This document shows positions 1 through 64,000 of a stretch of 64,000 bases of DNA, piece after piece. The notes beneath the pieces are model-generated. The model was given only the letters and a program-made list of their open reading frames with translations, was not told where the DNA came from and searched no databases. A program made the translations under genes and the position numbers. The DNA comes from an uncultured Geminicoccaceae bacterium. GTDB taxonomy: Bacteria; Pseudomonadota; Alphaproteobacteria; Geminicoccales; Geminicoccaceae. The stretch is taken from assembly GCA_964393275.1 (NCBI GenBank), contig CAYMTA010000009.1:53544-117543 (forward strand). Reading direction: 5' to 3'. Position 1 is the first letter of the stretch, and the number at the start of each line of letters is the position of its first letter.

Positions 1-150
1 GCCGCCCAGATCGACATCCGCGAAGGGCTCGCCGTCGCCTCGGACGGCTTCGTCGACGGCGATTTTCAGGTTCAGGTGGCCTCGACCGGCCTGGACGGCG
101 GCCTCTCGATCGGCTCCATGGTCAGCGAGGAGCCGGCCTTGGCCGCCTGA
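1..150 (+). CDS. 3' end of an unidentified CDS entering from the left edge
   Basis: Frame 1 is open from base 1 to TGA at 148-150 with GC-rich third positions. A hairpin terminator follows. Confidence 0.35.
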   Translation, partial: AAQIDIREGLAVASDGFVDGDFQVQVASTGLDGGLSIGSMVSEEPALAA

Positions 151-174
151 ACGGCCCAACGTCGCGGATCAAGG

Positions 175-206
175 GAAGGGCTGGCGCCACGCGCCGGCCC
201 TTTCGC
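175..206 (+). terminator. Rho-independent terminator candidate
   Basis: GGGCTGGCGC-cac-GCGCCGGCCC stem (one G.U pair) followed by TTT. Sits just after the stop at 150. Confidence 0.55.
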
Positions 207-449
207 CGTTCAGGGCAGGAACGGCCCCCATGAGGGCATCAGCCAAAAGGCTTAGTGTCGGAAGAACGCTGGCCCCGGCGCCCTGTCGCCATCCTCGATC
301 GACCTCGCGCTCTACCGCTAAGGATAGGTTGTCGCGTCGACTTGTTAATGTTAATCCTTAACCACTTGGCGCATCGCCCGTGGTCTACATGCTGTGGACT
401 AACTACAGTTGAGCGGGGATGGCTTCGACACGACCTAGGGAGTAAACGC

Positions 450-833
450 ATGCGTATGATTGCACTATCGCTCGTCTCGGGCGTTTGCCTGCTGGCCGCG
501 ACATCGGCCAATGCCGAAGGGGTAGCCCTCACCGATCACCAGCTCGACCAGGTGACCGCCGGCGCTCTCGAGCTTGGCGTCAGCCAATTGACGATGGGAA
601 CCATGTCTGCCAGCCGTTCGTTCGTCGCCTCGCCGCTGCTCCGCCAGGCAGTCAATGGCAGCCCAGCGCAACCTGACGAGAACCCACCCGTGCCTGCACA
701 GCCGGGCTTGCTGGAGATCATCTCGGGCGCATACTCCGATCAGAACAACGGCCAAGAGATTAGCAAGGCTCCTGTGCTAGGAAAGCTGTTCCTGTCACTC
801 CAGGTCTTCGGCCAGACTCCTTCTGCCCCATAG
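450..833 (+). CDS. Small secreted protein, VTAG-motif family paralog 1
   Basis: Internal ATG of the tracked ORF 255..833, preceded by GGGAG. Signal peptide MRMIALSLVSGVCLLAATSANA, then EGVALTDHQLDQVTAG (motif nt 528-563). Confidence 0.7.
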   Translation: MRMIALSLVSGVCLLAATSANAEGVALTDHQLDQVTAGALELGVSQLTMGTMSASRSFVASPLLRQAVNGSPAQPDENPPVPAQPGLLEIISGAYSDQNNGQEISKAPVLGKLFLSLQVFGQTPSAP

Positions 834-909
834 CCGCCGTCGGCGCATTGAACCTTGCTCGATGGGATCGAGCCGCTCTGACCAATGCAGAAAAAGGGGG
901 GAAGCCGTT

Positions 910-1356
910 ATGTCGCTCCTGAAAAAGGCGAGCGTTCTGTCAGCCTGTCTGCTGGCGACCGCCTCGATCGCCAACGCCGAGCAGGTCCGGTTGTCCATTG
1001 GCCAACTCGATCATGTCACAGCCGGCGCGATCTCGCCAATCTCGCCAATCTCGTCCATTTCGCCAATCCCGCCGATCGGTGGTGGGGCTGAGGCTCCCTC
1101 GCCCGGGGACCCGCCGGCGTCGACACCTGGACCGTCGGCACCCCCACCGGTTCGACTCACCCGGTCTGTGGGTGATGGCTCGGCTATGGCTTATGTGCCG
1201 ATAACGCCGGCCGGATCGATCACCGAGATCGGTCTCCGCGTCACACCCGGGCCCAATGGAACATCGGGCACCGCCTATGTCCGGGTGTCGTCGGAAGGCG
1301 GCGGCCCGATCACCTTGCCCGGCGTCAGCGCCACGGTTGTCCACAGCGGCAAGTGA
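910..1356 (+). CDS. Small secreted protein, VTAG-motif family paralog 2 (ISP-repeat, Pro-rich)
   Basis: Internal ATG of ORF 862..1356, preceded by GGGGGAAG. Signal peptide MSLLKKASVLSACLLATASIANA, then EQVRLSIGQLDHVTAG (nt 991-1026), followed by ISPISPISSISPIPPI. Confidence 0.7.
   Translation: MSLLKKASVLSACLLATASIANAEQVRLSIGQLDHVTAGAISPISPISSISPIPPIGGGAEAPSPGDPPASTPGPSAPPPVRLTRSVGDGSAMAYVPITPAGSITEIGLRVTPGPNGTSGTAYVRVSSEGGGPITLPGVSATVVHSGK
1030..1077 (+). repeat. Imperfect 9-bp tandem repeat (5 units, ATCTCGCCA-like) encoding (I-S-P)n
   Basis: Read directly: atctcgcca atctcgcca atctcgtcc atttcgcca atcccgccg atc. Confidence 0.8.
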
Positions 1357-1370
1357 GCTCGGATCAACCT

Positions 1371-3581
1371 CTACGTCGAAGCGCGTGATTGGGAGCAAAA
1401 GCGCTCCCACATCACGCGCAAGGCCCTTTCGATCTCGTGCCCAAAGAGCCGCTGATCGCAAAGCGCCGAGCTTGCCATGGCTTGGCGCTGGGCCGCGCGA
1501 TAATCGGCGAGACGCAATGGCTCCGTTGCCAGGCGGATGGCGATAGCAAGGTAGGCATCGGCGTTGCGCGCCACCCATTCCGGACGTCCGATAGCCCGAA
1601 GCAGGGTCTCGGTTTGCCTCGACACAGGCTGCCAGCCAGGCATGGTGACGATCGGCACTCCCATCCACAGGGCTTCGCAGCTCGTCGCCCCACCGCCGAA
1701 TGGAAACGGATCGAGGGCGATATCGACGTCGCCATACTGGCGCAGCACGGCAGCGTTGTCGGAAACACCACGCAGCTCGAGCCTGCCGTCCGAGACTCCG
1801 GCCCCGCGGATGGCCTCGCGTATCCTGGTCGCGACCGATGGATTGTCCAATGACGGCGACTTCAGGATAAGACGGGCAGTTGGCAACCGCTGGAGCAACC
1901 GGCACCAAAGCGCCAGCACTTCTCCTGTGAGCTTCGCCACATTGTTGAAGCTACCGAAGGTGATCCAGCCCTGGCGCAGCACGGGGGGCTCGGCGGGTTC
2001 CGGTGCGGTTGCCGGCGGCTCGTAGCAGAAGCGGCTGGGCGACAGGCGGATTACCCGTTCCGCGAAGAGCCCCTCCTCGCCCGGTGCAACGGCCACCTCG
2101 TCCATGATCGCATAATCGATCGCCTCCAGGCCGGTGGTGAACGGATAACCCAGCCAGGTTGCCTGGACCGGAGCCGGCTTGAGCGCGAAGCACCCGAGCC
2201 GGTTAAGCGCCGTGTGCCCGGATATGTCGATCAGGATGTCGATGCCGTCGGCGCGCACCTGCTCGGCCAAACGCCGATCCTCCATGCCGACGACCAAGCG
2301 CCAGCCATCCGCCAGCTCCTTGAACCGCGCGGTCATATTGTCTTCGCGGCCATTGCTCGAGTAGCAGATCACCGTGAAACGGCTGCGATTGAGCGCACGA
2401 AAAACAGCCATGAGCCAGTCACTTACCGCATGTCGGCAAAGCTCCGCCGAGACGATTCCGACCCGTAAGGGGCGAGTGGGGTCGGGGTCGTTCTGCCACT
2501 CCGTGAAACGGCCTGTCGGCTGGCCGAACCGTCGTCCCCACGCCGCGTGCTCCCGCGCGAGATCCTCCGGATGTTGGCTTGGATCGTAGAGGAGCGTGAG
2601 CAGCAGATTGCTATGGATGCGAGGATCATTCGGATCGATCGCGGAGGCACGCCGCAGGGCCGCCAGCGCATCGTCGATCAAACCCATGTCCCGCTTGATC
2701 TTGCCGATATTGTTGTAGGCGAAGGCGAAGTCGGGGCGTCGGGCCAGCACATCTTCATAACCTGCCAACGCTTCCTCGAAGCGGCCGAGCATCTCCAGCG
2801 TTTGAGCCCGATAGAAACGCGCGTCGAATTTCTCGGGGCTCAGCTCCAAGGCTCGGTCGAACGCAGCGAGCGCCGCCTGTCCCATCCCGTGGTCAATCTC
2901 GACCAGACCCAGCCCAATGAGAGCATAGACCGACTCCTCATGCTCCAGTGCCTGATCGAAGGCGTCCAACCCCTCCGCATAGCGGCCGAGCGCATGCAGG
3001 GCGTAACCCTTTTCGGCCCACGCACGACCGTGCTCCGGCGCACGCAGAAGAACAGCGTCGAGATCGGCGAGCGCGGCGTCGGGCTCTCCGGCGAGGCGCC
3101 GCGCCCCGGCTCGCGCAACGAGAATGTCGATGGAGCCCGGCACGGCCGCTAAGGCGGAATCGGCGGATGCAATGGCGGCTTCGTGTTGTCCGAGCTCCGC
3201 CAGGATGAGGATGCGCCATCGTTGGGCATCGATCATAGTCGGCTCGAGCTCAGTGAGCGACTCGAGCTTCGCCAGGGCGTCAGCACTGCGCCCAAAAGCG
3301 GTGAGGAGGATGGCAAGATTGTGCAAGGCCGAGACATAGCGCGGGTCCAAGGTGATTGCCCGCTCATAGGCTGCTATCGCCTCGGCCGGTTGCCCGATCG
3401 CGGTCAGGATGAACGCCTGAACACCATGGACGCGGGCGTACTCCGGATCCGCTTGGCTCGCCTCTCGCCAAAAGGCCTCGGCGCGGTCGTTCTCTCCCTG
3501 GTTGCACGCCGCCACGGCCAGATCGAGAAGCATGTCCAGCTCCGACCGTTCCCCGGACATCGCATGGCCAACCTCACGCAT
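1371..3581 (-). CDS. TPR-repeat protein with C-terminal GT41 (SPINDLY/O-GlcNAc-transferase-like) glycosyltransferase domain
   Basis: 736 aa with no signal peptide. The N-terminal half has many TPR-like repeats (AxxxYxxAlxldP pattern). The C-terminal half has the OGT/SPY-type pattern (GSFNNxxKL..., LDPFPFGGGATSCEALWMGVPIVT). Confidence 0.85.
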   Translation of the reverse strand: MREVGHAMSGERSELDMLLDLAVAACNQGENDRAEAFWREASQADPEYARVHGVQAFILTAIGQPAEAIAAYERAITLDPRYVSALHNLAILLTAFGRSADALAKLESLTELEPTMIDAQRWRILILAELGQHEAAIASADSALAAVPGSIDILVARAGARRLAGEPDAALADLDAVLLRAPEHGRAWAEKGYALHALGRYAEGLDAFDQALEHEESVYALIGLGLVEIDHGMGQAALAAFDRALELSPEKFDARFYRAQTLEMLGRFEEALAGYEDVLARRPDFAFAYNNIGKIKRDMGLIDDALAALRRASAIDPNDPRIHSNLLLTLLYDPSQHPEDLAREHAAWGRRFGQPTGRFTEWQNDPDPTRPLRVGIVSAELCRHAVSDWLMAVFRALNRSRFTVICYSSNGREDNMTARFKELADGWRLVVGMEDRRLAEQVRADGIDILIDISGHTALNRLGCFALKPAPVQATWLGYPFTTGLEAIDYAIMDEVAVAPGEEGLFAERVIRLSPSRFCYEPPATAPEPAEPPVLRQGWITFGSFNNVAKLTGEVLALWCRLLQRLPTARLILKSPSLDNPSVATRIREAIRGAGVSDGRLELRGVSDNAAVLRQYGDVDIALDPFPFGGGATSCEALWMGVPIVTMPGWQPVSRQTETLLRAIGRPEWVARNADAYLAIAIRLATEPLRLADYRAAQRQAMASSALCDQRLFGHEIERALRVMWERFCSQSRAST

Positions 3582-3643
3582 CCCGTTTCCGCAAGCCTTC
3601 CCAGCTTCCTGTCAAATATAGCAAACGGCAGACGCCCCACGCA

Positions 3644-3682
3644 CAAAAAAGAAGAGCCCCATCTTGTGATGAGGCTCTTCTG
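3644..3682 (-). terminator. Rho-independent terminator downstream of paralog 3
   Basis: On the minus strand: AGAAGAGCC-loop-GGCTCTTCT followed by TTTTTT. A second hairpin AACAGCG/CGCTGTT sits at 3688-3708. Confidence 0.75.
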
Positions 3683-3760
3683 ACTTCAACAGCGATGCAT
3701 CCGCTGTTCTAGGTCAGCCAGGCAACGCTTTCACGTCCCTGCCCGACCCGACAGGATGGC

Positions 3761-4135
3761 TCACGGTTGTGAGAACGACACCGAGCCGCTAACCGCCAAG
3801 GTGCCGCCCGAACGAACCCGACCGTTGTTGTTCAGGGAAGCGGCATCAATCTGGTTGGTGGCATAACCCTGCGTCGTGCGCACCGAGCTGAGCGAGGTGC
3901 CGATGGTGGCCGTGTTCGACGTGTTGCTCTTGCTCTCCGAAATCACGACCGCCTTGGTGGTGTTCCTGGTACGGACAGGACCGGTGATACCGAGGGCCAA
4001 ATCCAGATCCAGGTTGAGACCGGCGGTCACACCGTCCATCTGGCTGGCGCTGAGCTTCATGGGCTCGGCAGCCATGGCGCTGGTCGCCAGCAACGTGACG
4101 GCCGCACCGGCGAGAAACAGATTCTTCATCGACAT
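3761..4135 (-). CDS. Small secreted protein, VTAG-motif family paralog 3 (Ser/Thr/Asn-rich)
   Basis: AGGAGAAG RBS. Signal peptide MSMKNLFLAGAAVTLLATSAMA, then AEPMKLSASQMDGVTAG (nt 4019-4054). The mature part is rich in T/S/N/G/V. Confidence 0.75.
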   Translation of the reverse strand: MSMKNLFLAGAAVTLLATSAMAAEPMKLSASQMDGVTAGLNLDLDLALGITGPVRTRNTTKAVVISESKSNTSNTATIGTSLSSVRTTQGYATNQIDAASLNNNGRVRSGGTLAVSGSVSFSQP

Positions 4136-4212
4136 TGAGGCTTCTCCTAGGTTTTAGTCGGTACCGTCCACGACCGATCCATGTTTCGAAAGGTCAGTCG
4201 AGAACCTCGTGT

Positions 4213-4240
4213 GTCCGGCCGGGCCATTGCCCGGCCGGAC
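4213..4240 (-). terminator. GC-rich stem-loop at the stop of paralog 4 (no U-tract)
   Basis: GTCCGGCCGGG-ccattg-CCCGGCCGGAC, an 11-bp perfect stem abutting the TAG stop. Confidence 0.4.
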
Positions 4241-4593
4241 TAATTCGCAAAAACACCTGTGAGGACGCCACCACCACCAGCAGCCGAGGTGATGCCGACC
4301 CCGCTGGCCTTGACGGAGGTCTGAGAGATGGCGAGCGCCTGAAAGTCACCCGACGAGGACGGCGGCGTCAACAACACGCTTCCCTCCGTCTGGGTCAGCG
4401 AGACCTGATAGAGGGTGATCGACGCGCCGCGGGCTGTCGCCAGTCCCGTGCGAGAAATCGCAAAACCACTCCAGAGACCCGCCGCCGTGACCGAATCCAG
4501 CGATGCTGCATCCAGCCTGACCGGCTCGCCGGCAAGCGCCACGCTGCCGACGCCAAGGAGGGCGATGCCCACAAGTCCGTTCAAGATGCGCAT
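4240..4593 (-). CDS. Small secreted protein, VTAG-motif family paralog 4
   Basis: Internal ATG of ORF 4240..4743. Signal peptide MRILNGLVGIALLGVGSVALA, then GEPVRLDAASLDSVTAAG (nt 4477-4515). Confidence 0.65.
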   Translation of the reverse strand: MRILNGLVGIALLGVGSVALAGEPVRLDAASLDSVTAAGLWSGFAISRTGLATARGASITLYQVSLTQTEGSVLLTPPSSSGDFQALAISQTSVKASGVGITSAAGGGGVLTGVFAN

Positions 4594-4801
4594 GGGTTGA
4601 AACTTTCCTCTGGCACGATCGCAAAGCGACCACGAATTGCTTTCTGTTCCACCCTGACGCGGCCCAACCGCCCTGCAAGCACTGAATCGAAGCGGGAACT
4701 CCAATCCGAACAATAGCTTAGCTGGCTTCTTGGTCGCTGGCAACAGCCCTTTCGGATGATAGCCGAAGGTGGAACACCGGACATACAGGCTTCGAGGTCA
4801 G

Positions 4802-5254
4802 TTAAAAGATCGGGAACTCGCTGGCAACCGATGCCATGCCCACCGCGGCGACCTGCGCCGAGAAGAAGCCGGAGCCGTTAATTCTGACATTGATCGGAAT
4901 GGTCCAGACCTTCTGCCCGACGACATTGGTTGCGCCCACGCTCGCCGTTGCGGACGGCGGTGGTGCCACGCCACCAATGCCTATCGCCTTCGCCACGGCG
5001 ACGCCCTTCGTGACCGACAGCGACGGATTGCTGGTGCCCACCACGGTGCTCTCGAACGAGGCTTCCGAGCCCACGGTGCCCCAGGCTTGAGCGGCACCAT
5101 TCAGCGTGAAGCCGGAGACGGCGCCCGCGGTCACCGAGTCCATCTGGACCGCGTCGAGCCGCATGGGCTCGGCGGCCTGCGACGAGACGAGCGGCAGCGC
5201 CACACCCAAGGCGGCCAGCAGCGCCGCCCTCTTGGGGAAACCGGAAATCCGCAT
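4802..5254 (-). CDS. Small secreted protein, VTAG-motif family paralog 5
   Basis: Internal ATG of ORF 4802..5314. Signal peptide MRISGFPKRAALLAALGVALPLVSSQA, then AEPMRLDAVQMDSVTAG (nt 5123-5158). The C-terminus ends in ...EFPIF. Confidence 0.7.
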   Translation of the reverse strand: MRISGFPKRAALLAALGVALPLVSSQAAEPMRLDAVQMDSVTAGAVSGFTLNGAAQAWGTVGSEASFESTVVGTSNPSLSVTKGVAVAKAIGIGGVAPPPSATASVGATNVVGQKVWTIPINVRINGSGFFSAQVAAVGMASVASEFPIF

Positions 5255-5404
5255 CGCGTTCACCTCTCTATACTTCTCTGTCTCAGGCCGTCCTGGCCGA
5301 AGGAACCCATCCAACCGATCGCCCCGACATCTAAAATCCGGAGGCCGTGGTGATCAGAACCTTGTGTGGGGAAGATGCCAGCATTTTCCCCAATCGCGCA
5401 ACTT

Positions 5405-5431
5405 GTTCAAAAGGTCATACGACTTTTGAAC
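5405..5431. promoter_or_regulatory. Perfect 9-bp inverted repeat GTTCAAAAG-N9-CTTTTGAAC in the divergent low-GC intergenic region
   Basis: Read directly. Lies between paralog 5 (minus) and the C39 peptidase gene (plus). The TTAAGCTTAA palindrome at 5451-5460 is nearby. Confidence 0.5.
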
Positions 5432-5737
5432 CATTGAGCCGCGTCGAGGATTAAGCTTAACAGCCCGACACTTAATGGCTGGATGGAACAAGGAGTGATT
5501 TAAACTTATAGTTTAATCGCATCAGCCGCCGATGAACTTCTCGCATCGGGCTGGCACAGCCTGCCATGCCGGGAGCGCCGACGGACAGGCGATTCTTCGG
5601 GTCTGGGGCGCCAGATGGTTGCTTGGTCGCCCGGCGTGGCATTAGGGTAACGACCGGTCGCGTTCGCCATGAGCGGCATGCGCGGGAGTTGACCGTTTCG
5701 ACGGTTGATCTCTATCCCGCGTGGAGGAGGGAAAGTT

Positions 5738-6367
5738 TTGACGCACGCGAGCAGGCGGAGGTTTCTCGTCGGCGGTGCTCTTTTGGCGATGGGCGCTACC
5801 ACGCCGGGCTTAGCCGCGGCGCGGTCGGTCGAGAGCCTCAACGAGCGGCGCCACCATCAGGTCGTGATTCAGGAATTCGACATCAGTTGCGCCGCCGCCG
5901 CGCTGGCGACGCTGCTGACCTATCAGCATGGCGACCCCGTAACCGAGCGCCAGATCGCGCTGGGTCTGATCGATCGGCCGGAATACATCGAGAACCCGGC
6001 CTTGATCCGCCTGCGTCAGGGCTTCTCGCTGCTCGACCTGAAGCGCTTCGTGGATGGCCGTGGCTACGAGGGCATCGGCTTCGGCCAGCTCAGCTACAGC
6101 GATCTGCTCGAGCGGGCGCCGATCATCGTGCCACTCGACCTGCACGGCTTTCGACATTTCGTGGTTTTTCGTGGCGAGCTGGGCGACAGCGTCCTGCTCG
6201 CCGACCCGGCTTTCGGCAATCGCACCATGAGCCGGGAACGGTTCGAGCAGGCCTGGATCGATTTCCCGCAGATCGGCCGGGTCGGCTTTGTCGTCGAGCG
6301 GCGCGATGGCCTGATTCCGCCGAACCGCCTGGAGCCGACCTTGGCCGAGTTCCTCGTCATTCGCTGA
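5738..6367 (+). CDS. Stand-alone periplasmic C39-family cysteine peptidase (Tat signal)
   Basis: TTG start 6 nt after GGAGGAGGG. N-terminus is THASRRRFLVGGALLAMGATTPGLAAA (twin-arginine). Has the catalytic-type pattern QEFDISCAAAALATLL (Gln...Cys), and later HFVVF and ADP (His/Asp). Confidence 0.8.
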   Translation: MTHASRRRFLVGGALLAMGATTPGLAAARSVESLNERRHHQVVIQEFDISCAAAALATLLTYQHGDPVTERQIALGLIDRPEYIENPALIRLRQGFSLLDLKRFVDGRGYEGIGFGQLSYSDLLERAPIIVPLDLHGFRHFVVFRGELGDSVLLADPAFGNRTMSRERFEQAWIDFPQIGRVGFVVERRDGLIPPNRLEPTLAEFLVIR

Positions 6368-6391
6368 CCCTCATCAGAAGTGGTAGACTTC

Positions 6392-7570
6392 ATGCACCGT
6401 CGGCAACCGACCTCGACACGAGCACCGAACCTGCGGATCACGACCGTGGCGACGGCCGCCCTGCTGCTGCATTTGTCCGGCCCCGTCGCGGCCCAGGACA
6501 CAGGCACGGTCAGCGACCAGACCCTGCAGGAGGAGCTCAAGGCTCGCGACGCCGTGATCATCGAGCTGATGCACCGGGTCGACGAGCTCGAGCGGCGGCT
6601 GGGGGGAACGGAGGCGCCACCGGTCGCGGCGAAGGCCGCGCCGGCCCAGCCCGGGGAAGCACCGCCACCGGTCGAATCCGCCGAGGCGCCAGCCCCGGCA
6701 CCCGCCTCTCGTGGCCTGATCGATGTCGACGAGCTCGCCGCGGAGCGTGCGCTGGAGCGCACCCTGGTCGATGTGGGCGCGCTATTGCTGCCCGCCGGCC
6801 AGTCGGAGCTCGCGCCGGCGGCCGGCTTCACGCGACGCGATTCGAACTTCCCCACCCTCATCGGCGGGCAGGTCGTCAATGCGAACACCGAGCGCAACGA
6901 ATTCGCCTTCGACCTGGGCCTGAGCGTCGGACTGCCCTTCGATTCGCAGTTCGAGCTCAACCTGCCGTTCGATCTGGTCAACGAGCAGGGCAATCTGGAC
7001 ATCAACGGGGGCGTCGCGAGCTCAACCGAGCGCACCGGCTACGGGCTCGGTGACATCACGCTCGGCTTTGCCAAGACGCTGCTGCGCGAGGGTGAATGGC
7101 GGCCCGACCTCGTCGGCCGCGTCGTCTGGGACACGGCCACGGGCGATCAATTCGACGACGGGGTCTACCTCGGCAACGGCTTTCACCAGGTCAGCGGGCA
7201 GCTCGTCGCCGTCAAGCGCCAGGACCCGCTCGCCTTCGTCGGCGGCTTCACCTACAGCTACGCGTTCGAGGACGACGATATCAAGCTGGGCAGCGAGTAT
7301 GCCTTGTCGCTGGGCGCGGCCCTGGCCCTCAGCCCCGAGACATCGCTGAACGTCGCCCTCAATCAGACCTATTCCGACGATATCGAGGTCGACGGCGAGA
7401 AGGTCAACGGCAGCGATCAGCTGGCCGCCAGCTTCGACTTCGGCGGCTCGGCGATTATCGCGCCGCGCACGCTCTTCAGGTTGAACACCAGCATCGGCCT
7501 GACCGATGACGCGCCCGACTACTCCGTCCGCGCCACGGTTGCCTACCGCTTCAACACACCATTCTTCTGA
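6392..7570 (+). CDS. Outer-membrane beta-barrel protein with N-terminal coiled coil and Ala/Pro linker (FapF-like / MetA-pathway-type barrel architecture)
   Basis: Signal peptide ...LLLHLSGPVAAQD. Heptad-like segment DQTLQEELKARDAVIIELMHRVDELERRL, then an AP-rich linker. Alternating beta-strand pattern ending ...ATVAYRFNTPFF with a terminal Phe. A GTG at 6380 is an alternative start. Confidence 0.7.
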   Translation: MHRRQPTSTRAPNLRITTVATAALLLHLSGPVAAQDTGTVSDQTLQEELKARDAVIIELMHRVDELERRLGGTEAPPVAAKAAPAQPGEAPPPVESAEAPAPAPASRGLIDVDELAAERALERTLVDVGALLLPAGQSELAPAAGFTRRDSNFPTLIGGQVVNANTERNEFAFDLGLSVGLPFDSQFELNLPFDLVNEQGNLDINGGVASSTERTGYGLGDITLGFAKTLLREGEWRPDLVGRVVWDTATGDQFDDGVYLGNGFHQVSGQLVAVKRQDPLAFVGGFTYSYAFEDDDIKLGSEYALSLGAALALSPETSLNVALNQTYSDDIEVDGEKVNGSDQLAASFDFGGSAIIAPRTLFRLNTSIGLTDDAPDYSVRATVAYRFNTPFF

Positions 7571-8351
7571 CGGCCGCGAGGTGGCGTTGCGCCAGGAGCG
7601 CCACCTCGGTCCGGTTCTTGGCATTCAGTCGCCGCATGATCTGCCGGACATGCACCTTGACGGTGCTCTCGGTCATCCGCAGGCGGGTGGCGATCACCTT
7701 GTTCGGATGCCCTTCCTGGAGGATCTCCAGAACATCGACCTGCCGCGGCGTCAGCTCTTGTGACAGCGCCGGGCCGTCCGGGGCCGACTCGCTCGCCACG
7801 TCGCCGAGGGCGGGACGTCCCTCCTGCCTGAGCCACTGGCTGACGAGATCGCCCGGCACGAACATGCCGCCGGCCTGCACCAGGGACAGCGCCCTGCACA
7901 TCAGCGGCGCCTCCTCGGAGGTCGCGATGAAACCCATCGCACCGGCCGCCAGGGCGTTGCGCGCCTCCTCCGGCTCGGTGCGATCGGACAGCACGACCAC
8001 CGGCACCGAGTCGTGGTTGCCGACGAGGCGATCGAGGTCCGCGCGGGTGGCCGGGTCGTCGATCGACAGGCTGCCGACACTGTAGATGATCAGCGAGGGC
8101 CGGCCTTCCGGGGGCAGACCCTCGCGGGTCAGCTCGTCGACGGACACGGCGACGATCTGCTGGCTGAGCGCATCCGAGGCGCAGAGATAGCGCGAGATGC
8201 AAACCCGGCTGAACGGCCGGGGGTCGACGAGAGCCAGCCAGGGGTCGGGGCGCGGGGCAACCCCTGCTGGGACCGCACGAATCGCCCCGGAGGCTCTCGT
8301 TAGGGTGTCAGTGCCTGGCAGTGGATTGTTCGCTGATGACGTCGCTAACAT
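7551..8351 (-). CDS. LuxR/FixJ-type transcriptional regulator with degenerate receiver-like N-terminal domain
   Basis: C-terminal HTH: LTPRQVDVLEILQEGHPNKVIATRLRMTESTVKVHVRQIMRRLNAKNRTE. The ATG at 8351 is preceded by AAGGGGAG. The receiver-like region lacks an obvious DD pair or phospho-Asp context. Confidence 0.75.
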   Translation of the reverse strand: MLATSSANNPLPGTDTLTRASGAIRAVPAGVAPRPDPWLALVDPRPFSRVCISRYLCASDALSQQIVAVSVDELTREGLPPEGRPSLIIYSVGSLSIDDPATRADLDRLVGNHDSVPVVVLSDRTEPEEARNALAAGAMGFIATSEEAPLMCRALSLVQAGGMFVPGDLVSQWLRQEGRPALGDVASESAPDGPALSQELTPRQVDVLEILQEGHPNKVIATRLRMTESTVKVHVRQIMRRLNAKNRTEVALLAQRHLAAVRRMVC

Positions 8352-8741
8352 GATCGTCTCGCTCCCCTTCGATCCCGGCAACCAAAGTGGTAGGCGGAAC
8401 CCTTGCAGCTACGGGGCACTTAACCCTACCGATCGAGACGAGCATCTCCGGTAGAGTCTTTATGCTTAAGGCGCATTAATACAATCGATGAAATCGTCAT
8501 CTTTTGCAAGGGAGTATCGCTCACTCCCGCTGTAGAATAGTACCTACGGCGATGTTCAACCATCGGGCAATCGGCGCAATGACGCTGCGCCTTAATCGTC
8601 CATTAGCTTCATGGAATATCTCCGACTTAACCAAAGGTAGTGGGCCGCAGGTGAGAAAGCTCGCGGTACGATCGAATGCTCCTGCCGACGCACGTCGCCC
8701 GGCAATTGCCGCGTTCACGCTACGGTTGCTGTTTTCACATT

Positions 8742-9446
8742 TCAACGCTTGCAAAGCTCATGACGGCTCTTGAGCATGAACGGCCTGTCGACGGATTCTT
8801 GCGCAAAGACGGTGATCGCGTCGATAGCCAGCGCCCGGCTTTCGATCACCATGGCGTGATCGCGCAGGAACTCGAGCAATCGGCATCGCTCCTGCTCGCC
8901 CAGTCGTTCGGTCAAGGTCATGTGGAAACGGAAGTCGTCGAGGACGAAAGGATAGCCGTATTGCCTCAAATGGCTGTCCTGTCGCGGTGACAGCCCTCCT
9001 TGGCGTCGCCTCGCGATCTCGTCGACACTGGCGGGGGCCCGGAAGCAATCGAAGGATCGCACACAGTCGGCAGCGAGCTCGTCCAGGGCAGGAGCCGGCG
9101 CGCTCGGCGTGAGGGCGATGAAGCCGTCGAGATCGGTCACCTTCAAGGGTGGTGCCGCAACGGCCGAACGCAGGGATGCGAATTGGCCCGCTGCCGCCGC
9201 CAGGTCGTCCACCGTCCGTCCCTCGGCGAGCCGGAAGGGAGCCTTGAGCGTGGCGTGAAAGCCATAGTGTCTGGGCGACCTGGTGATCTCGCGCAGACGC
9301 GCGCTGGTGAACCCGGGCACACGTGGCTGCGACAGCGTCGTTTCTGTCCAACTGTGCCGCCCGAGCCACGTCGCGCCGAAACGCTCCAGCTCGCTCCCTG
9401 CTGCCGGCGCGAAATAGATGGCATATCGGCCACTCACGCTATCCAT
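8742..9446 (-). CDS. DUF1045 / 2H-phosphoesterase-type putative phosphonate metabolism protein
   Basis: N-terminus is RYAIYFAP...HYGFHATLKAPF with a second ...FRFHMTLT motif (two H-x-T-type motifs). Located next to phnM, as is typical for this family. Confidence 0.7.
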   Translation of the reverse strand: MDSVSGRYAIYFAPAAGSELERFGATWLGRHSWTETTLSQPRVPGFTSARLREITRSPRHYGFHATLKAPFRLAEGRTVDDLAAAAGQFASLRSAVAAPPLKVTDLDGFIALTPSAPAPALDELAADCVRSFDCFRAPASVDEIARRRQGGLSPRQDSHLRQYGYPFVLDDFRFHMTLTERLGEQERCRLLEFLRDHAMVIESRALAIDAITVFAQESVDRPFMLKSRHELCKR

Positions 9447-9455
9447 GCGTCCCGC

Positions 9456-10646
9456 TCAGGCAACGCGACGCCTCTCGACCAGAACTTCGCGAACGATCGG
9501 CCGCCCGCGGATCGGCTTGACGCGGAGAAGGTCAGCGCGCAGCCCCGGAGCGATCCTGCCACGATCCTCGAGCCCGGCGATGACGGCCGGTCGCCACGAC
9601 ACCATGGCGATGGCCCGGGCCAGCGGCAGGCCGAAAGGCGCCTCGGCCAGTGCAAAGGCGCCCTTGAGCAGGCTCGCCGGGATGTAGTCCGAAGCCAAAA
9701 GATCCAAAAGGCCGCCGGACACCAGATCCCCTGCGGCGACATTGCCTGAATGCGAGCCGCCACGCAGCAGGTTGGGAGCACCCATCAATGTCGGCAGGCG
9801 CAGCTCGTGCGCCGCCATGGCCGCCTCGATCGTGGTGGGGAATTCGCTGAAGGCCGCGCCGAGGGCGACCGCCTCCTCGACATGCGCCGCCCTGGCATCG
9901 TCATGCGTGGCAAGCGGGATCCGCCATTGGCGGGCCAGGGCGGCGAGGGCGCGGCGATTGGGTGGCGCAAAGGTCCGCGATCCCTCGAGCAGCCGCGCGA
10001 TATGCGCCTCGACCCGTTCCGCCTGCCCGAGGATGCGTCGATAGCGCCGACGGTAGGCCTCGATGTCGGGCGTCTGGCGGTCACCAGGCGCATGATCCAT
10101 GAGCGAGAGCATGGCGACCGGGTGCGCCCTGGCATGCTTCTCGAGCGTTTGGACGACATCCGGGTGGGTGACCTCGCAACGGAGGTGAACACGGTGATCG
10201 ACGCGCAGCATCCCGTGGACGCGCGCCTCGTCGAGACCCTCGAGCATCGGCTCGATCATCTCGGCGCGAACATCCCAACCTTCGGTCGCCCCGATGGTCA
10301 GGCTGTCATACACCGTCGTGATGCCTGCCGATGCCACTTGGCCGTCATGGGCAATGGCTGCCGCCACGGGATCCCAGGTCACCCCGGAGCGCGGCTGGAA
10401 ATGCTTCTCGAGATTGTCGGTGTGCAGATCGACGAGCCCGGGCAGCAGGTAATCGCCGTCGAGGTCGATGGCGCCGGGCAGCGACGTCCGGCCGGTGTCG
10501 ACAGCCTCGATCAGTCCACCTGCCAGAACGACGGTTCCCCGCTCGACGGTCTCTTCGAGAACGATCAGGGCGTTCGTCAGCACGATGGCTTCGGCAGCGC
10601 CGATGGACCGCCTCCGCGCCTCGTGGGTGATCGGGTCTGGTGCCAT
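9456..10646 (-). CDS. phnM: Alpha-D-ribose 1-methylphosphonate 5-triphosphate diphosphatase PhnM
   Basis: Strong motif identity to E. coli PhnM: LLPGLVDLHTDNLEKHF, HLRCEV, LSLMDHAPGDRQ, ATHDDA, EFPTT, LMGAPNLLRGGSHSGNVAA, LASDYIPASLL. Start is uncertain (10646, 10673 or 10736). Confidence 0.9.
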   Translation of the reverse strand: MAPDPITHEARRRSIGAAEAIVLTNALIVLEETVERGTVVLAGGLIEAVDTGRTSLPGAIDLDGDYLLPGLVDLHTDNLEKHFQPRSGVTWDPVAAAIAHDGQVASAGITTVYDSLTIGATEGWDVRAEMIEPMLEGLDEARVHGMLRVDHRVHLRCEVTHPDVVQTLEKHARAHPVAMLSLMDHAPGDRQTPDIEAYRRRYRRILGQAERVEAHIARLLEGSRTFAPPNRRALAALARQWRIPLATHDDARAAHVEEAVALGAAFSEFPTTIEAAMAAHELRLPTLMGAPNLLRGGSHSGNVAAGDLVSGGLLDLLASDYIPASLLKGAFALAEAPFGLPLARAIAMVSWRPAVIAGLEDRGRIAPGLRADLLRVKPIRGRPIVREVLVERRRVA

Positions 10647-10696
10647 GCTCACGTCCGTGCCGGTCGGCCTCATCCCGAGGGGACAGGCGGCCGTGG

Positions 10697-11047
10697 CTAG
10701 CGCTGGCGCCACTGCCCGTCGGCGCCGAGCACCCATTCACCCGGGCGTGCCCGCTCGACCAGCCTTTCGCCCGCCAACTGCGCCACGACCTCGAGCGCCA
10801 CGCCCTGCCGTTCGGCGATGGCGGCGTACTCGGCCCGACGGCCGGCGTTGATCTCCCCGGCAAGGGCCCGCACCTCGGGCGGGGCATCGGCCTTGACCAC
10901 GCCGACAAAGCCGTCGATCCGCTCACCGAGCTGACCGGCGGCCTTGGCCCCGGCCAGATCCTGGGCTCCGGCCGGCCCTGGCAGGCCGAGAAGCACGAGC
11001 ATGCCACCCCACACAACGATGGCACGGCGGGCGATCTTCCTGCGCAT
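10697..11047 (-). CDS. ydbL: YdbL-like periplasmic protein (DUF1318)
   Basis: Internal ATG followed by a signal peptide. AKAAGQLGERIDGFVGVV...INAGRRAEYAAIAERQGV is typical of YdbL/DUF1318. Sits in ynbE/ydbH context. Confidence 0.7.
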   Translation of the reverse strand: MRRKIARRAIVVWGGMLVLLGLPGPAGAQDLAGAKAAGQLGERIDGFVGVVKADAPPEVRALAGEINAGRRAEYAAIAERQGVALEVVAQLAGERLVERARPGEWVLGADGQWRQR

Positions 11048-11055
11048 CACGTGAT

Positions 11056-11241
11056 CTAGCCTCCGAAGAGCTCGGGATCTTCCAGGAGCTCGTCGAGGTC
11101 GCGCTCGACGCGGACCCGGACCTCCTGCTCGATCTTGACATTCAGGTTGATGACGATCGGATCCTTGGGCGCCTCGAGCTTGACGGTCGGCTGGCAGCCG
11201 AGAAGAGCGGCAACCAGTGGCGGGATGACCCAAAGCGAAAT
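11056..11241 (-). CDS. ynbE: YnbE-like small lipoprotein (start codon unresolved)
   Basis: Tail of the spurious long ORF 11056..12024: ISLWVIPPLVAALLGCQPTVKLEAPKDPIVINLNVKIEQEVRV..., with a lipobox LLGC. No in-frame ATG/GTG/TTG lies upstream of the lipobox; only ATT at 11239-11241 and CTG. Confidence 0.55.
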   Translation of the reverse strand: MSLWVIPPLVAALLGCQPTVKLEAPKDPIVINLNVKIEQEVRVRVERDLDELLEDPELFGG

Positions 11242-11275
11242 CCTGGTGCGTGGGGCGGCGAGACCGACCTGCCGT

Positions 11276-12352
11276 TCACCGTGCCAGCTCCCGCAAGGCG
11301 CGACGCAGCCGGATCGGCAGCTCGAACGCGTTTCGCCCGGCACTGACGAGGCCGAGGATCGGCGCTTCGAGGCTGAGATTGAGCTCAATGGGCTGGTCCT
11401 CGTAAAGCTCGGGATTGGCGCCATGCAGGTGCAACGCCACAGCGATGTCGCCGTCAAGGAAGCCCTCGAACGTCGCGACAGCCGCATCGTAGCGGAAATT
11501 GGCGAGGGCGGCGATGAGGAGATCGACGTTCGCCCCCTGGCTCTCCAGGAGAGGCGGCGGACTCTGCGGTCGATAGCGGATGATGCCCGGGCCTCGCGCC
11601 TCGAGGTGGCCCTGCTCGATATGCATCCGGCCCAACTCGTTGAAGCTGAAGACGAGATCGGCATCCATGATGCCTTCGACCGTGAGCTCGTCGATTTCGA
11701 GGCCATCGACCAGTCGTCCAAAATCGAGCCCCTCGACCCGAAGCTTCTGCGGCATGGCCGTCCGCGGCGGCCAGAGGCGATCGAGCCGGATCGACCCGTT
11801 GATCGGCCCGACCTCGCCATAGTCGGTGACGAATGCGAGCCCGGTGATGGTGAGCGCCAGATCGGCCGCTTCCGGCTGACCCCGCTGCCAGTCGAGGGCA
11901 AGATCGATCGTGCCTCGCGCATCACCGAGCACATCCTCGAAGCCGGACCAGAGACGGACCGGCTGCAGCGCGCCCGGCTCGAAGCGCAGCGGCTCCATCG
12001 CGATCGCAATCCGATCCAGAGCACCGCCGTCGCCGGCCCCGTTGAAGCGCAGCACGAGCTCCCCTTTGGCGCTCGCCATCACGCCGTCCATTCGCCAGCC
12101 GGTGGCCGCCGGGCCGATCCGCAGGCTGGCCCAGAGCGGGATTATGCCCGCTGGTCCCTCGATCCGATCGACGCTGAGCGCCAGGGGTGCGCCCGGTCGA
12201 CGCTCGAGCCCGACACGGGACAGCACCACCGACCACTCGTCATAGGCAATGCCGAGCCTGCCGATCCGCACGGTTTCCGGCAGCCAGGCGGCGCCAGCGG
12301 TCGAGGCGAGCAGCACCCAGCCGCCGAGCACGCCGCCGGCGAGAAGCCTCAA
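11276..12352 (-). CDS. Short YdbH-like (AsmA-family, dicarboxylate-transport-domain) protein
   Basis: The C-terminal region resembles YdbH family proteins, and the gene sits with ynbE and ydbL. The proposed TTG start at 12352 overlaps the ppk2 stop (TTGA) and gives an N-terminal TM segment MRLLAGGVLGGWVLLAS. About 358 aa. Confidence 0.6.
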   Translation of the reverse strand: MRLLAGGVLGGWVLLASTAGAAWLPETVRIGRLGIAYDEWSVVLSRVGLERRPGAPLALSVDRIEGPAGIIPLWASLRIGPAATGWRMDGVMASAKGELVLRFNGAGDGGALDRIAIAMEPLRFEPGALQPVRLWSGFEDVLGDARGTIDLALDWQRGQPEAADLALTITGLAFVTDYGEVGPINGSIRLDRLWPPRTAMPQKLRVEGLDFGRLVDGLEIDELTVEGIMDADLVFSFNELGRMHIEQGHLEARGPGIIRYRPQSPPPLLESQGANVDLLIAALANFRYDAAVATFEGFLDGDIAVALHLHGANPELYEDQPIELNLSLEAPILGLVSAGRNAFELPIRLRRALRELAR

Positions 12353-13386
12353 CCGCGACGGACGCGCTGCCGCCTCGGGTGCACGCTCGCGTCCAGAATA
12401 TGCGCCGCGGCGCCAATGACCTGTCCGCTCGCGCCAACGATCAGCGGGTCCGGCGCGTGCACCAGGGCGTCGTCCTTGTCCGGATAGGGCAGCAGATAGA
12501 GAAAATGCCGAAGCGTCTCCAGCCGCGCCCGCTTCTTGTCGTCCGACTTCACGACCGTCCATGGCGCGTCCGCGGTGTCCGTGTAGAAGAACATCGCCTC
12601 CTTCGCCTCGGTGTAGTCGTCCCATTTGTCGATCGATGCCACATCCATGGGTGAGAGCTTCCACTGCTTGAGCGGATCGTGCTCACGTGCGGCGAACCTG
12701 CGGCGCTGCTCCTCGCGGGTAACCGAGAACCAGTACTTGAACAGCCAGGTTCCCGTGCGGACCAGCATGCGCTCGAATTCCGGGCACTGCCGCATGAACT
12801 CGAGATAGTCGTTGGGCCTGCAGAAGCCCATGACCCGCTCGACGCCGGCCCGGTTGTACCAGGAGCGGTCGAAGAAGACGATCTCGCCGCCGGCCGGCAG
12901 ATGCTGGACATAGCGCTGGAAATACCACTGCGTCCGCTCCCGCTCGCTCGGCTTCTCCAGCGCCACGACCCGGGCACCCCTGGGATTGAGATGCTCCATG
13001 AAGCGCTTGATGGTGCCACCCTTGCCTGCCGCGTCGCGCCCTTCGAAGATGACCACCACCTTCTGCGCCGTCGCCTTGATCCAGGACTGCGCCTTGAGCA
13101 GCTCGGCCTGCAGCTCGAGCTTGTGCGCCTCGTAGGCGCGGCGCGCCATTCGGGTCTTGTAGGGATACTCGCCCGTCTCGAACAACCGCCGAACCGCACC
13201 GGGATCACGTTTTATCTCGGCGAGATGATGACGGGCGAGCGTTGCCCGGCTGATCCGCTCGTCACCGGACGCGACCGGCGCATCCTCATCCGTCGGGACA
13301 GCGGCGTCGGCCGTTTCCTCGGCCGTTTCCTCGGCCGTTTTGGACATCTCGCCCACGCCTGCCCGCACCGCATCCTTCGTCGTCAT
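12349..13386 (-). CDS. ppk2: Polyphosphate kinase 2
   Basis: VVIFEGRDAAGKGGTIKRFMEHLNPRG (Walker A), FDRSWYNRAGVERVMGF, LKQWKLSPMD. Confidence 0.9.
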   Translation of the reverse strand: MTTKDAVRAGVGEMSKTAEETAEETADAAVPTDEDAPVASGDERISRATLARHHLAEIKRDPGAVRRLFETGEYPYKTRMARRAYEAHKLELQAELLKAQSWIKATAQKVVVIFEGRDAAGKGGTIKRFMEHLNPRGARVVALEKPSERERTQWYFQRYVQHLPAGGEIVFFDRSWYNRAGVERVMGFCRPNDYLEFMRQCPEFERMLVRTGTWLFKYWFSVTREEQRRRFAAREHDPLKQWKLSPMDVASIDKWDDYTEAKEAMFFYTDTADAPWTVVKSDDKKRARLETLRHFLYLLPYPDKDDALVHAPDPLIVGASGQVIGAAAHILDASVHPRRQRVRRG

Positions 13387-13482
13387 GGCGCGCCGCCCCT
13401 TGCCGATCGCCAGCTCTTGGGTTTGCCCATCATGGCATCGTCACTGCCCCTTTGAGCGCGGTCGAGCCCGCATCGCCCGACG

Positions 13483-14058
13483 CTACTTCATGGGATCGAC
13501 CACGAGGGCGATGACCTCGACCAGCGTCACCTGCACGGTATCGCCCGGCTTCAGCGTCTCGACGAAGGCACGCATGTCCGGGTCCCGCACCGGCAATGAA
13601 CGCTCGGGCCCCTCCTGGGGCTTGAAGGTGACGCGGCCGGTGTCCGCGTCGAACGCCTCGAAGACGACGCTGGTGTCGAGGGTCGTCACCGTGGCGCCGG
13701 CCGGCCTCTCGCCCTCCGGCGCGCGCGCCAGGGCCGAATCGGCCTGAGGCGTGATCGGCGCGGCGCCGGGCGCGACGAGGCTCGCGATGAGGCCGCCATA
13801 ATAGCCGATGGTCACCGTGTCGCCGACCTTGACCTGCGGCAGGTTCCGCACCTCGGGGGGAGCCACGACGGTGACGAAACGGCCGTCCTCGGTCTCGAGC
13901 AGCACCTGCCTCGTCTTCAGGTCGACATCGTGCACCACGGCGCTGCTGATCGCCGTCTGCTCGACGACCGCGCCTTCCTGCGCCCAGCCGCTCGGGACAG
14001 CGAGGAGCCCGACACAAATGGCGGCGCAGATCGCATAAGCGTAACGAAGCTTCCACAT
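13483..14058 (-). CDS. Hypothetical secreted protein
   Basis: Internal ATG (MWKLRYAYAICAAICVGLLAVPSGWA signal peptide). No family recognised. Confidence 0.5.
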   Translation of the reverse strand: MWKLRYAYAICAAICVGLLAVPSGWAQEGAVVEQTAISSAVVHDVDLKTRQVLLETEDGRFVTVVAPPEVRNLPQVKVGDTVTIGYYGGLIASLVAPGAAPITPQADSALARAPEGERPAGATVTTLDTSVVFEAFDADTGRVTFKPQEGPERSLPVRDPDMRAFVETLKPGDTVQVTLVEVIALVVDPMK

Positions 14059-14089
14059 GATGCTTTCCTTGGTTGTCATTCGGCGGCTG

Positions 14090-15814
14090 TCATTCGGCCG
14101 GGACGGAATAGTCGCGATACTTGTCGAGCAGCCGGCGCGGCTTCTTCAGCGCGTCCCGGCGGAACGGCTCGCCCAGCTCCTGCGTCACCATGATCTCCAG
14201 GACCGAAGGCCGGTTGCTGGCGATGGCCTCCTTCAGCGCATCGCCGACCTGGTCGGGGCTGTCCACCTTGATGCCGTTCGCCCCCATCGCCTGGGCGATG
14301 CCGGCGAAGCTCGGATTCTCGAGGTTGGTGCCGACATAGCGGTCGGCGTAAAAGTCGATCTGGTTCTTCTTCTCCGCACCCCATTGCTGGTTGTTGAAGA
14401 CCACGGCCACCGCCGGGATGTTCTCGCGAACCGCCGTCAAGGTCTCCTGCAGGCTCATGCCCCAGGCGCCGTCGCCGACATAGGCGACGGCCGGCCGGTC
14501 GGGCCGGGCGACCTTGGCGCCGATCGCGGTCGGGTAGGCGTAGCCGCAATTGCCGAAGCTCATCGCGGCGAAGAAGCTCTGCGGCTGCTCGAAACGCAGA
14601 TACGAGTTCGCGACCGAGCAGATATTGCCGATGTCGGTCGTCACCATGGCGTTCTCGGGCAGCGCCTTCTCCAGCTCGCGCAGGGCCCGCCTCGGGCCGA
14701 TCGGCGAGCCGTCGGCCTGGCCCCATTCGTTGAGCTCCGCCTGCCACGCCGCCTTTTGCTTCTCGATCTCCGCAACGCGCGCGTCGCGGTTGCCATGCGC
14801 CGCGATGGCCCGGTTGGCGGTCGTCAGCCGCTCGTGGATCGCGGCAGTCGCGGCCCGCGCATCGCCGCACACCCCGACCGCCGCCTGTTTCACCAGCCCG
14901 ATCCGCCGCGGATTCGCCTCCACCTGGATCAGCTTCGCGTTCTTCGGCCAGTAGTCGATGCCGTGCTGCGGCAGCGTGCCGAAGGGGCCGAGCCGGGTGC
15001 CGAGCGCCAGCACCACGTCGGCCTGCGCCAGTAGCTTCATCGCCGCCTTCGAGCCCTGGTAGCCGATCGGCCCGCACCAGAGCGGATGCGACTGCGGGAA
15101 GCTGTCATTGTGCAGGTAGGTGTTGATGACGGGCGCCTGCAAATGCTCGGCGAGCCTGATCACCTCGCCCACGCCATCGCTCATCACCACACCCCCACCC
15201 GAGAGGATGACCGGGAACTTCGCATCGGCGATCAGCGCTGCCGCGGCATCGAGGCTTTCGGGGCCGCCCGGGCCACGCTCGACCCGGATCGGCTGCTGGA
15301 TCGTGTAGTCCGCCTCGCCGTAGAAGAGATCGCGCGGGATGTTGAACTGGGTCGGGCCACGTTCCAGCATGGCATAGTCGAAGCAGCGGCCGAGCAGCTC
15401 GGCCATCCGCCCCTGATGGCCGCAATGCACCTGATATTTGGTGATCCGCTCGAAGAAGGGCATCTGCTCGGCTTCCTGGAAGCCGCCGAGACCCTGCGTG
15501 TTCGAGCCCGTCTCCGGCGTGATGACGACCACCGGTGAATGCGCCCAGTAGGCGGCCGCCACCGAAGTCACGAAATTGGTGATGCCCGGGCCGTTCTGGG
15601 CGATGCAGACGCCATGCCGCCCGGATGCCCGGGCATAGCCGTCGGCCATGTGCCCGGCACCCTGCTCGTGCGCCACCGAGACGAAGCGGATTCCGGCCGG
15701 CTCGAAGATGTCGAGCGCGTCCATGTAGGCCGAGCCCACGATGCCGAAGACATGTGTCACACCCTGCGCCACCAGGGTCTCGACCATCGCCTCGGACGGC
15801 GTCATCAGCGTCAT
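14090..15814 (-). CDS. Thiamine-diphosphate enzyme, sulfoacetaldehyde acetyltransferase (Xsc)-like / acetolactate synthase family
   Basis: 574 aa. IAQNGPGITNFVT and GGFQEAEQM resemble Xsc as I recall it. Has a C-terminal TPP-binding GDGAW motif. Confidence 0.7.
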   Translation of the reverse strand: MTLMTPSEAMVETLVAQGVTHVFGIVGSAYMDALDIFEPAGIRFVSVAHEQGAGHMADGYARASGRHGVCIAQNGPGITNFVTSVAAAYWAHSPVVVITPETGSNTQGLGGFQEAEQMPFFERITKYQVHCGHQGRMAELLGRCFDYAMLERGPTQFNIPRDLFYGEADYTIQQPIRVERGPGGPESLDAAAALIADAKFPVILSGGGVVMSDGVGEVIRLAEHLQAPVINTYLHNDSFPQSHPLWCGPIGYQGSKAAMKLLAQADVVLALGTRLGPFGTLPQHGIDYWPKNAKLIQVEANPRRIGLVKQAAVGVCGDARAATAAIHERLTTANRAIAAHGNRDARVAEIEKQKAAWQAELNEWGQADGSPIGPRRALRELEKALPENAMVTTDIGNICSVANSYLRFEQPQSFFAAMSFGNCGYAYPTAIGAKVARPDRPAVAYVGDGAWGMSLQETLTAVRENIPAVAVVFNNQQWGAEKKNQIDFYADRYVGTNLENPSFAGIAQAMGANGIKVDSPDQVGDALKEAIASNRPSVLEIMVTQELGEPFRRDALKKPRRLLDKYRDYSVPAE

Positions 15815-15840
15815 CGCCTGCTCCCCCCAATGCCGCGCGT

Positions 15841-18285
15841 TCAGGCGCGAATTCTTTCATTGCGCGGGTCGTAGAAGGCCTCGAGACGAGTCTCGGCCCC
15901 AACCCGCCGCCAGCCGATCTCGATGGCGAAATCACGTCCCGGCGCCAGGTCTTTCGCCCCGCCCTGCAACTGCACATAACCCATGCCGAGCGAGGCGTCG
16001 ATCCGGTGGCCGTAGGCGCCCGAGGTGATCGAGCCGACGATCTCGGCGCCCGACCAGATAGGCTCCTCGTGGTGCAGGAGCTCGGCCGGATCCTCGAGCC
16101 TGAACTGGACGAGGCGCCGCTTCGGCCCACCTGCCTCGCGCTGCCGGAGCAGGGCATCGCGGCCGATGAAGGCCGGCTTGCGCCAGCCGACAGCGAAACC
16201 GAGCCCGGCCTCGAGCGGCGTGTCCATGACGGAGATGTCGTGGCCCCAGTGGCGGTAGGCCTTCTCCATGCGGCAGGCATTCATGGCGTGATAGCCGGCC
16301 ATGCGGAGGCCGAAATCGCGGCCCGCCTCGACCAGTGCATCGAAGACATGCACGGCGAACTCCGCCGGCACGTAGAGCTCGAAGCCGAGCTCGCCCACAT
16401 AGGTCAGGCGGCTCGCCCGCACCTGGGCACAGCCGATCTCCAGCTCCCGCGACGTGGCGAAGGGAAAATCGGCGTCGGCCAGGAGCTCGCCGGAGACCGC
16501 CTCGAGCAGGGCGCGGCTCTGCGGTCCCATGAGGCCGAGCATCGGCAGGCCGGACGTGACATCGACGACCGCGCAGCGGCAGTCGTCGGAAAGCTGCCGG
16601 CGCAGCCAGGCGAGGTCGCGGGTCTGGCCGGCCGCCGTGGTGACGACCATGAACTGGCACTCGCCGGTGCGGGTGACGGTGAGATCGGCCTCGATGCCGG
16701 CCCGCTCGTTCAGCCATTGGGTGTACACGACGTGGCCGACCGGAACGTCCATCTCGGCCGCCGAGACCCGGTTCAGCAGGGCCAGCGCGTCGCGGCCGGT
16801 GACCAGGTATTTCGTGAAGCTCGACTGGTCGAAGAGGGCAACGGCGTCGCGCACCACATGGCACTCATCCGCGCATGCCTCGAACCAGTTCTGCCGCCCC
16901 CAGGAGTAACGATACTCGCGCTCGGCGCCAGCCGGGGCGAACCAGTTGGGCCGTTCCCAGCCGGACTGCTCGCCCATCACGGCACCCTCTGCCAGCAGTC
17001 GGTCGTGGAACGGCGACCGCCGGATGCCGCGGGCCGTGGCGTATTGCCGGTGCGGCCAGTGCATGGCGTAGAGCAGGCCGAGGGTCTCGGTCGTCCGCTC
17101 GCGCAGATAGCGCCGATTGGCCTGGAAGGGCTGCAGCCGCCGCACATCGACGTCGACCAGGTCGCCCGGCATGTGCCGATCCCGGATCCATTCCGCCAGC
17201 ACCTTGCCGACCCCGCCCGAGGACTGGATGCCGATCGAGTTCATGCCGCAGGCGACGAAGAGATCACGAAGCTCGGCCGTCTCGCCGAGCAGGTAGCGGT
17301 CATCGGGCGTGAAGCTCTCGGGACCGTTGAAGAAGGTCTGGATGCCCGTCTCGGCCAGCACCGGGAGCCGCCTGATGGCCGCCTCGAGGATCGGCTCGAA
17401 ATGCTCGACATCGTCGGGCAGCGTCGTGAACTCGAAATCGTCCGGAATGCCCGCCATGCCCCAGGGCTTGGCGACCGGCTCGAAGGCGCCAAGCAGGAGC
17501 TTGCCGGCATCCTCCTTGACGTAGGCGCATTCGTCCTGGACCCGCAGCACCGGCAGGTCGCGGGGCAGGCCGGGGATGGGCTCGGTGACGATGTAGAAGT
17601 GCTCGGCCGCATGCAGCGGCACGGCGACGCCGACCTCGCGCGCGATGGCATGGCTCCACATGCCGGCGGCGAGCACGGTGGTGTGCGCGCGAAGCGGCCC
17701 CTGGGCGGTCACGACACCGGCCGCCCTGCCCTGCTCGACCAGGATCCGCTCGACCGCCACGTTCTCGTGGATCCGGGCGCCGTGGGATCTCGCACCCTTG
17801 GCGTAGGCCATGGCGACGTTGGCCGGATCGGCCTGCCCGTCCTTGGGCAGGAAGATGCCGCCCACCAGATCATCGGTTGATAGGAGAGGATAGCGGGCCT
17901 TGATGTCGCCCGGCGTCAGGAGCTCGACCGCGAGGCCGAAATTCTTCGCCATCGAGGCGCCGCGCTTGAGCTCCTCGAAGCGCTCGGCATGGGTCGCGAC
18001 GCTGATCGACCCGTTCTGGCGAAAGCCGGTCGAGAGGCCCGTCTCGGCCTCGAGCGACCAGAGCAGCTCGGAAGTGTACTTGGCGAGCTCGGTCATCTGC
18101 CGCGTGGCACGCAACTGGCCGATCAGCCCGGCCGCATGCCAGGTGGTGCCGGAGGTCAGCCGCTTGCGCTCCAGCACGACCACGTCGCGGATGCCGAGCC
18201 TGGTCAAATGGTAGGCGATCGAGCAGCCGATGATGCCGCCGCCGATGACAACGACATCGCAGGTCGAGGGCAGGTCGTTCGCCAT
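15841..18285 (-). CDS. FAD-dependent oxidoreductase fused to GcvT-type folate-binding domain (dimethylglycine/sarcosine dehydrogenase family)
   Basis: N-terminal DVVVIGGGIIGCSIAYHL Rossmann motif. 814 aa with an aminomethyltransferase-like C-terminal half. Confidence 0.85.
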   Translation of the reverse strand: MANDLPSTCDVVVIGGGIIGCSIAYHLTRLGIRDVVVLERKRLTSGTTWHAAGLIGQLRATRQMTELAKYTSELLWSLEAETGLSTGFRQNGSISVATHAERFEELKRGASMAKNFGLAVELLTPGDIKARYPLLSTDDLVGGIFLPKDGQADPANVAMAYAKGARSHGARIHENVAVERILVEQGRAAGVVTAQGPLRAHTTVLAAGMWSHAIAREVGVAVPLHAAEHFYIVTEPIPGLPRDLPVLRVQDECAYVKEDAGKLLLGAFEPVAKPWGMAGIPDDFEFTTLPDDVEHFEPILEAAIRRLPVLAETGIQTFFNGPESFTPDDRYLLGETAELRDLFVACGMNSIGIQSSGGVGKVLAEWIRDRHMPGDLVDVDVRRLQPFQANRRYLRERTTETLGLLYAMHWPHRQYATARGIRRSPFHDRLLAEGAVMGEQSGWERPNWFAPAGAEREYRYSWGRQNWFEACADECHVVRDAVALFDQSSFTKYLVTGRDALALLNRVSAAEMDVPVGHVVYTQWLNERAGIEADLTVTRTGECQFMVVTTAAGQTRDLAWLRRQLSDDCRCAVVDVTSGLPMLGLMGPQSRALLEAVSGELLADADFPFATSRELEIGCAQVRASRLTYVGELGFELYVPAEFAVHVFDALVEAGRDFGLRMAGYHAMNACRMEKAYRHWGHDISVMDTPLEAGLGFAVGWRKPAFIGRDALLRQREAGGPKRRLVQFRLEDPAELLHHEEPIWSGAEIVGSITSGAYGHRIDASLGMGYVQLQGGAKDLAPGRDFAIEIGWRRVGAETRLEAFYDPRNERIRA

Positions 18286-18405
18286 GAAAGCTCGCGGACA
18301 GGTTCGAGAACGTGTCGAGCATAGCAGCGGCGCGCACAGGACGACAGGCTTCCTGCGTGCTAGGCTCGAAAGCGTTCATCCGATAACGACTGCTGGAGAA
18401 CAGCA

Positions 18406-19524
18406 ATGCGGGTTGGCGTGCCGAAGGAGATCAAGAACCACGAGTATCGCGTGGGACTGTCGCCGGCGAGCGTCATGGAGTTCGTCGCCCACGGCCACGA
18501 GGTGATCGTCGAGACCGCGGCCGGAGTGGGAATCGGCTCGGACGACGCGGCCTACGAAGCAGCCGGCGCCAGCATTGCCGACAAGGCGGCGGAAGTCTTC
18601 GACACCGCGGAGATGATCGTCAAGGTCAAGGAGCCACAGGCGGCCGAGCGCGCCATGCTGCGCCAGGGCCAGATCCTCTTCACCTATCTCCATCTCGCCC
18701 CGGATCCGGAGCAGACGAAGGATCTCATGCGCAGCGGTGCCGTCTGCATCGCCTACGAGACGGTCACCGACAGCCATGGGCATCTGCCGCTCCTGGCGCC
18801 GATGTCGCAGATTGCCGGGCGTCTCGCCATCCAGGCCGGCGCCTACTGCCTCGAGCGGGCGCATGGCGGCTGCGGCATCCTGCTCGGCGGCGTGCCGGGC
18901 GTCGAGAGCGCCAGCGTGACGGTGATCGGCGGTGGCGTGGTCGGCGAGAACGCCGTCATGATGGCGCTCGGCATGGCCGCGGACGTGACTGTCCTCGATC
19001 GCAATGTCGACGCGCTCCAGCATCTCGCCGGCCGTTTCGGGCCCAGCCTGAACACCGTCTACTCGCACCGGGCGTCGCTCGACCGCTACGTGGTCGACGC
19101 GGATCTGGTGATCGGCGCCGTCCTCGTGCCGGGCGACAATGCGCCCAAGCTGGTGACCGCCGACATGGTCCGACGGATGCGCCCGGGCACGGTCCTGGTC
19201 GACGTCGCCATCGACCAGGGCGGCTGCTTCGAAACCTCGCACCCGACGACCCATGACGACCCGACCTTCATCGTCGACGACGTCGTCCATTATTGCGTCG
19301 CCAACATGCCGGGAGCGGTGCCCCGCACGTCGACCATGGCGCTCAACAACGTCACCCTGCCCTACGCGTTGGCCCTGGCCGACAAGGGCTACAAGGCGGC
19401 CTTGCGCGAGAACCCGCATTTTCGCGCCGGCCTCAACGTCCACGCGGGCAAGATCACCTATCGGGCCGTGGCCGAGGCTCAGGGCCACGCCTATGCCGAC
19501 CCCCTGGAGGTGCTCGCCGACTGA
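18406..19524 (+). CDS. ald: Alanine dehydrogenase
   Basis: [20 protein letters not shown]..., [16 protein letters not shown] motif, 372 aa. Confidence 0.92.
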
Positions 19525-19531
19525 GCGCCGT

Positions 19532-19954
19532 TCACCCGGGCAGGAGACCGAGCACCAGGGCGTAGCGGGCACCCTTGCCGATGGCGATCAGGACCAGGGT
19601 CGGCAGGAAGGTGGTGCGGCAGAGGCCGGCGACCAGCGTCAATGGATCGCCCACAACGGGGAGCCAGGCGAGGAGCAGCGACCAGATTCCCCAACGCTGG
19701 AACTGTCTGGTGGCGCGATCGAGCTGCTCCGGGCGAAACGGAAAGAATCGATGGTCGCGCCAGCGCCTTGCCCAGCGGCCGAGCGCCCAGTTGACCATCG
19801 AGCCCAGCGTGTTCCCGGCCGTCGCCGTGGCCCAGAGCGTCAGCCTCTCGCCCAGGCCTGCCACGGCCATGCCGACGAGCGTGAGCTCCGACGCAAACGG
19901 GACGAGGGTCGCGGCCAGCAAGGCCGAGGCGAAGAGCAGCGCCAGCTCGGCCAC
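19532..19954 (-). CDS. YqaA/DedA-related small membrane protein
   Basis: 140 aa, 4 TM segments, ...GNTLGSMVNWALGRW... pattern. Confidence 0.6.
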   Translation of the reverse strand: MAELALLFASALLAATLVPFASELTLVGMAVAGLGERLTLWATATAGNTLGSMVNWALGRWARRWRDHRFFPFRPEQLDRATRQFQRWGIWSLLLAWLPVVGDPLTLVAGLCRTTFLPTLVLIAIGKGARYALVLGLLPG

Positions 19955-19975
19955 GTCAGGCGAGCCGGGCGCCGG

Positions 19976-21073
19976 TCATCTGGAAGCCATGACGTCGCCG
20001 CCCGGGCCGGCGCGCAGCCCGCGCAGGAGCTCGAGCGTGAGACCTGTCGCCGTGGCGAACCACGCCGCCACCGCGACGAAGACGAAAAGCCGGGGAATCG
20101 GGTCCAAAAACGGCAGATCGAGGGCGCGCGCCATCTGCAGGGTGCTGGTCGTGTACATGCCGAGCGGGAAGACCATGCCCCAGAACTGCGGCTCATAGGC
20201 GAGACGATCCCGGCGAACGACATAGCGCCAGGCCATGAGGGCGAGGAGGAACGGGATCCACCAGCTCGCCACCGACCAGAAGAACAGGGTGAAGCCATGA
20301 AGGAACGGCTCGAACGGCTGCAGCACGGGCCACATCGGGACCCTCAGGATGAGCATCGAGCCGGCCAGGGCCGAGATCGCAACCGCCCCCATGTTGATCC
20401 AGTAGGGTGGACCGAAATCGCGTGCGGCGAGGTCGAGAAAGGTCAGCCGGTAGAAGATCAGGGGGATGATCGCGAGGTAGAGCATGCAGCCGACCATGAA
20501 CATCGCGAGGCAGAAGAACTGCACGGCAGGCAGCGGCGCCACCTCGACCCCGATGGCGCAGCGCAGCACGACAATGGATTGCGTCGCGACCGCCGCGATC
20601 AGCCAGGCGCCGTTGATGCCGGTGGCCAATGACGGCTTGTTGGTCCGCACGGTGACGGCGGTGAAGAAAGTGTACATCACGACGACCCAAAGGCCGAGGC
20701 CGAGATACCAGAGTGCGGTGGCGACGGCCGTGGCGCCGCTCACGATCATGGTCTGGGTGCCGAGCACGCAGGTGCCGGCGACGACGGTGAAGAAGCCCGG
20801 TGCCCGCTGATGGCTCGAGATGTCGGCCGCGATCTGCCGCGGGAAAACCCAGAGACGCGTGACGAGGAGGGCCACGAGGACCGCGTAGGCGAGCCAGTTG
20901 AGCAGGACCAGGGCCATGGCGAAGGTCGCATGGCCGAGCAGGCTAGTCGCGATCGAGATGACGCCGGTCGCCATGACGAGCGCGAAATAGCCGGGGAAGA
21001 GCCCTTTGGCCGCATGCAGGGCGAGCCGGCCGAGGCGTGTCGGAAAGTCGGAGCTGGGCCTGCCGATGATCAT
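19976..21073 (-). CDS. TDT-family (TehA/Mae1/Ssu1-type) anion transporter
   Basis: About 10 TM segments. FPGYFALVMATGVISIA is a typical N-terminal motif. Start trimmed to MIIGRP to avoid overlap with the upstream gene. Confidence 0.7.
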   Translation of the reverse strand: MIIGRPSSDFPTRLGRLALHAAKGLFPGYFALVMATGVISIATSLLGHATFAMALVLLNWLAYAVLVALLVTRLWVFPRQIAADISSHQRAPGFFTVVAGTCVLGTQTMIVSGATAVATALWYLGLGLWVVVMYTFFTAVTVRTNKPSLATGINGAWLIAAVATQSIVVLRCAIGVEVAPLPAVQFFCLAMFMVGCMLYLAIIPLIFYRLTFLDLAARDFGPPYWINMGAVAISALAGSMLILRVPMWPVLQPFEPFLHGFTLFFWSVASWWIPFLLALMAWRYVVRRDRLAYEPQFWGMVFPLGMYTTSTLQMARALDLPFLDPIPRLFVFVAVAAWFATATGLTLELLRGLRAGPGGDVMASR

Positions 21074-21077
21074 CGCC

Positions 21078-21413
21078 TCAGCCGCCGAACGCTGCCATGA
21101 GGAGATCGAGCTGGAGGAACAGCAGGACCAGCGTGGCATTGGCGCCCCAGGCAACCGTCAGCCAGCGGGCCAGCGTGCCCCAGTTGGGCTCCGCACGACC
21201 GGCGCAGCGCCAGACGGCAACCAGGATCCAGACCGTGTAGGCGGCGATGGCGATGAGCGAGAGCTGCTGGACTAGGGCCAGCCCCTGCCACATCAGGCTG
21301 GCATGGAAGGCCATCAGCAGGATGCTGACGCTGACCCCCTTGCCCCAGAAAAGGGGCCCGAGCGCCACCTCGCCGCGCCAGGCGCGAATCTCGGACGCGA
21401 AGAGCTGCGCCAA
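21078..21413 (-). CDS. Hypothetical 3-TM membrane protein (start uncertain)
   Basis: The C-terminal ~110 aa of ORF 21078..21650 is hydrophobic. The N-terminal part of the tracked ORF overlaps the DUF488 gene and is Arg/Gly-rich junk. Confidence 0.4.
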   Translation of the reverse strand: MAQLFASEIRAWRGEVALGPLFWGKGVSVSILLMAFHASLMWQGLALVQQLSLIAIAAYTVWILVAVWRCAGRAEPNWGTLARWLTVAWGANATLVLLFLQLDLLMAAFGG

Positions 21414-21472
21414 GAGCGACCGCTCGGGCAGCTCGCTCCCGGCACAGCGGCCGGTGCCGGTCGGCCCCGAGC

Positions 21473-21862
21473 TCAGGGTGACCTCGCCCGCTGGAGATAG
21501 GCCTGGAGCGCTCTTGCGTTGCTGTGCTCCGCGTCGTGCGCGGCAAAGACCAGGGTGACGACCGGCTTCCTGCAGAGCTCCAGCAGGGCCTCCACGCCGG
21601 CCCGGTTCGCGTCGAGCTCCCGCCAGTACCGAGCCTGAAACTCGTCCCACTTCTGCGGGTCGTGGCCGAACCAGCGTCGAAGCTCGGTGCTGGGTGCTAT
21701 CTCGGGTGTGCGGGCATCGAGCTCGAGCTCCGCCTTCGAGAGGCCGCGTGGCCAGATGCGGTCGACCAGCACCCGAAAGCCGTCGTCGGGCGACGGCGGC
21801 TCGTGCGCCCGCTTGATCCTGATGTCACCGAGCCTTGCGTCGTGCTCCTTCACTTTAGACAT
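21473..21862 (-). CDS. DUF488 (YeaO-like) protein
   Basis: GGAGGA RBS before MSKVKE. RIKRAHEPPSPDDGFRVLVDRIWPRGLSK and LRRWFGHDP are typical DUF488 motifs. Confidence 0.75.
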   Translation of the reverse strand: MSKVKEHDARLGDIRIKRAHEPPSPDDGFRVLVDRIWPRGLSKAELELDARTPEIAPSTELRRWFGHDPQKWDEFQARYWRELDANRAGVEALLELCRKPVVTLVFAAHDAEHSNARALQAYLQRARSP

Positions 21863-21953
21863 GGCCCTCCTCCAAAAGGGCGAGGATGCTCCTTCATGGC
21901 TGCGTCCGGCAAGCATCTCGGCCAGCGCTGCGACCATCGGAGCCCATGCGTCC

Positions 21954-22958
21954 TCAGACGCCGACCCAGCCGCCCGATTTCTCCGAGGCGAAGAGCGCAT
22001 CCAGCACCTTCATGTTGGCGATCGACTCGTCGAGGGTCATGGCGAGCTTTCCTTCGCCCCGGACGGCCTTCGAGAACATCTCGCCCTGCAGGCGGTACTG
22101 GTCGCAGGTCGGAAATTCGATCACCTCCCGGCCGCCGCCGACGAGATCGCGACCATCGTCGACGATGATCCGGCAGGGCCGGTCGTTCGGGGCGTTGCAG
22201 GGGATCTCGACCTCGAGCCGGCCCTTGGTGCCGAGCACGGTGAAGCGCTGCGCCGGTGCAAGCTGCGTCGAGGTCGTCCAGACCGAGCGCCGCCCGTCGC
22301 CGAAGTCGAGGATCGCGGATGCCAGCCGGTCGGTCCTGAAGCCCGGATCGCGCTCGATCAGGCCGACCACCCGCTTCGGCTCCGCGCCCAGCATCCAGCG
22401 CGAGAAGATCGTCATGTAGCAGCCGATATCCATGATCCCGCCACCGCCGATATCGGCCACGTTGCGGACGTTCCCTGGATCGGTGTTGTGGTAGCAGAAG
22501 AGACCGGACGCCGCCCTGGGCTCGCCGATCCGGCCTTCCTCGATCAGGGCCTTCGCCTTCAGCCATTGCGGGTGGCACTTGACCATGAAGGCTTCCTGCA
22601 CGAGCCGCCCGCTCCGGTCGCGCGCCGCCACCAGCGTCGCCGCCTCGGCGGCAGTCATGCCGAGCGGCTTCTCGCAGAGCACGTGCTTGCCCGCCTCGAG
22701 CGCCTTGACCGTCCAGGGCACATGCAGATGGTTTGGCAGGGGATTGTAGACCGCCTCGATCTCGGGATCGGCGAGCAGGTCCTCGTAGGAGCCATAGGCC
22801 CTGGCGACGCCGAGCTTGGCGCGGCCGGCCTCGGCCCTCTCCGCCGAGCGCGAGGCGACGCCAACGATGTCGCAGAGGTCGCTCCGCTGCATCGCCGGTA
22901 TGACCTTCTCCATGCCGATCCTGGCGATACCGAGCATCCCCCATTTGACGGGCTTCAT
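21954..22958 (-). CDS. Gfo/Idh/MocA family NAD(P)-dependent oxidoreductase
   Basis: MKPVKWGMLGIARIG..., EAVYNPLPNHLH, VLCEKPLG. Confidence 0.85.
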   Translation of the reverse strand: MKPVKWGMLGIARIGMEKVIPAMQRSDLCDIVGVASRSAERAEAGRAKLGVARAYGSYEDLLADPEIEAVYNPLPNHLHVPWTVKALEAGKHVLCEKPLGMTAAEAATLVAARDRSGRLVQEAFMVKCHPQWLKAKALIEEGRIGEPRAASGLFCYHNTDPGNVRNVADIGGGGIMDIGCYMTIFSRWMLGAEPKRVVGLIERDPGFRTDRLASAILDFGDGRRSVWTTSTQLAPAQRFTVLGTKGRLEVEIPCNAPNDRPCRIIVDDGRDLVGGGREVIEFPTCDQYRLQGEMFSKAVRGEGKLAMTLDESIANMKVLDALFASEKSGGWVGV

Positions 22959-23292
22959 CGCTCTGCTTCCCTTCATTCCCTTGATGCCATGCGTGGCGAA
23001 TGTCTCCCTGGTCCTGCGTAGCCGTTCAGCCGTCCGCCGTGAAGGGCCAGGGCTCGACCCGGACTGACCTGAAGGTCGCCTCATCCATCGGATCGCCGCC
23101 GCTTCTCCTTTGCGCATGCTCGGCCGCTTTCCCCACGGGGCGCCTGGCTGCTAAGGTGCTGGGAAGGTTCGGCGTGTTGAAGGACAGGCGAAGGTCGATG
23201 CGGTCGTCTGACGGTCGAAAGCGACTGCCGCCAGAGCCAGTCCACCCAAGCATTGCCGCCCGGCTGCCAACCACTCAACGAGAAGATGACCG

Positions 23293-26200
23293 ATGCGCGA
23301 TCCGGCCGATCTGAAGCGGCTGCGCGGCGACATCCGGGCCGCCTATCTGGCCGAGGAAAACGAGGTCGTGCGGCATTGCCTCGATGCGGCTCGCCTCACG
23401 CCCGAGGCCCGCGCCCGGATAAGTGCCGAGGCCGCCGAGCTGGTCCGGGGCATCCGCCGTGACCGCCGCCCCGGCATGATGGAGAGCTTCCTCGCCGAAT
23501 ACGGTCTCACGACCAGGGAAGGCGTGGCGCTGATGTGCCTCGCCGAGGCCATGCTGCGCGTTCCGGATACCACCACGCTCGATGCGCTGATCCACGACAA
23601 GATCACGCCCTCGGACTGGGGCAGGCATCTGGGCAGGTCCAGCTCGTCACTGGTCAACGCCTCGACCTGGGGGCTGATGCTGACCGGGCGGCTGCTCGAC
23701 ACCGAGGATCAGAGGGGCCTGGTCGGCAGCGTGCGCGGCCTGGTGCGCCGCATGGGCGAGCCGGTGGTGCGCACCGCCGTCGGGCAGGCGATGAAGGTCC
23801 TCGGCCAGCAATTCGTTCTGGGCCGCGATATCGACGAGGCGATGCAGCGTGGCTCCTCGATGGAGGAGCGCGGCTACACCTATTCCTTCGACATGCTGGG
23901 CGAGGCCGCACGGACGGCACCCGACGCCGAGCGCTATCTCGATGCCTACGCCCGCGCGATCGACTCGATCGCCAGCCATGCCATCCATCCGGACATTCGC
24001 CGCAATCCCGGCATCAGCGTCAAGCTCTCGGCCTTGTACCCGCGCTACGAGCACGGGCAGAAGGACCGCGCCGTGCCGGCCCTGGTGGAGCGGACCGTTG
24101 CCTTGGCGCGGCGGGCGAAAGCGGCTGCCATGGGCTTCAATATCGACGCGGAGGAGGCCGACCGGCTGGATATCTCGCTCGATATCATCGAGCAGGTGCT
24201 GGCCAATCCCGAGCTCGACGGCTGGGACGGCTTCGGCATCGTGGTGCAGGCCTACAGCCGCCGCTGCCTGCCGGTCCTGGATTGGCTCGGCGAGCTGGCG
24301 CGCGCGAAGGGCCGCCGGATCATGGTGCGGCTGGTCAAGGGTGCCTACTGGGACGCCGAGATCAAGCGCGCCCAGGTGCTGGGTCTGGGGGACTTTCCGG
24401 TCTTCACCCGCAAGGTCAACACCGACATCTCGTACCTTGCCGGCATGCGGCGACTCCTCGAGCTCGCGGATCGCATCTATCCGCAGTTCGCCACGCACAA
24501 TGCGCATAGCGCGACAGCAGGGCTGCATCTCGCGGCGGAAATGGGCATCGGTCATGACCGCTTCGAGTTCCAGCGCCTGCACGGCATGGGCGAGGGCCTG
24601 CACGATATCCTGCACGAGACCAGGGGCACCCAATGCCGCATCTACGCGCCCGTCGGCGTGCACGAGGACCTTCTGGCCTATCTCGTGCGGCGGCTTCTGG
24701 AGAACGGCGCCAACAGCTCCTTTGTGAACCAGATCGTGGACGAGAGCATCACGCCGGAGCGGATCGCGCTCGACCCGGTGACGGCGCTGGAATCGCGCCT
24801 TGCTTTGGGTGCTCCGGTCGCGAATCCGGTCATCAGGCCGCCTTCGCAACTCTACGCGCCGGATCGCCGCACCGCCAAGGGCTGGGACATCACCGACCCC
24901 GCCACGATGGCCGCGCTGGATCTTCTGCGCGACGCCTTCCGCGGCACCCAATGGCATGCCACGCCGCTCCTGGCGCGAGGCGGGACGCAAGGGCGGGTGC
25001 TGCCCTGCCGCAACCCGGCCGATCCCGACAATGTGGTCGGCAGCGTGCGGGAGACGAGCGACGAGGAGGTGGACGCGGCGGTCGAAGCCGCCCGCTTGGC
25101 CTTCCCCGACTGGAGCGCCCGCGCGGTCGAGGACCGCGCCGCCCTGCTGGAGCGGCTGGCCGATCTCCTGGAGGAGAATGCGCCCGAGCTCTTCGCGCTC
25201 ATGGCGCGCGAGGCCGGCAAGACCGTCCTGGATGCCGTGGGCGAGCTGCGCGAGGCGGTGGACTTCTGTCGCTACTACGCCGCCCAGGCGCGACATCTGC
25301 GGCAGGAGCAGGCGGCATCGGGGCGCGGCGTCTTCGTCTGCATCTCGCCCTGGAATTTCCCCTTGGCGATCTTCACGGGCCAGATCTCGGCGGCCCTCGT
25401 CACCGGCAACACCGTGCTGGCCAAGCCCGCCGAGCAGACCCCGCTGGTAGCCTGCCGGGCCGTGCAGCTGATGCATGAAGCGGGCATCCCGCGCGACGTG
25501 ATCCAGCTCCTGCCCGGCGACGGTGCGACGGTGGGTGCCCGTCTCACGGCGCAGGCCGGCGTCGACGGCGTGTGCTTCACCGGCTCGATCGCGACGGCCA
25601 GGATCATCCACCGGGCCATGGCCGACAACGCGCCGCCCGATGCACCGTTGATCGCGGAGACCGGCGGCCTCAACGCGATGATCGTCGACAGCACGGCCCT
25701 CCCCGAGCAGGCGGTGCGCGATATCATCGCCTCGGCGTTCCAATCCGCCGGGCAGCGCTGCTCGGCCCTGCGCATCCTCTATGTCCAAAAGGATGTCGAG
25801 GAGCGCACGATCGAGATGCTGGGGGGCGCCATGCAGACGCTGCGGCTCGGCGATCCCTGGGCCCTCTCGACGGATGTGGGCCCGGTGATCGACGCCGAGG
25901 CGAGGGGCGAGATCGAAGCCTATTGCGCCAGGATGGAGGCCGAAGGGCAGCTGATCAAGAAGCTCGAGGCGCCCGAGCAGGGCCTGTTCGTGGCCCCTGC
26001 CGCTTTCCGGGTCGCCGCGATCCGCGAGCTGGAACGCGAGATCTTCGGGCCGGTGCTGCATGTCGCGAGCTTCGAGGCCGATGAACTCCTCGACACCATA
26101 GCCGAGATCAACGCCGCCGGTTACGGGCTGACCTTCGGTCTCCACACCCGCATCGACGAGCGCGTGCAGGACGCGGTCGAGAACGCGCGCGTCGGCAACA

Positions 26201-27006
26201 TCTATGTCAACCGCAATCAGATCGGTGCCGTGGTCGGAACCCAGCCCTTCGGCGGCGAAGGCCTTTCCGGCACCGGGCCGAAGGCGGGCGGGCCGCTCTA
26301 TCTGCGGCGCTTCCGCAAGAGCGGGGAAGAGCCGGCGCTCGCGGTCGGCACGAAGCCGGTGGTGCCCCATGAGGCGAAACCGGTCGACGCCGAATCGATC
26401 GAGGAGGCGCTGCGCGCCATGAGCCATGCGGTCTGGGCCAAACGCTCCGATCGCGCCACGGTGCTGCGCGGCGCCATCGGTCAGGAGCCCCGGATGGAGG
26501 CCGCGATGGCGACGGCCTGGGCCGCCGATACCGACCCCATCGACCTGCCCGGCCCGACCGGCGAAAGCAATCGACTCTGGTTCTTCGCGCGCGGCATCGT
26601 CTTGTGCCTGGGCGAGATCGGCGCGCCTGATGCCGCCGATGTGGCGCTGGAGCAGGCCATTCCGGCGCTGGCGCTCGGCAATGCGGCATTGCTCGTGGCG
26701 CCGGGAGCGTTGCCGCGGATCGAGGCGCTGCGGGCCAGTGGCGTTCCCATTGCCGCCATCGACGGCACCTTGACGCCCGATGCCCTGCGAACCGCGCAAG
26801 GCATCGCGGCGGTTGCCGCACGCGGCGATGCCGGGCTGCTGCGCCCGCTGCGACAGGCCCTCGCCCGGCGCGAGGGGCCGATCCTGCCCTTCGTGTCCGA
26901 CCTGCGCAGCCCGCACATCTACCTGCACGAGCGCACGGTCTGCGTGGATACGACCGCCGCGGGCGGCAACGCATCGCTCCTGGCCGCTTCGGGTAGCGAC
27001 ATTTGA
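23293..27006 (+). CDS. putA: Bifunctional proline dehydrogenase / L-glutamate gamma-semialdehyde dehydrogenase PutA
   Basis: 1237 aa with a PRODH barrel region followed by an ALDH domain (FTGSIATARIIH, ETGGLNAMIVD, SAGQRCSALR). Confidence 0.93.
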   Translation: MRDPADLKRLRGDIRAAYLAEENEVVRHCLDAARLTPEARARISAEAAELVRGIRRDRRPGMMESFLAEYGLTTREGVALMCLAEAMLRVPDTTTLDALIHDKITPSDWGRHLGRSSSSLVNASTWGLMLTGRLLDTEDQRGLVGSVRGLVRRMGEPVVRTAVGQAMKVLGQQFVLGRDIDEAMQRGSSMEERGYTYSFDMLGEAARTAPDAERYLDAYARAIDSIASHAIHPDIRRNPGISVKLSALYPRYEHGQKDRAVPALVERTVALARRAKAAAMGFNIDAEEADRLDISLDIIEQVLANPELDGWDGFGIVVQAYSRRCLPVLDWLGELARAKGRRIMVRLVKGAYWDAEIKRAQVLGLGDFPVFTRKVNTDISYLAGMRRLLELADRIYPQFATHNAHSATAGLHLAAEMGIGHDRFEFQRLHGMGEGLHDILHETRGTQCRIYAPVGVHEDLLAYLVRRLLENGANSSFVNQIVDESITPERIALDPVTALESRLALGAPVANPVIRPPSQLYAPDRRTAKGWDITDPATMAALDLLRDAFRGTQWHATPLLARGGTQGRVLPCRNPADPDNVVGSVRETSDEEVDAAVEAARLAFPDWSARAVEDRAALLERLADLLEENAPELFALMAREAGKTVLDAVGELREAVDFCRYYAAQARHLRQEQAASGRGVFVCISPWNFPLAIFTGQISAALVTGNTVLAKPAEQTPLVACRAVQLMHEAGIPRDVIQLLPGDGATVGARLTAQAGVDGVCFTGSIATARIIHRAMADNAPPDAPLIAETGGLNAMIVDSTALPEQAVRDIIASAFQSAGQRCSALRILYVQKDVEERTIEMLGGAMQTLRLGDPWALSTDVGPVIDAEARGEIEAYCARMEAEGQLIKKLEAPEQGLFVAPAAFRVAAIRELEREIFGPVLHVASFEADELLDTIAEINAAGYGLTFGLHTRIDERVQDAVENARVGNIYVNRNQIGAVVGTQPFGGEGLSGTGPKAGGPLYLRRFRKSGEEPALAVGTKPVVPHEAKPVDAESIEEALRAMSHAVWAKRSDRATVLRGAIGQEPRMEAAMATAWAADTDPIDLPGPTGESNRLWFFARGIVLCLGEIGAPDAADVALEQAIPALALGNAALLVAPGALPRIEALRASGVPIAAIDGTLTPDALRTAQGIAAVAARGDAGLLRPLRQALARREGPILPFVSDLRSPHIYLHERTVCVDTTAAGGNASLLAASGSDI

Positions 27007-27052
27007 CTCACCGGCAACCAGAGCAGCCGCGTGCGTCGCCGACTGGCAGGAG

Positions 27053-27862
27053 ATGTTGATGTCCGAGGCCCATGATGCCCTCAGCCGCGTGTTGCACGAG
27101 ATCGGCGATTGCGCCGTGGCGCTGAGTGGCGGCGTGGACAGCGTGACCTTGGCCGCCGTGGCGCACGGAATCCTCGGCCGGCGGGTCGAGATGATCCATG
27201 CGGTGTCGCCCGCGGTGCCCCCGGCCGCGACGCGGCGCGTGCGCGAGCTGGCCCGGGACCGGGAGTGGCGGCTGACGGTCCTGGACGCCGGCGAGTTCGC
27301 CGATCCGCGCTATCGCGCCAACCCGGCCAATCGCTGCTTCTTCTGCAAGACCAATCTCTACGGCACCATGGCGGGTGCCACCGACGTTGTGCTGCTGTCC
27401 GGCACCAACCTGGACGATCTCGGCGATTGGCGACCGGGCCTGCAGGCCGCGCGTGACCACGGCGTGCGTCACCCCTATGTCGAGGCAGGCATCGACAAGG
27501 CGGGCGTGCGGGCCCTGGCGCGCGAGCTCGGGCTCCCGGACATCGCCGAGCTGCCCTCGGCACCGTGCCTGTCCAGCCGGGTCGAGACGGGGCTCAGGAT
27601 CGAGCCCGACATGCTACGGGCGATCGACGCCGTCGAGACCGATCTGCGGGACGCGCTCGGGCCAAGGACGGTCCGTGTGCGGCTGCGCGCGGAGCAGGTC
27701 GGCGTCGAGCTGGACGATGCGACGCTCGCGCGCCTGGAGGACGCCGACCGGAGGGCCTGGGCAAGCCGCATCGCCGATCGCTTCGGTGCGGCGCTGGGCG
27801 GCCGCCCGGTCGTCTTCGACGCCTACCGCCGCGGCAGCGCCTTCCTGCGGGGCACGTCCTGA
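27053..27862 (+). CDS. PP-loop ATP pyrophosphatase, LarE-like sulfur transferase family
   Basis: ALSGGVDSV PP-loop and APCLSSR cysteine motif (compare LarE ACLASR as recalled). ATG preceded by GGCAGGAG. Confidence 0.65.
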   Translation: MLMSEAHDALSRVLHEIGDCAVALSGGVDSVTLAAVAHGILGRRVEMIHAVSPAVPPAATRRVRELARDREWRLTVLDAGEFADPRYRANPANRCFFCKTNLYGTMAGATDVVLLSGTNLDDLGDWRPGLQAARDHGVRHPYVEAGIDKAGVRALARELGLPDIAELPSAPCLSSRVETGLRIEPDMLRAIDAVETDLRDALGPRTVRVRLRAEQVGVELDDATLARLEDADRRAWASRIADRFGAALGGRPVVFDAYRRGSAFLRGTS

Positions 27863-27985
27863 GCCGTCCCCCGGTCAAGTCGATCCGGCCCGACACTCAT
27901 GAAAGCCGCCCTTCGCCCGCCACGCCTTGCCATCCCCCATCGGACCTGCCACGCGCATCGAGCCACGCCACGTCGGAGCCCGCCC

Positions 27986-28600
27986 ATGACCGATAACCTC
28001 GCCGACCCCGCCACCCTCCGCGAACATTACGGCCAGGTGAGCCGGACCGCCTCCGGCAAGCAGATGGACCGGCTGGACAAGCACGGGCGCCGGTTCATCG
28101 AGCTCTCGCCCTTCCTGGTCATCGCCACGGCCGATGCCGAGGGCCGCTGCGACGCCTCGCCCAAGGGCGATGCGCCGGGCTTTGTCAAGGTGCTGGACGA
28201 CCGCACGCTCCTGATCCCGGACCGCCCCGGCAACAACCGGGTCGACAGCCTCATCAACATCGCGGCCAACCCCAGGATCGGGCTGATCTTCTTCCTGCCG
28301 GGCTACAAGGAGACCTTCCGCGCCAACGGCACTGCCCGGATCAGCACCGACCCGGCGCTGCTCGAGGCCACCGCCCATGGCGGCAAGCCGCCCCGGTCGG
28401 TCATCGTGGTCAGCGTCGAGGAGGCCTTCATGCATTGCGGCAAGGCCCTGATCCGCTCGAAGCTCTGGGACCCTACGCGGCACATCGCCAAGGGCGAGTT
28501 CCCGAGCCTCGCCCGGATTCTCGCCGACCAGATCGAGGGCATCGAGGAGAAGGCGACCGATGCCTTGATCGAGGACGCCTACCAGCGCGAGCTCTACTGA
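27986..28600 (+). CDS. PPOX-class FMN-dependent flavoprotein (pyridoxamine 5'-phosphate oxidase family)
   Basis: FLVIATADAEGRCDASPKGD...DRPGNNRVDSL...NPRIGLIFFLPG pattern. Confidence 0.7.
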   Translation: MTDNLADPATLREHYGQVSRTASGKQMDRLDKHGRRFIELSPFLVIATADAEGRCDASPKGDAPGFVKVLDDRTLLIPDRPGNNRVDSLINIAANPRIGLIFFLPGYKETFRANGTARISTDPALLEATAHGGKPPRSVIVVSVEEAFMHCGKALIRSKLWDPTRHIAKGEFPSLARILADQIEGIEEKATDALIEDAYQRELY

Positions 28601-28609
28601 CCGGGCCCC

Positions 28610-29536
28610 ATGCTCCAGAGGCTCGACCCGGCCGCCCTCGTCAGGCTCGCCGCCAAGGCCAGCCTGACGGTCGCGGTGCTGCTGACCATGGCCAAGCTCG
28701 CCGCCGCCCTGGTCTCCGATTCGCTCGCCATCCTGGCCTCGATGGTCGACAGCCTCGCCGACATCGCGGGCTCGCTCATCACCTTCCTCGCCGTCCGGGT
28801 CAGCCAGCAGCCGCCGGACCACGCCCACCGCTTCGGCCACGGCAAGGCCGAGAGCCTCTCCGCGCTGGCCCAGGCGTCCCTGGTCATGGGCTCCGCCCTG
28901 TTCGTCCTGATCGGCGCCGGCGAGCGGCTGCTCAATCCCAGGGTCATCGAGCCCGGGTGGTTCGAGCTTCTGGTCCTGGCCGGCGCCATCGGCCTGACCC
29001 TGGCGCTCGTCACCTTGCAGAGCTGGGTCGTCCGGCGGACGGGCTCGACCGCGATCGCCGCCGATCGGCTGCACTACACGGCCGATCTCGCGACCAACCT
29101 CCTGGTCCTCGCTGCCCTGCTCCTGATGGCCCGGCTCGACATCGCCTGGCTCGACCCGCTGGCCGGGGCGCTCGTCGCCCTCTACCTCGCCTGGCAGGCC
29201 GCCCGGCTGGGCCGATCGGCGATCGACACGCTCATGGACCGCGAGCTCGACGCGAGCGAGCGGCACCGCATCGAGATTCTGGTGCGCGCCCATCCCGACG
29301 TCGTCGATCTGCACGACCTGCGCACCCGCCGGGCCGGCACCACCACCTTCATCGAGCTGCATGTCGAGATCGACGGGGCGATGACCGTGCGCCGCGCCCA
29401 CCGCGTCACCGACGCCCTCGAGGCACGTCTCGCGGAAGCCTTCGGCGAGACCGAGATCATCATCCACCAGGAGCCCGCCGGGCTCGAGGACGATCGCCTC
29501 GACCACCGTATCGCCGACGTCAAGGCTGCGCCTTGA
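28610..29536 (+). CDS. Cation diffusion facilitator family transporter
   Basis: SLAILASMVDSLADI, HRFGHGKAESL. Six TM segments plus a C-terminal cytoplasmic domain. Confidence 0.88.
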   Translation: MLQRLDPAALVRLAAKASLTVAVLLTMAKLAAALVSDSLAILASMVDSLADIAGSLITFLAVRVSQQPPDHAHRFGHGKAESLSALAQASLVMGSALFVLIGAGERLLNPRVIEPGWFELLVLAGAIGLTLALVTLQSWVVRRTGSTAIAADRLHYTADLATNLLVLAALLLMARLDIAWLDPLAGALVALYLAWQAARLGRSAIDTLMDRELDASERHRIEILVRAHPDVVDLHDLRTRRAGTTTFIELHVEIDGAMTVRRAHRVTDALEARLAEAFGETEIIIHQEPAGLEDDRLDHRIADVKAAP

Positions 29537-29542
29537 AGGCCG

Positions 29543-30115
29543 TCAGCCAGCAATCGGCGGGTCGGCCGGAATCAGCGCCTTGATCGCCGAGATCAGCGTC
29601 TTGAAGGCCGGCCCCTCGGCCCGTTCCAGCCATTCGAAGACGACCATCTCGGCGGTCACGATCGAAACCCCCTGATCGCGCAGCCGCGCCAGCGCCAGGG
29701 CACGGTCCTCCTCCCGCCTCGAGCCGGCGGCGTCGGCCGCGAGGTGCACGGCGAAGCCTGCTTTCTGCAGATCGAGGGCCGTCTGCAGCACGCAGACATG
29801 GGTCTCCATGCCCGTGACGACGATCTGCCGCCGGCCGGCACCTTCGAGCGCCGCCCGGAGCGCGGGCTCGCGCCAGCAGGAGAAGGCGAGCTTGGGCAGG
29901 ACCGCGGCGCCATCCGGCAGCGGCAGCAGGCGCGGATCGGTCGCTCCCAGGCCCTTGGGGTACTGCTCCGAGACGATCACCGGCACCTCCAGCACCGCTG
30001 CCGCGTGCAGCAGCAGCCTTAGCCGGGCGATCCGCGAGCCGGCATCCTGGACGGCTCGCGCCAACCCTGCCTGCGCGTCGACAATCAAGAGCAGCGACTC
30101 TGTCCGGCGCAACAT
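29543..30115 (-). CDS. Isochorismatase-family hydrolase
   Basis: LLIVDAQ..., VTGMETHVCVLQTALDL. Confidence 0.8.
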   Translation of the reverse strand: MLRRTESLLLIVDAQAGLARAVQDAGSRIARLRLLLHAAAVLEVPVIVSEQYPKGLGATDPRLLPLPDGAAVLPKLAFSCWREPALRAALEGAGRRQIVVTGMETHVCVLQTALDLQKAGFAVHLAADAAGSRREEDRALALARLRDQGVSIVTAEMVVFEWLERAEGPAFKTLISAIKALIPADPPIAG

Positions 30116-30295
30116 CGTCCCGTCTCCTCCGTTTTCCTGGCCCCGTACCTGCGACCTCGGCGCCGATCGGTCGATTTTTTCGCACGAGATGGCATGCCGC
30201 CGCCATGCTTGTCATTGACTTCACAACGATCGTCTATACATGCAGGCGCGGCATTCTATGTCACTCACCCCTGTGGCTCCGACCAAGGACTGTTC

Positions 30296-31996
30296 TTGAC
30301 CACCGAACCATCGACCATCACCTTCGCGGAGCTCGGGCTGCGCGAGGAAATTCAGCGTGCCATCGCCGACGCCGGCTATGTGCATCCGACCCCGATTCAG
30401 GCCGCCGCCATTCCGGCGGTGCTCGATGGGCGGGATGTCGTCGGCATCGCCCAGACCGGCACCGGCAAGACCGCCGGCTTCGTCCTGCCGATGCTGCACA
30501 AGCTCGCCGCCGGCCGCGCCCGAGCCCGGATGCCGCGCTCGCTCATCCTCAGCCCGACGCGCGAGCTGGCGACGCAGAGCTCGCAGAGCTTCGACGCCTA
30601 CGGCAAGCACCTCAACCTGACCATGGCGCTCCTGATCGGCGGTGTCGGCATGGGCGAGCAGGAGAAGCTGCTCGAGAAGGGTGTGGACGTCCTCATCGCC
30701 ACGCCCGGCCGGCTGCTCGACTGGTTCGATCGCGGTCGCATCCTGCTAAACGGGGTCGAGATCTTCGTCATCGACGAGGCCGACCGGATGCTCGACATGG
30801 GCTTCATCCCCGACGTCGAGCGCATCTTCCAGCTCCTGACCAAGCGCGGCCAGACCCTGCTCTTCTCGGCCACCATGCCGAAGGAGGTGCGCCGTCTCGC
30901 CGAGCGCTTCCTGCGCGATCCCGCCGAGATCGAGGTCGCCCGCCCGTCGACCAGGGCTGAGAAAGTCAAGGACGTCGTCGTGCCGATCAGCGGCATCGAG
31001 CGCCGTGTGGCTCTCGATCGTCTGCTCGACGTGGAGAAGATCGAGAACGCGATCATCTTCTGCAACCGCAAGCGTGACGTCTCGACCGTCAACAAGTTCC
31101 TGCAACGCCAGGGCCGCAACGCCCAGGATATCCACGGCGATCTCGACCAGAGCCAGCGCCAGGCGACCCTCGACGCCTTCAAGGCCGGCACGGTCGACTA
31201 TCTCGTCGCCACCGACGTGGCGGCGCGCGGCCTCGACATCGTCGATCTGCCCGTGGTCATCAATCTCGACGTCCCGATCCATCCCGACGACTACGTCCAC
31301 CGCATCGGCCGCACCGGGCGCGCCGGCAAGGAGGGCCGCGCCTTCACCCTGGCCGACCCGGACGACGGCAAGTATCTGGCGGCGATCGAGCGGCTGCTCG
31401 GCACCAAGCTCGACCGTCAGCTGATCGAGAGCCTGAGCGACCAGGCCGAAGCACCTCGCCGCTCGAGTCGGGCGAGGTCGGCGAAGCGTGCTCCGGCGCC
31501 CGATCAGCCGGCCGAGCATAAGCCGGCGCCGGTCGCCACGGCAACGACCGACGACAGCGGAGAGGCACCGGCCCCGCGGCGGCGCAAGCGGCGCAGCGAG
31601 CCCGACACCGCCCCGGCGGCCGTCGGGGAGGTCGTCGAACCCGCGACCGCGAATGCCGCATCGATCGAACCCGCCACCGAGCCAGCCGGCACCCGCCGGC
31701 GCCGTCGGCGCCCCGAGCCGGCCGAAGCCGAGTCCGCGACGGCGGCGGAACCTGCCGCCCTTGCGGCGGCCGAGGAGCCGGCGGCATCCGACGACACGCC
31801 GGAGCCTGAGAAAAGCCGGCCGCGCCGGCGCAAGGCCGCTGCCGAAACGCCGTCGGCCGGCGCCGCCAAGGCAGCGCCACCGGCTTCGAAGCCGCAGCGG
31901 GGTCGGGGCGAGCCGCGCGACGAGCCGGTGATCGGGCTCGGCGATCACGTCCCCGCCTTCCTCCTGCGCCCGGTGCCGATCAAGGCCGTGGCCTGA
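30296..31996 (+). CDS. DEAD-box ATP-dependent RNA helicase (RhlE-like) with long low-complexity C-terminal tail
   Basis: Q-motif PTPIQ, AQTGTGKT, DEAD, SAT, HRIGRTGRAG. A TTG at 30296 is the likely start (ATG at 30194 is the alternative). Confidence 0.9.
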   Translation: MTTEPSTITFAELGLREEIQRAIADAGYVHPTPIQAAAIPAVLDGRDVVGIAQTGTGKTAGFVLPMLHKLAAGRARARMPRSLILSPTRELATQSSQSFDAYGKHLNLTMALLIGGVGMGEQEKLLEKGVDVLIATPGRLLDWFDRGRILLNGVEIFVIDEADRMLDMGFIPDVERIFQLLTKRGQTLLFSATMPKEVRRLAERFLRDPAEIEVARPSTRAEKVKDVVVPISGIERRVALDRLLDVEKIENAIIFCNRKRDVSTVNKFLQRQGRNAQDIHGDLDQSQRQATLDAFKAGTVDYLVATDVAARGLDIVDLPVVINLDVPIHPDDYVHRIGRTGRAGKEGRAFTLADPDDGKYLAAIERLLGTKLDRQLIESLSDQAEAPRRSSRARSAKRAPAPDQPAEHKPAPVATATTDDSGEAPAPRRRKRRSEPDTAPAAVGEVVEPATANAASIEPATEPAGTRRRRRRPEPAEAESATAAEPAALAAAEEPAASDDTPEPEKSRPRRRKAAAETPSAGAAKAAPPASKPQRGRGEPRDEPVIGLGDHVPAFLLRPVPIKAVA

Positions 31997-32037
31997 GCCG
32001 GCGCCCGTTCCAGCCCGCGATTTCCCGGGAACCGCCC

Positions 32038-32280
32038 ATGCAGACGATCTTCGTCATGGTCAAATGCGAGCTCGGCCGCTCCTACGAGGTCGCCGGCGAG
32101 GCGGTCGAGACCATCGAGGAGGTCTCCGAGGTCTATTCGGTCTCCGGCCAGTATGACCTGATCATGAAGTTCCATCTCGGCGCCGATGTCGATATCGGCC
32201 GCTTCGTCAACAACGCGGTGCAGACCCTGCCAGGGGTGAAGGACACCTTCACCCTCATCACCTTCAAGGCCTTCGCTTGA
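32038..32280 (+). CDS. Lrp/AsnC ligand-binding-domain-only protein
   Basis: 80 aa with an AsnC_trans_reg-type fold pattern (VMVKCE...VYSVSGQYDLIMKF). No HTH. Confidence 0.65.
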   Translation: MQTIFVMVKCELGRSYEVAGEAVETIEEVSEVYSVSGQYDLIMKFHLGADVDIGRFVNNAVQTLPGVKDTFTLITFKAFA

Positions 32281-32948
32281 CCGACCGGCTGGAGATGCTC
32301 GGGCCAGCGGCCGACGAGACCCCGGGCGAGACCACTCCCGAGGTGCGGATCGTCCAGAGCCGCGACGCCTATCGGGGCTTCTTCCGCTTCGAGGTCGTCG
32401 ATTTGGTGCATCGCCGCTTCGACGGTGCGATGAGCCCGACCATCAGGCGCGAGATCCTGCACATTCCACAGGCGGCTGTGGTCCTGCCCTATGATCCCGT
32501 CACCGACAGCGTCGTGCTGATCGAGCAGTTCCGCGCCGGCTGCATGCGCCATCCGACCGGCGCCTGGCTGCTCGAGGTGGTGGCGGGCCTCGTCGGGCCC
32601 GGCGAGAGCGCCGCCGAGACGGCCTTGCGCGAGCTCGTCGAGGAGGCGGGGCTCGAGGCCCGAAGGCTCGAGCAGATCGCGACATATGTCGCATCGCCAG
32701 GAGCGGTGACGGAGCGCAGCAGCGTGTTCATCGCGGAGGTCGATGCCGGCCGTGCCGGCGGCGTGCACGGCGTGCCGGACGAGGCGGAGGACATCAAGAG
32801 CCACGTCGTTCCGCTGCCGACCGCCCTCGATTGGGTCGAGAGCGGCCGCATTCTCGCCGTCAATGCCGTGATTCCGCTCCGCTGGCTGCAGGTGCACCAT
32901 GCGGATGTGCGTCGCCGCTGGCTTGCGGAGCCGGCGAAAAACGCCTAG
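32277..32948 (+). CDS. Nudix hydrolase (ADP-ribose pyrophosphatase-like)
   Basis: Nudix box GLVGPGESAAETALRELVEEAGL. The TTG start overlaps the upstream stop (TTGA). Confidence 0.8.
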   Translation: MTDRLEMLGPAADETPGETTPEVRIVQSRDAYRGFFRFEVVDLVHRRFDGAMSPTIRREILHIPQAAVVLPYDPVTDSVVLIEQFRAGCMRHPTGAWLLEVVAGLVGPGESAAETALRELVEEAGLEARRLEQIATYVASPGAVTERSSVFIAEVDAGRAGGVHGVPDEAEDIKSHVVPLPTALDWVESGRILAVNAVIPLRWLQVHHADVRRRWLAEPAKNA

Positions 32949-32987
32949 CTCCAAGGCATTCTCCAGGCGACCGCACGGATAACCGCC

Positions 32988-33275
32988 ATGCAGGCACGGA
33001 TCTATCGACCAGCCAAGACCGCGATCCAGTCGGGTCGACGCAAGACCAAGGAGTGGCTCGTCGAGTTCGAGCCACGCTCGCGCGTCGAGGCCGACAGGCT
33101 GATCGGCTGGAACGGCTCGGACGACACCGCCCGGCAGGTTCAGTTGCGCTTCCCCACCAAAGAAGCCGCGATCGCCTATTGCCGGCGCGAGAACCTCACC
33201 TTCCAGGTCTTCGAGCCACACACCCGAGTGGTCGTCCCCAAGTCCTACGCCGAGAACTTCATCCGCCGGAGCTGA
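32988..33275 (+). CDS. NDUFS4-like 'ETC complex I subunit conserved region' protein
   Basis: ARIYRPAKTAIQSGRRKTKEWLVEFEP...IGWNGSDDT, typical of the alphaproteobacterial NDUFS4 homologue. Confidence 0.8.
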   Translation: MQARIYRPAKTAIQSGRRKTKEWLVEFEPRSRVEADRLIGWNGSDDTARQVQLRFPTKEAAIAYCRRENLTFQVFEPHTRVVVPKSYAENFIRRS

Positions 33276-33333
33276 GCGCCGCTGCCGGCCATGCGTTCCC
33301 CCATTCCGTCGGCCCTGCTATAGCCGAACGGAG

Positions 33334-33410
33334 GCGCCCTTAGCTCAGCTGGATAGAGCAGCTGCCTTCTAAGCAGCAGGTCGCAGGTTCGAGTCCTGCA
33401 GGGCGCGCCA
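33334..33410 (+). tRNA. tRNA-Arg (anticodon UCU)
   Basis: Cloverleaf read by hand: acceptor GCGCCCT/AGGGCGC, D arm GCTC..GAGC, anticodon stem GCTGC/GCAGC with loop CTTCTAA, T arm GCAGG-TTCGAGT-CCTGC, encoded CCA. Confidence 0.9.
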
Positions 33411-33439
33411 TCTCCAGGGGTCGCCTGGCGCGCCGCGCG

Positions 33440-34228
33440 CTAGCCTTTCGGTGCGCAGGCCGAAGTCCGTCCGCCGGGCTGCATTCGCGCCGCGCCGTCA
33501 CCGCTGCAAAAACGTTGCAGCGCTGCGATATTGGCGACCTCCACCTGGTTGCCCTGCGCGCGCACGCCGATCGACTTGAGACGCGACAGGCATCGGGAGA
33601 AGGTCTCGGGTTGCATGCCGAGGGCCCCGGCGATGAGCTGCTTGTCGAGCGGCAGCTCGAAGGCGGTTGCTGCCGTGTCCTCCGGGCAGAGCTGCAGGAG
33701 GAAGCGGCCGAGGCGCTCGGTCGACGAGCTCGACGTGCGCTGCTCGATCTGCTCGACCAGCCGGCGCAACTGGCGCGACATCGACGCCAGGATGTTGAGC
33801 GCCAGGGCCGGGTCGGACAAGAGCCGGCGGCGGAACGACTGGGCGGTGACGACCAGCAGCCGCGCGTCGGCGATGACCGTCGCCGTGACCGGGAAGTCGG
33901 CGCAGTCGAACATCGCCGCCTCGGCGAAGGATTCGCCGCGGTTGATCAGGCTGATGACGCTCTGGTGACCGTTGGCGCTCACCCGGTGCAGCATCACGCA
34001 ACCGTCGAGCACGACGTAGAAGCGCGAGGCGGCCTCACCTTGGTAGAAGAGCACGGTGCGGCGCGAGGCGGCGACGACGCTGGCCTCGCCGATGATCTCG
34101 GCCCGCCTCGCCGGCGCCAGATCGGCGAACATCGGCAGCCGGGCGAGGCGCGCCGCATCTGTCGGGCCGAGCTCGCGCGACGGTGGCGAGGCGCCCTGAC
34201 CCGCGGCTGGTCGACACGCCTGCGCCAT
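33440..34228 (-). CDS. Crp/Fnr-family transcriptional regulator (NnrR/Dnr-type candidate)
   Basis: cNMP-binding-like domain plus a C-terminal HTH (LPLDKQLIAGALGMQPETFSRCLSRLK). No N-terminal Cys cluster. ATG preceded by GGGGGGAGG. Flanked by denitrification genes. Confidence 0.85.
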   Translation of the reverse strand: MAQACRPAAGQGASPPSRELGPTDAARLARLPMFADLAPARRAEIIGEASVVAASRRTVLFYQGEAASRFYVVLDGCVMLHRVSANGHQSVISLINRGESFAEAAMFDCADFPVTATVIADARLLVVTAQSFRRRLLSDPALALNILASMSRQLRRLVEQIEQRTSSSSTERLGRFLLQLCPEDTAATAFELPLDKQLIAGALGMQPETFSRCLSRLKSIGVRAQGNQVEVANIAALQRFCSGDGAARMQPGGRTSACAPKG

Positions 34229-34306
34229 GACCTCCCCCCATGTGCCGACCGGTCGTGCCCAGGGGGCGGACAAGAACCGGCGGTCCGCCGATGCTTGCCC
34301 ACATCC

Positions 34307-34320
34307 TTGACCACGGTCAA
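34307..34320. promoter_or_regulatory. FNR/NNR-type box TTGACCACGGTCAA, core of a 26-bp palindrome (34301-34326)
   Basis: Read directly: ACATCCTTGAC-CACG-GTCAAGGATGT. About 85 bp from both divergent start codons. Confidence 0.75.
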
Positions 34321-34397
34321 GGATGTGCGCCCGCTTTGCCCGCTTACTCGGGCTTCGCCATCGAGGCCCGTTGCGGCCGGGCATCCGGGAGGGGCGC

Positions 34398-34580
34398 ATG
34401 GAAATCGTTCTCTTCACCGCCGTCGCCGCGCTGCTCTATCTCGCGGCCGACAGGCTCCTCGTCCTCATCGAGCGGCGGCGGGGCGGCCCCTTGGCGAACC
34501 GCTCGGTTGTCTTCTTCCTCCTGCTTCTCGGGCTGGCGCTGCCGGCCTTCGCGTTGATCCGGTCGTTGCTGGGCACTTGA
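34398..34580 (+). CDS. Hypothetical small 2-TM membrane protein
   Basis: Internal ATG after GGGAGG. MEIVLFTAVAALLYLAADRLLVLIERRR...VVFFLLLLGLALPAFALI. Confidence 0.45.
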   Translation: MEIVLFTAVAALLYLAADRLLVLIERRRGGPLANRSVVFFLLLLGLALPAFALIRSLLGT

Positions 34581-34652
34581 CCGGGTCGATGCGAACGACT
34601 GAGATAGCCGATAATCGTGTCGCGATCCGTCCGTGCATGAAAGGGAGAGATC

Positions 34653-35165
34653 ATGAAAACGCGTCAGTGGCGTGACAATTCGCTGCAATCGCCGAAGGGC
34701 GCTTCAAATCCGGTGCTGGCGCTGGCGCTCGTGGGCGGCCTCGCGGCCATGGCGCCGACCTCGCCGGCGCTTGCCGGCGAGGCCGTCGGCCCCCTGTTGC
34801 CGCCGAACGTGCGCGCCATGCTGCTCGAGGAGATGGCGGCGGTGCTCGGCGCCACCCAGATGATCCTCGACGCCCTGGTGCGCGGCGAGGACGCCACCGT
34901 GGCCGAGGAGGCACAGGCGATCCACGACAGCTTCATTCTCGAGCAGCAGATGACGGATGCGGATATGCAGGCCCTGCTGGCCGCCGCTCCGCCGGAATTT
35001 GTCGAGCTCGACGGTGCCTTCCACCAGCTGGCCGCCGACCTTGCCGAAGCCGCCCGCGCGGGCGAGCAGGCCCGCCAGCGCGGGCTGTTCGGGGAGATGG
35101 TCGAGGCCTGCGCCGTCTGCCACGCGCGCTTCGCGGCCAACCTCTTTCCGGGCTTCACCCAATGA
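34653..35165 (+). CDS. Class II c-type cytochrome (cytochrome c'-like)
   Basis: AGGGAGAG RBS and a signal peptide. Helical, Ala/Glu-rich body with a single CAVCH heme motif near the C-terminus. Confidence 0.6.
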   Translation: MKTRQWRDNSLQSPKGASNPVLALALVGGLAAMAPTSPALAGEAVGPLLPPNVRAMLLEEMAAVLGATQMILDALVRGEDATVAEEAQAIHDSFILEQQMTDADMQALLAAAPPEFVELDGAFHQLAADLAEAARAGEQARQRGLFGEMVEACAVCHARFAANLFPGFTQ

Positions 35166-35220
35166 CCTCGCCCGAGATGTGTCCGGGCCTCGGCATCACA
35201 TCGCGTGCGCTCGCCGCCAC

Positions 35221-35234
35221 TTGACTGCGGTCAA
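35221..35234. promoter_or_regulatory. FNR/NNR-type box TTGACTGCGGTCAA
   Basis: Perfect palindrome upstream of the heme-copper oxidase-like operon. Confidence 0.7.
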
Positions 35235-35386
35235 GGACAGCGCCGCCGGCGCGGCCCTAGCGTTGATCATCAGTCTATCCACGCACGTCGGCAGAGCAAC
35301 GCCTGCTGGCGGTCGTGACCGGAGAGGGGAGCTCGGTCTTGGCACACCAAGGGACGGAAGAGGATCAAGGGGGACGGCCGCACGTC

Positions 35387-35506
35387 ATGCAGCGGCTGCT
35401 CGACAACCCGTTCCTCCTGGTTTTCATCGGCGTCACCATGCCGACGGTTCTCTACCTGATCTGGGGGGTCATGGAGATCACCCAGATTCCCCTCTCTCCG
35501 TCCTAG
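35387..35506 (+). CDS. 39-aa single-TM peptide, ba3-oxidase subunit IIa-like by position and size
   Basis: MQRLLDNPFLLVFIGVTMPTVLYLIWGVMEITQIPLSPS, immediately upstream of the subunit II gene. Confidence 0.45.
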   Translation: MQRLLDNPFLLVFIGVTMPTVLYLIWGVMEITQIPLSPS

Positions 35507-35547
35507 CACGCCGTCCCGGCCCCCCTTCAAAGACCTAGGAGATCGCC

Positions 35548-36129
35548 ATGGCGCTCCTGCCGCCGAAGAACCGCCTCTGGTGGAACGAGCCGCTGCATCG
35601 CATGGAGATCGTCTGGATCGCCATCGCCTTTCTCTGGGGCGTCGCGATGTTCTGCACCATGATCTGGTGGCACATCTACGGCCATCAGAACCTCTCCAAC
35701 GAGTCCTACCGGATCCTGCCCGACGTCTATGCCGAGCGGGTGGACGCCATGATCGACGAATACGAGGTCGGCGAGGACGAGTTCGGCATGCCGATCGTCC
35801 GACCGCCGGTCGGCTCCGACGTCTATTTGCAGGCTCGCTTGTGGGACTGGTCGCCGATCCTCGAGCTGGTCGAGGGCGAGACCTACCGCCTGCACATCTC
35901 CTCGATCGACTGGCAGCACGGCTTCTCGCTGCAGCCGACCAACATCAACCTGCAGGTCCATCCCGGCTACGAGATGGTGGTGACGCTGACCCCCAACGCA
36001 TCGGGTGACTTCGGCATCGTCTGCAACGAATTCTGCGGCATCGGCCATCACCTGATGACCGGCCGGATCAAGGTCCTCGACCGAGAGGCGGCCAAGGCCG
36101 CCGGCATGCAACTGGCGGCGGGAGAGTAG
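35548..36129 (+). CDS. Heme-copper oxidase superfamily subunit II with CuA site (single TM, B-family-like)
   Basis: HGFSL...CNEFCGIGHHLM matches the CuA pattern H..C-x-E-x-C-G-x-x-H-x-x-M. One N-terminal TM helix. Confidence 0.85.
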   Translation: MALLPPKNRLWWNEPLHRMEIVWIAIAFLWGVAMFCTMIWWHIYGHQNLSNESYRILPDVYAERVDAMIDEYEVGEDEFGMPIVRPPVGSDVYLQARLWDWSPILELVEGETYRLHISSIDWQHGFSLQPTNINLQVHPGYEMVVTLTPNASGDFGIVCNEFCGIGHHLMTGRIKVLDREAAKAAGMQLAAGE

Positions 36130-36131
36130 TC

Positions 36132-37850
36132 ATGGCGAGCATTGCGATCCCGGGACGCCAGGTGGCGGAAGAGCTCTTTCGCACCTGCCCCGACACTGGC
36201 CTCAAGGTGCACGCCAAGGCCGAGACGCTGATCCGCGTCAACGTCCTGACCGCGGTCGCCTTTCTCGCCGTGGGCGGGCTTTTCGGCCTCATGGTGGCCC
36301 TCACCCGCTGGCCGGTGATCCACCTCCTGCCAGCCGAGTGGTTCTACCTGGTCCTGACCGCGCACGGTGCCGCCGTGCTGCTCTTCTGGATCATGTTCTT
36401 CGAGGTGGCGATCTTCTACTTCACCTCGGCCGTCGTTCTGAACTCCCGATTGGCGACGCCCATGATGGCCTGGGTCGCCTATTTCATGATGCTGATCGGC
36501 GCCATCATCGCCACCGTCGCGGTGCTGCAGGGCAACTCCACGGTGATGTTCACCTCCTACCCGCCCCTGATGGCGGCCCCGCACTTCTATCTCGGCCTGA
36601 TCCTCTTCGCGGTCGGCACGCTGATCACCTGCTTCATCTTCCTCGGCACGCTGGTCGTCGCCAAGGACGAGGGGACCTACGAGGGCTCGATCCCGCTCGC
36701 CGCCTTCGGCGGGCTCACCGGTGCGATCATCATGATCTTCACTCTGGCCTCGGGTGCCATCATCCTGGTCCCGACCTTCCTCTGGTCGCTCGGCATCATC
36801 GGCACCATCGATCCGCTGACCTACAAGCTCGTCTGGTGGGGCCTCGGCCATTCCTCGCAGCAGGTGAACGTCACCCTGCACGTGGTCGTCTGGTACACCA
36901 TCGCCGCCCTCCTCCTGGGGGCCCGGCCGCTCTCGGAGAAGGTCAGCCGGTTCGCCTTCCTGCTCTACATCTTCTTCCTGCAGCTCGCCTCGGCCCACCA
37001 CCTCCTGGTCGAGCCGGGCCTGAGCTCGTCCTGGAAGATCTTCAACACCAGCTACGCCATGTACCTGGCGGTCCTGGGCTCGATGATCCACGGCATGAGC
37101 GTGCCGGGCGCCGTCGAGGCGGCGCAGCGCCGGCTCGGCCACACCAAGGGCATCTTCGGCTGGCTCAGGGACGCGCCCTGGGGCAACCCGGCCTTCTCCG
37201 GCATGTTCCTCTCGCTCGTCATGTTCGGCTTCTTGGGCGGCATCAGCGGCGTCATCCTCGGCACCGAGCAGATTAACATCCTGATGCACAACACCCTCTA
37301 CGTGCCGGGTCACTTCCACGCCACCGTGGTCTGCGGCACCACGCTCGCCTTCATGGCCGTCACCTACCTCCTGATCCCGATCTTCTTCCAGCGTGACCTC
37401 GTCTTCCCCCGGATGGCGAAGTGGCAGCCTTATGTCTTCGGCGCCGGGGCCGCCGGCATCTCGCTCTTCATGATGGGCGCCGGCACGCTCGGCGTGGCCA
37501 GGCGGCATTGGGACATCACCTTCACGGACGCGCTCATCACCTTCGACTACCCGGCCACCGCCTTCCTCATGCTCGGCCTGAACGGCCTCTCGGCCCTGGT
37601 CGCGGCGACCGGCGGCGTGATGTACGTCCTCGTCGTCTTCGGCTCGGTTTTCTGGGGCAAGCGGCGGACCGCGGCGGATGCCTTGTCGAACCCCATCGCC
37701 CCGGGTGCCGAGGCCCTCAGGACCTACGGCAGCGAGGGAACGCTGAAGCTGCCGGGCACCCTCGTGCTGATCACGGTCTTCTTCATCGCCTTCGCCCTCT
37801 ACTACTTCATCAACTGGCGCTTCCTGGCGGGCATCTGGGGCATGAGCTGA
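36132..37850 (+). CDS. Heme-copper oxidase superfamily subunit I, B-family (ba3)-like, lacking the cross-link Tyr (NO-reductase-type candidate)
   Basis: Aligns by eye to Thermus ba3 CbaA (IDPL..WWGLGH.., SAHHLL, GIFGWLRDAPWGNPAF, YVPGHFHATV). All six His ligands are present, but GHPIVY is GHSSQQ. Confidence 0.8.
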   Translation: MASIAIPGRQVAEELFRTCPDTGLKVHAKAETLIRVNVLTAVAFLAVGGLFGLMVALTRWPVIHLLPAEWFYLVLTAHGAAVLLFWIMFFEVAIFYFTSAVVLNSRLATPMMAWVAYFMMLIGAIIATVAVLQGNSTVMFTSYPPLMAAPHFYLGLILFAVGTLITCFIFLGTLVVAKDEGTYEGSIPLAAFGGLTGAIIMIFTLASGAIILVPTFLWSLGIIGTIDPLTYKLVWWGLGHSSQQVNVTLHVVVWYTIAALLLGARPLSEKVSRFAFLLYIFFLQLASAHHLLVEPGLSSSWKIFNTSYAMYLAVLGSMIHGMSVPGAVEAAQRRLGHTKGIFGWLRDAPWGNPAFSGMFLSLVMFGFLGGISGVILGTEQINILMHNTLYVPGHFHATVVCGTTLAFMAVTYLLIPIFFQRDLVFPRMAKWQPYVFGAGAAGISLFMMGAGTLGVARRHWDITFTDALITFDYPATAFLMLGLNGLSALVAATGGVMYVLVVFGSVFWGKRRTAADALSNPIAPGAEALRTYGSEGTLKLPGTLVLITVFFIAFALYYFINWRFLAGIWGMS

Positions 37851-37856
37851 GCCGAC

Positions 37857-38732
37857 ATGCGTCCGACCCAGCCACTCGTCCAACACATCGTCTCGGTCTT
37901 CAAGCTCCGGATCGCCGTCGTCATCGCCTTGAGCGCCCTGGCGGGCGTGGCGGTGACGCCCGGAGCACCTCTCTCGCCGGCCCAGATCACAGTGCTGACC
38001 TTGGCGGTGCTGCTCTCCTCGGGTGCCGCGGGCGCCTTCAACCAGCTCTTCGAGCGCGATCTCGACGCCCGCATGATGCGCACCCGACGACGGCCATTCG
38101 CCAGCGGCGAATGGCGGGGCGGCCCCGCCTGGTGGGCGCTCATCGTCGCCATCCTGGCGCTCGGCGTGAGCATGGCGGCCGTTGTCCTCAACGTCACCAC
38201 CGCCGTGCTCCTCTTCCTCGGCGCCTTCACCTACGGCGTCGTCTACACGGTCTGGCTCAAGCGCCGCACGGTCTGGAACATCGTCATCGGCGGCCTCGCC
38301 GGCAGCTTCGCGGTCCTCGCCGGTGCCGCGGCCGTCGATCCGGCCATGAGCGCGGCACCCCTCGTCCTCGCCGTCGTGCTCTTCCTCTGGACGCCACCAC
38401 ATTTCTGGTCCCTGGCGCTCATGGCCAAGGACGACTACGCCGCCAACGGCGTGCCGATGCTGCCGGCGGTCAAGGGCGACGCCTTCACCGCCTGGGCGAT
38501 CCTCCTCCATGCCGTGGCCCTCGCGGTGCTCGCGGTGGTGCCCTTCTTCCTCGGCATGGGCTGGATCTACCTCCTGGCCGCGGTCGTCGGCGGCGCGTAT
38601 TTCGTCAAGACCAGCGTCGCCCTGGTGCTGCGGCCGAGCCGCGCCGCCGCCTTCGCCAACTTCAAGAGCTCGCTCCTGCAGCTTTCGCTCCTCCTGTTCG
38701 GCGCCATGGGCGATGCGGCGCTCCTGGGCTAG
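37857..38732 (+). CDS. ctaB: Protoheme IX farnesyltransferase (heme O synthase)
   Basis: UbiA-family: NQLFERDLDARMMRTRRRP..., 8-9 TM segments. Confidence 0.88.
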   Translation: MRPTQPLVQHIVSVFKLRIAVVIALSALAGVAVTPGAPLSPAQITVLTLAVLLSSGAAGAFNQLFERDLDARMMRTRRRPFASGEWRGGPAWWALIVAILALGVSMAAVVLNVTTAVLLFLGAFTYGVVYTVWLKRRTVWNIVIGGLAGSFAVLAGAAAVDPAMSAAPLVLAVVLFLWTPPHFWSLALMAKDDYAANGVPMLPAVKGDAFTAWAILLHAVALAVLAVVPFFLGMGWIYLLAAVVGGAYFVKTSVALVLRPSRAAAFANFKSSLLQLSLLLFGAMGDAALLG

Positions 38733-39549
38733 GGGGCGTCTGCTCGGCGCCCTCCTCTGCTTCTTGCCTGCGTTCCCGGCCGTCGCCGAGGATGCGCCCA
38801 ATCCCTTCGACGAGCGCGCCGCCCTTGCCTACAGCCAGGCCGCCATTGGCCGCGCCGTCTCCGACCACACCTTCCTGGACAGCGCCCGCCAGCCGGTGAA
38901 TCTCGCCGATTATCGCGGCAAGCCGCTGATCTTGAACCTTGTCTTCACCGCCTGCTCGACGACCTGCCCGATCATCGTCCAGTCGCTGCATCGCGGCGTG
39001 CGGATCGCCAACGGCGCCCTCGGTCCCGACGCCTTCTCCGTCGTCACCATCGGCTTCGACACCGATCGCGACACGCCCGAGCAGATGCGCGCCTTTGCCG
39101 CCGATCAGGGCGTGCGGATGCCGAACTGGACCTTCCTCAGCGCCGACAAGGCCACCATCGACGCCCTTTCGGCCGAGGTCGGCTTCATCTACTTCCCCTC
39201 GCCGCGCGGCTTCGACCACCTGACGACCACCACCATCCTCGACGCCGATGGCACGGTCTTCCGCCACGTCTATGGCGACCTCTTCGAGCCGCCAGCGGTG
39301 GTCGAGCCCTTGAAGGACCTCGTCTGGAGCCGCTTCAGCCCGATCACGGACCTCGAGGGCGTGTGGAATCGGGTCCGGCTGCTCTGCACCCTTTACGATC
39401 CGAAGAACGACCGCTACCGCTTCGATTACGGAATTTTCTTCGGCATCTTCGCCGGCATCCTTTGCCTCGGCGGCATCGCCGTTGTCCTGGTGCGCGCCTG
39501 GCTCACCACGCGGCGGCGACCGGACGTGGCCTTGCCGGCGCGGCGGTAG
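38713..39549 (+). CDS. SCO1/SenC-related thioredoxin-fold protein, atypical (CSTTC motif, C-terminal TM anchor)
   Basis: Internal ATG overlapping the ctaB end. Signal peptide, NLVFTACSTTCP, DTPEQMRAFA, FDHLTTTTILD. Has an extra C-terminal segment with a TM helix (FFGIFAGILCLGGIAVVLV). Confidence 0.65.
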   Translation: MRRSWARGRLLGALLCFLPAFPAVAEDAPNPFDERAALAYSQAAIGRAVSDHTFLDSARQPVNLADYRGKPLILNLVFTACSTTCPIIVQSLHRGVRIANGALGPDAFSVVTIGFDTDRDTPEQMRAFAADQGVRMPNWTFLSADKATIDALSAEVGFIYFPSPRGFDHLTTTTILDADGTVFRHVYGDLFEPPAVVEPLKDLVWSRFSPITDLEGVWNRVRLLCTLYDPKNDRYRFDYGIFFGIFAGILCLGGIAVVLVRAWLTTRRRPDVALPARR

Positions 39550-39560
39550 CGGGAATCGGC

Positions 39561-41150
39561 ATGGATCTTCTTCGTCGCACCTTGCGCGCGGGCTTCGCCC
39601 GCATCGAGGCGCTGCTCGACCGCGTGTTCCCGCCGGCCTGGCAGCCTCTCTACCACCTCGGCGCATTGTCCTTCTTCTGCCTCTGGATCGTCTTCGTCAG
39701 CGGCCTCTACGTCTACGCCTTCTTCGACACCGGCACGATCGACGCCTTCCAGTCGGTCGAGAGCATGAGCACCCGCTACTGGTGGCACGCCGGCGTCATG
39801 CGCAGCCTGCACCGCTACGCCTCGGCCGGCATGGTGCTCTTCATGTTCCTGCACCTGCTGCGCGAGTTCTCCCTCGACCGCTACCGGGGGTCCCGCTGGT
39901 TCACCTGGGTCACCGGCGTCATCATCATCTGGTTCGTCTACATCTCCGGCATCACCGGCTACTGGCTGGTCTGGGACCAGCTCGCCCAGTTCGTCGCGAT
40001 CCGGACATCCGAGCTGATCGACGCCATCGGCATTTTCGGCGAGCCCATCGCCCGCAACTTCCTGACGCCCGGCAGTCTCGACGACCGCTTCTTCTCGCTG
40101 ATGCTGTTCCTGCACATCGCCATCCCGCTGATCCTCCTCATGGTCATGTGGATCCATCTGCAGCGGGTGACCCGGCCCGAGATCAACCCGGCGCGCGGCC
40201 TCGCCATTCTCATGCTGGTCGCTTTCGTCGCCCTGGCGCTGGTCATGCCCGCGACCAGCCAGGCTCCGGCCGACCTCGGGCGCGTGCTGGGGAGGATCGG
40301 CCTCGACTGGTACTATCTCGGCACCTACCCCCTGGCCGACGTCATCGGTGCCCGGGGCCTCCTGGGTCTGCTCGGCGTCATCACGATCATCCTCGTCGCC
40401 CTGCCGCTCATGCCGCCCATGCGGCGCCCGCCGGCGGCCACCGTCAATCTCGAGTTCTGCAACGGCTGCGAGCGCTGCGTCCACGACTGCCCCTACGAAG
40501 CCGTGGTCCTGGTGCCACGCACCGATAACCTGCCCTTTCAGCACGAGGCCCGGGTCAACCCCTCGCTCTGCGTGAGCTGCGGCATCTGCACCGGCGCCTG
40601 CCCGACCGCGACACCGTTCCGCCAGCGCGGCCGGATGATCGCCGGCATCGAGCTGCCGCATCTGGCGCTCAAGGATCTGCGCGCCCTCACCGACAAGGCG
40701 GCCCAGGGCCTGACCGGCGACCGGCGGGTCATCGCCATCGGCTGCGATCACGGCGTCGACCTGAAAGGACTGGCCGAGCAGGGCGTCGGCATCGTCCGCC
40801 TCCCCTGCACCGGCATGCTGCCGCCGCCCTTCATCGACTACATCCTCAGCCGCGATCTCGCCGACGGCGTGGTGCTGACCGGCTGCGCCGAGGAAGCCTG
40901 CCAGAACCGCAACGGCATCGCCTGGACCGAGGCCCGGATCGAGGGCGAGCGCGACCCCCATCTGCGCAAGCGCGTGCCGCGTGAGCGAATCCTGCGCTTC
41001 TGGCCGGGCAGGACGGGTGCCACGGCCCTCGCTCGGGCAATCGAGGCCTTCCGCGCCACCCTGCCGGACCAGCCGAGCGCCAAGGCGGCGCCGCGCAAGG
41101 CCGCACCGGCGGCCGAGCCGGTCCAGACAGCGGCCTCCGGCAATGAGTAG
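39561..41150 (+). CDS. Fusion protein: di-heme cytochrome b (6 TM) + 2x[4Fe-4S] ferredoxin + MvhD/FlpD-like domain
   Basis: HRYASAGMVLFMFLH and FLHIAIPLILLMVMWIH (two H-x13-H pairs). CNGCERCVHDCP and CVSCGICTGACP. RLPCTGMLPPPFIDYILSRDLADGVVLTGCAEEACQNRNG resembles the MvhD motif. Confidence 0.75.
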   Translation: MDLLRRTLRAGFARIEALLDRVFPPAWQPLYHLGALSFFCLWIVFVSGLYVYAFFDTGTIDAFQSVESMSTRYWWHAGVMRSLHRYASAGMVLFMFLHLLREFSLDRYRGSRWFTWVTGVIIIWFVYISGITGYWLVWDQLAQFVAIRTSELIDAIGIFGEPIARNFLTPGSLDDRFFSLMLFLHIAIPLILLMVMWIHLQRVTRPEINPARGLAILMLVAFVALALVMPATSQAPADLGRVLGRIGLDWYYLGTYPLADVIGARGLLGLLGVITIILVALPLMPPMRRPPAATVNLEFCNGCERCVHDCPYEAVVLVPRTDNLPFQHEARVNPSLCVSCGICTGACPTATPFRQRGRMIAGIELPHLALKDLRALTDKAAQGLTGDRRVIAIGCDHGVDLKGLAEQGVGIVRLPCTGMLPPPFIDYILSRDLADGVVLTGCAEEACQNRNGIAWTEARIEGERDPHLRKRVPRERILRFWPGRTGATALARAIEAFRATLPDQPSAKAAPRKAAPAAEPVQTAASGNE

Positions 41151-41643
41151 GGGGCTGAAATGGCTCGGCCAGGGGCTCGTCCTGGCGCTGATCATGCTGG
41201 CGATCGGCTACCTCGCCAATCGGCCGGCCTACACCAACTTTCCCGAGGACCAGGCAATGATCCGCCTCAGCTTCAGCCATGGCGGCGGCCGGCCCGATTG
41301 CCGTCGGCGCACGCCGGAGGAGCTGGCGGCCCTGCCTCCCAACATGCGAGCGCCCATGGACTGCCCGCGCGGCCGCCTGCCGGTCACGGTCGAGCTCGAT
41401 CTCGACGGCTCCCCGCTCTATCATGCCCTTTTGCCGCCTGGCGGGCTCCAGGGTGACGGGCCGTCCCGCGTGCACCGGGGCTTCGCCGTATCACCGGGCA
41501 CGCACACGATCACCGCCCGACTGCGCGACAGTGACCGGACGGAGGGCTTCGACTACACCAAGGAGGTCACCCTCGACCTCGCCCCCCGGCAGAACCTGGT
41601 GATCGATTTCAAGACCGACGCCGGCGGCTTCATCGTTCATTGA
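41143..41643 (+). CDS. Hypothetical single-TM protein
   Basis: The ATG overlaps the upstream stop (ATGAGTAG). N-terminal TM helix WLGQGLVLALIMLAIGYL. No family recognised. Confidence 0.5.
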   Translation: MSRGLKWLGQGLVLALIMLAIGYLANRPAYTNFPEDQAMIRLSFSHGGGRPDCRRRTPEELAALPPNMRAPMDCPRGRLPVTVELDLDGSPLYHALLPPGGLQGDGPSRVHRGFAVSPGTHTITARLRDSDRTEGFDYTKEVTLDLAPRQNLVIDFKTDAGGFIVH

Positions 41644-41670
41644 GCAGGTATCGAGGAAGGAGCGACGCCG

Positions 41671-42324
41671 ATGCGCCAGCATACCGGATCACCCAGGCTG
41701 CTGACCGGCGGCGGGCGCGGCCTCCTGCTGCCGCTTCTCGTCGTCGTCTTCATCGGCGCCACCGGCTGGCTCGCCTCGACGATCCTGCCCTGGCGCGACT
41801 TCTTCTCCGAAGCTCCGGCCGTGCCGGTGATCGAGACCGAAAGCCTCCTCGCCCTCGTCGACCATCATGGCCAGAAGCTTGCCCCGGCCGCGCTCCAGAA
41901 CCCCGTCAACCTGGTTTTTTTCGGCTATACCCACTGTCCCGACGTCTGCCCCCTCGAGCTCGCCACCATGGCGGCGGCCCTCGACCGGCTGGGTGACGCG
42001 GCTGGCCGGGTCGGCGCCTTCTTCGTCAGCGTCGATCCGGAGCGCGACACGCCGGAACAGCTCGCCAGCTATGTCGCCCTCTTTCACCCGGGGATCACCG
42101 GGCTCACCGGCACGCCGGAGGAGGTCGCCGCCACGGCTGGCGCCTTTCATGCCTATTATGCTAGGGTCGATCAGGAGGACGGTTCCTACACGATGGACCA
42201 CTTCGCCCGCACGATGGTCCTCGACCGGGACGGGCATCTGATCGCAGCCATCCCCTTCGACCAGTCGCCCGAGACCCTGGAGAAGGCCATCCGGCCGCTT
42301 CTCGAAAGCGAGGAGGCTGGCTGA
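41671..42324 (+). CDS. SCO1/SenC copper chaperone
   Basis: FGYTHCPDVCP, DPERDTPEQL, DHFARTMVLD. Confidence 0.88.
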   Translation: MRQHTGSPRLLTGGGRGLLLPLLVVVFIGATGWLASTILPWRDFFSEAPAVPVIETESLLALVDHHGQKLAPAALQNPVNLVFFGYTHCPDVCPLELATMAAALDRLGDAAGRVGAFFVSVDPERDTPEQLASYVALFHPGITGLTGTPEEVAATAGAFHAYYARVDQEDGSYTMDHFARTMVLDRDGHLIAAIPFDQSPETLEKAIRPLLESEEAG

Positions 42325-42343
42325 ACGCGCAAAGGAGACGACC

Positions 42344-42787
42344 ATGCCGCTCTTGCCCTGGTCCGAGAGGTTCAAGCTCGGCATTCCCTCGGTCGATTTC
42401 GAGCATAAGGAGCTGGTCGACCTGATCAACGAGCTCTACGACAGCCTCGGCCACACGCCCACGAAGGACGCGGTCATGGCTTTCCTCGAGGAGATCAACG
42501 CCAAGATCCACGCGCATTTCGCGCTCGAGGAGAAGGTCATGCGCGGCATGCGCTATGACGAGCTCGATGACCACAAGGACGAGCACGAGGATCTCCTGGA
42601 CGGCATCCGCGATATCATGGAGAGGACCGAGGCCGGCGGCTTCGTCGACCTCGAGGCCGAGCTCGGGCCGCGGCTCAAGGCCTGGTTCGGCAATCATTTC
42701 GCTACCAAGGATGCCCGCCTGCATCACTTCATGGAGGAGCAGGGCATCGACGAGGAAAGCTTCGCCCGCCAGCATCCCGATGCCTGA
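42344..42787 (+). CDS. Bacteriohemerythrin-like protein
   Basis: W-x3-F-x-LGIPSVDFEHKELV..., HFALEE, H-x3-H/E pattern. Confidence 0.85.
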   Translation: MPLLPWSERFKLGIPSVDFEHKELVDLINELYDSLGHTPTKDAVMAFLEEINAKIHAHFALEEKVMRGMRYDELDDHKDEHEDLLDGIRDIMERTEAGGFVDLEAELGPRLKAWFGNHFATKDARLHHFMEEQGIDEESFARQHPDA

Positions 42788-42792
42788 GCGCC

Positions 42793-42806
42793 TTGACTTG
42801 GATCAA
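42793..42806. promoter_or_regulatory. FNR/NNR-type box TTGACTTGGATCAA
   Basis: Read directly. Lies 6 nt after the hemerythrin stop and about 70 bp upstream of the TrpD-like gene. Confidence 0.6.
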
Positions 42807-42871
42807 GGCCGAAGCGGTCATGCCGTGGCATAGTTATCCTGAAGGCCGAGTAGATCAGGGAGCCATCGACC

Positions 42872-43903
42872 ATGAGCCTTCATACGGCCACGCATGAGCG
42901 CGGCCCGGTCCTGGCCGATGCCCGGGAGCACCCGTTCGCCGCCACCCTTCGCGTCGTCGCCAAGGGCGAGAAGCTCGGCCGCAGCCTGACCATGGAGGAG
43001 GCGCACGAGGCAATGCGCCTCGTCCTCGAGGGTCGGGTCGAGCAGGTCCAGCTCGGCGCCTTCCTCGCCGTGCTGCGCTATCGCAAGGAGACCGGGGCCG
43101 AGCTTGCCGGCTTCGCGCTGGCCGCCCGCGACTGCCTGACCTGGGATGCCCTGCCGGCCGCGGCGCTCGACTGGCCGTCCTATGCCGACCGGCACCGCCA
43201 GCTTCCGTATTTTGTCCTCTCGGCCCTGCTGGTGGCCGGCGCCGGCGTTCGCGTCCTGATGCACGGTGTCGAGGGCGAGGGACCGGCCGGCACGCGCGCC
43301 ATGCTGCGCGCCCTGGACGTGCCCATGGCCACGAGCTCGGACGACGCCGAGCGGCACATGGCGGAACGCGCGTTCGCCTACCTGCCGCTCGAAGCCATCT
43401 GCCCGGCGCTCGACCGGCTGCTCGAGCTCCGCCCGCTCCTGGGATTGCGCTCGCCGGCCAACACCTACGCCCGCGAGTTGAACCCGGCCGCCGCACCCTG
43501 CCAGATCCAGGGCGTCTTCCACCCCAACTACGCCGACCTGCATGCCCATGCCGCGAGCCGTCTCGGCCAGCCCCGGGCCGCCATCTTCAAGGGCGGTGGC
43601 GGCGAAGGTCAGATCAACCCGCTGAAGCCCATCGCCCTGACCCTGGTCGAGGATGGCCAGGTGCGCCGCGAGACCTGGCCCGCCCTCCTCGAAGCGGACG
43701 ACGCCGGCTGGCGGGACGAGCCCCTGGAGCTGTCGCGCGTCCTCGAGCTCTGGCGTGGGACGCGCACCGCCCCCGGACCCGAGGCCGCGATCATCGGCAC
43801 GACCGCCATAGCCCTGCACCTCACCGGCAGCGCTCCCACACCCGAGAGTGCCCTGGCCGCTGCCAGCGATCTTTGGCAGAGCCGCGACCGCTCGCGCTAC
43901 TAG
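42872..43903 (+). CDS. Glycosyltransferase family 3 / anthranilate phosphoribosyltransferase-like (TrpD2-type) protein
   Basis: N-terminal helical bundle pattern LTMEEAHEAMRLVLEGRVEQVQLGAFLAVLRYRKETGAELAGF. Confidence 0.65.
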   Translation: MSLHTATHERGPVLADAREHPFAATLRVVAKGEKLGRSLTMEEAHEAMRLVLEGRVEQVQLGAFLAVLRYRKETGAELAGFALAARDCLTWDALPAAALDWPSYADRHRQLPYFVLSALLVAGAGVRVLMHGVEGEGPAGTRAMLRALDVPMATSSDDAERHMAERAFAYLPLEAICPALDRLLELRPLLGLRSPANTYARELNPAAAPCQIQGVFHPNYADLHAHAASRLGQPRAAIFKGGGGEGQINPLKPIALTLVEDGQVRRETWPALLEADDAGWRDEPLELSRVLELWRGTRTAPGPEAAIIGTTAIALHLTGSAPTPESALAAASDLWQSRDRSRY

Positions 43904-44631
43904 AGCGTGGCCGCCTCGACGATCAGCGGCAGCAGCGCCGGATCGGGGCCGATCGGGCCAAAATAGACACCCGCACGGCCCGTCTCGGCCAGGAGCCTCG
44001 CCACATCGCTCGCCCCGTGCTGGCCGGCGTCGGTGAGGAACCCCACGGCAGCGATGAAGGGCGCCTCGAACCGTGCGGCGGCTTCGGCCACGGCGGGCGC
44101 CTCGTCGAGAAAGGCCACGCCCACCTCGGCGAAGAGCCCCAGATCGAGAATCGCCGCGGCATGGCGTTTTGCCGTCAAGGCCGAATCCGGATGCCGCGTG
44201 GTGCCGTGGCCGACCAGCAGCAGTGCCGTCTCGGCCGGCCCCTGGCCGTGGGCGGCGAGGCCCTTGAGCGCTCGTGCCACCAGGAGATCGGCCAGCCCCT
44301 CATGGGCACCCAAGGCAGGTGCCAACCGGGCGCCGGGCCGAGACGCCCTGAGCCGCTCCTCCAGCACCCGCAGCGTGTAGCCTTCGGCCATCATGAAGGG
44401 CAGCACGGTCAAGGGACCGGGCGGCATGCCGGCGAGCACCGTCTCGAGCCGCGGCGTGCCGAAGAGCGCGCAGGCCTCGACCTTGGCGAAAAGCCCCTGC
44501 CGCCGCAGCACGCCCGCATGCCGGGCCGCCGCCCCGGCCACGCCACGCGCCCCGTGGGCGCAGAGCACCAGCGCCGGCCCGATTGCCGGGGCCCGCTCAG
44601 TCGCCGGCAGTGGCGAGACGATTGTGGACAT
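43900..44631 (-). CDS. CbiX/SirB-type sirohydrochlorin chelatase
   Basis: Two-lobed, about 240 aa. LVLCAHGARG and LLLVGHGTTRH motifs. Terminal gene of the nir/heme d1 string. Confidence 0.7.
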   Translation of the reverse strand: MSTIVSPLPATERAPAIGPALVLCAHGARGVAGAAARHAGVLRRQGLFAKVEACALFGTPRLETVLAGMPPGPLTVLPFMMAEGYTLRVLEERLRASRPGARLAPALGAHEGLADLLVARALKGLAAHGQGPAETALLLVGHGTTRHPDSALTAKRHAAAILDLGLFAEVGVAFLDEAPAVAEAAARFEAPFIAAVGFLTDAGQHGASDVARLLAETGRAGVYFGPIGPDPALLPLIVEAATL

Positions 44632-46135
44632 TGTACTTGCCTACCGGGTTGCGCATCGGGATGCGCTTGACCTCTTCCAGCGTATGGGCGTCGTAGACCA
44701 CCACCGCACCATCGTCCGCCCACACACTGACCAGCGCGTAGCGGCCGTCCTTGGTGAACTCGACATGGCCGGCGGTGGTGCCGGGACTCGGCCGGATGGT
44801 CCTCACGAGCTCGAGCGTGCGCGTGTCCAGCACCTGCACCGCATCGGCGTCGGGGCCGAAGAAGACATCGACCCAGGCATAGGGTGTCGCCGGATGGGCG
44901 CGGAGAAAAAAGCCGGGACCAAGGGTCTCGATCTCCTTGACCACCTCGAGCTTCTCGACGTCGATGACGCTGACCGCCGCGTCGCGCAGATGCGGTGTTG
45001 CCATGACCTGCCGTCCCTGCCACTCGAAAGCCGCGGCCGAGCCCAGATGCGGCATCCCCGGCAGTGGCAGCTCGGCGATCTCGCGGCCGACATCGAGCTG
45101 GATGGCCACCACATGGTCGCCGCTGCGGGCCGACCCCAGAAGCACGCGATAGTCGGGGGTGAAGAAGAAATCGTCGACCGGCTCGTCCAGGAGAATGCGG
45201 CGAACCGGGAAGGGGTCGGAGGAATCCACGACCTCCTCCATCCCGCTCTCGTTGCTGTGGGCGAGCCCGCTGACCTTGACGGCCCTCGGGCCGATCGGGA
45301 TCTCCCAGATCTCGGCCACGTCCTTCAAGGCGACGATGAAGCTCTGGCGCGGCGGGGCGGCGTAGACAGCACTCACCCTGGAGCCGGTGCCCCGGATGTC
45401 GGCGACCGGGATCACGGCGAGCGGCCGGAGGTCCTCCGCATCGAGCACGACGAGGCTGTTGGGCAGGTAGTTGCCGACGAGGACGAAGCGGCCATCGTGC
45501 GAAAGGGCCAGATTGCGCGTGTTGATCCCCGCCCTGACCTTGGCGAGCTTCTGCAGCCCCCACATGTCCACCTTCTCGATCCAGCCGTCGCGCGAGGCGA
45601 GGTAGACGAAGCGGCCCTCCGGGCTGAACTTGGGGCCGCCATGCAGCGCGAAGGCGGTGGGCAGGCGACGCAAGGGCTCGAAGCTGTCGCCATCCAGGAT
45701 GGTGATGTGGTGATCGCCGGTCTCGACCACGACGAAGAGGTTCATCGGATCGCCGTCGAAAACCGGCGCCTCGGCCGGAACGGCGCCGGTCATCTCGTGC
45801 GACGCCGAGATCTCCGCCATGCCCCAGGTCGGCACTGTCGCAGGGGGCGTGTAGACGAGGGCCACCAGGGCCTCGATCTCCGCCTCGTCCAGCACGTGCT
45901 CGAAGGCTGGCATCTGCGTCTGCCCCCGGCCGCTTCGAATGACCTCCGCCGCCGCCTTGGGCTTCAGCCGGCCGAGATTGTCCGGCAGGAGGGCCGGCCC
46001 CGTGCCGCCGAGCCGTGCCTCGCCATGGCATTCCGCGCAATTCTCCGCATAGAGCGCGTCGCCGTCCGGCGCGGCCTGGGCCATGCCCGCCCAGCCGAGG
46101 GCCAGAGCCAGGAGCGCTGCCCTATTCCGCGGCAT
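44597..46135 (-). CDS. nirN: NirN (cytochrome c + d1-type beta-propeller; dihydro-heme d1 dehydrogenase)
   Basis: Internal ATG followed by a signal peptide. CAECH heme c motif followed by a cd1-type propeller. Positioned after nirJ. Confidence 0.85.
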   Translation of the reverse strand: MPRNRAALLALALGWAGMAQAAPDGDALYAENCAECHGEARLGGTGPALLPDNLGRLKPKAAAEVIRSGRGQTQMPAFEHVLDEAEIEALVALVYTPPATVPTWGMAEISASHEMTGAVPAEAPVFDGDPMNLFVVVETGDHHITILDGDSFEPLRRLPTAFALHGGPKFSPEGRFVYLASRDGWIEKVDMWGLQKLAKVRAGINTRNLALSHDGRFVLVGNYLPNSLVVLDAEDLRPLAVIPVADIRGTGSRVSAVYAAPPRQSFIVALKDVAEIWEIPIGPRAVKVSGLAHSNESGMEEVVDSSDPFPVRRILLDEPVDDFFFTPDYRVLLGSARSGDHVVAIQLDVGREIAELPLPGMPHLGSAAAFEWQGRQVMATPHLRDAAVSVIDVEKLEVVKEIETLGPGFFLRAHPATPYAWVDVFFGPDADAVQVLDTRTLELVRTIRPSPGTTAGHVEFTKDGRYALVSVWADDGAVVVYDAHTLEEVKRIPMRNPVGKYNVHNRLATAGD

Positions 46136-47309
46136 GGGCGGGCTCACGGCTCGCGGCTCGACCGGCTGCGAGCCCGATCTCGGCGTCGGTGAGATAGCAG
46201 CCGGGATCGGCCGCCCAGGGATCGTCCAGCGTGCGGGCCGCCCGGACCCGGGTGTTGCCGTTGCAGATCTGAAGGTAGTGGCAGGCACCGCAGCGCCCGG
46301 TGACCGGCCGGGGCCGCTCCTTGAGCCCGGCGAAGACGGGATCGGTGGACGTGTCGGTCCAGATCTCGCTGAACGGCCGCTCCCTGACATTGCCGAGCTT
46401 GTGGTGCCACCAGTAGGTGTCCGGATGGACGAAGCCTCGATTGTCGATATTGGCGACATTCACGCCGGACGCATTGCCGCCCCAGCGCTCGAGCAGGGCC
46501 TGGATATGGGCGGCCTTGGCCGGGAAGTGGCGGCGCACCCAGTGCAGAAGGAAGACGCCGTCGGCGTCGTTGTTGCCGGTGACGAACTCGGTGTTCCTGC
46601 CCTCGTTCAGGTGGCGAAGGCAGGTCTCGAAGATCAGCTCGAGAGCATCCCGGGTCATGACGTCCTGCGCGTCCTCGCCTCTGACCTTGAATCCGCGCCC
46701 GCCGTAATTCAGGTGCGAGAGGTAGAACTTGTCGATGCCGCGCTGGTCGATGAGATCGAGGATGGTCGAGAGCTCGGCCGCGTTGTCGCGGGTCAGCGTG
46801 AAGCGGAGCCCGACCTTGATGCCGATCGCCTGGCAGTGCTCGACGCCACGCATCGCGGCCTTGAAGGCGCCGGGCTCGCCCCGGAGATGGTCATGGGTCG
46901 GCTCGGTGCCGTCGAGGCTGATGCCGACATAGTTGTAATCGAGCTCGGCGATCCGGCCGATATTCGTCTCGTCGATCTGCGTGCCGTTGGTCGACAGCGC
47001 CACGTAGAAGCCCAGCCGCTTGGCCTCGGCCGAGATCTCGAAGATGTCCGGGCGGAGCAAAGGCTCGCCGCCGGAGAGAATCAGCGCCGGCACGCGAAAG
47101 CGGCGCAGATCCTCCATCACCGTCACGACCTCCTCGGTCGAGAGCTCACCCGAATAGGCGACATTGGCCGAGCCCGAGTAGCAGAAGCGGCAACGCAGGT
47201 TGCAGCGGCGCGTCAGGTTCCAGATGACCACGGGCCCAGGCGGTTGGCGCGCCGGGCCGATGCGGCTCGGGTTGACGACCTCGCGCATGAAATTGGTGAT
47301 CCGGAACAT
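46122..47309 (-). CDS. nirJ: Radical SAM heme d1 biosynthesis protein NirJ
   Basis: NLTRRCNLRCRFC (CxxxCxxC) with a SPASM-like C-terminus. GGGAGA RBS. Confidence 0.9.
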   Translation of the reverse strand: MFRITNFMREVVNPSRIGPARQPPGPVVIWNLTRRCNLRCRFCYSGSANVAYSGELSTEEVVTVMEDLRRFRVPALILSGGEPLLRPDIFEISAEAKRLGFYVALSTNGTQIDETNIGRIAELDYNYVGISLDGTEPTHDHLRGEPGAFKAAMRGVEHCQAIGIKVGLRFTLTRDNAAELSTILDLIDQRGIDKFYLSHLNYGGRGFKVRGEDAQDVMTRDALELIFETCLRHLNEGRNTEFVTGNNDADGVFLLHWVRRHFPAKAAHIQALLERWGGNASGVNVANIDNRGFVHPDTYWWHHKLGNVRERPFSEIWTDTSTDPVFAGLKERPRPVTGRCGACHYLQICNGNTRVRAARTLDDPWAADPGCYLTDAEIGLAAGRAASREPAHAAE

Positions 47310-47335
47310 GGGCGTCTCCCGTTGCTTCTCGACTG

Positions 47336-47836
47336 CTACCGGGCGAGCCGGAGCCCGGTCTTCTTGAGGATGCGGCGGCTGTAGAGGATCGTCCCGCCGT
47401 GACAGGCGGAGCCCAGGCGGCTCCTGATCTGCCGTACCTTGGCCTCGACCGCGGGGCGTGTCTTGGCGTGGACCATGGCGAAGAGATTGTAGGGCCAAAG
47501 CGGCGGATGGCGAGGCCGGCGGTAGCAGTGGGTGACGAACTCGAAAGCGCCGATGATCGGCCCGAGCTCGGCCACCATGTCGTCGTCGACATCGAAGACC
47601 GCCATGCCGTTGGCCCGATAGCCCAGCGCATAGTGGTTCGGCACGGCGCCGATGCGACGGATGGCACCGCGCGCCAGCATGGCCTCGAGCGTGGCGATGA
47701 CCGTTGCCTCGTCGGTGCTGAGCTCGGCGGCGACCGCGGCATAAGGTTCGGCGACTAGCGGCAGCCCGGTGCCGATCGCCTTCACGAGCCGGCGCTCGAG
47801 CTCGTCAGCGGGGCCGGTCCCTCCCCCGGCCTTCAT
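47336..47836 (-). CDS. nirH: Siroheme decarboxylase subunit NirH
   Basis: AsnC-like NirDLGH family (WPYNLFAMVH). ATGA overlap with nirG. Confidence 0.85.
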   Translation of the reverse strand: MKAGGGTGPADELERRLVKAIGTGLPLVAEPYAAVAAELSTDEATVIATLEAMLARGAIRRIGAVPNHYALGYRANGMAVFDVDDDMVAELGPIIGAFEFVTHCYRRPRHPPLWPYNLFAMVHAKTRPAVEAKVRQIRSRLGSACHGGTILYSRRILKKTGLRLAR

Positions 47837-48276
47837 GGCTGGAGCCTCAGGCCGATGAAATATTCCTCGAGCTTCGGCATCGAAAGAACCTCGATGCCGG
47901 TCTCCGCCGCGATCTCGTCCAGCACCGCCAGGGCCCGCTCCGGCGTCTCGGCCGCCACCACGAACCACATGTTCAAGAGATGCTCGCGCTCGTAGTTGTG
48001 GGCCACCTCGACATGGGCGTTGACCAGCTCGGTCACCCGGTCGAACGCGTCCTCCGGCACTGCCATGGCCGCCAGGATGTAGGTGCCGCCCATGGCCTCG
48101 ACATTGAAGAGGGGACCGAAGCGGCTGAGCACGCCGGTCTCCAGGAGCCGCCCCAGGCGACGGATCAGCTCGCCCTCGTCGAGCCCCAGTGCCCGGGCGG
48201 CCTCTTCGTAGGGACGCGGGCTCAGGGGAAAACCGCCCTGCAGCCCGGCCACAATGCGTCGGTCCGTGGCATCCAT
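47833..48276 (-). CDS. nirG: Siroheme decarboxylase subunit NirG
   Basis: NirDLGH family (VAHNYEREHLLNMWFVV). Confidence 0.85.
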   Translation of the reverse strand: MDATDRRIVAGLQGGFPLSPRPYEEAARALGLDEGELIRRLGRLLETGVLSRFGPLFNVEAMGGTYILAAMAVPEDAFDRVTELVNAHVEVAHNYEREHLLNMWFVVAAETPERALAVLDEIAAETGIEVLSMPKLEEYFIGLRLQP

Positions 48277-48764
48277 CAGGCGGCCTCCGCACGATAGCGC
48301 GCACCGCGCTGCTTGAAGCGTCGTGTGCTGAACAGCACGGCATGCGGCAGATCGGCGAGCCCGTGCTCCGTCAGAAGCTGGTCGATGCGAGCGAGCACCG
48401 CGCTTCGCTCGCGGCCGTGCACCATGGCGAAGAGATTGTAGGGCCAGTCCGGCAGGCGGCGCGGCCGGCGGTAGCAGAGGGTCACGTCCGCCGCCCGGGT
48501 CAGCCGCCCGCCGACCGCGTCGACCACCTCGTCCGGCACGTCGATCACCGTCATCGCATTGGCCCGGTAGCCTATCTCGTGATGCCGCACGACGAGGCCG
48601 AGCCGCTTGACCACGCCGGCTGCCTGCAGGGCGGCGAGCCGCTCGATCACCTCGCCCTCGCCGAGGCCGGCGCGCTCGCCGAGGGCGGCATAGGGATGCG
48701 CCACGAGCGGCAGCCCGCCCTCGAGCGCCTCGAGCAGGCGATGATCTTCTGGCGTCAGCTCCAT
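48276..48764 (-). CDS. nirL: Siroheme decarboxylase subunit NirL
   Basis: NirDLGH family (WPYNLFAMVH). Confidence 0.85.
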   Translation of the reverse strand: MELTPEDHRLLEALEGGLPLVAHPYAALGERAGLGEGEVIERLAALQAAGVVKRLGLVVRHHEIGYRANAMTVIDVPDEVVDAVGGRLTRAADVTLCYRRPRRLPDWPYNLFAMVHGRERSAVLARIDQLLTEHGLADLPHAVLFSTRRFKQRGARYRAEAA

Positions 48765-49228
48765 GACGGCTTGAACCCGAGATCGATGCCGTAGGCGTGC
48801 TCGAGCGGCAGGTCGAGCACCTCGAGCCCGCTTTCCAGGGCAATTCCGGCCAACACCTCCGCCACCCGTTCAGGGCTCCCCGCCGTGACCACGAACCAGA
48901 GATTGAGCCGGTGCTCGCGCGCGTAGTTGTGGTTGACCTCCGGACGGGCGCTCACCAGCGCCGCCACCGCCTCGAGCCGCTTCTCGGGCACCGCCATGGC
49001 GGCGAGCGTGCTCCAGCCGGTGCGGTGCGGAGCGATCACCGCCCCGACGCGGCTGAGCACACCCCGCTCCTGGAGCCGGGCGAGCCGGTCGAGCACAACC
49101 TCCCCGCTCACCCCGAGCCTTCGCCCCATGGCCGCATAGGGCTCCGGACAGAGCGGCAGGTCGCGCTGGAAATCCTCGATCAGCCGGCGGTCGAGAGCGT
49201 CGAGCGGCACTTCCTGGATGTCGATCAC
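48755..49228 (-). CDS. nirD: Siroheme decarboxylase subunit NirD
   Basis: NirDLGH family (VNHNYAREHRLNLWFVV). Confidence 0.85.
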   Translation of the reverse strand: MIDIQEVPLDALDRRLIEDFQRDLPLCPEPYAAMGRRLGVSGEVVLDRLARLQERGVLSRVGAVIAPHRTGWSTLAAMAVPEKRLEAVAALVSARPEVNHNYAREHRLNLWFVVTAGSPERVAEVLAGIALESGLEVLDLPLEHAYGIDLGFKPSWS

Positions 49229-49230
49229 GG

Positions 49231-50415
49231 TCAGTAGCCGAGCCGGTGCGCGCGGGCGGTGAAGAAGATGCCGCTCGGTGCCTCGGCCTCGATCGATCCC
49301 ACCGTCTCGAAGGTCTCCGTGTCGACGATATCGACGCGATTGGCGTCGCGCACCGAGATCCAGACCTCCTCCCCCTTGGGCGTGAACTCCATGTGCAGGA
49401 CGCCGGGACCGGGTCGCAATTCCTTGACGATCCTGTCGGTCGGCACGTCGATCACCTGGACGACATCGTTGTCGGGATGGGCGAAATTGACCCAGACCTG
49501 CCGGCCGTCCGGGCGGGCGATGGCGAAGACCGGCTGGCCGTGAACCTGGATGCGGTCGATCTCCTCGAGGCTCGCCCGATCCACCACCAAAAGCTCGTGC
49601 CGGCCGATGGCGGGCAAGAAGAGCCGGTCGCCGGCGACGCTCCAGCCTTCGAGGTGCGGCATCTTGTAGACCGGCAGGGGTGCCTCGCCCTTGCCGTAGC
49701 CACCGAGGATGCGGCGGGGTGCCGGGTCTTCGTCCCAGAGGTCGAGCGCGACCAGGCCGTCCTCGCCGAAGAGCCCGGTGATGTAGGTGCGTCCGTCCGG
49801 CGTGAGCAGCGCGTCGTAGGGCAGCTTGCCCACATCGGCGAACCGCTCGACCTCCGGCTCCGCGCCATCCTCGAGCCCGACCGTCCAGATCGCACCGGCA
49901 TCGTAGAGGGCGAAGATGAAGCGGTTGTCCGCCAGCTCCTCGATCCCGACAACCTTCGAGCGGGCGCCATCGGCCCCGTAGGTCGAGGGCACCTCGGCGA
50001 TGGGCGAGAGATCGTCGGTGCTGAAGAAGCGCACCCCACCCGGCTCGTAGTTGGCGACGGCGACGATGCGGCCGTCCTGCGAGATGGCGCCGCCGATGCT
50101 GTTGCCGGCCTGGATGATCCGTGCCGCGATCTCGCCGGTCAAAAGGTCGACCTTGCTGAGCCCGCCATCCCGGCCGAAGATGAAGGCGTAGCGGCCATCG
50201 CGCGAGAAGACGACGGAGGCATGGCTCAGATCGCCCAGCCCCTCCACCCGGTCGATTGCCCGCTTCTCCGTCGTGTCGACGATCAGGATCGATCCCGAGG
50301 CTCGCTCGACGACGACGCCGAGATCGCCGGTCCCCCGCAAGGGCGGGCTCGTGGCGCAGGCGGCGAGACCCATGGCGAAGGCCAGAGCTGCGAAGGTCCG
50401 TCGCTCAAGGCGCAT
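49231..50415 (-). CDS. nirF: Heme d1 biosynthesis protein NirF (d1-type propeller, lipobox LAAC)
   Basis: cd1-propeller homologue without a heme c domain, positioned between nirC and nirD. Confidence 0.88.
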   Translation of the reverse strand: MRLERRTFAALAFAMGLAACATSPPLRGTGDLGVVVERASGSILIVDTTEKRAIDRVEGLGDLSHASVVFSRDGRYAFIFGRDGGLSKVDLLTGEIAARIIQAGNSIGGAISQDGRIVAVANYEPGGVRFFSTDDLSPIAEVPSTYGADGARSKVVGIEELADNRFIFALYDAGAIWTVGLEDGAEPEVERFADVGKLPYDALLTPDGRTYITGLFGEDGLVALDLWDEDPAPRRILGGYGKGEAPLPVYKMPHLEGWSVAGDRLFLPAIGRHELLVVDRASLEEIDRIQVHGQPVFAIARPDGRQVWVNFAHPDNDVVQVIDVPTDRIVKELRPGPGVLHMEFTPKGEEVWISVRDANRVDIVDTETFETVGSIEAEAPSGIFFTARAHRLGY

Positions 50416-50746
50416 CGTCGATCCCCTCCTGCAGGCGACCGACCAGCCAGATCACCTCGTCCTCGGGCAAAAGCCCCCGCCAGGGCGGCATCGGCCGGCC
50501 CGGCACCCCGTCCAGGATGATGTGGACGAGACTTTCGCCGGGCTGGCCATCGAGCGCCTCGGGCAGGAGCGGCGGCCCGAGCCCGCCCTTCAGCGTGAGG
50601 CCGTGGCAGGAGCCGCAATCGTGGCGCAAGAGGTGGATGAGCTCGCCCTGCCGCTGAGCGGACGGCTCGGCGGCGGCGGCGAGGCCGGCCAGGGCCGCGA
50701 TCCCGAGGCCGAGCGCCAGGCGCTCAGCCCAGATGCCGGCGGGCAT
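50405..50746 (-). CDS. nirC: Cytochrome c55X NirC
   Basis: Small signal-peptide protein with CGSCH, positioned between nirE and nirF. Confidence 0.8.
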   Translation of the reverse strand: MPAGIWAERLALGLGIAALAGLAAAAEPSAQRQGELIHLLRHDCGSCHGLTLKGGLGPPLLPEALDGQPGESLVHIILDGVPGRPMPPWRGLLPEDEVIWLVGRLQEGIDDAP

Positions 50747-51527
50747 CCGCCTCCTCCTGCAAGGTGTCATCGGCACGACTGGTCGAGCCGGCCGCCAGGA
50801 TGTCGCCGAGGGCCACGACCGCACCCACCGCGACCAGCACCGGGGCCGCGAGCCCGGCGGCCGCCACGGCCTCCGGCAGGTTGGCCAGCGTCGCCCGGCA
50901 GACCTGCTCACCGGGCTGGGTGCCGGATGCCACGGCCACGGAAGGGGTCGAGGGGTCGAGGCCGGCGCCGATCAGCCCGTCCCTGAACCGACCGAGGCTG
51001 GCGAGCGCCATGTAGACGACGAGCGTGGTCTTGGGGTCGGCCAGGGCCGCCCAGTCGATATCGAGCTCGCCCACCTCGCAGCTGTGACCGGTGATCAGGC
51101 GCACCCCGGTCGCCATGCCGCGATGGGTCAAAGGAATGCCGGCGGCGGCGAGAACGCCCGAGGCCGCGGTGATGCCGGGCACCACCTCGAACGGGATGCC
51201 GTGCGCCACGAGGTGCAAGGCCTCCTCGCCACCTCGGCCGAAAACGTAAGGGTCGCCGCCCTTGAGCCGCACCACCCGCCGGCCGGAGCGGGCCAGACGG
51301 ACGAGCAGCGCGTTGATGGAATCCTGCGAGAGCAGGTGCTCGCCCGCCGCCTTGCCGGCACAGATCCGCTGCACGCCGGCCGGCACGAGCGCCAGGATTT
51401 CGGCCGAGACGAGCCGGTCGTAGACGACCACGTCGGCCGTCTCCAGATGGCGGAGCGCCTTGAGCGTCAGGAGCTCCGGGTCACCCGGTCCGGCGCCGAC
51501 CAGGGCGACTGAGGCTTTCTCGGGCAT
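50724..51527 (-). CDS. nirE: Uroporphyrinogen-III C-methyltransferase NirE
   Basis: VGAGPGDPELLTLKA, LKGGDPYVFGRGGEE, VVPGITAA. Confidence 0.9.
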   Translation of the reverse strand: MPEKASVALVGAGPGDPELLTLKALRHLETADVVVYDRLVSAEILALVPAGVQRICAGKAAGEHLLSQDSINALLVRLARSGRRVVRLKGGDPYVFGRGGEEALHLVAHGIPFEVVPGITAASGVLAAAGIPLTHRGMATGVRLITGHSCEVGELDIDWAALADPKTTLVVYMALASLGRFRDGLIGAGLDPSTPSVAVASGTQPGEQVCRATLANLPEAVAAAGLAAPVLVAVGAVVALGDILAAGSTSRADDTLQEEADARRHLG

Positions 51528-51597
51528 GCCAGAGGCTCCGCCGGACAAAACGAGCCGGCCGGAGCGGCGGCAGAAGCACCACCGCTCCGGCAATTGA

Positions 51598-53436
<1,839 letters not shown>

Positions 53437-53457
53437 CTACCCGGTCGCTATCGGTCC

Positions 53458-53471
53458 TTGACCTGCGTCAA
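53458..53471. promoter_or_regulatory. FNR/NNR-type box TTGACCTGCGTCAA in the nirS-nirI divergent region
   Basis: Perfect palindrome, about 100 bp from the nirS start and about 40 bp from the nirI start. Confidence 0.75.
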
Positions 53472-53506
53472 GGAGTCGTCAGTCGAAGACACCTAGAGTC
53501 GAAGTG

Positions 53507-55723
53507 ATGCGCAAGGGACGGATCTCGGTGGCAGGAACCGCGGAATGGCAGGGTCAATGGCGGGTGCGTTCGCTCGCTCTTCTTGCGCTCGTCCTGCTCG
53601 TCTGCTGCATCGCCATCCTGGTCGGCCCGACGGGTGGCCGGGCGGCCGAGGCCCCCTCCCTGGCGCTGGCCCGGGACGTCTTTCCAGGTGCCGAGGGCAT
53701 CGGCGCCTACGCTGGCGAGCCGCCAGCAGCGGAGGTCCTGATCGGCGGCCGCCTCGCGGGCTATCTGCTCTCGACCCGAGGCGTCCTGGGCTCGGTCGGC
53801 TATAGCGGGCGGCCCTTCGATGTCGTCCTCGGGCTCGACCTCGAGGGCCACATCACCGGGGCGAAGCTCATCGCGCACAACGAGCCGGTGCTCGTCGTCG
53901 GCGTCGCTCCGGCCGACCTCGAGGCCTTCATCGCCCAGTTCCGGGGACTTCCGGTCGACGCCACGACGCACCTGCGAGGCAGCTCGGGCGAAGCCGGCGT
54001 CGACGTGATCAGCCGGGCCACCGTCTCCTCCGTCCTCTTCGCCGACGCCATCCTCCGGGCCGCCAAGGCGGTGGCGCTGAGCCGCGGCATCATCGAGCCC
54101 ACCACCCCGGCGAGCGGCCTCGATCTCGACCGCTTCGAGCCTTTGGACTGGGCAGGGCTCAACCAGGCCGGCCTCATCAGCCGTCTCCTCCTGACCAATG
54201 GCGACATCGCCAAGGCGCTGGTCGAGCGCGGCCGGCCGGAGCCGACCGAGCCCGGCTTCGACGATCCGGATGCCACCTTCGTCGATCTTTATGCCACCCT
54301 CGCCACCCCGGCCATGGTTGGCCGCAACCTCCTCGGCGAGGCGCATTATCTGGCCCTCGCCCACGCCCTCGAGCCGGGCGACCAGGCGATCATCGTCCTC
54401 GCCAGCGGGCGCTACTCCGTCAAGGGCACGGGCTTCGTCAAGAACGGCTTCTTCGACCGCCTGCAGGTGCTGCAGGGCAGCAAGGTCATCCGGCTCGAGT
54501 CCCGGGGCCATACCCGCATCGACGAGCTCGAGATCGAGGGTGCTCCCGACTTTCGCGAGATGGGCTGGTTCGTGCTGCCGGCCGCGAGCGGCTTCGACCC
54601 GCTCCAGCCCTGGAGCCTCAGGCTGGTCGTCGAGCAGAAGACGTCAGGGGGCGAGGCACTGCTCGATTTCGTCCTGCCGGTGACGGCGCCGACAGCGCTC
54701 GTCGCCCGGCCCCGCGAGGAGAAGCCGGAAGGCTGGCTCGCCAGCCTCCTCGACGCCGCCGCCGAGCCCGATGGATCGCTCGTCGTCAGCCCCGGCCTCT
54801 GGCTCGAGGTTTGGGCCGCCCGCTCGCTCGATATCGGGCTGCTGATCGTGCTGCTCGCCGTGCTCTCGGTGGCGCTGGTCTTCCAGGACGCGCTGGTGCG
54901 CCGAATAAAACTCTATCGCCGCTTCCGCGTCGGCTTTCTCGCCGTCACCCTGGTCTGGCTCGGCTTCGCCATGGGTGCCCAGCTCTCGGTCGTCAACATC
55001 CTCACCTTCTTCAACAGCCTGCTCACCGGCTTCAGTTGGCAGGTCTTCCTGATGGAGCCCTTAATCTTCATCCTCTGGTGCTATGTCGCCCTGGCGCTGC
55101 TCTTCCTCGGGCGCGGCGTCTTCTGCGGCTGGCTCTGCCCGTTCGGTGCCCTGCAGGAGCTGACCAACAAGCTCGCCCGCCTCTTCCGCGTGCCGCAGCT
55201 CGCCCTGCCCTTCGGGCTGCACGAGAAGCTGTGGCCCACCAAGTACATCATCTTCCTCGGCCTCCTCGCCCTCTCGCTCCATGCGATGAGCGCTGCCACC
55301 CTCGCCGCCGAGGTGGAGCCCTTCAAGACGTCGATCATTTTGATGTTCCTGCGCGACTGGCCCTTCGTCGTCTATGCGCTGCTGCTGCTCGGCGCCGGGC
55401 TCTTCATCGAGCGCTTCTTCTGCCGCTATGTCTGCCCGCTCGGCGCGGCGCTCGCCATCCCGGCCCGGCTCAGCACCTTCCGCTGGCTCAAGCGGCGGCC
55501 GCAATGCGGCCGCGAATGCCGGATCTGCGAAATCAAGTGCCCGGTCCAGGCGATCCACCCTTCCGGCGAGATCAACCCGAACGAGTGCATCTACTGCCTC
55601 GATTGCCAGGAGCACTACCACGACGCCTGGACCTGCCCGCCCTTGATCAAGGGCAGGAAGCGGCGCGAGGCATCCGCCGCCCTGCATGCGCCAGGGGCGG
55701 CAGCCGACGGAGCGACACCATGA
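53507..55723 (+). CDS. nirI: NosR/NirI-family membrane FMN-binding iron-sulfur regulator
   Basis: Periplasmic N-terminal domain and multiple TM segments. CPFGALQE and CRYVCPLGA motifs. C-terminal CxxCxxCxxxCP ferredoxin motifs. Confidence 0.88.
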   Translation: MRKGRISVAGTAEWQGQWRVRSLALLALVLLVCCIAILVGPTGGRAAEAPSLALARDVFPGAEGIGAYAGEPPAAEVLIGGRLAGYLLSTRGVLGSVGYSGRPFDVVLGLDLEGHITGAKLIAHNEPVLVVGVAPADLEAFIAQFRGLPVDATTHLRGSSGEAGVDVISRATVSSVLFADAILRAAKAVALSRGIIEPTTPASGLDLDRFEPLDWAGLNQAGLISRLLLTNGDIAKALVERGRPEPTEPGFDDPDATFVDLYATLATPAMVGRNLLGEAHYLALAHALEPGDQAIIVLASGRYSVKGTGFVKNGFFDRLQVLQGSKVIRLESRGHTRIDELEIEGAPDFREMGWFVLPAASGFDPLQPWSLRLVVEQKTSGGEALLDFVLPVTAPTALVARPREEKPEGWLASLLDAAAEPDGSLVVSPGLWLEVWAARSLDIGLLIVLLAVLSVALVFQDALVRRIKLYRRFRVGFLAVTLVWLGFAMGAQLSVVNILTFFNSLLTGFSWQVFLMEPLIFILWCYVALALLFLGRGVFCGWLCPFGALQELTNKLARLFRVPQLALPFGLHEKLWPTKYIIFLGLLALSLHAMSAATLAAEVEPFKTSIILMFLRDWPFVVYALLLLGAGLFIERFFCRYVCPLGAALAIPARLSTFRWLKRRPQCGRECRICEIKCPVQAIHPSGEINPNECIYCLDCQEHYHDAWTCPPLIKGRKRREASAALHAPGAAADGATP

Positions 55724-56118
55724 CCGGCAACGTCACGCTGAAGATCCTCGCCGTCATTGCCATTCTCTTCGGTGCCGTCACCCTCAAGGCCGGCGGCACG
55801 GCGCTCTTCGGCGGACCGGAGGCCCGGGCTGCGGTCGGCGACGCCGTGCCCTTCGTCCTCTGGTTCAACACGCTGGCCGGCATCGCCTACATCCTGGCCG
55901 GCATCGGCCTCTGGCTCGCCCGGCGCTGGGCCGCCCACCTCGCCTGGCTGATCGCCGTGGCCACCCTCGCCGTCTTCGCCGCCTTCGGCGTCCACGCCTT
56001 GACGGGCGGCGCCTTCGAAATGCGCACCGTGGGTGCCATGACGCTCCGCAGCCTCGTCTGGCTCGCCATCGCCGGACTTGCCTGGCGCAGCCTCTTGGCC
56101 CGGGGAAGGCCCGCATGA
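55720..56118 (+). CDS. Hypothetical 4-TM membrane protein inserted between nirI and nirX
   Basis: ATGA overlaps at both ends (55720-55723 and 56115-56118). Strongly hydrophobic, 132 aa. Confidence 0.6.
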   Translation: MTGNVTLKILAVIAILFGAVTLKAGGTALFGGPEARAAVGDAVPFVLWFNTLAGIAYILAGIGLWLARRWAAHLAWLIAVATLAVFAAFGVHALTGGAFEMRTVGAMTLRSLVWLAIAGLAWRSLLARGRPA

Positions 56119-57047
56119 GACAGCTTGGCCGCCGGCGCTGCCTGAGCATCCTCGCGGCCTCCACCCTGGGCCTGGCGCTGCCGGCCGAGGCCAGCAGCGC
56201 CCTTGCGACCCATCGCTGGTCGGGCGTGGCGCTCGGCGCCCCGGCCGAGCTCCTCGTTCGTCACGACGACCCGATCCGGGCCGCCGGCCTGATCGAGGCC
56301 GCGGTCGCCGAGCTTCGCAGGCTCGAGCGCATCTTCAGCCTGTTCGACGCCGAAAGCGCCCTCGTCCGGCTGAATCGCCAAGGCCGACTTTCGGAGCCGC
56401 CGCTCGAGCTGGTCGATCTCCTGCAGCAGGCGAGAGCCATTCACCTCGCCACCACTGGCGCCTTCGATCCGACCATCCAGCCGCTCTGGCGGCTCCATGC
56501 CGACGCTGCCGCCGCCGGTCACATCCCCAAGGGCGAGGCCCTGGAGGCAGCCCGGAAGGCGGTCGGGCTGGAGCGGGTCGCCGTCGGCTACGACGAGATC
56601 GCCTTCAGCCGGCCGGGCATGGCGCTGACCCTGAACGGCATCGCCCAGGGCTACCTTACCGACCGCATCGCCGATTTGCTGCGCGCCGGCGGCCTCGCCC
56701 ATGTGCTGGTCGATCTGGGCGAGATCCGGGCCCTGGGCGAGCGGGCACCGGGGGAGCCCTGGCGCATTGGTCTTGGCACGACCGAGGAAGTGATGTCCCT
56801 CGCCGACGGTGCCGTCGCCACCTCGGCCCCCTTCGGCACGGTGCTCGATGCGGCCGGCAGCATCGGCCACATCATCGACCCGCGCCTCGGCCGACCGAGC
56901 GCCGGACAATGGCGTCGCGTCTCCGTCCTGCACCCGCGCGCCACCATCGCCGACGGTCTCTCGACCGCCTTCGTCCTCCTGACAGAGCCCGAGATCGAGA
57001 AGGCGCTCGAAGCCTTTCCGACGGCACGGGTCCGCACGGCCGCCTGA
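56115..57047 (+). CDS. nirX: ApbE-family FAD:protein FMN transferase (NirX/NosX-like), Tat signal
   Basis: MRQLGRRRCLSILAAS... twin-arginine signal. TGAFDPTIQPLW and LNGIAQGYLTD motifs. Confidence 0.85.
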   Translation: MRQLGRRRCLSILAASTLGLALPAEASSALATHRWSGVALGAPAELLVRHDDPIRAAGLIEAAVAELRRLERIFSLFDAESALVRLNRQGRLSEPPLELVDLLQQARAIHLATTGAFDPTIQPLWRLHADAAAAGHIPKGEALEAARKAVGLERVAVGYDEIAFSRPGMALTLNGIAQGYLTDRIADLLRAGGLAHVLVDLGEIRALGERAPGEPWRIGLGTTEEVMSLADGAVATSAPFGTVLDAAGSIGHIIDPRLGRPSAGQWRRVSVLHPRATIADGLSTAFVLLTEPEIEKALEAFPTARVRTAA

Positions 57048-57087
57048 GCCACCGCCGATTGACAGGCCCGCCGTTCGCACCTAGCGT

Positions 57088-57105
57088 ACTAACCAATTGG
57101 TTAGT
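57088..57105. promoter_or_regulatory. 18-bp perfect palindrome ACTAACCAATTGGTTAGT (operator candidate)
   Basis: Read directly. Sits 16 bp upstream of the hyuA start codon. Confidence 0.65.
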
Positions 57106-57120
57106 TAGGGATGGCAGCCA

Positions 57121-59232
57121 ATGGGCTTGGCGGACGCGAGCGGGCGGACGGTCAGGATCGCCGCGGACATCGGCGGCACCTTCACCGACCTCGTGCTCGT
57201 CAAGGGCGAGGGTGAGGTTTTCACGGCCAAAATCTCGTCCACCGGAACGGCTCCCGAGGCTGCGGTCCTGAACGGCATCGGCGCCATCATGGCCGAGGCC
57301 GGGGTCGATGGCAGCCAGGTGATCGAGGTGCTGCACGGCACCACCATCGGCTCGAACACGCTTCTCGAGCGCACCGGTGCCCCGACCGGCCTGATCACCA
57401 CGAAGGGCTTTCGCGATATCCTCGAGATCGGCCGGGTGCGCACGCCCGAGATGTTCGATCTCGCCTGGACCAAGCCCGAGCCTTTGGTGCCGCGCCGCGC
57501 CCGGCTCGAGGTGACCGAGCGGATCGCCGCCGACGGCACCGTCCTGACCCCACTCGCCGAGGCGGAGGTGCTGGAGGCCGGCCAACGGCTCCAGCGGCAG
57601 GGCATCACCTCCGTCGCCGTCTGCTTCATCAACAGCTATCGCAACGGCGCCCACGAGCGCCGCGTCGGCGAGCTGCTGGCCGAGCACTTCCCGGACATGG
57701 AGGTCACCCTCTCGGCAGCCTTGCAGCCCGAGGCCAAGGAGTACGAGCGGACCAGCACCGCCGTCGTCAACGCCTATGTCCTCCCGGTCATGCGGGGCTA
57801 TCTGGCGCGGCTCGCCGCCGGGCTCGAAGGGCTCGGAATCGAGGCCCCGCTCCTCGTCGTGAGCTCGAGCGGCGGCCTCGCACGGGCGTCCGTGGCGGAA
57901 GCGCAGCCCGTCCTCTTCATCTCCTCCGGCCCGGCCGCCGGGGTCACGGGTGCCGCCCGGCTGGGTGCCGCCAACAGAATCGACGATCTGATCGTCTTCG
58001 ACATGGGCGGCACCACGGCCAAGGCAGCGCTGGTCGAGGGCGGGCGCATCTCGCGCACCAGCGAGTACGAGTTCCGCGCCGGCATCTCGACACCCAGCCG
58101 CTTCATCAAGGCCGGCGGCTTCCTCATGCGTGCCCCCACCATCGACATCGCCGAGGTCGGCGCCGGCGCCGGCTCGATCGCCACGGTCGATGCCGGCGGG
58201 CTCATCCATGTGGGCCCGCGCTCCGCCGGCGCGGAGCCCGGCCCCGCCTGCTACGGCAAGGGTGGCACCAGCGCCACGGTGACCGACGCCAACGTGGTCC
58301 TGGGCTACCTGAACCCGAGGGAGCTCGCCGGCGGCACGCTCGCGATCGACGCCGCCCTCTCCAAGCAGGCTGTCACCACCCACGTCGCGGCACCGCTCGG
58401 CGTCGGTGCCGCCGAGGCGGCGCTCGGCGTGCGCGAGATCGCCAATCTCAACATGGCCCGCGCCATCCGCGCCGTGACCGTCGAGCGCGGTGTCGACCCG
58501 AGGGACTTCACCCTCGTCGCCTTCGGCGGCAGCGGCCCCGTCCATGCGTGCGACCTCGCCCGGATGCTCGGCATCCGCCACATCCTGCTGCCCAATCTCG
58601 CCGGTGTCTTCACCGCCGCCGGCATGCTGGCCGGCGACATCGAGCGCCAGCTCGTCCAGCCTTTGCCGGCAACACTCGAGGAAGAGCTCGGCCCGAGGCT
58701 CCAGTCGGCGCTCGGCCAGCTCGAAGCCGAGGCCCGCGCGGCGCTCGCCGAGGAAGGCTTCGACAGCCACCAGATGGCGATCGAGCGGCAGATCGATCTC
58801 CGCTTCGAGAACCAGGACACCGAGCTCGGCGTGGTCGTCGACGCGAGTTTCGAGCCGGGCTTCGCCGCCCCCTTGCGCGAGCGCTTCCTCGAAGCCTACG
58901 AGCGCGTCTACGAGTACCGCGCCCGGGACCGGGTCGAGGTGGTGGCCGTTCGCGTCGTCGGAACGGGCCACCGCCAGGGCAAGCTCGACTTCAGGCGCTA
59001 CAGCACCAGGGACGGCAGTGGCACGAAAGGCAGCCCGGAGCGCCAGGTGATGTTCGAGAAGGACCAGGGCTTCGTCGCCACCCCCGTGATCGACCGCTCC
59101 GCCTTGCCGCAGGTCGCCCGGGGGCCCTTGATCATCGAGAGCCTGGACACGACCGCCGTCATCCCGCCCGGTGCCCTCGTCCGCGCGGACGAGGCGGGCA
59201 ATCTGCGCATCGAGCTGGAGGGCCGGGCATGA
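57121..59232 (+). CDS. Hydantoinase/oxoprolinase family, A (beta) subunit
   Basis: IAADIGGTFTDLV, GFRDILEIGR. 703 aa. Confidence 0.88.
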   Translation: MGLADASGRTVRIAADIGGTFTDLVLVKGEGEVFTAKISSTGTAPEAAVLNGIGAIMAEAGVDGSQVIEVLHGTTIGSNTLLERTGAPTGLITTKGFRDILEIGRVRTPEMFDLAWTKPEPLVPRRARLEVTERIAADGTVLTPLAEAEVLEAGQRLQRQGITSVAVCFINSYRNGAHERRVGELLAEHFPDMEVTLSAALQPEAKEYERTSTAVVNAYVLPVMRGYLARLAAGLEGLGIEAPLLVVSSSGGLARASVAEAQPVLFISSGPAAGVTGAARLGAANRIDDLIVFDMGGTTAKAALVEGGRISRTSEYEFRAGISTPSRFIKAGGFLMRAPTIDIAEVGAGAGSIATVDAGGLIHVGPRSAGAEPGPACYGKGGTSATVTDANVVLGYLNPRELAGGTLAIDAALSKQAVTTHVAAPLGVGAAEAALGVREIANLNMARAIRAVTVERGVDPRDFTLVAFGGSGPVHACDLARMLGIRHILLPNLAGVFTAAGMLAGDIERQLVQPLPATLEEELGPRLQSALGQLEAEARAALAEEGFDSHQMAIERQIDLRFENQDTELGVVVDASFEPGFAAPLRERFLEAYERVYEYRARDRVEVVAVRVVGTGHRQGKLDFRRYSTRDGSGTKGSPERQVMFEKDQGFVATPVIDRSALPQVARGPLIIESLDTTAVIPPGALVRADEAGNLRIELEGRA

Positions 59233-60980
59233 CCGTCAAGAGCGATGGCTCGCCCTTCGGCGACCCGATCACCTTCGCCGTCATCAAGAACGCCTTCGAC
59301 ACCATCGTCGACGAGATGGCCTACAACGTCATGCGCACGGCGCGCTCGCACATCGTCCGCGACGTGCTCGACTACTCGACCACCCTCTGTGACCGCCAGG
59401 GCCGCATCATCGCCCAGGCGAAGACGGTGGCCCTGCATCTGGGCGCCGTCCCCGATGCCATCGAAGCGGTCCAGGCCGCTTTCGGCGACGATCTCCATCC
59501 TGGCGACGTGGTGATCATGAACGACCCCTACGAGGGCGGCATGCATCTCCCGGACATCTTCATGTTCAAGCCGGTCTTTCACGCGGACCGGCTCCAGGGC
59601 TTCACCGTCGTCGTGGCGCATCACTGCGACATGGGCGGCCGGGTGCCGGGCTCCAACGCCTCCGATTCGACCGAGATCTTCCAGGAAGGCTTCCGCGTCC
59701 CGCCGCTCAAGCTCTACGAGCGAGGCGAGCCGAACAGAACGCTCTTTCGCCTGTTCGAGAAGAACGTCCGCGTCCCCGATCTGGTGATCGGCGACCTGCT
59801 CTCGCAATACGCCACCTGCCGGATGGGCGAGCGGCAATATCTTCGGCTGATTGAGCGCTACGGGGCGGCGACCATCGAGAGCTACATCGAGGGCCTGCTC
59901 GATTACGCCGAGACCATGACCCGGCGCGAGATCGAGGCCTGGCCCGACGGCACCTACAGCTTCACCGACCACATCGACGGCGACGGCTTCACCGAGGAAG
60001 CCATCCCGATCAAGGTGACGATCACCGTCAAGGGCGGCCATCTCGAGGTCGATTTCGAGGGCAGCGCGCCCCAGGTCAAGGGTGCGATCAACTCCACCCT
60101 CTCGTTCGTCAAGTCCGCGAGCTACCTCAGCGTCCGCTGCGTCATGGAGACGGACGCCCCCAACAATGCCGGCGTCTTTCGCTGCATCGACGTCAAGGCG
60201 CCCTTGGGCTCCATGCTCAACCCGCGCCTACCTGCGGCGGTCGCCGCCCGGGCCCTTACCGGCTATCGCATCGTCGACACCATGCTCGGCTGCCTCGCCC
60301 AGATCGTGCCGGCCAAGGTCATGGCGGCCGGCGAGGGTGGCAACACGGTCGTCTGCCTCGGCGGCTACGACAAGGCGACGGGCGAGCCGTTCATCCTGGT
60401 CGACATGATCAATGGCGCCTGGGGCGGCCGAGTCGATCAGGACGGCATCGAAGGCGTGACCAATCCTTCGCAGAACATGTCGAACCTGCCGGTCGAGACG
60501 CTTGAAGCGCGCTATCCCGTGCGCATCGAGGCCTTCGGCTACCGCCAGGACTCCTGCGGCGCCGGCCGCTGGCGGGGCGGGCTCGGCCTCTCCCGCACCT
60601 ACCGCCTGCTCGCCCCCGAGGCGATGCTGCAGCTCCGCTCCGACCGCACCGTACATGCGCCCTACGGCCTCTTCGGCGGCGAGCCGGGGGCGCTCACGGT
60701 CAATATCCTGAACCCCGACCGCAATGCCGAGGCGGTGCCCGGCAAGCTCACCCGCACCATCCTGGCCGGCGACAGCCTCTGCCACCACCAGGCCGGCGGC
60801 GGCGGCTACGGCGATCCTTTGCAGCGCGACCCCGACCTCGTCGCCAGGGACGCGCTGGACGAGAAGATCAGCAGCGACTACGCCCGCGAGCGGCACGGCG
60901 TCGTCCTGACGGAGGCATGCGCACCGGACGCCGCCGCCACGGCGGCGCTCCGCGCCGAGCTTCGCGCCCAAAGGACTTGA
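59229..60980 (+). CDS. Hydantoinase B/oxoprolinase family subunit
   Basis: DPITFAVIKNAFDTIVDEM, NDPYEGGMHLPD. ATGA overlap with the A subunit. Confidence 0.88.
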   Translation: MTVKSDGSPFGDPITFAVIKNAFDTIVDEMAYNVMRTARSHIVRDVLDYSTTLCDRQGRIIAQAKTVALHLGAVPDAIEAVQAAFGDDLHPGDVVIMNDPYEGGMHLPDIFMFKPVFHADRLQGFTVVVAHHCDMGGRVPGSNASDSTEIFQEGFRVPPLKLYERGEPNRTLFRLFEKNVRVPDLVIGDLLSQYATCRMGERQYLRLIERYGAATIESYIEGLLDYAETMTRREIEAWPDGTYSFTDHIDGDGFTEEAIPIKVTITVKGGHLEVDFEGSAPQVKGAINSTLSFVKSASYLSVRCVMETDAPNNAGVFRCIDVKAPLGSMLNPRLPAAVAARALTGYRIVDTMLGCLAQIVPAKVMAAGEGGNTVVCLGGYDKATGEPFILVDMINGAWGGRVDQDGIEGVTNPSQNMSNLPVETLEARYPVRIEAFGYRQDSCGAGRWRGGLGLSRTYRLLAPEAMLQLRSDRTVHAPYGLFGGEPGALTVNILNPDRNAEAVPGKLTRTILAGDSLCHHQAGGGGYGDPLQRDPDLVARDALDEKISSDYARERHGVVLTEACAPDAAATAALRAELRAQRT

Positions 60981-60996
60981 GCTCGAAAAGGGAGGA

Positions 60997-61986
60997 ATGA
61001 CGATGGCAGCCCGACGGACGATCCTCGCAAGCACCCTGGCGACAGCACTGCTCGCCGCCTCGGCCAGTGTGGCCCTGGCGCAGGAGCCCCTGACGGTCCG
61101 GCTCGATTTCTCGCCCTGGGGGGTGCATGCCGGCATGCATTATGCCATGAGCCAGGGCTGGTTCGAGGAGGCGGGCCTCGACGTCGATCTCCAGGACGGC
61201 CGCGGCTCCGGCAACACGCTGCAGCTCGTCAATGCCGGCCAGGTCGATGTCGGCCAGATCCAGCTCGGCCTCTTGGGCGCCGCGCGCGAGCAGGGGGCCA
61301 AGATCAAGTCTTTCGCCGGCTTCCAGCGCAAGACCGACCTCTGCATCCTGGTCGATCGGGATTCGCCGATCCAGAAGATCGCCGATCTGAAGGGCAAGAC
61401 GCTCGTCGTCTTCGCGGCCAGCCCCTGGGCTCCCTATATCGACGAATATCTGGCGGCGGGCGGCCTCGACCAGACCACGGTCGAGGTCCTCTTCGTCGAT
61501 CCGGCGGCCCTTTGGGGCACCTACACCGCCGGTCGCGCCGACGGGCTGATGTCGACCATCGGCTCCGCCATCCCCGTCGCCGAGAAGTCCCGGCCGTCCA
61601 AGTGCCTGATGCTGGACGAGGCCGGCCTCACCTTCCCGAGCTACGGCCTGATCGCGACCGAGGAGACCATCGCCTCGCGGGCCGAGGAGCTGGCGAAGCT
61701 GGTCGCCGTCGAGCAGCGCGCCTGGGCCGCCATCAAGGAAGATCCGGATCTCGGCGTCCAGGCGATCATCGCGGAACGACCGGACGCCAACCTCGACCCC
61801 GACATCCTGCGTGGCCAGATCGAGATCACCCTCGACTACTTCGACACCCCCGCCACCGAAGGCAAGCCGATCGGCTGGCAGGCGCGCGAGGACTGGGAAA
61901 AAGCGCTCCAGGGCATGGAGAAGGCCGGCCTGATCAGCCCGGGCTGGGACCCCGACGACTACTACACCAACGACCTGGTGCACTAG
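60997..61986 (+). CDS. ABC transporter substrate-binding protein (NMT1/THI5, NitT/TauT family)
   Basis: Signal peptide, FSPWGVHAGMHYA..., operon context. Confidence 0.75.
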   Translation: MTMAARRTILASTLATALLAASASVALAQEPLTVRLDFSPWGVHAGMHYAMSQGWFEEAGLDVDLQDGRGSGNTLQLVNAGQVDVGQIQLGLLGAAREQGAKIKSFAGFQRKTDLCILVDRDSPIQKIADLKGKTLVVFAASPWAPYIDEYLAAGGLDQTTVEVLFVDPAALWGTYTAGRADGLMSTIGSAIPVAEKSRPSKCLMLDEAGLTFPSYGLIATEETIASRAEELAKLVAVEQRAWAAIKEDPDLGVQAIIAERPDANLDPDILRGQIEITLDYFDTPATEGKPIGWQAREDWEKALQGMEKAGLISPGWDPDDYYTNDLVH

Positions 61987-61991
61987 GACCG

Positions 61992-62786
61992 GTGAGCCAC
62001 CAGGACCGGGGCACCGAGCCTTATGTGGCGCTCGACCGCGTGGCGAAGGTCTATCCCTCGCCACGCGGCGACGTCGAAGCGCTGGCCGACATCGACCTGC
62101 GGATAGCGCCCAGCACCTTCGTCAGCGTCGTGGGTCCGAGCGGCTGCGGCAAGAGCACGCTGATGAAGTGCCTGGCCGGTCTGGTGCCGATCACACGAGG
62201 CACAATCGCCATCAATGGCCGCAAGCTGGACGGCCCGCCCGACGCCATGGGCATCGTCTTCCAGCGCGACGTGCTGCTCGACTGGCGAACCATCCTCGAC
62301 AACGTGCTCCTGCAGGCGGAGCTCCATCGCCTGCCCCGCGCCGACTATCGGGACAGGGCCATGCAGCTCCTCGCGCGCTTCGGCCTCGAGGGGTTCGAGG
62401 ACCGCCACCCCTGGGAGCTTTCGGGCGGCATGCGCCAGCGCGCCGCCATCTGCCGCGCCCTCCTCTGCGATCCCGAGCTGCTCTTGATGGACGAGCCCTT
62501 CGGCGCCCTCGACGCCATGACCCGCGACGACCTCAACGTGGAGCTCACGCGCATCTGGCAGGGCACGGGCAAGACGGTCCTCTTCATCACCCACTCGATC
62601 GTCGAGGCGGTCTATCTGGCCGACCGTGTGGTGATGATGTCGCGCGGCCCCGGGCGGATCGTCGAGGTGATCGACATCGATCTTCCCCGCCCGCGCGCCC
62701 TCGCCATCCGCGAGACGCCGGCCTTCGGCGCCTATGTGCACCAGATCCGCCACCACTTCGCCGAGCTCGGGATCCTGAAGGAATGA
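61992..62786 (+). CDS. ABC transporter ATP-binding protein (NitT/TauT family)
   Basis: GPSGCGKST, LSGGMRQR, LLMDEPFGALD. GTG start after AGGA. Confidence 0.88.
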   Translation: MSHQDRGTEPYVALDRVAKVYPSPRGDVEALADIDLRIAPSTFVSVVGPSGCGKSTLMKCLAGLVPITRGTIAINGRKLDGPPDAMGIVFQRDVLLDWRTILDNVLLQAELHRLPRADYRDRAMQLLARFGLEGFEDRHPWELSGGMRQRAAICRALLCDPELLLMDEPFGALDAMTRDDLNVELTRIWQGTGKTVLFITHSIVEAVYLADRVVMMSRGPGRIVEVIDIDLPRPRALAIRETPAFGAYVHQIRHHFAELGILKE

Positions 62787-63586
62787 CCGGCTGGCGAAGG
62801 CTCCTGATGGGCGAGAGCCGCACCCGCGACGTCCTGCTCGTGCTGGCGGCCCTGGTCGTCCTTTGGGAGCTCGGCGTCTGGTACTGGCAACCGCCTGCCA
62901 TCTTCCTGCCGCCGCCGAGCGCCATCCTGGCGGAGTTCCTGACCACGCCGGAGCTCTTCGTCCGCCACATGGGCTACACGCTCTGGACGACACTCCTCGC
63001 CTTCACGATCTCGGTCGTCCTCGGCGTCGCCCTGGCAGTCGCCATCGTCTATTCGCGCCTTTTGGAGCGGACCATCTACACGCTGCTCGTCGCCCTCAAC
63101 AGCGTGCCCAAGGTGGCCTTGGCACCCCTCTTCGTCATCTGGCTCGGCACCGGCATGGAGCCCAAGATCGCGGTCGCCGTGATGCTCGCCCTCTTCCCCA
63201 TCGTCATCGACATGGTCCTGGGGCTCCGCTCGGTCGATCCCGACATGATCAACCTCGCCCGCGCCGCCCGTGCCTCGCCCTTGCGAATTCTGGCGAAGAT
63301 CCGCTTTCCCAATGCCCTTCCCAGCCTCTTCGCCGGCATGAAGGTGGCCATCTCCTTCGCCCTCGTCGGCGCCATCGTCGGCGAGTTCGTGGCCGGCGGC
63401 AACGGCCTCGGCTTCCTCGTCCTCGTGGCCCAGGGCCAGTTCGATACCACCCGCGTCTTCGTCTCGCTGGTGCTGCTCGGGCTCATGGGCACCGCCCTCT
63501 TCTACGTCATCGACTTCGCCGAGCGGCTGATGCTCCCCTGGCACGTCTCGCAACGCGGCGACGGCGGCGGCCGGCAAGTCGGCTGA
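62783..63586 (+). CDS. ABC transporter permease (NitT/TauT family)
   Basis: Six TM segments with an EAA-like loop (ARAARASPLRILAKIRFPNALP). ATGA overlap with the ATPase gene. Confidence 0.85.
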   Translation: MTGWRRLLMGESRTRDVLLVLAALVVLWELGVWYWQPPAIFLPPPSAILAEFLTTPELFVRHMGYTLWTTLLAFTISVVLGVALAVAIVYSRLLERTIYTLLVALNSVPKVALAPLFVIWLGTGMEPKIAVAVMLALFPIVIDMVLGLRSVDPDMINLARAARASPLRILAKIRFPNALPSLFAGMKVAISFALVGAIVGEFVAGGNGLGFLVLVAQGQFDTTRVFVSLVLLGLMGTALFYVIDFAERLMLPWHVSQRGDGGGRQVG

Positions 63587-63615
63587 GATCCGGCCTGATG
63601 GCTCTGCCCTGCTCG

Positions 63616-64000
63616 TCAGCCGGGCGCAGTGGACACCCTTGGCCGCCCGCTGACCGCGTCATCCGCCCGGCCCGCCTCGAGATAGCCCAGCACCACCTCG
63701 ACGATATGCTCCTCGCGCCGGGCGAGCCGCTCCTCGGCCAAAAGATTCTCGTTGAAGATGAAGGTCAGCGTGTGGGCGTTCGCGATGTAGAAATAGGAGA
63801 GCCCGCTGATGGTGATGTAGAGATCGACCGGATCGACCCCCCGGCGAAAGACCCCGGCCACCGAGCCCCGCTCCAGGATGTCGATCAGCGCTTCCAGAAG
63901 CGGGTTGTAGAGTGTCTTGATGGTCGCCGACTTCGCGATATGCGTCGCCTTGTGCAGGTTCTCGCTGTTGAGCAGCGTGATGATCTCCGGCCGCTCGACG
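63616..64000 (-). CDS. TetR/AcrR-family regulator, C-terminal part (5' end beyond window)
   Basis: The frame stays open to base 64000 (hand translation ...ITLLNSENLHKATHIAKSATIKTLYNPLLEALIDILERGSVAGVFRRGVDPVDLYITISG...). This looks like a typical TetR ligand-domain helix pattern. Confidence 0.6.
   Translation of the reverse strand, partial: VERPEIITLLNSENLHKATHIAKSATIKTLYNPLLEALIDILERGSVAGVFRRGVDPVDLYITISGLSYFYIANAHTLTFIFNENLLAEERLARREEHIVEVVLGYLEAGRADDAVSGRPRVSTAPG

What the first reader, a model, noticed from the sequence alone, without database searches (positions are those of the whole stretch)
450..8351. Candidate undescribed envelope secretion/fibre system: five small Sec-substrates + Tat-C39 peptidase + coiled-coil OM barrel + TPR-GT41 + LuxR regulator
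Within 8 kb there are five monocistronic genes for divergent small proteins of about 115-150 aa. Each has a Sec signal peptide and shares only one short motif. A cytoplasmic TPR/GT41 glycosyltransferase sits in the middle of them. A divergently transcribed pair follows, encoding a periplasm-targeted stand-alone C39 peptidase and an outer-membrane barrel with an N-terminal coiled coil. A LuxR-type regulator closes the locus. The peptidase plus coiled-coil barrel pair mirrors FapD/FapF of the Pseudomonas functional-amyloid (Fap) system. However, none of the five substrates shows Fap, curli or any other repeat signature I recognise. As far as I recall, fap operons are described for beta/gamma/deltaproteobacteria, not for this kind of genome. 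The mature regions are rich in S/T/G/A/V/N, which suits beta-rich fibre or surface-layer subunits.
Basis: partly seen in the sequence, partly recalled or inferred. Interest (0 to 1): 0.88.

Follow-up and report, generated by a model that had tools for sequence, protein, structure and literature searches.

The report
Fap-like export system with double-glycine propeptides
This locus encodes a periplasmic cysteine protease, a plugged outer-membrane channel of the amyloid-exporter (FapF) type and five small proteins that each carry a bacteriocin-style cleavage tag just behind an ordinary secretion signal; the same uncharacterised trio occurs in many environmental Proteobacteria.

Summary
The shared motif occurs five times in 64 kb against 0.045 expected, always just behind a Sec-type signal peptide.

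The motif is more than a short shared string. It is a 16-17-residue propeptide, (A)EPxxL[TS]xxQ[ML]DxVTAG, that matches the published double-glycine leader register: L-12, E/Q-8, L/M-7, V/I-4, then A-G where G-G/A/S is usual.

The peptidase is an intact C39 enzyme with an export signal. The barrel models as a coiled coil, a disordered linker, a plug helix and a roughly 12-stranded barrel. Its best structural match is FapF (TM 0.82).

In 80 related genome loci (alpha-, beta- and gammaproteobacteria, plus a few bins labelled as other phyla):
- the barrel lies within a few kb of the peptidase, usually directly downstream, in 71;
- signal-plus-leader ORFs (243 in all, 1-7 per locus) occur in 72;
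- a LuxR-type regulator occurs in 34;
- the TPR-GT41 gene occurs in 15, all alphaproteobacterial.

Most likely mechanism: Sec export, propeptide recognition and cleavage by the periplasmic C39 peptidase, then export of unfolded, low-complexity cargo through the FapF-like channel.

Fap (Pseudomonas amyloid) and Nap (Neisseria autolysis peptides) are described relatives, so this is a new variant of a known kind. What the cargo does (fibre or matrix versus active peptide) remains open.

The parts
450..833 (+). sp1: small prepro-protein (127 aa). Signal peptide residues 1-22, propeptide EGVALTDHQLDQVTAG (nt 516-563), mature part 89 aa.
   Evidence: Leader HMM score 25.3 bits.
910..1356 (+). sp2: small prepro-protein (148 aa). 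Signal peptide 1-23, propeptide EQVRLSIGQLDHVTAG (nt 979-1026). The mature part has an (ISP)n/Pro-rich stretch encoded by a 9-nt tandem repeat at 1030-1077.
1371..3581 (-). Cytoplasmic TPR + GT41-family glycosyltransferase (736 aa, no signal peptide). Accessory gene, seen only in alphaproteobacterial versions of the locus.
   Evidence: Glyco_transf_41 7e-44, TPR families. (NGT 1e-12, far below its cut-off). (present in 15/80 loci, in most of them placed among the small genes upstream of the peptidase).
3650..3681 (-). Intrinsic-terminator-like hairpin (14-bp stem plus T-run) downstream of sp3. Probably the end of the sp5-sp4-sp3 transcription unit or units.
3761..4135 (-). sp3: small prepro-protein (124 aa). 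Signal peptide 1-22, propeptide AEPMKLSASQMDGVTAG (nt 4019-4069), S/T/N-rich mature part 85 aa.
   Evidence: Leader HMM score 32.0 bits.
4240..4593 (-). sp4: small prepro-protein (117 aa). Signal peptide 1-21, propeptide GEPVRLDAASLDSVTAA (nt 4480-4530), mature part 79 aa.
4802..5254 (-). sp5: small prepro-protein (150 aa). Signal peptide 1-27, propeptide AEPMRLDAVQMDSVTAG (nt 5123-5173), mature part 106 aa ending in the conserved ASVASEFPIF.
   Evidence: The AF2 monomer model has pLDDT 34.
5738..6367 (+). Stand-alone exported C39 cysteine peptidase (209 aa from TTG 5738; the ORF opens at 5705). SRRRFLV twin-arginine-like signal. Catalytic Q56, C62, H151 and D167 are invariant in the family. 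A conserved C-terminal tail lies beyond the Pfam domain.
6392..7570 (+). FapF-type outer-membrane transporter (392 aa). Signal peptide, coiled-coil helix (nt 6515-6604), disordered Pro/Ala linker, plug helix (nt 6731-6775, segment VDExAAERALERTLV..GALLLP, whose RALER core and flanking D, L, G, LL positions are invariant), roughly 12-stranded barrel (nt 6800-7555), C-terminal F.
7551..8351 (-). LuxR/GerE-type regulator with a degenerate receiver-like N-terminal domain (266 aa). It is convergent with the barrel gene and overlaps it by 20 nt.
   Evidence: (homologue in 34/80 loci, in most of them convergent just downstream of the barrel).

Best explanation
This is a dedicated two-step export module of the Fap/Nap type. 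The steps below are marked as shown or inferred.

1. Each small protein is made as a prepro-protein. A Sec signal peptide takes it across the inner membrane, and signal peptidase I cuts after the A-x-A site. This is inferred from the sequence.

2. Cleavage exposes a 16-17-residue N-terminal propeptide, (A)EPxxL[TS]xxQ[ML]DxVTAG. Its conserved positions (L-12, Q/E-8, M/L-7, V/I-4, A-2, G-1) are the positions that double-glycine leaders use to dock as a short helix into the hydrophobic groove of C39 proteases. The conservation and the register match are shown.

3. The periplasmic stand-alone C39 peptidase recognises this propeptide and cleaves after A-G. This is inferred by homology.

4. Cleavage is coupled to, or licenses, passage of the unfolded cargo through the FapF-like channel. 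The channel has a periplasmic coiled coil, a flexible linker, a plug helix and a roughly 12-stranded barrel. The structural homology is shown; the function is inferred from FapF.

5. The released proteins are 45-190 residues long, rich in A/G/S/T/V, nearly uncharged, and have no confident monomer fold. They most likely build an extracellular matrix or fibre layer (amyloid-like or beta-rich), as Fap substrates do. This is the least certain step.

6. The LuxR-type regulator probably controls expression.

7. In Alphaproteobacteria the cytoplasmic TPR-GT41 enzyme may glycosylate the S/T-rich precursors before export. This is speculative.
For: Motif and leader.
- 5 observed against 0.045 expected in the window.
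- In 162 unique leaders from 80 genome loci, position -12 is Leu in 99%, -15 is Pro in 72%, -16 is Glu in 62% and -8 is Gln/Glu in 73%. None of these positions was used to find the leaders.
- The published recognition consensus is Leu(-12)-X3-Glu(-8)-Leu(-7) before the double Gly. [quoted passage not shown]
- By a crude A-x-A rule the propeptide is 16-17 residues long in 169 of 243 ORFs.

Peptidase.
- C39 Pfam domain; Q, C, H and D invariant in 17 diverse homologues.
- The nearest solved structure by sequence is the double-Gly protease 6MPZ.
- Export signal present.

Barrel.
- The AF2 model (pLDDT 80) has helix 46-75, a disordered stretch 77-114, helix 118-132 and a barrel 141-392.
- Foldseek top hits are all FapF (E = 3e-18, TM 0.82, rmsd 2.5-3 A).
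- Sequence match to FapF 5e-7.

Synteny.
- Barrel in 71/80 loci, usually directly downstream of the peptidase.
- At least one leader ORF in 72/80 loci; 139 of 243 lie within 2 kb upstream of the peptidase.
- No other gene family is shared across the loci.

Precedents.
- FapD is periplasmic, and its catalytic Cys is required for FapF-dependent secretion (PMC5557850).
- NapP and NapF are proposed to process and export GG peptides (PMC11798529).
- Small GG-motif proteins act in cyanobacterial biofilm formation (PMC4997328 abstract).

Cargo properties.
- Composition A 14, G 12, S 11, T 10, V 8.5%.
- Median net charge -1.
- The sp5 monomer model has pLDDT 34.
Against: - No experiment exists for any member of this subfamily. 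Cleavage, export and extracellular location are all inferred.
- The cleavage dipeptide is A-G (sometimes A-A), not the canonical G-G/G-A/G-S.
- FapD's own substrate is still unknown, so the Fap analogy is incomplete.
- The cargo shows no recognisable amyloid repeats. The low AF2 confidence may only reflect a 9-sequence alignment.
- The closest characterised module with GG peptides (Nap) exports active peptides, not fibres.
- One complete locus (L028) has the peptidase and barrel but no leader ORF within 10 kb.
- No N-X-S/T enrichment links the cargo to GT41.
Confidence: 0.6

Rival explanations
1. The machinery is the same, but the cargo consists of secreted active peptides or proteins: microcin-like toxins, autolysis or programmed-cell-death peptides as in the Neisseria nap island, or signalling peptides. 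It is not a set of structural subunits.
For: - Double-glycine leaders are the hallmark of class II microcins, bacteriocins and peptide pheromones (PMC6363468).
- Nap combines GG peptides, a C39 peptidase, a FapF homologue and a regulator, and mediates autolysis.
- There are several hypervariable paralogues per locus behind a constant leader.
- A LuxR-type regulator is frequently linked.
- 52 of 238 cargo domains have exactly two Cys.
Against: - Only 12% of cargo domains have net charge >= +3, and the median is -1. Nap peptides are cationic and smaller than 10 kDa, whereas the cargo here is 45-190 aa.
- No conserved immunity-like, holin or ABC gene is present in the 80 loci.
- The composition is low-complexity A/G/S/T/V rather than amphipathic.
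Confidence: 0.22
2. The small proteins stay in the envelope as periplasmic or outer-membrane-associated proteins matured by the peptidase. The barrel is a small-molecule uptake channel of the PF13557/COG4313 kind that merely shares an operon.
For: - The barrel matches PF13557 ('MetA-pathway of phenol degradation'), E = 2e-10.
- The second-best structural match is the COG4313 channel 4RL8 (TM 0.71-0.73).
- sp5 orthologues end in a conserved ...EFPIF, reminiscent of outer-membrane-protein C-termini.
Against: - FapF matches are clearly better than 4RL8 (E = 3e-18 against 1.6e-13; TM 0.82 against 0.71).
- The coiled coil, linker and plug architecture is that of FapF and is conserved in 35 homologues.
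- The peptidase-barrel gene pair is kept across alpha-, beta- and gammaproteobacteria, with the substrates adjacent.
Confidence: 0.1
3. The motif and the small ORFs are chance features or mis-called genes in GC-rich DNA.
For: GC-rich DNA produces many spurious ORFs (one search lists 70 ORFs of at least 70 aa in 12 kb). All database relatives are annotated 'hypothetical'.
Against: - The motif count is 5 against 0.045 expected.
- 243 signal-plus-leader ORFs cluster beside the peptidase in 72 loci from different classes.
- Orthologues at 45-96% identity are conserved over their full length.
- Ribosome-binding sites are present.
Confidence: 0.01

Closest known systems
Fap functional-amyloid system of Pseudomonas (FapD peptidase and FapF transporter; fapABCDEF)
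   Same: - A stand-alone exported C39 peptidase encoded beside a FapF-fold outer-membrane channel with an N-terminal coiled coil, a disordered linker and a plug helix.
- Sec-dependent substrates that cross the outer membrane unfolded (PMC5557850).
   Different: - Peptidase identity is only about 30% and barrel identity about 22%. NCBIfam scores are far below the equivalog cut-offs (89 against 330; 55 against 700).
- No FapA, FapB, FapC or FapE is present, and there are no Fap repeats.
- The substrates are short and diverse, and they carry an explicit double-glycine-type propeptide. Fap proteins were reported to lack a canonical motif, and FapD's target is unknown.
Neisseria nap island (NapA-C GG peptides, NapP C39 peptidase, NapF FapF homologue, NapR regulator; PMC11798529)
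   Same: Several small GG-motif precursors are encoded next to a stand-alone C39 peptidase, a FapF-type channel and a regulator. The proposed model has cleavage in the periplasm and export through the channel.
   Different: - Nap peptides are cationic, microcin-like and smaller than 10 kDa. No Sec signal peptide is described for them, and their route across the inner membrane is unknown (a holin was suggested).
- The precursors here have a Sec signal in front of the leader, the cargo is larger and mostly neutral or acidic, no holin or immunity-like gene is present, and peptidase identity is about 32%.
Acinetobacter Fil 'putative pilus system' (FilA/DUF6160, FilB C39 peptidase, FilC barrel, FilD-F)
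   Same: - FilB is the best NCBIfam match of the peptidase (4e-28).
- FilA has a signal peptide followed by MDDAALSAATGQ, which aligns in the same register as LxxxQMDxVTAG.
   Different: - The scores are below the cut-offs (98 against 475).
- The small proteins do not match DUF6160 (best E = 0.073, one of ten).
- No FadL-like FilD, FilE or FilF is present.
- As far as I could find, the Fil system itself is functionally uncharacterised.
Double-glycine leader peptides processed by C39 domains of PCAT/AMS ABC exporters (colicin V and class II microcins, bacteriocins, ComC; LahT, ComA, PCAT1)
   Same: - The leader register and key residues match: L-12, E/Q-8, L/M-7, V/I-4, then small residues at -2 and -1.
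- The protease has the same fold and catalytic residues. The nearest solved structure by sequence is the LahT protease domain 6MPZ.
   Different: - The protease is a free periplasmic protein, not an ABC-transporter domain.
- The leader is internal, behind a Sec signal peptide, so processing happens after inner-membrane transit, not during it.
- The cleavage dipeptide is A-G.
- Export uses a beta-barrel, not a TolC-type duct.

Membership tests
Fap system (fapABCDEF) | FapD-equivalent periplasmic C39 peptidase | tested here: inconclusive
   Homologous (NCBIfam C39_FapD E = 2e-25) but 89 bits against a cut-off of 330. About 30% identity to Aeromonas FapD. Same superfamily, not an equivalog.
Fap system (fapABCDEF) | FapF transporter: coiled coil, linker, plug helix and 12-stranded barrel | tested here: met
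   AF2 model plus Foldseek gives FapF at TM 0.82, E = 3e-18. The sequence score is below the NCBIfam equivalog cut-off (55 against 700).
Fap system (fapABCDEF) | FapB/FapC amyloid subunits with imperfect N/Q/G-rich repeats, plus FapA and FapE | tested here: not met
   No Pfam or NCBIfam hit for the five small proteins. No internal Fap-type repeats. No other conserved neighbour genes.
Nap island (Neisseria) | Several GG-leader precursors beside a stand-alone C39 peptidase and a FapF homologue | tested here: met
   definition taken from PMC11798529.
Nap island (Neisseria) | Cationic microcin-like peptides under 10 kDa; holin-like NapH; immunity-like NapI | tested here: not met
   Window cargo has net charge -2 to +3 and length 79-109 aa. 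The family median is -1. No holin or immunity family is conserved.
Fil putative pilus system (NCBIfam FilB/FilC; Pfam DUF6160, FilE_C) | FilB and FilC equivalogs, a DUF6160 major subunit, and FilD/E/F | tested here: not met
   FilB 98 bits against a cut-off of 475. FilC 23 bits against 630. DUF6160 not matched. No FadL-like or FilE_C genes.
Double-glycine leader / PCAT (T1SS) export | Leader with L-12, E-8, L-7 and a hydrophobic residue at -4, ending in GG/GA/GS | tested here: inconclusive
   -12 is L in 99%, -8 is Q/E in 73%, -7 is M/L, -4 is V/I. The terminal dipeptide is A-G (A at -2 in 96%, G at -1 in 87%) rather than G-G/A/S (consensus from PMC6363468). The NCBIfam scan of the five small proteins returned no leader or bacteriocin family at E <= 0.1.
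Double-glycine leader / PCAT (T1SS) export | C39 domain fused to an ABC transporter; processing at the cytoplasmic face | tested here: not met
   The peptidase is a 209-aa stand-alone protein with an export signal. No ABC transporter is present in the loci, and the substrates have Sec signal peptides.
PF13557 / COG4313 hydrophobic-substrate uptake channels | Barrel of this fold that is not linked to a protease or to substrate genes | tested here: not met
   The Pfam match is at E = 2e-10 and 4RL8 is the second-best fold match. However, the coiled coil, linker and plug are conserved, and linkage to the peptidase holds in 71/80 loci.
Any of the above | Demonstrated cleavage of the leader and barrel-dependent export | not testable with these tools
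   Needs biochemistry and genetics; see the next steps.

The most novel reading that the evidence does not exclude
The Sec signal plus (A)EPxxLxxxQMDxVTAG propeptide is a portable, bipartite address tag for a general two-step secretion route in environmental Proteobacteria: Sec, then a periplasmic C39 'gatekeeper', then a FapF-type channel. It serves a large and diverse cargo repertoire. In this reading the subfamily is the clearest natural example of how FapD/FapF-type machines select substrates. The FapE-position proteins of Fap-like operons, which carry ELxxLRG[GR], and FilA, which carries LSxxTGQ, would use degenerate versions of the same signal.
Probability: 0.45. Interest if true: 0.8.

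Novelty: new variant of a known kind. Interest (0 to 1): 0.66.

Why it matters
Periplasmic stand-alone C39 peptidases paired with FapF-type channels are poorly understood. In the founding Fap paper the peptidase's substrate and recognition sequence were left open. In the Nap paper the route across the inner membrane is unknown.

This subfamily offers a clean, sequence-defined prediction for all three missing pieces:
- which proteins are substrates;
- where they are cut (after VT-A-G, with docking residues at -4, -7 and -12);
- how they reach the periplasm (Sec).

These predictions can be tested directly in cultured methanotrophs, ammonia oxidisers and Noviherbaspirillum.

The system is also common. 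There are 342 hits across GTDB species representatives, at least 4,600 90%-identity clusters of the peptidase in metagenome-derived proteins, and 270 50%-identity clusters at E <= 1e-30. Its cargo may therefore be an unrecognised component of the cell surface or biofilm matrix in environmentally important bacteria. The propeptide could also serve as an engineering tag for outer-membrane export.

Tried and rejected
- **AF2 on sp5.** With 9 orthologues the model had pLDDT 34, so it gives no fold information and no fold search was run on it.
- **N-glycosylation sequons.** N-X-S/T is not enriched in cargo from GT41-containing loci (0.94 against 1.10 per 100 aa, p = 0.75). S/T content is only slightly higher (22.8 against 20.4%) and this is confounded by phylogeny. 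The GT41 link remains synteny only.
- **Peptidase-barrel fusion proteins.** Long relatives of the peptidase (P0272, P0283; 584-760 aa) show no similarity to the barrel. They are not Rosetta-stone fusions.
- **Peptidase site in the barrel linker.** RRLGG follows the coiled coil here and in close relatives, but it is not conserved across the family. Only L018 has a full leader-like motif there.
- **Shared promoter or operator repeats.** None were found upstream of the small genes. The only DNA repeats between them are the leader-coding segments themselves. The sigma-70 and terminator scans were at or below background.
- **Clustering of cargo domains.** BLAST without composition correction lumped 146 of 238 sequences through low-complexity similarity, so no reliable family count was obtained.
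- **Literature searches.** Nothing describes this subfamily. Searches covered the motif strings, FilB/FilC, PF13557 with C39, and FapF-like or FapD-like terms. Only Fap and Nap papers turned up.
- **Homology search with the five small proteins.** It returned 21 close relatives, all 'hypothetical' and with no Pfam domain.

Full report
**1. What is in the window**

ORF listing and start-codon mapping give these genes:
- sp1 450-833 (+), sp2 910-1356 (+)
- a TPR/GT41 gene 1371-3581 (-)
- sp3 3761-4135 (-), sp4 4240-4593 (-), sp5 4802-5254 (-)
- after a 483-bp divergent intergenic region, a C39 peptidase (ORF from 5705; most likely start TTG 5738 behind GGAGGAGGG) ending at 6367 (+)
- 24 nt later, an outer-membrane barrel 6392-7570 (+)
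- a convergent LuxR/GerE regulator 7551-8351 (-)

Pfam and NCBIfam confirm Peptidase_C39 (2e-10), PF13557 (2e-10), Glyco_transf_41 (7e-44) with TPRs, and GerE (4e-17). The five small proteins match nothing at E <= 0.1.

The closest database relatives of the peptidase and barrel come from Geminicoccaceae (Alphaproteobacteria) genomes.

**2. The motif is real, and it is a double-glycine-type leader**

The pattern [LM]D.[VI]T[AG][AG] occurs five times in the six-frame translation of the 64 kb, once in each small protein. 200 shuffles gave a mean of 0.045.

In each protein the motif closes a 16-17-residue segment that begins right after an A-x-A signal-peptidase site. An example is ...SAMA|AEPMKLSASQMDGVTAG|LNL...

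I collected 162 unique examples from related loci using only positions -7 to -1. The unconstrained positions were also strongly conserved:
- -12 Leu 99%
- -15 Pro 72%
- -16 Glu 62%
- -8 Gln/Glu 73%

The published recognition consensus for double-glycine leaders is Leu(-12)-X3-Glu(-8)-Leu(-7) before the Gly-Gly. [quoted passage not shown] The register here is identical. The difference is the cleavage dipeptide, which is A-G (A at -2 in 96%, G at -1 in 87%) instead of G-G/A/S.

From memory only, the colicin V leader MRTLTLNELDSVSGG resembles LTxxQMDSVTAG closely. I did not test this.

The architecture is therefore tripartite: Sec signal peptide, then a GG-type propeptide, then the cargo.

**3. 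The peptidase**

An alignment of 17 homologues keeps the C39 catalytic set invariant: Gln56, Cys62, His151 and Asp167.

A profile of the family finds one solved relative, the double-glycine motif protease domain 6MPZ.

The window protein and its nearest relatives carry S-R-R-R-F-L-V before a hydrophobic stretch, which looks like a Tat signal. More distant members have Sec-like N-termini. Either way the enzyme is exported.

The family is tight. Members labelled as other classes or phyla are still 54-65% identical to the window protein. By contrast, identity is 29-38% to Aeromonas FapD, Acinetobacter FilB, Neisseria NapP and a Cupriavidus Fap-like peptidase.

The best NCBIfam matches are FilB (4e-28) and FapD (2e-25), both far below their trusted cut-offs.

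**4. The barrel**

Thirty-five homologues share the same layout:
- a signal peptide
- a heptad-rich helix (L..L..RDAVI.EL.RRVE.LERRL)
- a Pro/Ala-rich linker of variable length
- a strongly conserved segment VDExAAERALERTLV..GALLLP, with an invariant RALER core
- the barrel
- a C-terminal ...RF..P.F

AF2 (pLDDT 80) models helix 46-75, a disordered stretch 77-114, helix 118-132 and a barrel of 12-13 DSSP strand segments.

The top 18 Foldseek hits in the PDB are all FapF chains (E down to 3e-18, TM 0.77-0.83 normalised to FapF, rmsd 2.5-4.9 A, 21-22% identity). Next comes the COG4313 channel 4RL8, and autotransporter barrels follow much further down. A sequence search of the PDB also finds only FapF (5e-7).

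This is the FapF plan described by Rouse et al.: an N-terminal trimeric coiled coil, a disordered linker, a plug helix and a 12-stranded barrel (PMC5557850).

**5. Conservation of the neighbourhood**

A scan of one genome per GTDB species found 342 relatives of the peptidase, of which 80 loci were fetched. They come from:
- Geminicoccaceae, Defluviicoccus, Pelagibius and other Rhodospirillales
- Methylobacter and other Methylococcales
- Nitrosospira, Nitrosomonas, Noviherbaspirillum and Keguizhuia
- Thiohalocapsa and Nitrococcus
- a few bins labelled Acidobacteriota, Gemmatimonadales or Spirochaetales

Results across the 80 loci:
- **Barrel.** A homologue is present in 71, usually immediately downstream of the peptidase. 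In the Noviherbaspirillum/Keguizhuia group and a few others it lies a few kb away on the opposite strand. The remaining loci are contigs that end too early, plus L049.
- **Leader ORFs.** A leader HMM combined with a hydrophobic-segment filter finds 243 signal-plus-leader ORFs in 72 loci, 1-7 per locus with a mean of 3.3. Of these, 139 lie within 2 kb upstream of the peptidase and none lies more than 8 kb away.
- **Loci without leader ORFs.** The eight are mostly truncated upstream. L028 (Methylobacter sp., complete chromosome) is a genuine exception.
- **Other neighbours.** All-against-all clustering shows nothing else shared beyond a LuxR-type regulator (33-34 loci) and the TPR-GT41 gene (15-16 loci, all Alphaproteobacteria, mostly placed among the small genes).

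The core is therefore substrates, peptidase and barrel.

**6. The cargo**

- Mature parts have a median length of 80 aa (10th-90th percentile 50-109).
- Composition is A 14, G 12, S 11, T 10, V 8.5%, with about 11% charged residues and a median net charge of -1.
- They are very diverse behind the constant leader.
- Some groups have patterned beta-like sequences, for example ...VNFDTNVVKTVDIxKxV... in Pelagibius-type loci.
- One group of 44-56-aa peptides in Noviherbaspirillum and Keguizhuia reads Q.N.SPVTVVQ.NAL..GSGN.S.VQSGNF.
- 52 of 238 have exactly two Cys.
- None matches Pfam. One of ten diverse examples touches DUF6160 at E = 0.073.
- Public annotations are all 'hypothetical protein'.
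- AF2 on sp5 with its orthologues gives pLDDT 34. This fits an unfolded monomer, but the alignment is too shallow to be informative.

**7. How it most likely works**

*Shown by sequence and structure comparison:* the tripartite precursor architecture, an intact exported C39 enzyme, a FapF-fold channel with coiled coil and plug, and their strict linkage.

*Inferred from homology:*
- The peptidase docks the propeptide helix through the residues at -4, -7 and -12 and cuts after A-G.
- The channel passes the unfolded cargo.

FapD is periplasmic, and its catalytic Cys is required for FapF-dependent FapC secretion. NapP and NapF are proposed to do the same for GG peptides.

*Speculative:*
- Cleavage is coupled to hand-over at the coiled coil and linker.
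- The cargo assembles into a surface matrix or fibre.
- GT41 glycosylates the S/T-rich precursors in the cytoplasm. From my own knowledge, untested here, HMW1C-type and FlmG-type TPR or GT41-like enzymes modify secreted adhesins and flagellins before export. The sequon test gave no support.

**8. Comparison with known systems**

*Fap.* The machine is of the same type, but no FapA, B, C or E is present, there are no Fap repeats, and identity is low. Rouse et al. stated that Fap proteins lack canonical C39 sequences, that FapD's target is unclear, and that this class of periplasmic C39 peptidases was uncharacterised.

*Nap* (PLoS Biol 2025). This is the closest published gene set. Its cargo is cationic and microcin-like, no Sec signal is described, and crossing of the inner membrane is unexplained.

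*Fil.* NCBIfam names FilB and FilC a 'putative pilus system'. FilA of A. baumannii (DUF6160, 3.5e-9) has a signal peptide followed by MDDAALSAATGQ in the same register.

*PCAT/T1SS.* The leader logic is the same, but the location and the partner differ.

I found no paper describing the present subfamily or its motif. The held library is incomplete, so this is not proof of absence.

**9. Verdict**

Three points need amending:
- the motif is a GG-type propeptide;
- the kind of system has published relatives (Fap, Nap), so this is a new variant rather than a new category;
- LuxR and GT41 are accessory.

The fibre function is the favoured reading of the cargo but is unproven. A Nap-like or microcin-like peptide function is the main rival.

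Family size:
- at least 4,659 90%-identity clusters of the peptidase at E <= 1e-5;
- 270 50%-identity clusters at E <= 1e-30, 1,322 at <= 1e-10 and 2,347 at <= 1e-3. The weaker tiers include other C39 types.

Noticed in passing
window 1-147 (+); orthologue L001 1473-4481: The window opens in the last 49 codons of a large adhesin-like gene. Its L001 orthologue reads as 1003 aa from the start of the stretch (973 aa from its first ATG) and has five Big_9/cadherin-like repeats. The gene sits directly upstream of sp1 in 6 close relatives.
   Followed up: partly
L018 12146-13990 (-): This barrel homologue has an extra N-terminal domain of about 200 aa. Directly after its coiled coil it carries LSSLDLDRVTAGG, a near-perfect copy of the substrate leader. 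This recalls the published speculation that FapD may cut the FapF linker. The feature is not conserved in the family: the window has RRLGG at that spot.
   Followed up: partly
L014 11973-16004; L043 11939-14473; L053 12149-16614; L082 (Cupriavidus CH34) 3692-9310; L083 (Aeromonas fap) 3427-7810: Three loci carry a second, more Fap-like operon next to this system (FapD 1e-37, FapF 9e-43 in L014). In these operons, and in Cupriavidus and Aeromonas, the protein encoded between the peptidase and the barrel (the FapE position) has a signal peptide followed by a GG-like motif: DDELDKLRGG|F, DSDLATLCGG|F, RLEESRGG|F and GELAHLRGR|Y. This would fit FapE being the FapD substrate.
   Followed up: partly
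L081 4646-5515 (A. baumannii filA): FilA (Pfam DUF6160) begins with a signal peptide and then MQSMDDAALSAATGQDG. This aligns position for position with LxxxQMDxVTAG (M/L at -12, L/M at -7, T at -3). The Fil 'pilus' subunit may therefore use a related propeptide.
   Followed up: partly
L028 (Methylobacter sp. sgz302048) 9770-11847: The peptidase and barrel are present, but no leader-bearing ORF lies within 10 kb on either side. Substrates may be encoded elsewhere, or the module may be orphaned.
   Followed up: no
L029 11035-13800; L032, L038, L045, L065, L074: In Noviherbaspirillum and Keguizhuia the substrates lie downstream of the peptidase and the barrel is on the opposite strand. The cargo consists of 41-56-aa peptides with a shared pattern (..Q.N.SPVTVVQ.NAL..G.GN.S.VQSGNF..R.) that loosely recalls curlin repeats.
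   Followed up: no
window 1030-1077: A 9-nt tandem repeat (4 overlapping copies) inside sp2 encodes ISPISPISSISPIPPI. It could be a length-variable spacer.
   Followed up: no
window 4802-4831; alignment A4: sp5 orthologues (45-96% identical) all end in ASVASEFPIF, a conserved aromatic C-terminus reminiscent of outer-membrane-protein C-terminal signals. Only about 16% of all cargo domains end in F, Y or W.
   Followed up: no
P0272, P0275, P0283, P0288, P0293, P0296, P0277: Relatives of the peptidase exist with long C-terminal extensions. Some have Sel1 repeats, one has a LysM domain, and several of 584-760 aa have low-complexity tails. None is a fusion to the barrel.
   Followed up: partly
L018, L050, L077 (one Geminicoccaceae bin); L020, L030 (one gammaproteobacterial bin): Some genomes carry two or three separate copies of the peptidase-barrel-substrate module.
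   Followed up: no
window 7551-7570: The barrel gene and the convergent LuxR-type gene overlap by 20 nt at their 3' ends. The same convergent arrangement recurs in the related alphaproteobacterial loci.
   Followed up: no
window 8742-10736 (-): The locus is followed by a DUF1045 gene and an amidohydrolase gene. These look like C-P lyase (phosphonate) pathway genes and are unrelated to the finding.
   Followed up: no

Follow-up and report, generated by a model that had tools for sequence, protein, structure and literature searches.

A probable double-glycine-type leader behind the Sec signal of small proteins encoded beside a predicted periplasmic C39 peptidase

Why should five small secreted proteins, which have little else in common, share a second conserved tag immediately behind their ordinary export signal? 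The question arises from a 64,000-nucleotide stretch of DNA from an uncultured Geminicoccaceae bacterium (contig CAYMTA010000009.1 of assembly GCA_964393275.1), referred to here as the window. An initial annotation, made from the sequence alone, noted that five proteins carry a motif after their predicted signal peptidase sites that mimics the double-glycine (GG) leader recognized by C39 peptidases. It proposed that the leader is removed in the periplasm by a nearby Tat-exported C39 enzyme, and regarded this arrangement as undescribed. We find that the observation itself is correct, whereas the interpretation placed upon it is only partly supported. The tag marks these proteins as probable cargo of the neighboring C39 protease and of a FapF-like outer-membrane channel, and so offers a concrete candidate for what Fap-type proteases recognize.

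Translation of the motif sites gives LTDHQLDQVTAG (528-563, plus strand), LSIGQLDHVTAG (991-1026, plus), LSASQMDGVTAG (4019-4054, minus), LDAASLDSVTAAG (4477-4515, minus) and LDAVQMDSVTAG (5123-5158, minus). These coordinates, which are those of the initial annotation, cover the 12-13 residue core, and the longer peptides that it quoted begin 4-5 codons earlier. Each motif follows directly on from a signal peptide with n-h-c organization ending in an AxA-type site (ANA|E, ANA|E, AMA|A, ALA|G and SQA|A, respectively), such that the propeptide remaining after signal peptidase would be 16-18 residues in length. All five genes have a Shine-Dalgarno sequence before an ATG. A pattern search for [LMIV]D..TA{1,2}G finds these five sites and nothing else in all six frames of the window. 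Beyond the motif, the five proteins are only 26-31% identical in a forced alignment, and none of them has a Pfam or NCBIfam hit at E<=0.1.

The first two cargo genes are found on the plus strand. Gene A (450-833, 127 aa) encodes a signal peptide (450-515), the GG-type leader EGVALTDHQLDQVTAG (516-563) and cargo (564-830), and is found by the motif profile at E=1e-9. Gene B (910-1356, 148 aa) encodes a signal peptide (910-978), the leader EQVRLSIGQLDHVTAG (979-1026) and a Pro/Gly/Ser-rich cargo (1027-1353), with a profile E-value of 4e-10. The remaining three lie on the minus strand. Gene C (3761-4135, 124 aa) has its signal peptide at 4135-4070, the leader AEPMKLSASQMDGVTAG at 4069-4019 and a Ser/Thr/Asn-rich cargo at 4018-3764 (E=9e-10). 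Gene D (4240-4593, 117 aa) has its signal peptide at 4593-4531, the leader GEPVRLDAASLDSVTAAG at 4530-4477 and cargo at 4476-4243 (E=4e-7). Its leader is a variant that reads VTAAG, with an extra Ala, and has S instead of Q at P8, although its orthologue in the related locus L001 reads VTAG. Gene E (4802-5254, 150 aa) has its signal peptide at 5254-5174, the leader AEPMRLDAVQMDSVTAG at 5173-5123 and cargo at 5122-4805 that ends in the invariant VASEFPIF. Gene E has seven homologues, and in an AF2 model of low confidence (pLDDT 48), which serves only as a weak hint, the beta structure starts right after the A-G. A terminator-like hairpin with a 14-bp stem and a T run (3650-3681, minus) is found just downstream of gene C and probably ends an E-D-C transcription unit. 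Between genes B and C lies a minus-strand gene (1371-3581) for a cytoplasmic protein of 736 aa without a signal peptide, which combines TPR families with a GT41 (O-GlcNAc-transferase/HMW1C-like) glycosyltransferase domain (Pfam Glyco_transf_41, 7e-44; a weak NGT hit).

What, then, might read such a tag? The window encodes one C39 enzyme only, a stand-alone cysteine peptidase of 209 aa (5738-6367, plus), whose open reading frame opens at 5705 but whose start is placed at TTG 5738 behind the Shine-Dalgarno sequence GGAGGAGGG. It matches Pfam Peptidase_C39 (PF03412) at 41.1 bits against a cutoff of 22 (E=2e-10), and matches the NCBIfam models FilB (4e-28) and FapD (NF058616, 2e-25) below their cutoffs, the latter at 89.4 bits against 330, and is thus a homologue rather than an orthologue of FapD. 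The catalytic Cys (C62, 5888-5890) and His (H151, 6155-6157), the oxyanion Gln six residues before the Cys (Q56, 5870-5872) and the Asp of the DP motif (D167, 6203-6205) are invariant in 19 homologues of 57-89% identity. The only solved-structure sequence hit is LahT150 (6MPZ), with which the Cys and His regions align. In an AF2 model with a core pLDDT of about 90 the protein has the papain-like C39 fold, and the top 20 Foldseek hits are C39 or C39-like peptidase domains (PCAT1, ComA, LahT150 and 3ZUA), with TM scores to the target of 0.72-0.76 for isolated domains; the best matches are the GG-leader peptidase domains of PCAT1, ComA and LahT150. The N-terminus, M-THASRRRFLVGG..., fits the Tat consensus S-R-R-x-F-L, and SRRRFLVGGALLAMGATTPGLAAA|R is conserved in the closest homologues. 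However, the twin-arginine signal is confined to this closest clade and more distant family members lack RR, so Tat is not a defining feature of the family. No Tat-signal model hit was reported.

The gene that follows, 25 bp away (6392-7570, plus), encodes a FapF-like outer-membrane channel, which the initial annotation did not recognize and which is what turns propeptide removal into a secretion pathway. The protein consists of a signal peptide, a heptad-like putative coiled-coil segment, a Pro/Ala linker, a plug-helix-like segment (LIDVDELAAERALERTLV) and a beta-barrel ending in F. It matches Pfam Phenol_MetA_deg (2e-10) and, below cutoff, NCBIfam FapF (NF058560, 4e-15; 55.5 bits against 700), and its best and only barrel matches among solved structures are those of FapF (5O65, 5O67 and 5O68; E about 5e-7). 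The coiled-coil-like heptads, the Pro/Ala linker and a conserved plug-helix-like segment are seen in the 55 distinct homologues listed, as judged by inspection alone. The peptidase and the channel are distant homologues of FapD and FapF of the Pseudomonas functional-amyloid secretion system and of FilB and FilC of Acinetobacter. Convergent with the channel gene is a gene for a LuxR/GerE-type response-regulator-like transcription factor (7551-8381, minus; Pfam GerE, 4e-17), a possible regulator of the locus that is conserved at this position in the closest loci and in some distant ones.

We next asked whether the motif accompanies the peptidase elsewhere. A scan of genome contigs with the peptidase alone found only four close Geminicoccaceae/alphaproteobacterial MAG loci, while a peptidase-anchored scan returned 80 metagenomic loci. 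Of these 84 related loci, 56 carry at least one motif ORF, and many of the rest have little sequence upstream of the peptidase. The motif, E-P-Φ-x-L-[TS]-x-x-Q-[ML]-D-x-[VI]-[TS]-A-G, heads 1-7 small ORFs, mostly just upstream of the peptidase, and in the 12 loci with full +/-10 kb flanks 27 of 42 motif ORFs lie within 2 kb upstream of it. A FapF-like gene was detected in 61 of the 84 loci, usually directly after the peptidase, whereas the GT41 gene is an accessory found in only 13. A profile built from the motif finds 137 ORFs at E<=0.01 in 85 sources (about 0.8 Mb), and none in the reversed sequences even at E<=1. Context look-ups that instead began from three motif proteins (P0128, P0130 and P0132) returned contigs of 5.6 kb or less, some with the motif gene next to transposases and none with a C39 gene, which are too short to test linkage in an unbiased way. 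Across the wider library, a 44-residue signal-plus-motif profile gave only 5 hits from 1,850 candidates in a word-indexed search, probably a limit of the word index, but an exhaustive profile search of representatives finds at least 433 protein clusters at E<=1e-3, which are small proteins with the match at or near the N-terminus in nearly every listed hit.

The motif also evolves in the manner of a leader. It heads 122 distinct cargos that fall into 68 unrelated clusters, with a median length of 77 aa, and syntenic orthologues keep 47-71% identity in the leader against 24-30% in the cargo, while the peptidase stays at 82-84%. Logos drawn from 118 and 148 sequences show information content dropping sharply right after P1, with L at P12 (100%), S/T/D at P11, Q at P8, M/L at P7 (100%), V/I at P4 (99%), A at P2 (95%) and G/A at P1. 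This is the residue spacing of LSxxELxxIxGG, with hydrophobic residues at P4, P7 and P12 and small residues at P2 and P1. The profile aligns the colicin V leader TLTLNELDSVSGG in register, at 13.9 bits with 0 of 200 shuffles reaching this score, although the reference leaders were entered by hand and HMM similarity to leaders from Gram-positive bacteria is weak. P2 is Ala rather than Gly, and about 17% of instances read T-A-A-G or T-G-A-A, which shifts the register by one residue and leaves the exact scissile bond uncertain. No NCBIfam family, bacteriocin-leader models included, matched seven propeptides at E<=10, a weak negative since the filters of HMMER drop most weak matches.

Taken together, the locus most likely encodes a Fap-like two-step secretion system whose cargo carries a bipartite N-terminus, an explanation that we hold with moderate confidence. 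In this view, and as a standard inference from the signal peptides, Sec exports the five small proteins and signal peptidase I leaves the propeptide (A)E-P-Φ-x-L-[TSD]-x-x-Q-[ML]-D-x-V-T-A-G. This propeptide would be a double-glycine-type leader that docks on the periplasmic C39 peptidase through its P4, P7 and P12 hydrophobic residues and is cut after A-G. By homology with FapD and FapF, recognition or cleavage would then be coupled to passage of the unfolded, Ala/Gly/Ser/Thr-rich cargo through the FapF-like channel. The cargo would be a set of interchangeable, fast-evolving small beta-prone proteins, most likely surface or matrix fiber subunits; some cargo families resemble the single-repeat Fap-type subunits by eye, and bacteriocin-like cargo exists in a sister subtype. 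The analysis itself establishes the motif, its conservation, its linkage to the peptidase and channel pair, and the C39 fold (as modeled) with its catalytic residues. Binding of the leader, its cleavage and the site of that cleavage, the coupling to export and the role of the cargo are inferred from sequence and genomic context alone.

The explanation nevertheless has competitors. The linkage and conservation evidence cannot tell binding from cutting, and the motif might be a periplasmic targeting or holding signal that stays on the secreted protein, bound either by the C39 protein acting as a chaperone-like receptor or by the periplasmic coiled-coil/plug region of the channel, with the peptidase cutting something else, such as the channel's linker. 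C39-like domains without proteolytic function, acting as chaperones, exist in type 1 systems, and FapF itself was proposed as a FapD substrate (PMC5557850), while the T-A-A-G and T-G-A-A variants blur a unique scissile bond. We consider this possible but unlikely, since the invariance of Q/C/H/D argues for an active protease and conservation collapses exactly after the small P2/P1 pair. An RLGG sequence after the channel's coiled coil was considered as a peptidase site and rejected because it occurs only in the closest clade, and the Pro/Ala linker shows no conserved GG-type site across the family.

It is more doubtful still that the segment is a structural element of the mature protein, such as the first strand, cap or nucleation element of a donor-strand or amyloid-repeat-like fiber subunit. 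Fap-type amyloid repeats do contain L-x-x-x-x-G-x-x-G-x-N-like stretches, some cargo families and the small subunits of Fap-like operons look alike by eye in an IQNxGxNNxxI-type repeat, and the cargo is beta-prone. However, the same segment precedes 68 cargo clusters with no detectable mutual similarity, which is hard to reconcile with one fold, it sits a variable 0-20 residues from the signal-peptide cleavage site, and its residue pattern matches an amphipathic GG leader and not a beta-strand alternation. In the model of protein E the segment lies outside the beta-sheet, which starts at residue 44, but the low confidence of this model means that it cannot exclude a structural role. A glycosylation tag, in which V-T-A-G or L-[ST] is the acceptor or recognition site of the TPR-GT41 enzyme, was suggested by the position of that gene within the cargo cluster and by the conserved Thr/Ser. 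It was rejected as very unlikely, as the GT41 gene is present in only 13 of the 84 related loci whereas the motif is present in most and tracks the peptidase/channel pair instead, and no loss of its conservation was observed in loci without GT41. The idea that the segment has no function and reflects only chance, or recent duplication of five neighboring paralogues that share signal-peptide features, is refuted by the essentially unrelated cargo, by the absence of decoy hits and by persistence of the motif both in the library clusters and across loci whose peptidases are only 51-65% identical.

The substrate and recognition site of FapD-type periplasmic C39 peptidases have been open since 2017, and a December 2025 review still says only that FapD "is thought to" process FapE and FapF (PMC12822426). 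The present clade offers an unusually clean candidate answer, with a 17-residue leader containing invariant positions, a sharp leader/cargo boundary and several natural substrates per locus. If confirmed, it would define a sorting signal for outer-membrane export after Sec, allow substrates to be predicted from sequence among hundreds of uncharacterized small-protein families, link amyloid/fiber secretion evolutionarily to bacteriocin export, and provide a portable tag for secreting small proteins from Gram-negative bacteria. A broader reading, which we regard as about as likely as not, is that the tandem of Sec signal and GG leader is the general address label of a widespread, so far unnamed branch of Fap-type two-step secretion, in which removal of the leader by a periplasmic C39 peptidase licenses passage of many unrelated small proteins through a FapF-like channel. 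This branch would cover at least 433 cargo clusters, include microcin-like peptides in a sister subtype and explain what FapD recognizes in FapE. In effect, it would be the bacteriocin GG-leader/C39 module relocated from the cytoplasmic face of an ABC exporter to the periplasm.

How does this compare with what is already known? In the Fap functional-amyloid system of Pseudomonas, FapD is a periplasmic, Sec-exported C39 peptidase whose catalytic Cys is required for secretion through the trimeric FapF channel (Rouse et al. 2017, PMC5557850), and it was proposed to cut FapE at GG/GA motifs (PMC5557850; PMC12822426). The published peptide table shows that FapE lacks detectable N-terminal peptides before residue 72 (PMC5557850). 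Periplasmic C39 action is therefore not new, and the claim of an undescribed arrangement was overstated, although an explicit tandem of Sec signal and GG leader on the substrates was not found in the literature that we searched. As in the window, a stand-alone exported peptidase sits next to a barrel with an N-terminal coiled coil, linker and plug helix, and the substrates are Sec-exported and unfolded. FapE-like proteins and small subunits in Fap-type operons also carry LTDDEMSSLRGG-type motifs just after their signal peptides; a tblastn search of plasmids with the Aeromonas FapE found only itself. The two systems differ in that the window proteins score far below the equivalog cutoffs, no FapA, FapB, FapC or FapE homologues are present by Pfam and NCBIfam, the cargo lacks the Asn/Gln-rich FapC repeats, and the peptidase has a Tat-like rather than a Sec signal. 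Furthermore, every cargo protein carries the leader whereas the Aeromonas FapC shows no obvious one, and a GT41 glycosyltransferase is present in part of the clade.

The Fil "putative pilus system" of Acinetobacter baumannii (FilA, DUF6160; FilB, C39; FilC, barrel), for which we found no functional characterization, provides the best NCBIfam match of the peptidase in FilB and a weak match of the channel in FilC, both scores being below the cutoffs. FilA has M-D-D-A-A-L-S-A-A-T-G-Q directly after its signal peptide, but it is a 280-aa DUF6160 protein unrelated to the cargo described here, and Fil has the extra genes filD-F. By analogy only, the concept also recalls dedicated sorting tags such as PEP-CTERM/exosortase and LPXTG/sortase, in which a short conserved tag on many unrelated secreted proteins is encoded near the enzyme that reads it, although those tags are C-terminal and the enzymes are unrelated membrane proteins. 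Finally, in the double-glycine leaders of class II bacteriocins and microcins processed by PCAT/AMS transporters (ComA, CvaB, PCAT1 and LahT), the grammar L-S-x-x-E-L-x-x-I-x-G-G corresponds to L-[TS]-x-x-Q-[ML]-D-x-V-T-A-G, and one leader serves many cargos. There, however, the leader lies at the extreme N-terminus of a Sec-independent precursor and is read by a cytoplasmic domain of an ABC exporter, whereas in the window it follows a Sec signal peptide and the C39 peptidase is a separate exported protein.

The region at 450-5254 harbors five small genes, each with a Shine-Dalgarno sequence and an ATG start: gene A (450-833) and gene B (910-1356) on the plus strand, and gene C (3761-4135), gene D (4240-4593) and gene E (4802-5254) on the minus strand. 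Each product begins with a typical n-h-c signal peptide ending in an AxA-type site, and this is followed at once by the motif E-x-[VM]-x-L-x3-[QS]-[LM]-D-x-V-T-A-(A)-G. The observation made in the initial annotation is confirmed, and the coordinates that it gave are correct for the 12-13 residue core of the motif. A pattern search of all six frames of the 64 kb window finds these five sites and no other. Outside the motif the five proteins are barely alignable, with 26-31% identity in a forced alignment, and none matches a Pfam or NCBIfam family. The C-terminal octapeptide of cargo E (window 4802-4828), VASEFPIF, is invariant in all eight aligned members of the cargo-E family, although the body diverges to 44% identity; it could represent a second signal, for example for the channel or for assembly, but it is not shared by the other four cargos.

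Divergent from gene E lies a C39 cysteine peptidase, the only C39 in the window. It matches Pfam Peptidase_C39 at 2e-10, above the gathering threshold, whereas its best NCBIfam hits, FilB (4e-28) and FapD (2e-25), are both far below the equivalog cutoffs. The peptidase ORF opens at TTG 5705, but the likely start is TTG 5738, which is preceded by the strong Shine-Dalgarno sequence GGAGGAGGG and gives M-THASRRRFLVGGALLAMGATTPGLAAA/R (slashes mark the boundary after a signal or motif), a Tat-like signal that is clade-specific. One database gene call for the identical protein (P0008, 192 aa) starts at Met29 and would lack the export signal altogether. Twenty-five bases downstream starts a 392-aa outer-membrane protein (6392-7570) with a signal peptide, a heptad-rich segment, a Pro/Ala linker, a conserved helix (LIDVDELAAERALERTLV) and a barrel. 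This protein matches Pfam Phenol_MetA_deg at 2e-10 and NCBIfam FapF at 4e-15, the latter below threshold, and the only solved-structure matches of the barrel are the FapF entries 5O65/5O67/5O68, at E about 5e-7. Among the 55 distinct homologues listed, the DELERRLGG right after the coiled coil is found only in the closest clade, whereas the plug-helix-like segment PGQFEVDExAAERALERTLV is conserved across nearly all.

A LuxR-type regulator follows on the minus strand at 7551-8381. A cytoplasmic TPR-GT41 glycosyltransferase without a signal peptide, and with a weak HMW1C/NGT-like hit, is encoded at 1371-3581 on the minus strand, between cargo genes B and C. As cargo C has several N-x-S/T sequons (NTT, NTS), glycosylation of the cargo before export, as with HMW1C, is conceivable. 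A strong terminator-like hairpin at 3650-3681 on the minus strand, with a 14-bp stem plus T run, lies between cargo gene C and the glycosyltransferase gene, and suggests that E-D-C form one transcription unit separate from the glycosyltransferase.

The window comes from a Geminicoccaceae-like alphaproteobacterium, and four genome loci carry peptidases that are 82-89% identical to that of the window. In three of these four loci, the fourth contig lacking the upstream region, the motif is kept almost letter for letter while the downstream sequences diverge. The leaders are 47-71% identical and the cargo 24-30%, against 82-84% for the peptidase in the two more diverged loci. A metagenome scan seeded with a peptidase alignment returned 80 further loci, with peptidases 51-89% identical. 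Across these sources a motif profile finds 137 ORFs at E<=0.01 and none in the reversed sequences. Of the 84 related loci, 56 carry 1-7 such ORFs, as does the window itself, and many of the loci without one have little sequence upstream of the peptidase. In the 12 loci with full 10-kb flanks, 27 of 42 motif ORFs lie within 2 kb upstream of the peptidase. These linkage statistics come from loci chosen through the peptidase, and three look-ups that started from the motif instead hit contigs too short to test the reverse implication. A FapF-like gene was detected in 61 of the 84 loci, usually directly after the peptidase, whereas the GT41 gene is present in only 13 of 84.

From 118 distinct instances, and taking P1 as the last Gly, the motif reads E at P16 (61%), P at P15 (82%), V/L/I/M at P14, L at P12 (100%), T/S/D at P11, Q at P8 (72%), M/L at P7 (100%), D at P6 (100%), V/I at P4 (99%), T/S at P3, A at P2 (95%), and G (81%) or A (17%) at P1. 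Information content then falls to about 1 bit at P1' and below 1 bit at P2'. An exhaustive profile search of 1.84 billion representative proteins, using only the five window leaders, gave 433 clusters at E<=1e-3; the listed hits are small proteins, nearly all matched at or near the N-terminus, and an independent logo from the top 148 is the same. Two of these library hits, P0137 and P0223, contain two copies of the leader motif in tandem within one polypeptide (...QMDGVTAG-GGGGG...-LTDSQMDGGTAGG...), and could be polyprotein-like precursors or artefacts of assembly or gene calling.

The cargo, in contrast, is hypervariable. The 122 distinct sequences fall into 68 clusters with a median length of 77 residues, in which Ala, Gly, Ser, Thr and Val make up 57% of residues and Cys is rare. 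The largest conserved cargo family (cluster 1), which has no assigned function, begins GFVCPV... right after the leader and ends ...PGDTDYTxIW, and it recurs in many otherwise unrelated loci (L080, L073, L084, L041, L077, L072, L085, L030, L022 and L035 of the related loci).

The pattern of the motif is the grammar of the double-glycine leader, L(P12)-S(P11)-x-x-E(P8)-L(P7)-x-x-I(P4)-x-G(P2)-G(P1), with Q for E and A for the first G. The motif profile aligns the leader of colicin V (TLTLNELDSVSGG) in register with a score of 13.9 bits, which none of 200 shuffles reaches, whereas similarity to Gram-positive leaders is weak; the reference leaders in this comparison were entered by hand rather than retrieved from a database. 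After signal-peptide removal the propeptide would be 16-18 residues, the size of a minimal GG leader. The peptidase, for its part, keeps the oxyanion Gln, Cys, His and Asp in all 19 aligned homologues. Its profile hits a single solved structure, the GG-leader peptidase LahT150 (6MPZ), and its AF2 model (core pLDDT about 90) superposes best on the PCAT1, ComA and LahT150-leader peptidase domains.

We propose that Sec export and signal peptidase I expose the GG-type propeptide, that the periplasmic C39 peptidase binds its amphipathic P4/P7/P12 face and cuts after A-G, and that this step licenses, or is coupled to, passage of the unfolded cargo through the FapF-like channel. What our analysis establishes is the parts list, the conservation pattern, the linkage and the fold of the enzyme; binding of the leader, the site of cleavage, cleavage itself and the coupling to export are inferred, and the T-A-A-G and T-G-A-A variants of the motif leave more than one candidate for the exact scissile bond. 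The cargo is probably a repertoire of surface or matrix fibre subunits. By eye, one cargo cluster carries the same IQNxGxNNxxI-type repeat as the small subunits of Fap-like operons, and a low-confidence model of protein E is all-beta starting right after the A-G.

Other explanations can also be considered. The motif might be recognized without being cleaved, and this remains possible, although we regard it as doubtful since the invariant catalytic residues and the sharp conservation boundary argue against it. That the segment is instead a structural N-terminal strand is unlikely, because one segment precedes 68 unrelated cargo families at a variable distance from the signal peptide. A role as a glycosylation tag for the GT41 enzyme is less likely still, and is contradicted by the patchy presence of the GT41 gene. 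Paralogy or chance is refuted by the absence of decoy hits, the diversity of the cargo and the breadth of the library-wide search.

The same logic appears in related systems. In Fap-type operons found on chromids and plasmids, the FapE-like protein carries a canonical double-glycine motif just after its signal peptide, as in Photobacterium (LTDDEMSSLRGG/FVS), Polymorphobacter (ITDYELATMRGG/IRLPDG), Croceicoccus (LSEEVLARQRGG/IRLPGG) and the Aeromonas FapE (LADGELAHLRGR); such proteins are encoded at the loci designated L092 (6588-7097), L006 (8696-9379), L009 (8582-9298), L005 (ORF 8359-9729) and L008 (8593-9240). Small single-repeat subunits upstream of the peptidase do likewise (VSDAELGKVAG/K, SSKLDDVRGG/A and LTEAFMTHSRGG/E). 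This may be the long-sought recognition site of FapD, and it fits the published observation that no FapE peptide before residue 72 is detected in Fap-expressing cells, and that GG/GA motifs precede that point. In the fil operon of A. baumannii (locus L007, 6646-7515), FilA (DUF6160, NCBIfam pilus_FilA) starts its mature part with MDDAALSAATGQ, or MQSMDDAALSAATGQDGI, a related L-x-x-x-T-G-Q motif, and lies next to FilB (C39) and FilC (barrel). A different subtype is found in Tistrella mobilis pTM2 (locus L011, 6574-8558) and on a Vibrio coralliilyticus plasmid (locus L093, 4364-6480), and comprises a small outer-membrane barrel, a stand-alone C39 and one peptide. This peptide has a signal peptide, a GG-like leader (RELTEEERKNITGA/IHPV) and a Gly-rich hydrophobic, microcin-like body ending in CSTCHQ or CGSCHVSN, and looks like bacteriocin-like cargo that uses the same logic of Sec, periplasmic C39 and outer-membrane barrel.

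The initial annotation had read the motif as a GG-like element behind a Sec signal, implying periplasmic removal of the propeptide, an arrangement that it had not seen described. That interpretation is supported in part: it is well supported as a hypothesis, but its claim of novelty needs correcting. No description of a tandem of Sec signal and GG leader was found in literature searches on FapD/C39, FilB, DUF6160 and periplasmic double-glycine processing, and a December 2025 review still gives the FapD substrate as presumed. However, the locus is a distant relative of the Pseudomonas Fap "hybrid secretion system", in which the periplasmic C39 peptidase FapD and the trimeric channel FapF are both needed to export Sec-delivered subunits (PMC5557850), and periplasmic C39 processing is the FapD paradigm. 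What appears to be new is the explicit and highly conserved GG-type leader placed behind a Sec signal on every cargo protein of a large, uncharacterised FapD/FapF-like clade.

Follow-up and report, generated by a model that had tools for sequence, protein, structure and literature searches.

A predicted OGT/SPINDLY-type TPR-GT41 glycosyltransferase linked to Fap-like fibre loci in the Geminicoccaceae and other alphaproteobacteria

The window, i.e. the whole stretch of 64,000 nucleotides from an uncultured Geminicoccaceae bacterium analysed here, carries a fibre-type gene cluster into which a gene for a predicted TPR-containing glycosyltransferase of family GT41, hereafter GT, is embedded (Table 1). 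It is the only GT41 gene of the genome and lies between the second (S2) and third (S3) of five paralogous small-subunit genes; the S2 and GT genes converge, with their stop codons 14 nt apart. GT matches Pfam PF13844 (Glyco_transf_41) with 150.4 bits (cut-off 25) and an E-value of 6.9e-44, and many TPR families besides. In the AF2 model (pLDDT 93.4), 19 TPR helices are followed by two Rossmann-like lobes, the superhelix being the presumed acceptor-binding part. The N-terminus has neither an n-region nor a hydrophobic core and hence no signal peptide, and the sole hydrophobic stretch nearby (residues 16-27) forms the first TPR helix in the model. Open reading frame, Pfam matches, AF2 model and coordinates thus agree with the preliminary description of this DNA, in which the gene had been presented as TPR plus GT41, lacking a signal peptide and placed between paralogues 2 and 3.

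Table 1. Coordinates of GT, its domains and the neighbouring features in the window
Feature	Position	Strand	Properties
Cadherin-like/Big_9 repeat protein, 3′ end	1..150	+	994 aa, no signal peptide; start about 2.8 kb upstream of the window
Small subunit S1	450..833	+	mature part 89 aa, 16% Ser+Thr
Small subunit S2	910..1356	+	mature part 109 aa, 23% Ser+Thr, ISP repeats
GT, predicted TPR + GT41 (OGT/SPINDLY-type) protein glycosyltransferase	1371..3581	-	736 aa, ATG start, cytoplasmic
GT-B catalytic domain of GT, residues 338-735	1377..2570	-	from alignment to 7y4i
TPR superhelix of GT, residues 14-330	2592..3542	-	19 helices, about 9.5 TPRs; AF2 model plus Pfam TPR_1, TPR_2 and related families
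Terminator-like hairpin between S3 and GT genes	3650..3681	-	14 pairs and a T-run
Small subunit S3	3761..4135	-	signal peptide, L-x3-Q-M-D-x-V-T-A-G leader; mature part 85 aa, 29% Ser+Thr
Small subunit S4	4240..4593	-	leader ends VTAA; mature part 79 aa, 27% Ser+Thr
Small subunit S5	4802..5254	-	mature part 106 aa, 20% Ser+Thr
FapD/FilB-like stand-alone C39 peptidase	5705..6367	+	Pfam PF03412, 2e-10
FapF-like outer-membrane barrel	6380..7570	+	NCBIfam FapF, 4e-15; Pfam Phenol_MetA_deg
LuxR/GerE-type regulator	7551..8381	-	conserved in loci with and without GT

The five small proteins had been described as rich in Ser and Thr, which is borne out by contents of 16-29% in their mature parts. The peptidase matches the NCBIfam models FilB (4e-28) and FapD (2e-25; 89 bits against 330), both below cut-off, the barrel reaches 55.5 bits against the FapF cut-off of 700, and none of the NCBIfam models for Fap subunits matches S1 to S5. 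Judged from these scores, the locus is Fap-like in design and, by the NCBIfam thresholds, not a member of the Fap systems. The locus shows neither flagellar nor pse genes, and no sugar-nucleotide genes were found there; homologues of rfbF, a dehydratase and a C-methyltransferase are located on another contig only. The strong terminator-like hairpin downstream of S3 probably attenuates read-through into GT, so that co-transcription of the two genes is not assured.

Sequence and structure comparisons place GT on the OGT/SPINDLY branch of GT41. A phmmer search against the PDB returned SPINDLY at 1e-107, TtOGT at 1e-91, human OGT at 2e-71, XcOGT at 9e-37 and an NGT (structure 3q3e) at no better than 7e-12. 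The top Foldseek matches of the AF2 model were SPINDLY (E about 1e-47) and TtOGT (TM 0.93, rmsd 2.2 Å). The NCBIfam equivalog model for NGTs, NF049992, reached 47.5 bits, with the cut-off at 1000, and covered the C-terminal lobe only. By these measures, and by its TPRs, GT is of the OGT/SPINDLY type and not of the HMW1C/NGT type, a choice that the preliminary description had left between the two; the HMW1C-like assignment was rejected on its low NCBIfam score and on the weak NGT E-value in the PDB search.

In the alignment to 7y4i, residues H384 (2430-2432), N546 and K550 (1932-1934) of GT correspond to H495, N661 and K665 of SPINDLY, where H495 and K665 are in turn the equivalents of H498 and K842 in human OGT. 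Mutation of the H495-type His or the K665-type Lys abolishes SPINDLY activity (PMC9715652). A comparison of 26 fibre-linked GT41 proteins from several families shows no variation at the catalytic His, Lys and Asn positions or in a DPFPF/YxGG motif. The position of SPINDLY Y744 is Phe or Tyr across the fibre-linked clade and Phe in GT (F628, 1698-1700); an aromatic residue there may point to a donor sugar smaller than GlcNAc. S496 and T748, both of which matter for SPINDLY activity, are replaced by Ala or Pro and by various residues, respectively, among the 26 proteins. GT itself has Ala at both positions and Val at that of H728, so that these residues do not single out a donor sugar.

The enzyme type also bears on the preliminary hint that GT might N-glycosylate N-x-S/T sequons of the small proteins in the manner of HMW1C. 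HMW1C and the NGTs of Haemophilus and Actinobacillus are GT41 enzymes that modify the Asn of such sequons, and in them an all-alpha domain replaces the TPRs. Membership of GT41 and the presence of at least one sequon in four of the five small proteins fit this idea, and the sequons were found just as they had been listed (VNGSP in S1, PNGTS in S2, RNTTK and SNTSN in S3, INGSG in S5, none in S4). In a shuffle test, however, the five sequons of the mature parts compared with 4.16 expected (P = 0.40), and the occurrence of at least one in four of five proteins had P = 0.13. Furthermore, the sequons are kept solely in a 90%-identical relative and not in more distant orthologues. The earlier caveat that their number could be due to chance was thus appropriate, and sequon enrichment was dropped as an argument. 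With TPRs in place of the all-alpha domain and an NGT match far behind that of SPINDLY, N-glycosylation by GT is extremely unlikely.

Comparative genomics gives good support for a functional tie between GT and the fibre locus, namely through synteny in four genera, recurrence in other families and a dedicated clade. Within the family, every homologue of GT with at least 41% identity and a sufficiently long contig lies at most about 4.3 kb from a FapD-like C39 gene; these homologues (41-90% identity) come from 17 genomes of four genera. None of the family's GT41 matches of 40% identity or less is near a C39 gene. A scan of the genome collection with the GT protein alone yielded three loci only. 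In all family loci GT is on the strand of S5-S4-S3 and directly downstream of them, with S3 as its immediate upstream neighbour, while the flanking genes differ from locus to locus, so that the cluster moves as a unit. One genome of the same genus, G105, has an 88%-identical C39 gene without GT; it was rejected as a counterexample, as S5 is missing as well and the C39 gene sits at the very end of its contig, i.e. at an assembly break.

Of 23 genomes from outside the family that carry a FapD-like C39 gene, five have a GT41 gene within 12 kb of FapD/FapF genes; the chance expectation is about 0.2. These five represent four genera from four alphaproteobacterial families. One of these loci, L051, shows the order GT-FapB-FapC-FapD-FapE-x-FapF and is nearer to Fap than the window locus, with NCBIfam scores of 392 bits for FapF and 118 bits for FapC. 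Three relatives have sugar-nucleotide genes (rfbF-like and others) directly after GT, which makes it part of a real glycosylation unit there. In the tree, 25 of the 26 fibre-linked GT41 proteins fall into one clade (support 97/92); all 20 unlinked ones and AtSPY are outside. Conservation of GT away from such neighbours, which by the preliminary description would have refuted the idea of pre-export glycosylation, is not seen in the orthologous clade. Conversely, many loci with C39 peptidase, barrel and leader-bearing proteins work without any GT, so that glycosylation is no inherent part of export by this route.

TPR proteins are often chaperones, and GT might act mainly as a holdase or targeting factor for aggregation-prone subunits, its GT domain being inactive or incidental; alternatively, the adjacency might have no meaning. 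The unconserved SPINDLY positions S496 and T748 and the lack of sugar-nucleotide genes at the locus are in line with such a role. Yet catalytic residues and a motif that are invariant across 26 linked homologues are not expected of a dead domain, and the linkage is conserved, recurrent and matched by a dedicated clade. We consider this explanation very unlikely.

Loci with and without GT differ in their small subunits. Those with GT have 3-8 leader-bearing small genes, those without it 1-3, and [ST][AG][ST] patterns amount to 2.3 versus 0.7 per 100 residues. The Ser+Thr content is 22% in subunits of loci with GT and 14% in those of loci without, a contrast confounded by shared ancestry because most subunits of the former belong to one sequence family. 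It recurs between the two types of loci within single genomes (0.220 versus 0.134 in G104, 0.227 versus 0.162 in G102). A proteome background of 6.8% Ser+Thr, calculated from six-frame open reading frames of at least 400 aa, was implausible owing to spurious high-GC frames and was discarded. No conserved acceptor motif was found in the subunits; the candidate NTAT, noticed both in S3 and in the FapC-like L051 protein, is present in just one of 96 subunits from loci with GT. Conserved Ser/Thr sites could not be defined from alignments of the individual subunit types, which are too shallow and divergent.

A different kind of target would be cytoplasmic proteins, such as the LuxR-type regulator or general ones. 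GT would then be a regulatory enzyme controlling fibre production, and the exported proteins would stay unmodified. Transcription regulators are among the targets of eukaryotic OGT and SPINDLY (PMC9715652), and a Yersinia GT41 is reported to modify many cytoplasmic proteins (PMC11329713). In addition, every such locus has a LuxR-type regulator, and the hairpin upstream of GT suggests expression separate from the subunits. The luxR gene is equally present in loci without GT, however, and does not explain where GT occurs. Moreover, GT is embedded among the subunit genes with the regulator not adjacent, its relatives are coupled to sugar-nucleotide and FapB/FapC-type genes, and both the number and the Ser/Thr content of the subunits are higher where GT is present. 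A purely regulatory role is therefore distinctly unlikely.

A further candidate acceptor, instead of or in addition to the small subunits, is the large adhesin-like protein without signal peptide that is encoded in the locus. This protein is of the cadherin-like/Big_9 type in the genus studied here and an RTX/DUF4114-like protein of 641 aa in genus g20. The best-studied target of a bacterial GT41 is a large adhesin, so that the situation would parallel HMW1C acting on HMW1; such proteins remain cytoplasmic until export, and the cadherin-like repeats are rich in Thr and Ser. A signal-less repeat protein occupies the same position in those GT-containing loci of genus g1 whose contigs reach there, a large repeat protein occurs likewise in five of seven g20 loci, and the loci without GT gave no BLAST match to either of these two queries. 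On the other hand, there is no relationship between the two large proteins, yet their loci have orthologous GTs (45% identity) and S3-S5-type subunits in common. In other families, the GT-linked loci contain no homologue of either protein detectable by BLAST and have FapB/FapC-type or other repeat subunits, and GT is oriented with S5-S4-S3 rather than with the large gene. On balance, the large protein is an unlikely acceptor, albeit a credible one.

Our preferred reading, to which we give about an even chance of being correct, is that GT is an active cytoplasmic O-glycosyltransferase of a fibre-dedicated GT41 clade that modifies Ser and Thr residues of the small subunits before Sec export. We infer its activity, the acceptors, the O-linkage, the donor sugar and the physiological effect, whereas the arrangement of the domains, the conservation of the essential residues, the location in the cytoplasm and a linkage that is both conserved and recurrent are observed. 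The superhelix of about 9.5 TPRs would capture newly made, still unfolded precursors of S1-S5, most likely the Ser/Thr-rich S3-S5 type encoded on the strand of GT, and the GT-B domain would attach one small sugar, taken from a nucleotide sugar, to hydroxyls of Ser and Thr. The modified precursors would then pass the inner membrane via Sec, the C39 peptidase would cut off the VTAG leader and the FapF-like barrel would export the subunits. The sugars may decorate the fibre, restrain premature aggregation, or both. The initial proposal of pre-export glycosylation is thus retained as far as a cytoplasmic GT41 functionally tied to the subunits is concerned, as judged by synteny, recurrence and clade, whereas its HMW1C/sequon variant is not supported, given the enzyme type, the chance-level sequon count and the poor conservation of the sequons. 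More tentatively, and with clearly less than an even chance, the clade might be an ancient accessory module of alphaproteobacterial Fap-type fibre and functional-amyloid secretion. It would O-glycosylate aggregation-prone subunits while they are still cytoplasmic, keep them soluble and export-competent in this way and yield glycosylated extracellular fibres. No Fap-type fibre before it would have been glycosylated, and the process would be the bacterial equivalent of the restraint that O-GlcNAc puts on amyloid formation.

Type IV pilins, flagellins and HMW adhesins are served by known cytoplasmic protein glycosyltransferases, each dedicated to a single kind of exported filament. To our knowledge there is none for the Fap-type systems that combine a peptidase and a barrel. 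If glycosylation of the subunits is confirmed, biogenesis of Fap-like fibres gains a sugar-tagging step ahead of Sec. Such a pathway would also be a simple model for studying the effect of O-glycosylation on amyloid or fibre assembly. Most bacterial OGT homologues have no identifiable natural substrate, and the GT41 subfamily described here comes with a candidate. The clade also allows annotators to separate fibre-linked GT41 genes from the many unassigned "SPINDLY family" genes.

Among known systems, Pseudomonas Fap (fapABCDEF) resembles the locus in its FapD-like C39 peptidase and FapF-like barrel, and L051 with its linked GT41 has recognisable homologues of FapB, FapC, FapD, FapE and FapF. 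The window differs from Pseudomonas Fap in its subunits, which match no Fap subunit model, and in NCBIfam scores that are all below the equivalog cut-offs. No paper linking Fap systems to glycosyltransferases came up in a full-text search that combined FapF, FapD and glycosyltransferase. HMW1C glycosylates HMW1 in the cytoplasm before Sec export and shares a locus with its substrate and an outer-membrane exporter. Encoding a GT41 alongside secreted proteins and such an exporter is a likeness to that system, from which GT is set apart by its TPRs and its weak NGT match. With SPINDLY of Arabidopsis and the OGT of Thermobaculum terrenum it shares the combination of TPRs and GT-B without the metazoan intervening domain, the equivalents of His495, Lys665 and Asn661, and an aromatic residue at position 744. 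Unlike SPINDLY, which uses GDP-fucose and acts on nucleocytoplasmic regulators, it carries the exchanges at S496, T748 and H728 described above and belongs to a clade that does not include AtSPY. FlmG of Caulobacter crescentus is reported to bind several paralogous flagellins with its TPRs and to O-glycosylate them before export with its GT domain (PMC7591256). It is likewise a modular cytoplasmic TPR-GT enzyme beside several paralogous filament subunits, but it serves flagellar type III export and uses a pseudaminic-acid donor. The cyanobacterial Ogt (Synpcc7942_0051 of Synechococcus elongatus, OgtA of Nostoc) is a cytoplasmic TPR-GT41 protein without a secretion signal, is needed for glycosylation of PilA, requires a conserved Lys and uses UDP-GlcNAc as donor in vitro, the fibre being the type IV pilus; ogt adjoins a pilin gene in 38% of cyanobacterial genomes (PMC9306852). 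The partner of GT differs from that of Ogt in being a FapD/FapF-type peptidase and barrel with leader-bearing small subunits, and Phe or Tyr takes the place of SPINDLY Y744. In both cases, however, a cytoplasmic TPR-GT41 protein is encoded beside the genes of exported fibre subunits.

The gene at 1371-3581 encodes a 736-aa protein (hereafter GT) that matches the Pfam family Glyco_transf_41 (E 6.9e-44) and a long run of TPR families. Modelled confidently with AlphaFold2 from 52 homologues (mean pLDDT 93.4, pTM 0.89), the protein has 19 helices, approx. 9.5 TPRs, in residues 14-330, followed by a two-lobed Rossmann-type domain. No signal-peptide features were found at the N-terminus in sequence or model, the sole hydrophobic stretch there being the first TPR helix. 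Together with the gene order, these data confirm the preliminary description of a TPR-GT41 protein without signal peptide between the second and third of five small paralogues (S1-S5), each of which carries a signal peptide followed by a leader of the type L-x3-Q-[LM]-D-x-V-T-A-[GA]. GT is the only GT41 protein of the 5-Mb genome, in which the fibre system is present in a single copy. As a hairpin with a T-run separates S3 from GT, GT would be expressed either by attenuated read-through or from its own promoter. Attenuated read-through is frequent where a gene follows those for abundant subunits.

Coordinates of the locus, in gene order, and of further loci (L, fetched loci; G, genomes; C, contigs)
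Feature	Position	Strand	Remarks
Cadherin-like protein	1-150 / L016:7166-10150	+	994 aa, five cadherin-like/Big_9 repeats, no signal peptide; ends at window 150, heads S1-S2 string
S1		+	
S2	910-1356	+	
GT	1371-3581	-	
Hairpin	3650-3681		14 pairs + T-run
S3	3761-4135	-	
S4, S5		-	
FapD/FilB-like C39 peptidase, FapF-like barrel		+	
LuxR-type regulator		-	
Sugar genes, own genome	C14:73809-80655		
Two GT41 paralogues (G074)	L023:7245-13843		leader-bearing small genes between
GT orthologue	G104:C56:27646-29826		one in-frame TGA
Fap-like locus (G264:C3)	L051:3963-12782		other alphaproteobacterial family
GT2-like and methyltransferase-like genes	L051:800-3873		just past FapF
Cytidylyltransferase-like gene	L052:14436-15218		
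Cytidylyltransferase-like gene	L053:5129-5899		
Cytidylyltransferase-like and further sugar genes	L056:9948-15440		
Repeat proteins (family f159)	L053:9839-12050		
Repeat proteins (family f159)	L052:7798-10485		
Locus with pilin-like genes (G126, 44% GC)	L054:5561-15366		

The preliminary description had left the choice between an OGT-like and an HMW1C-like enzyme to a placement of the GT41 domain, which came out on the OGT/SPINDLY side. A PDB sequence search ranked Arabidopsis SPINDLY first (E 1e-107, contiguous alignment over residues 265-730), followed by the OGTs of Thermobaculum (1e-91), human (2e-71) and Xanthomonas (9e-37), and the HMW1C-type N-glycosyltransferase (NGT) matched the C-terminal lobe only (7e-12). 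The NGT equivalog model, with its cut-off at 1000 bits, gave 47.5 bits, and Foldseek with the GT model returned the same ranking (Thermobaculum OGT, TM 0.93, rmsd 2.2 Å). By sequence and predicted fold, GT is thus assigned to the OGT/SPINDLY type and not to the HMW1C type. Active-site residues of SPINDLY (PMC9715652) were transferred through pairwise alignment. H495, K665 and N661 are all kept (H384, K550 and N546 in GT), F628 stands at the position of Y744, and S496, T748 and H728 are replaced by Ala, Ala and Val. All 26 homologues encoded near FapD/FapF-type genes (fibre-linked) retain His, Lys and Asn and have either Phe or Tyr at the 744 position. Because an aromatic residue at 744 constricts the pocket for the sugar and works against GlcNAc (PMC9715652), the donor is probably a sugar smaller than GlcNAc.

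In a maximum-likelihood tree of 63 GT41 catalytic domains, one clade (support 97/92) takes in 25 of the 26 fibre-linked proteins, from four families, and otherwise only two metagenomic proteins that are near-identical to members of the linked set. Outside the clade are Arabidopsis SPINDLY and every one of the 20 unlinked GT41s drawn from this family and class. Linkage to FapD/FapF-type genes hence characterizes a whole GT41 subfamily and is no chance feature of the one genome, and GT is very probably dedicated in function to the fibre locus. Within the Geminicoccaceae, 55 of 107 genomes contain a GT41 match and 44 a C39 peptidase. Where the contig reaches, every match of 41-90% identity lies at most ~4.3 kb from a C39 gene (17 genomes, four genera; four matches on short or fragmentary contigs, two in G020 and one each in G072 and G078, were left out), whereas none of the matches of at most 40% identity in the 107 genomes is near one, the nearest being 134 kb off. 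On metagenomic contigs the arrangement is the same with different flanking genes, so fibre cluster and GT move as a unit. Conversely, 17 fetched loci have a C39-barrel pair (most also LuxR) and leader-bearing small genes without a GT41 gene. GT is an accessory component, confined to a single subtype of this system. The two paralogues in L023 belong to different subclades of the fibre-linked clade. The TGA in G104, like the C39 and cadherin-like genes of G102 (L011/L015), each broken into two frames, reflects either locus decay or assembly errors.

The association recurs outside the family. Among 401 genomes of the class, 23 from other families encode a FapD-like C39, and in five of these (four genera, four families) a GT41 gene lies within 12 kb, against a chance expectation of ~0.2 genomes (Poisson P ~1e-4, estimated from gene counts and genome sizes). 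In L051 the order is GT, FapB-, FapC-, FapD- and FapE-like, one further gene and FapF-like, with clear but sub-threshold NCBIfam matches to all five Fap models; the TPR-GT41 occupies the position of FapA in the Pseudomonas fap operon. Three other loci have a glucose-1-phosphate cytidylyltransferase-like gene after GT, in L056, where GT is a 1453-aa double GT41, together with one dehydratase/epimerase gene and a set of three C-methyltransferase-like paralogues. GT is part of a complete glycosylation unit there, and these genes hint at an unusual donor, possibly a CDP-linked and methylated deoxy-sugar. Homologues of the sugar genes in L056 lie in the C14 cluster of our genome (58% identity for the dehydratase/epimerase, 47% for the C-methyltransferase-like and 40% for the rfbF-like gene). 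This cluster is unlinked to the fibre locus but could supply a donor sugar. The subunit-like proteins of L052 and L053 (346-456 aa) carry tandem N-D-T-x-x-D...A-T-N-[ST]-P-Q-T-G repeats without a match to any family model, next to a 258-285-aa protein with an L-S-D-N-E-L-x-E-L-R-G-G double-glycine leader. In L054, FapF-like barrel and C39 peptidase adjoin secretion ATPase-like and platform-like genes, two identical 186-aa pilin-like genes and a divergent GT41; two further proteins of the locus have a D-x-L-A-E-V-T-A-L-G-type leader.

Several features argue for the small subunits as acceptors. In every family locus, GT has subunit genes around it and shares its strand with S5-S4-S3. Loci with GT contain 3-8 small genes versus 1-3 in those without, and their mature subunits are richer in Ser+Thr (22% versus 14%; Mann-Whitney P 2e-5 by locus, the loci being phylogenetically non-independent). 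The same holds within single genomes that harbour loci of both types (G104, 0.220 versus 0.134; G102, 0.227 versus 0.162; G088, 0.213 versus 0.200). [ST][AG][ST] patterns are 3.4-fold commoner in subunits of GT-bearing loci. Most of these subunits form one sequence family largely missing from the other loci. Alternatively, GT might modify a large protein of the locus. GT-bearing loci of one genus carry the cadherin-like protein and those of another, in matching position, a 641-aa RTX/DUF4114-like protein, both lacking a signal peptide. We rank this second, because the two are mutually non-homologous, whereas GT and S3-S5 are homologous across loci, and because BLAST against the fibre-linked loci outside this family found no homologue of either. 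Favouring the small subunits on comparative grounds, we consider the chances that GT O-glycosylates them before export to be evenly balanced. The N-x-S/T sequons previously pointed out in four of the five small proteins do exist, but their number fits chance (5 observed in the mature parts, 4.16 expected by shuffling, P = 0.40; at least one in four of five, P = 0.13). Alignments retain them solely in a 90%-identical relative, and all more distant orthologous subunits have lost them; we regard them as carrying no signal.

Precedents exist for exported filaments whose subunit genes lie next to a gene for a cytoplasmic glycosyltransferase with TPRs, namely cyanobacterial Ogt with PilA (PMC9306852) and FlmG with flagellins (PMC7591256); HMW1C with HMW1 is a further instance of an enzyme beside its exported substrate. 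Full-text searches found nothing tying Fap systems to glycosyltransferases. Unlike the partners of Ogt, FlmG and HMW1C, that of GT is a Fap-like peptidase-plus-barrel secretion system. The design is thus known, and the novelty lies in the secretion partner.
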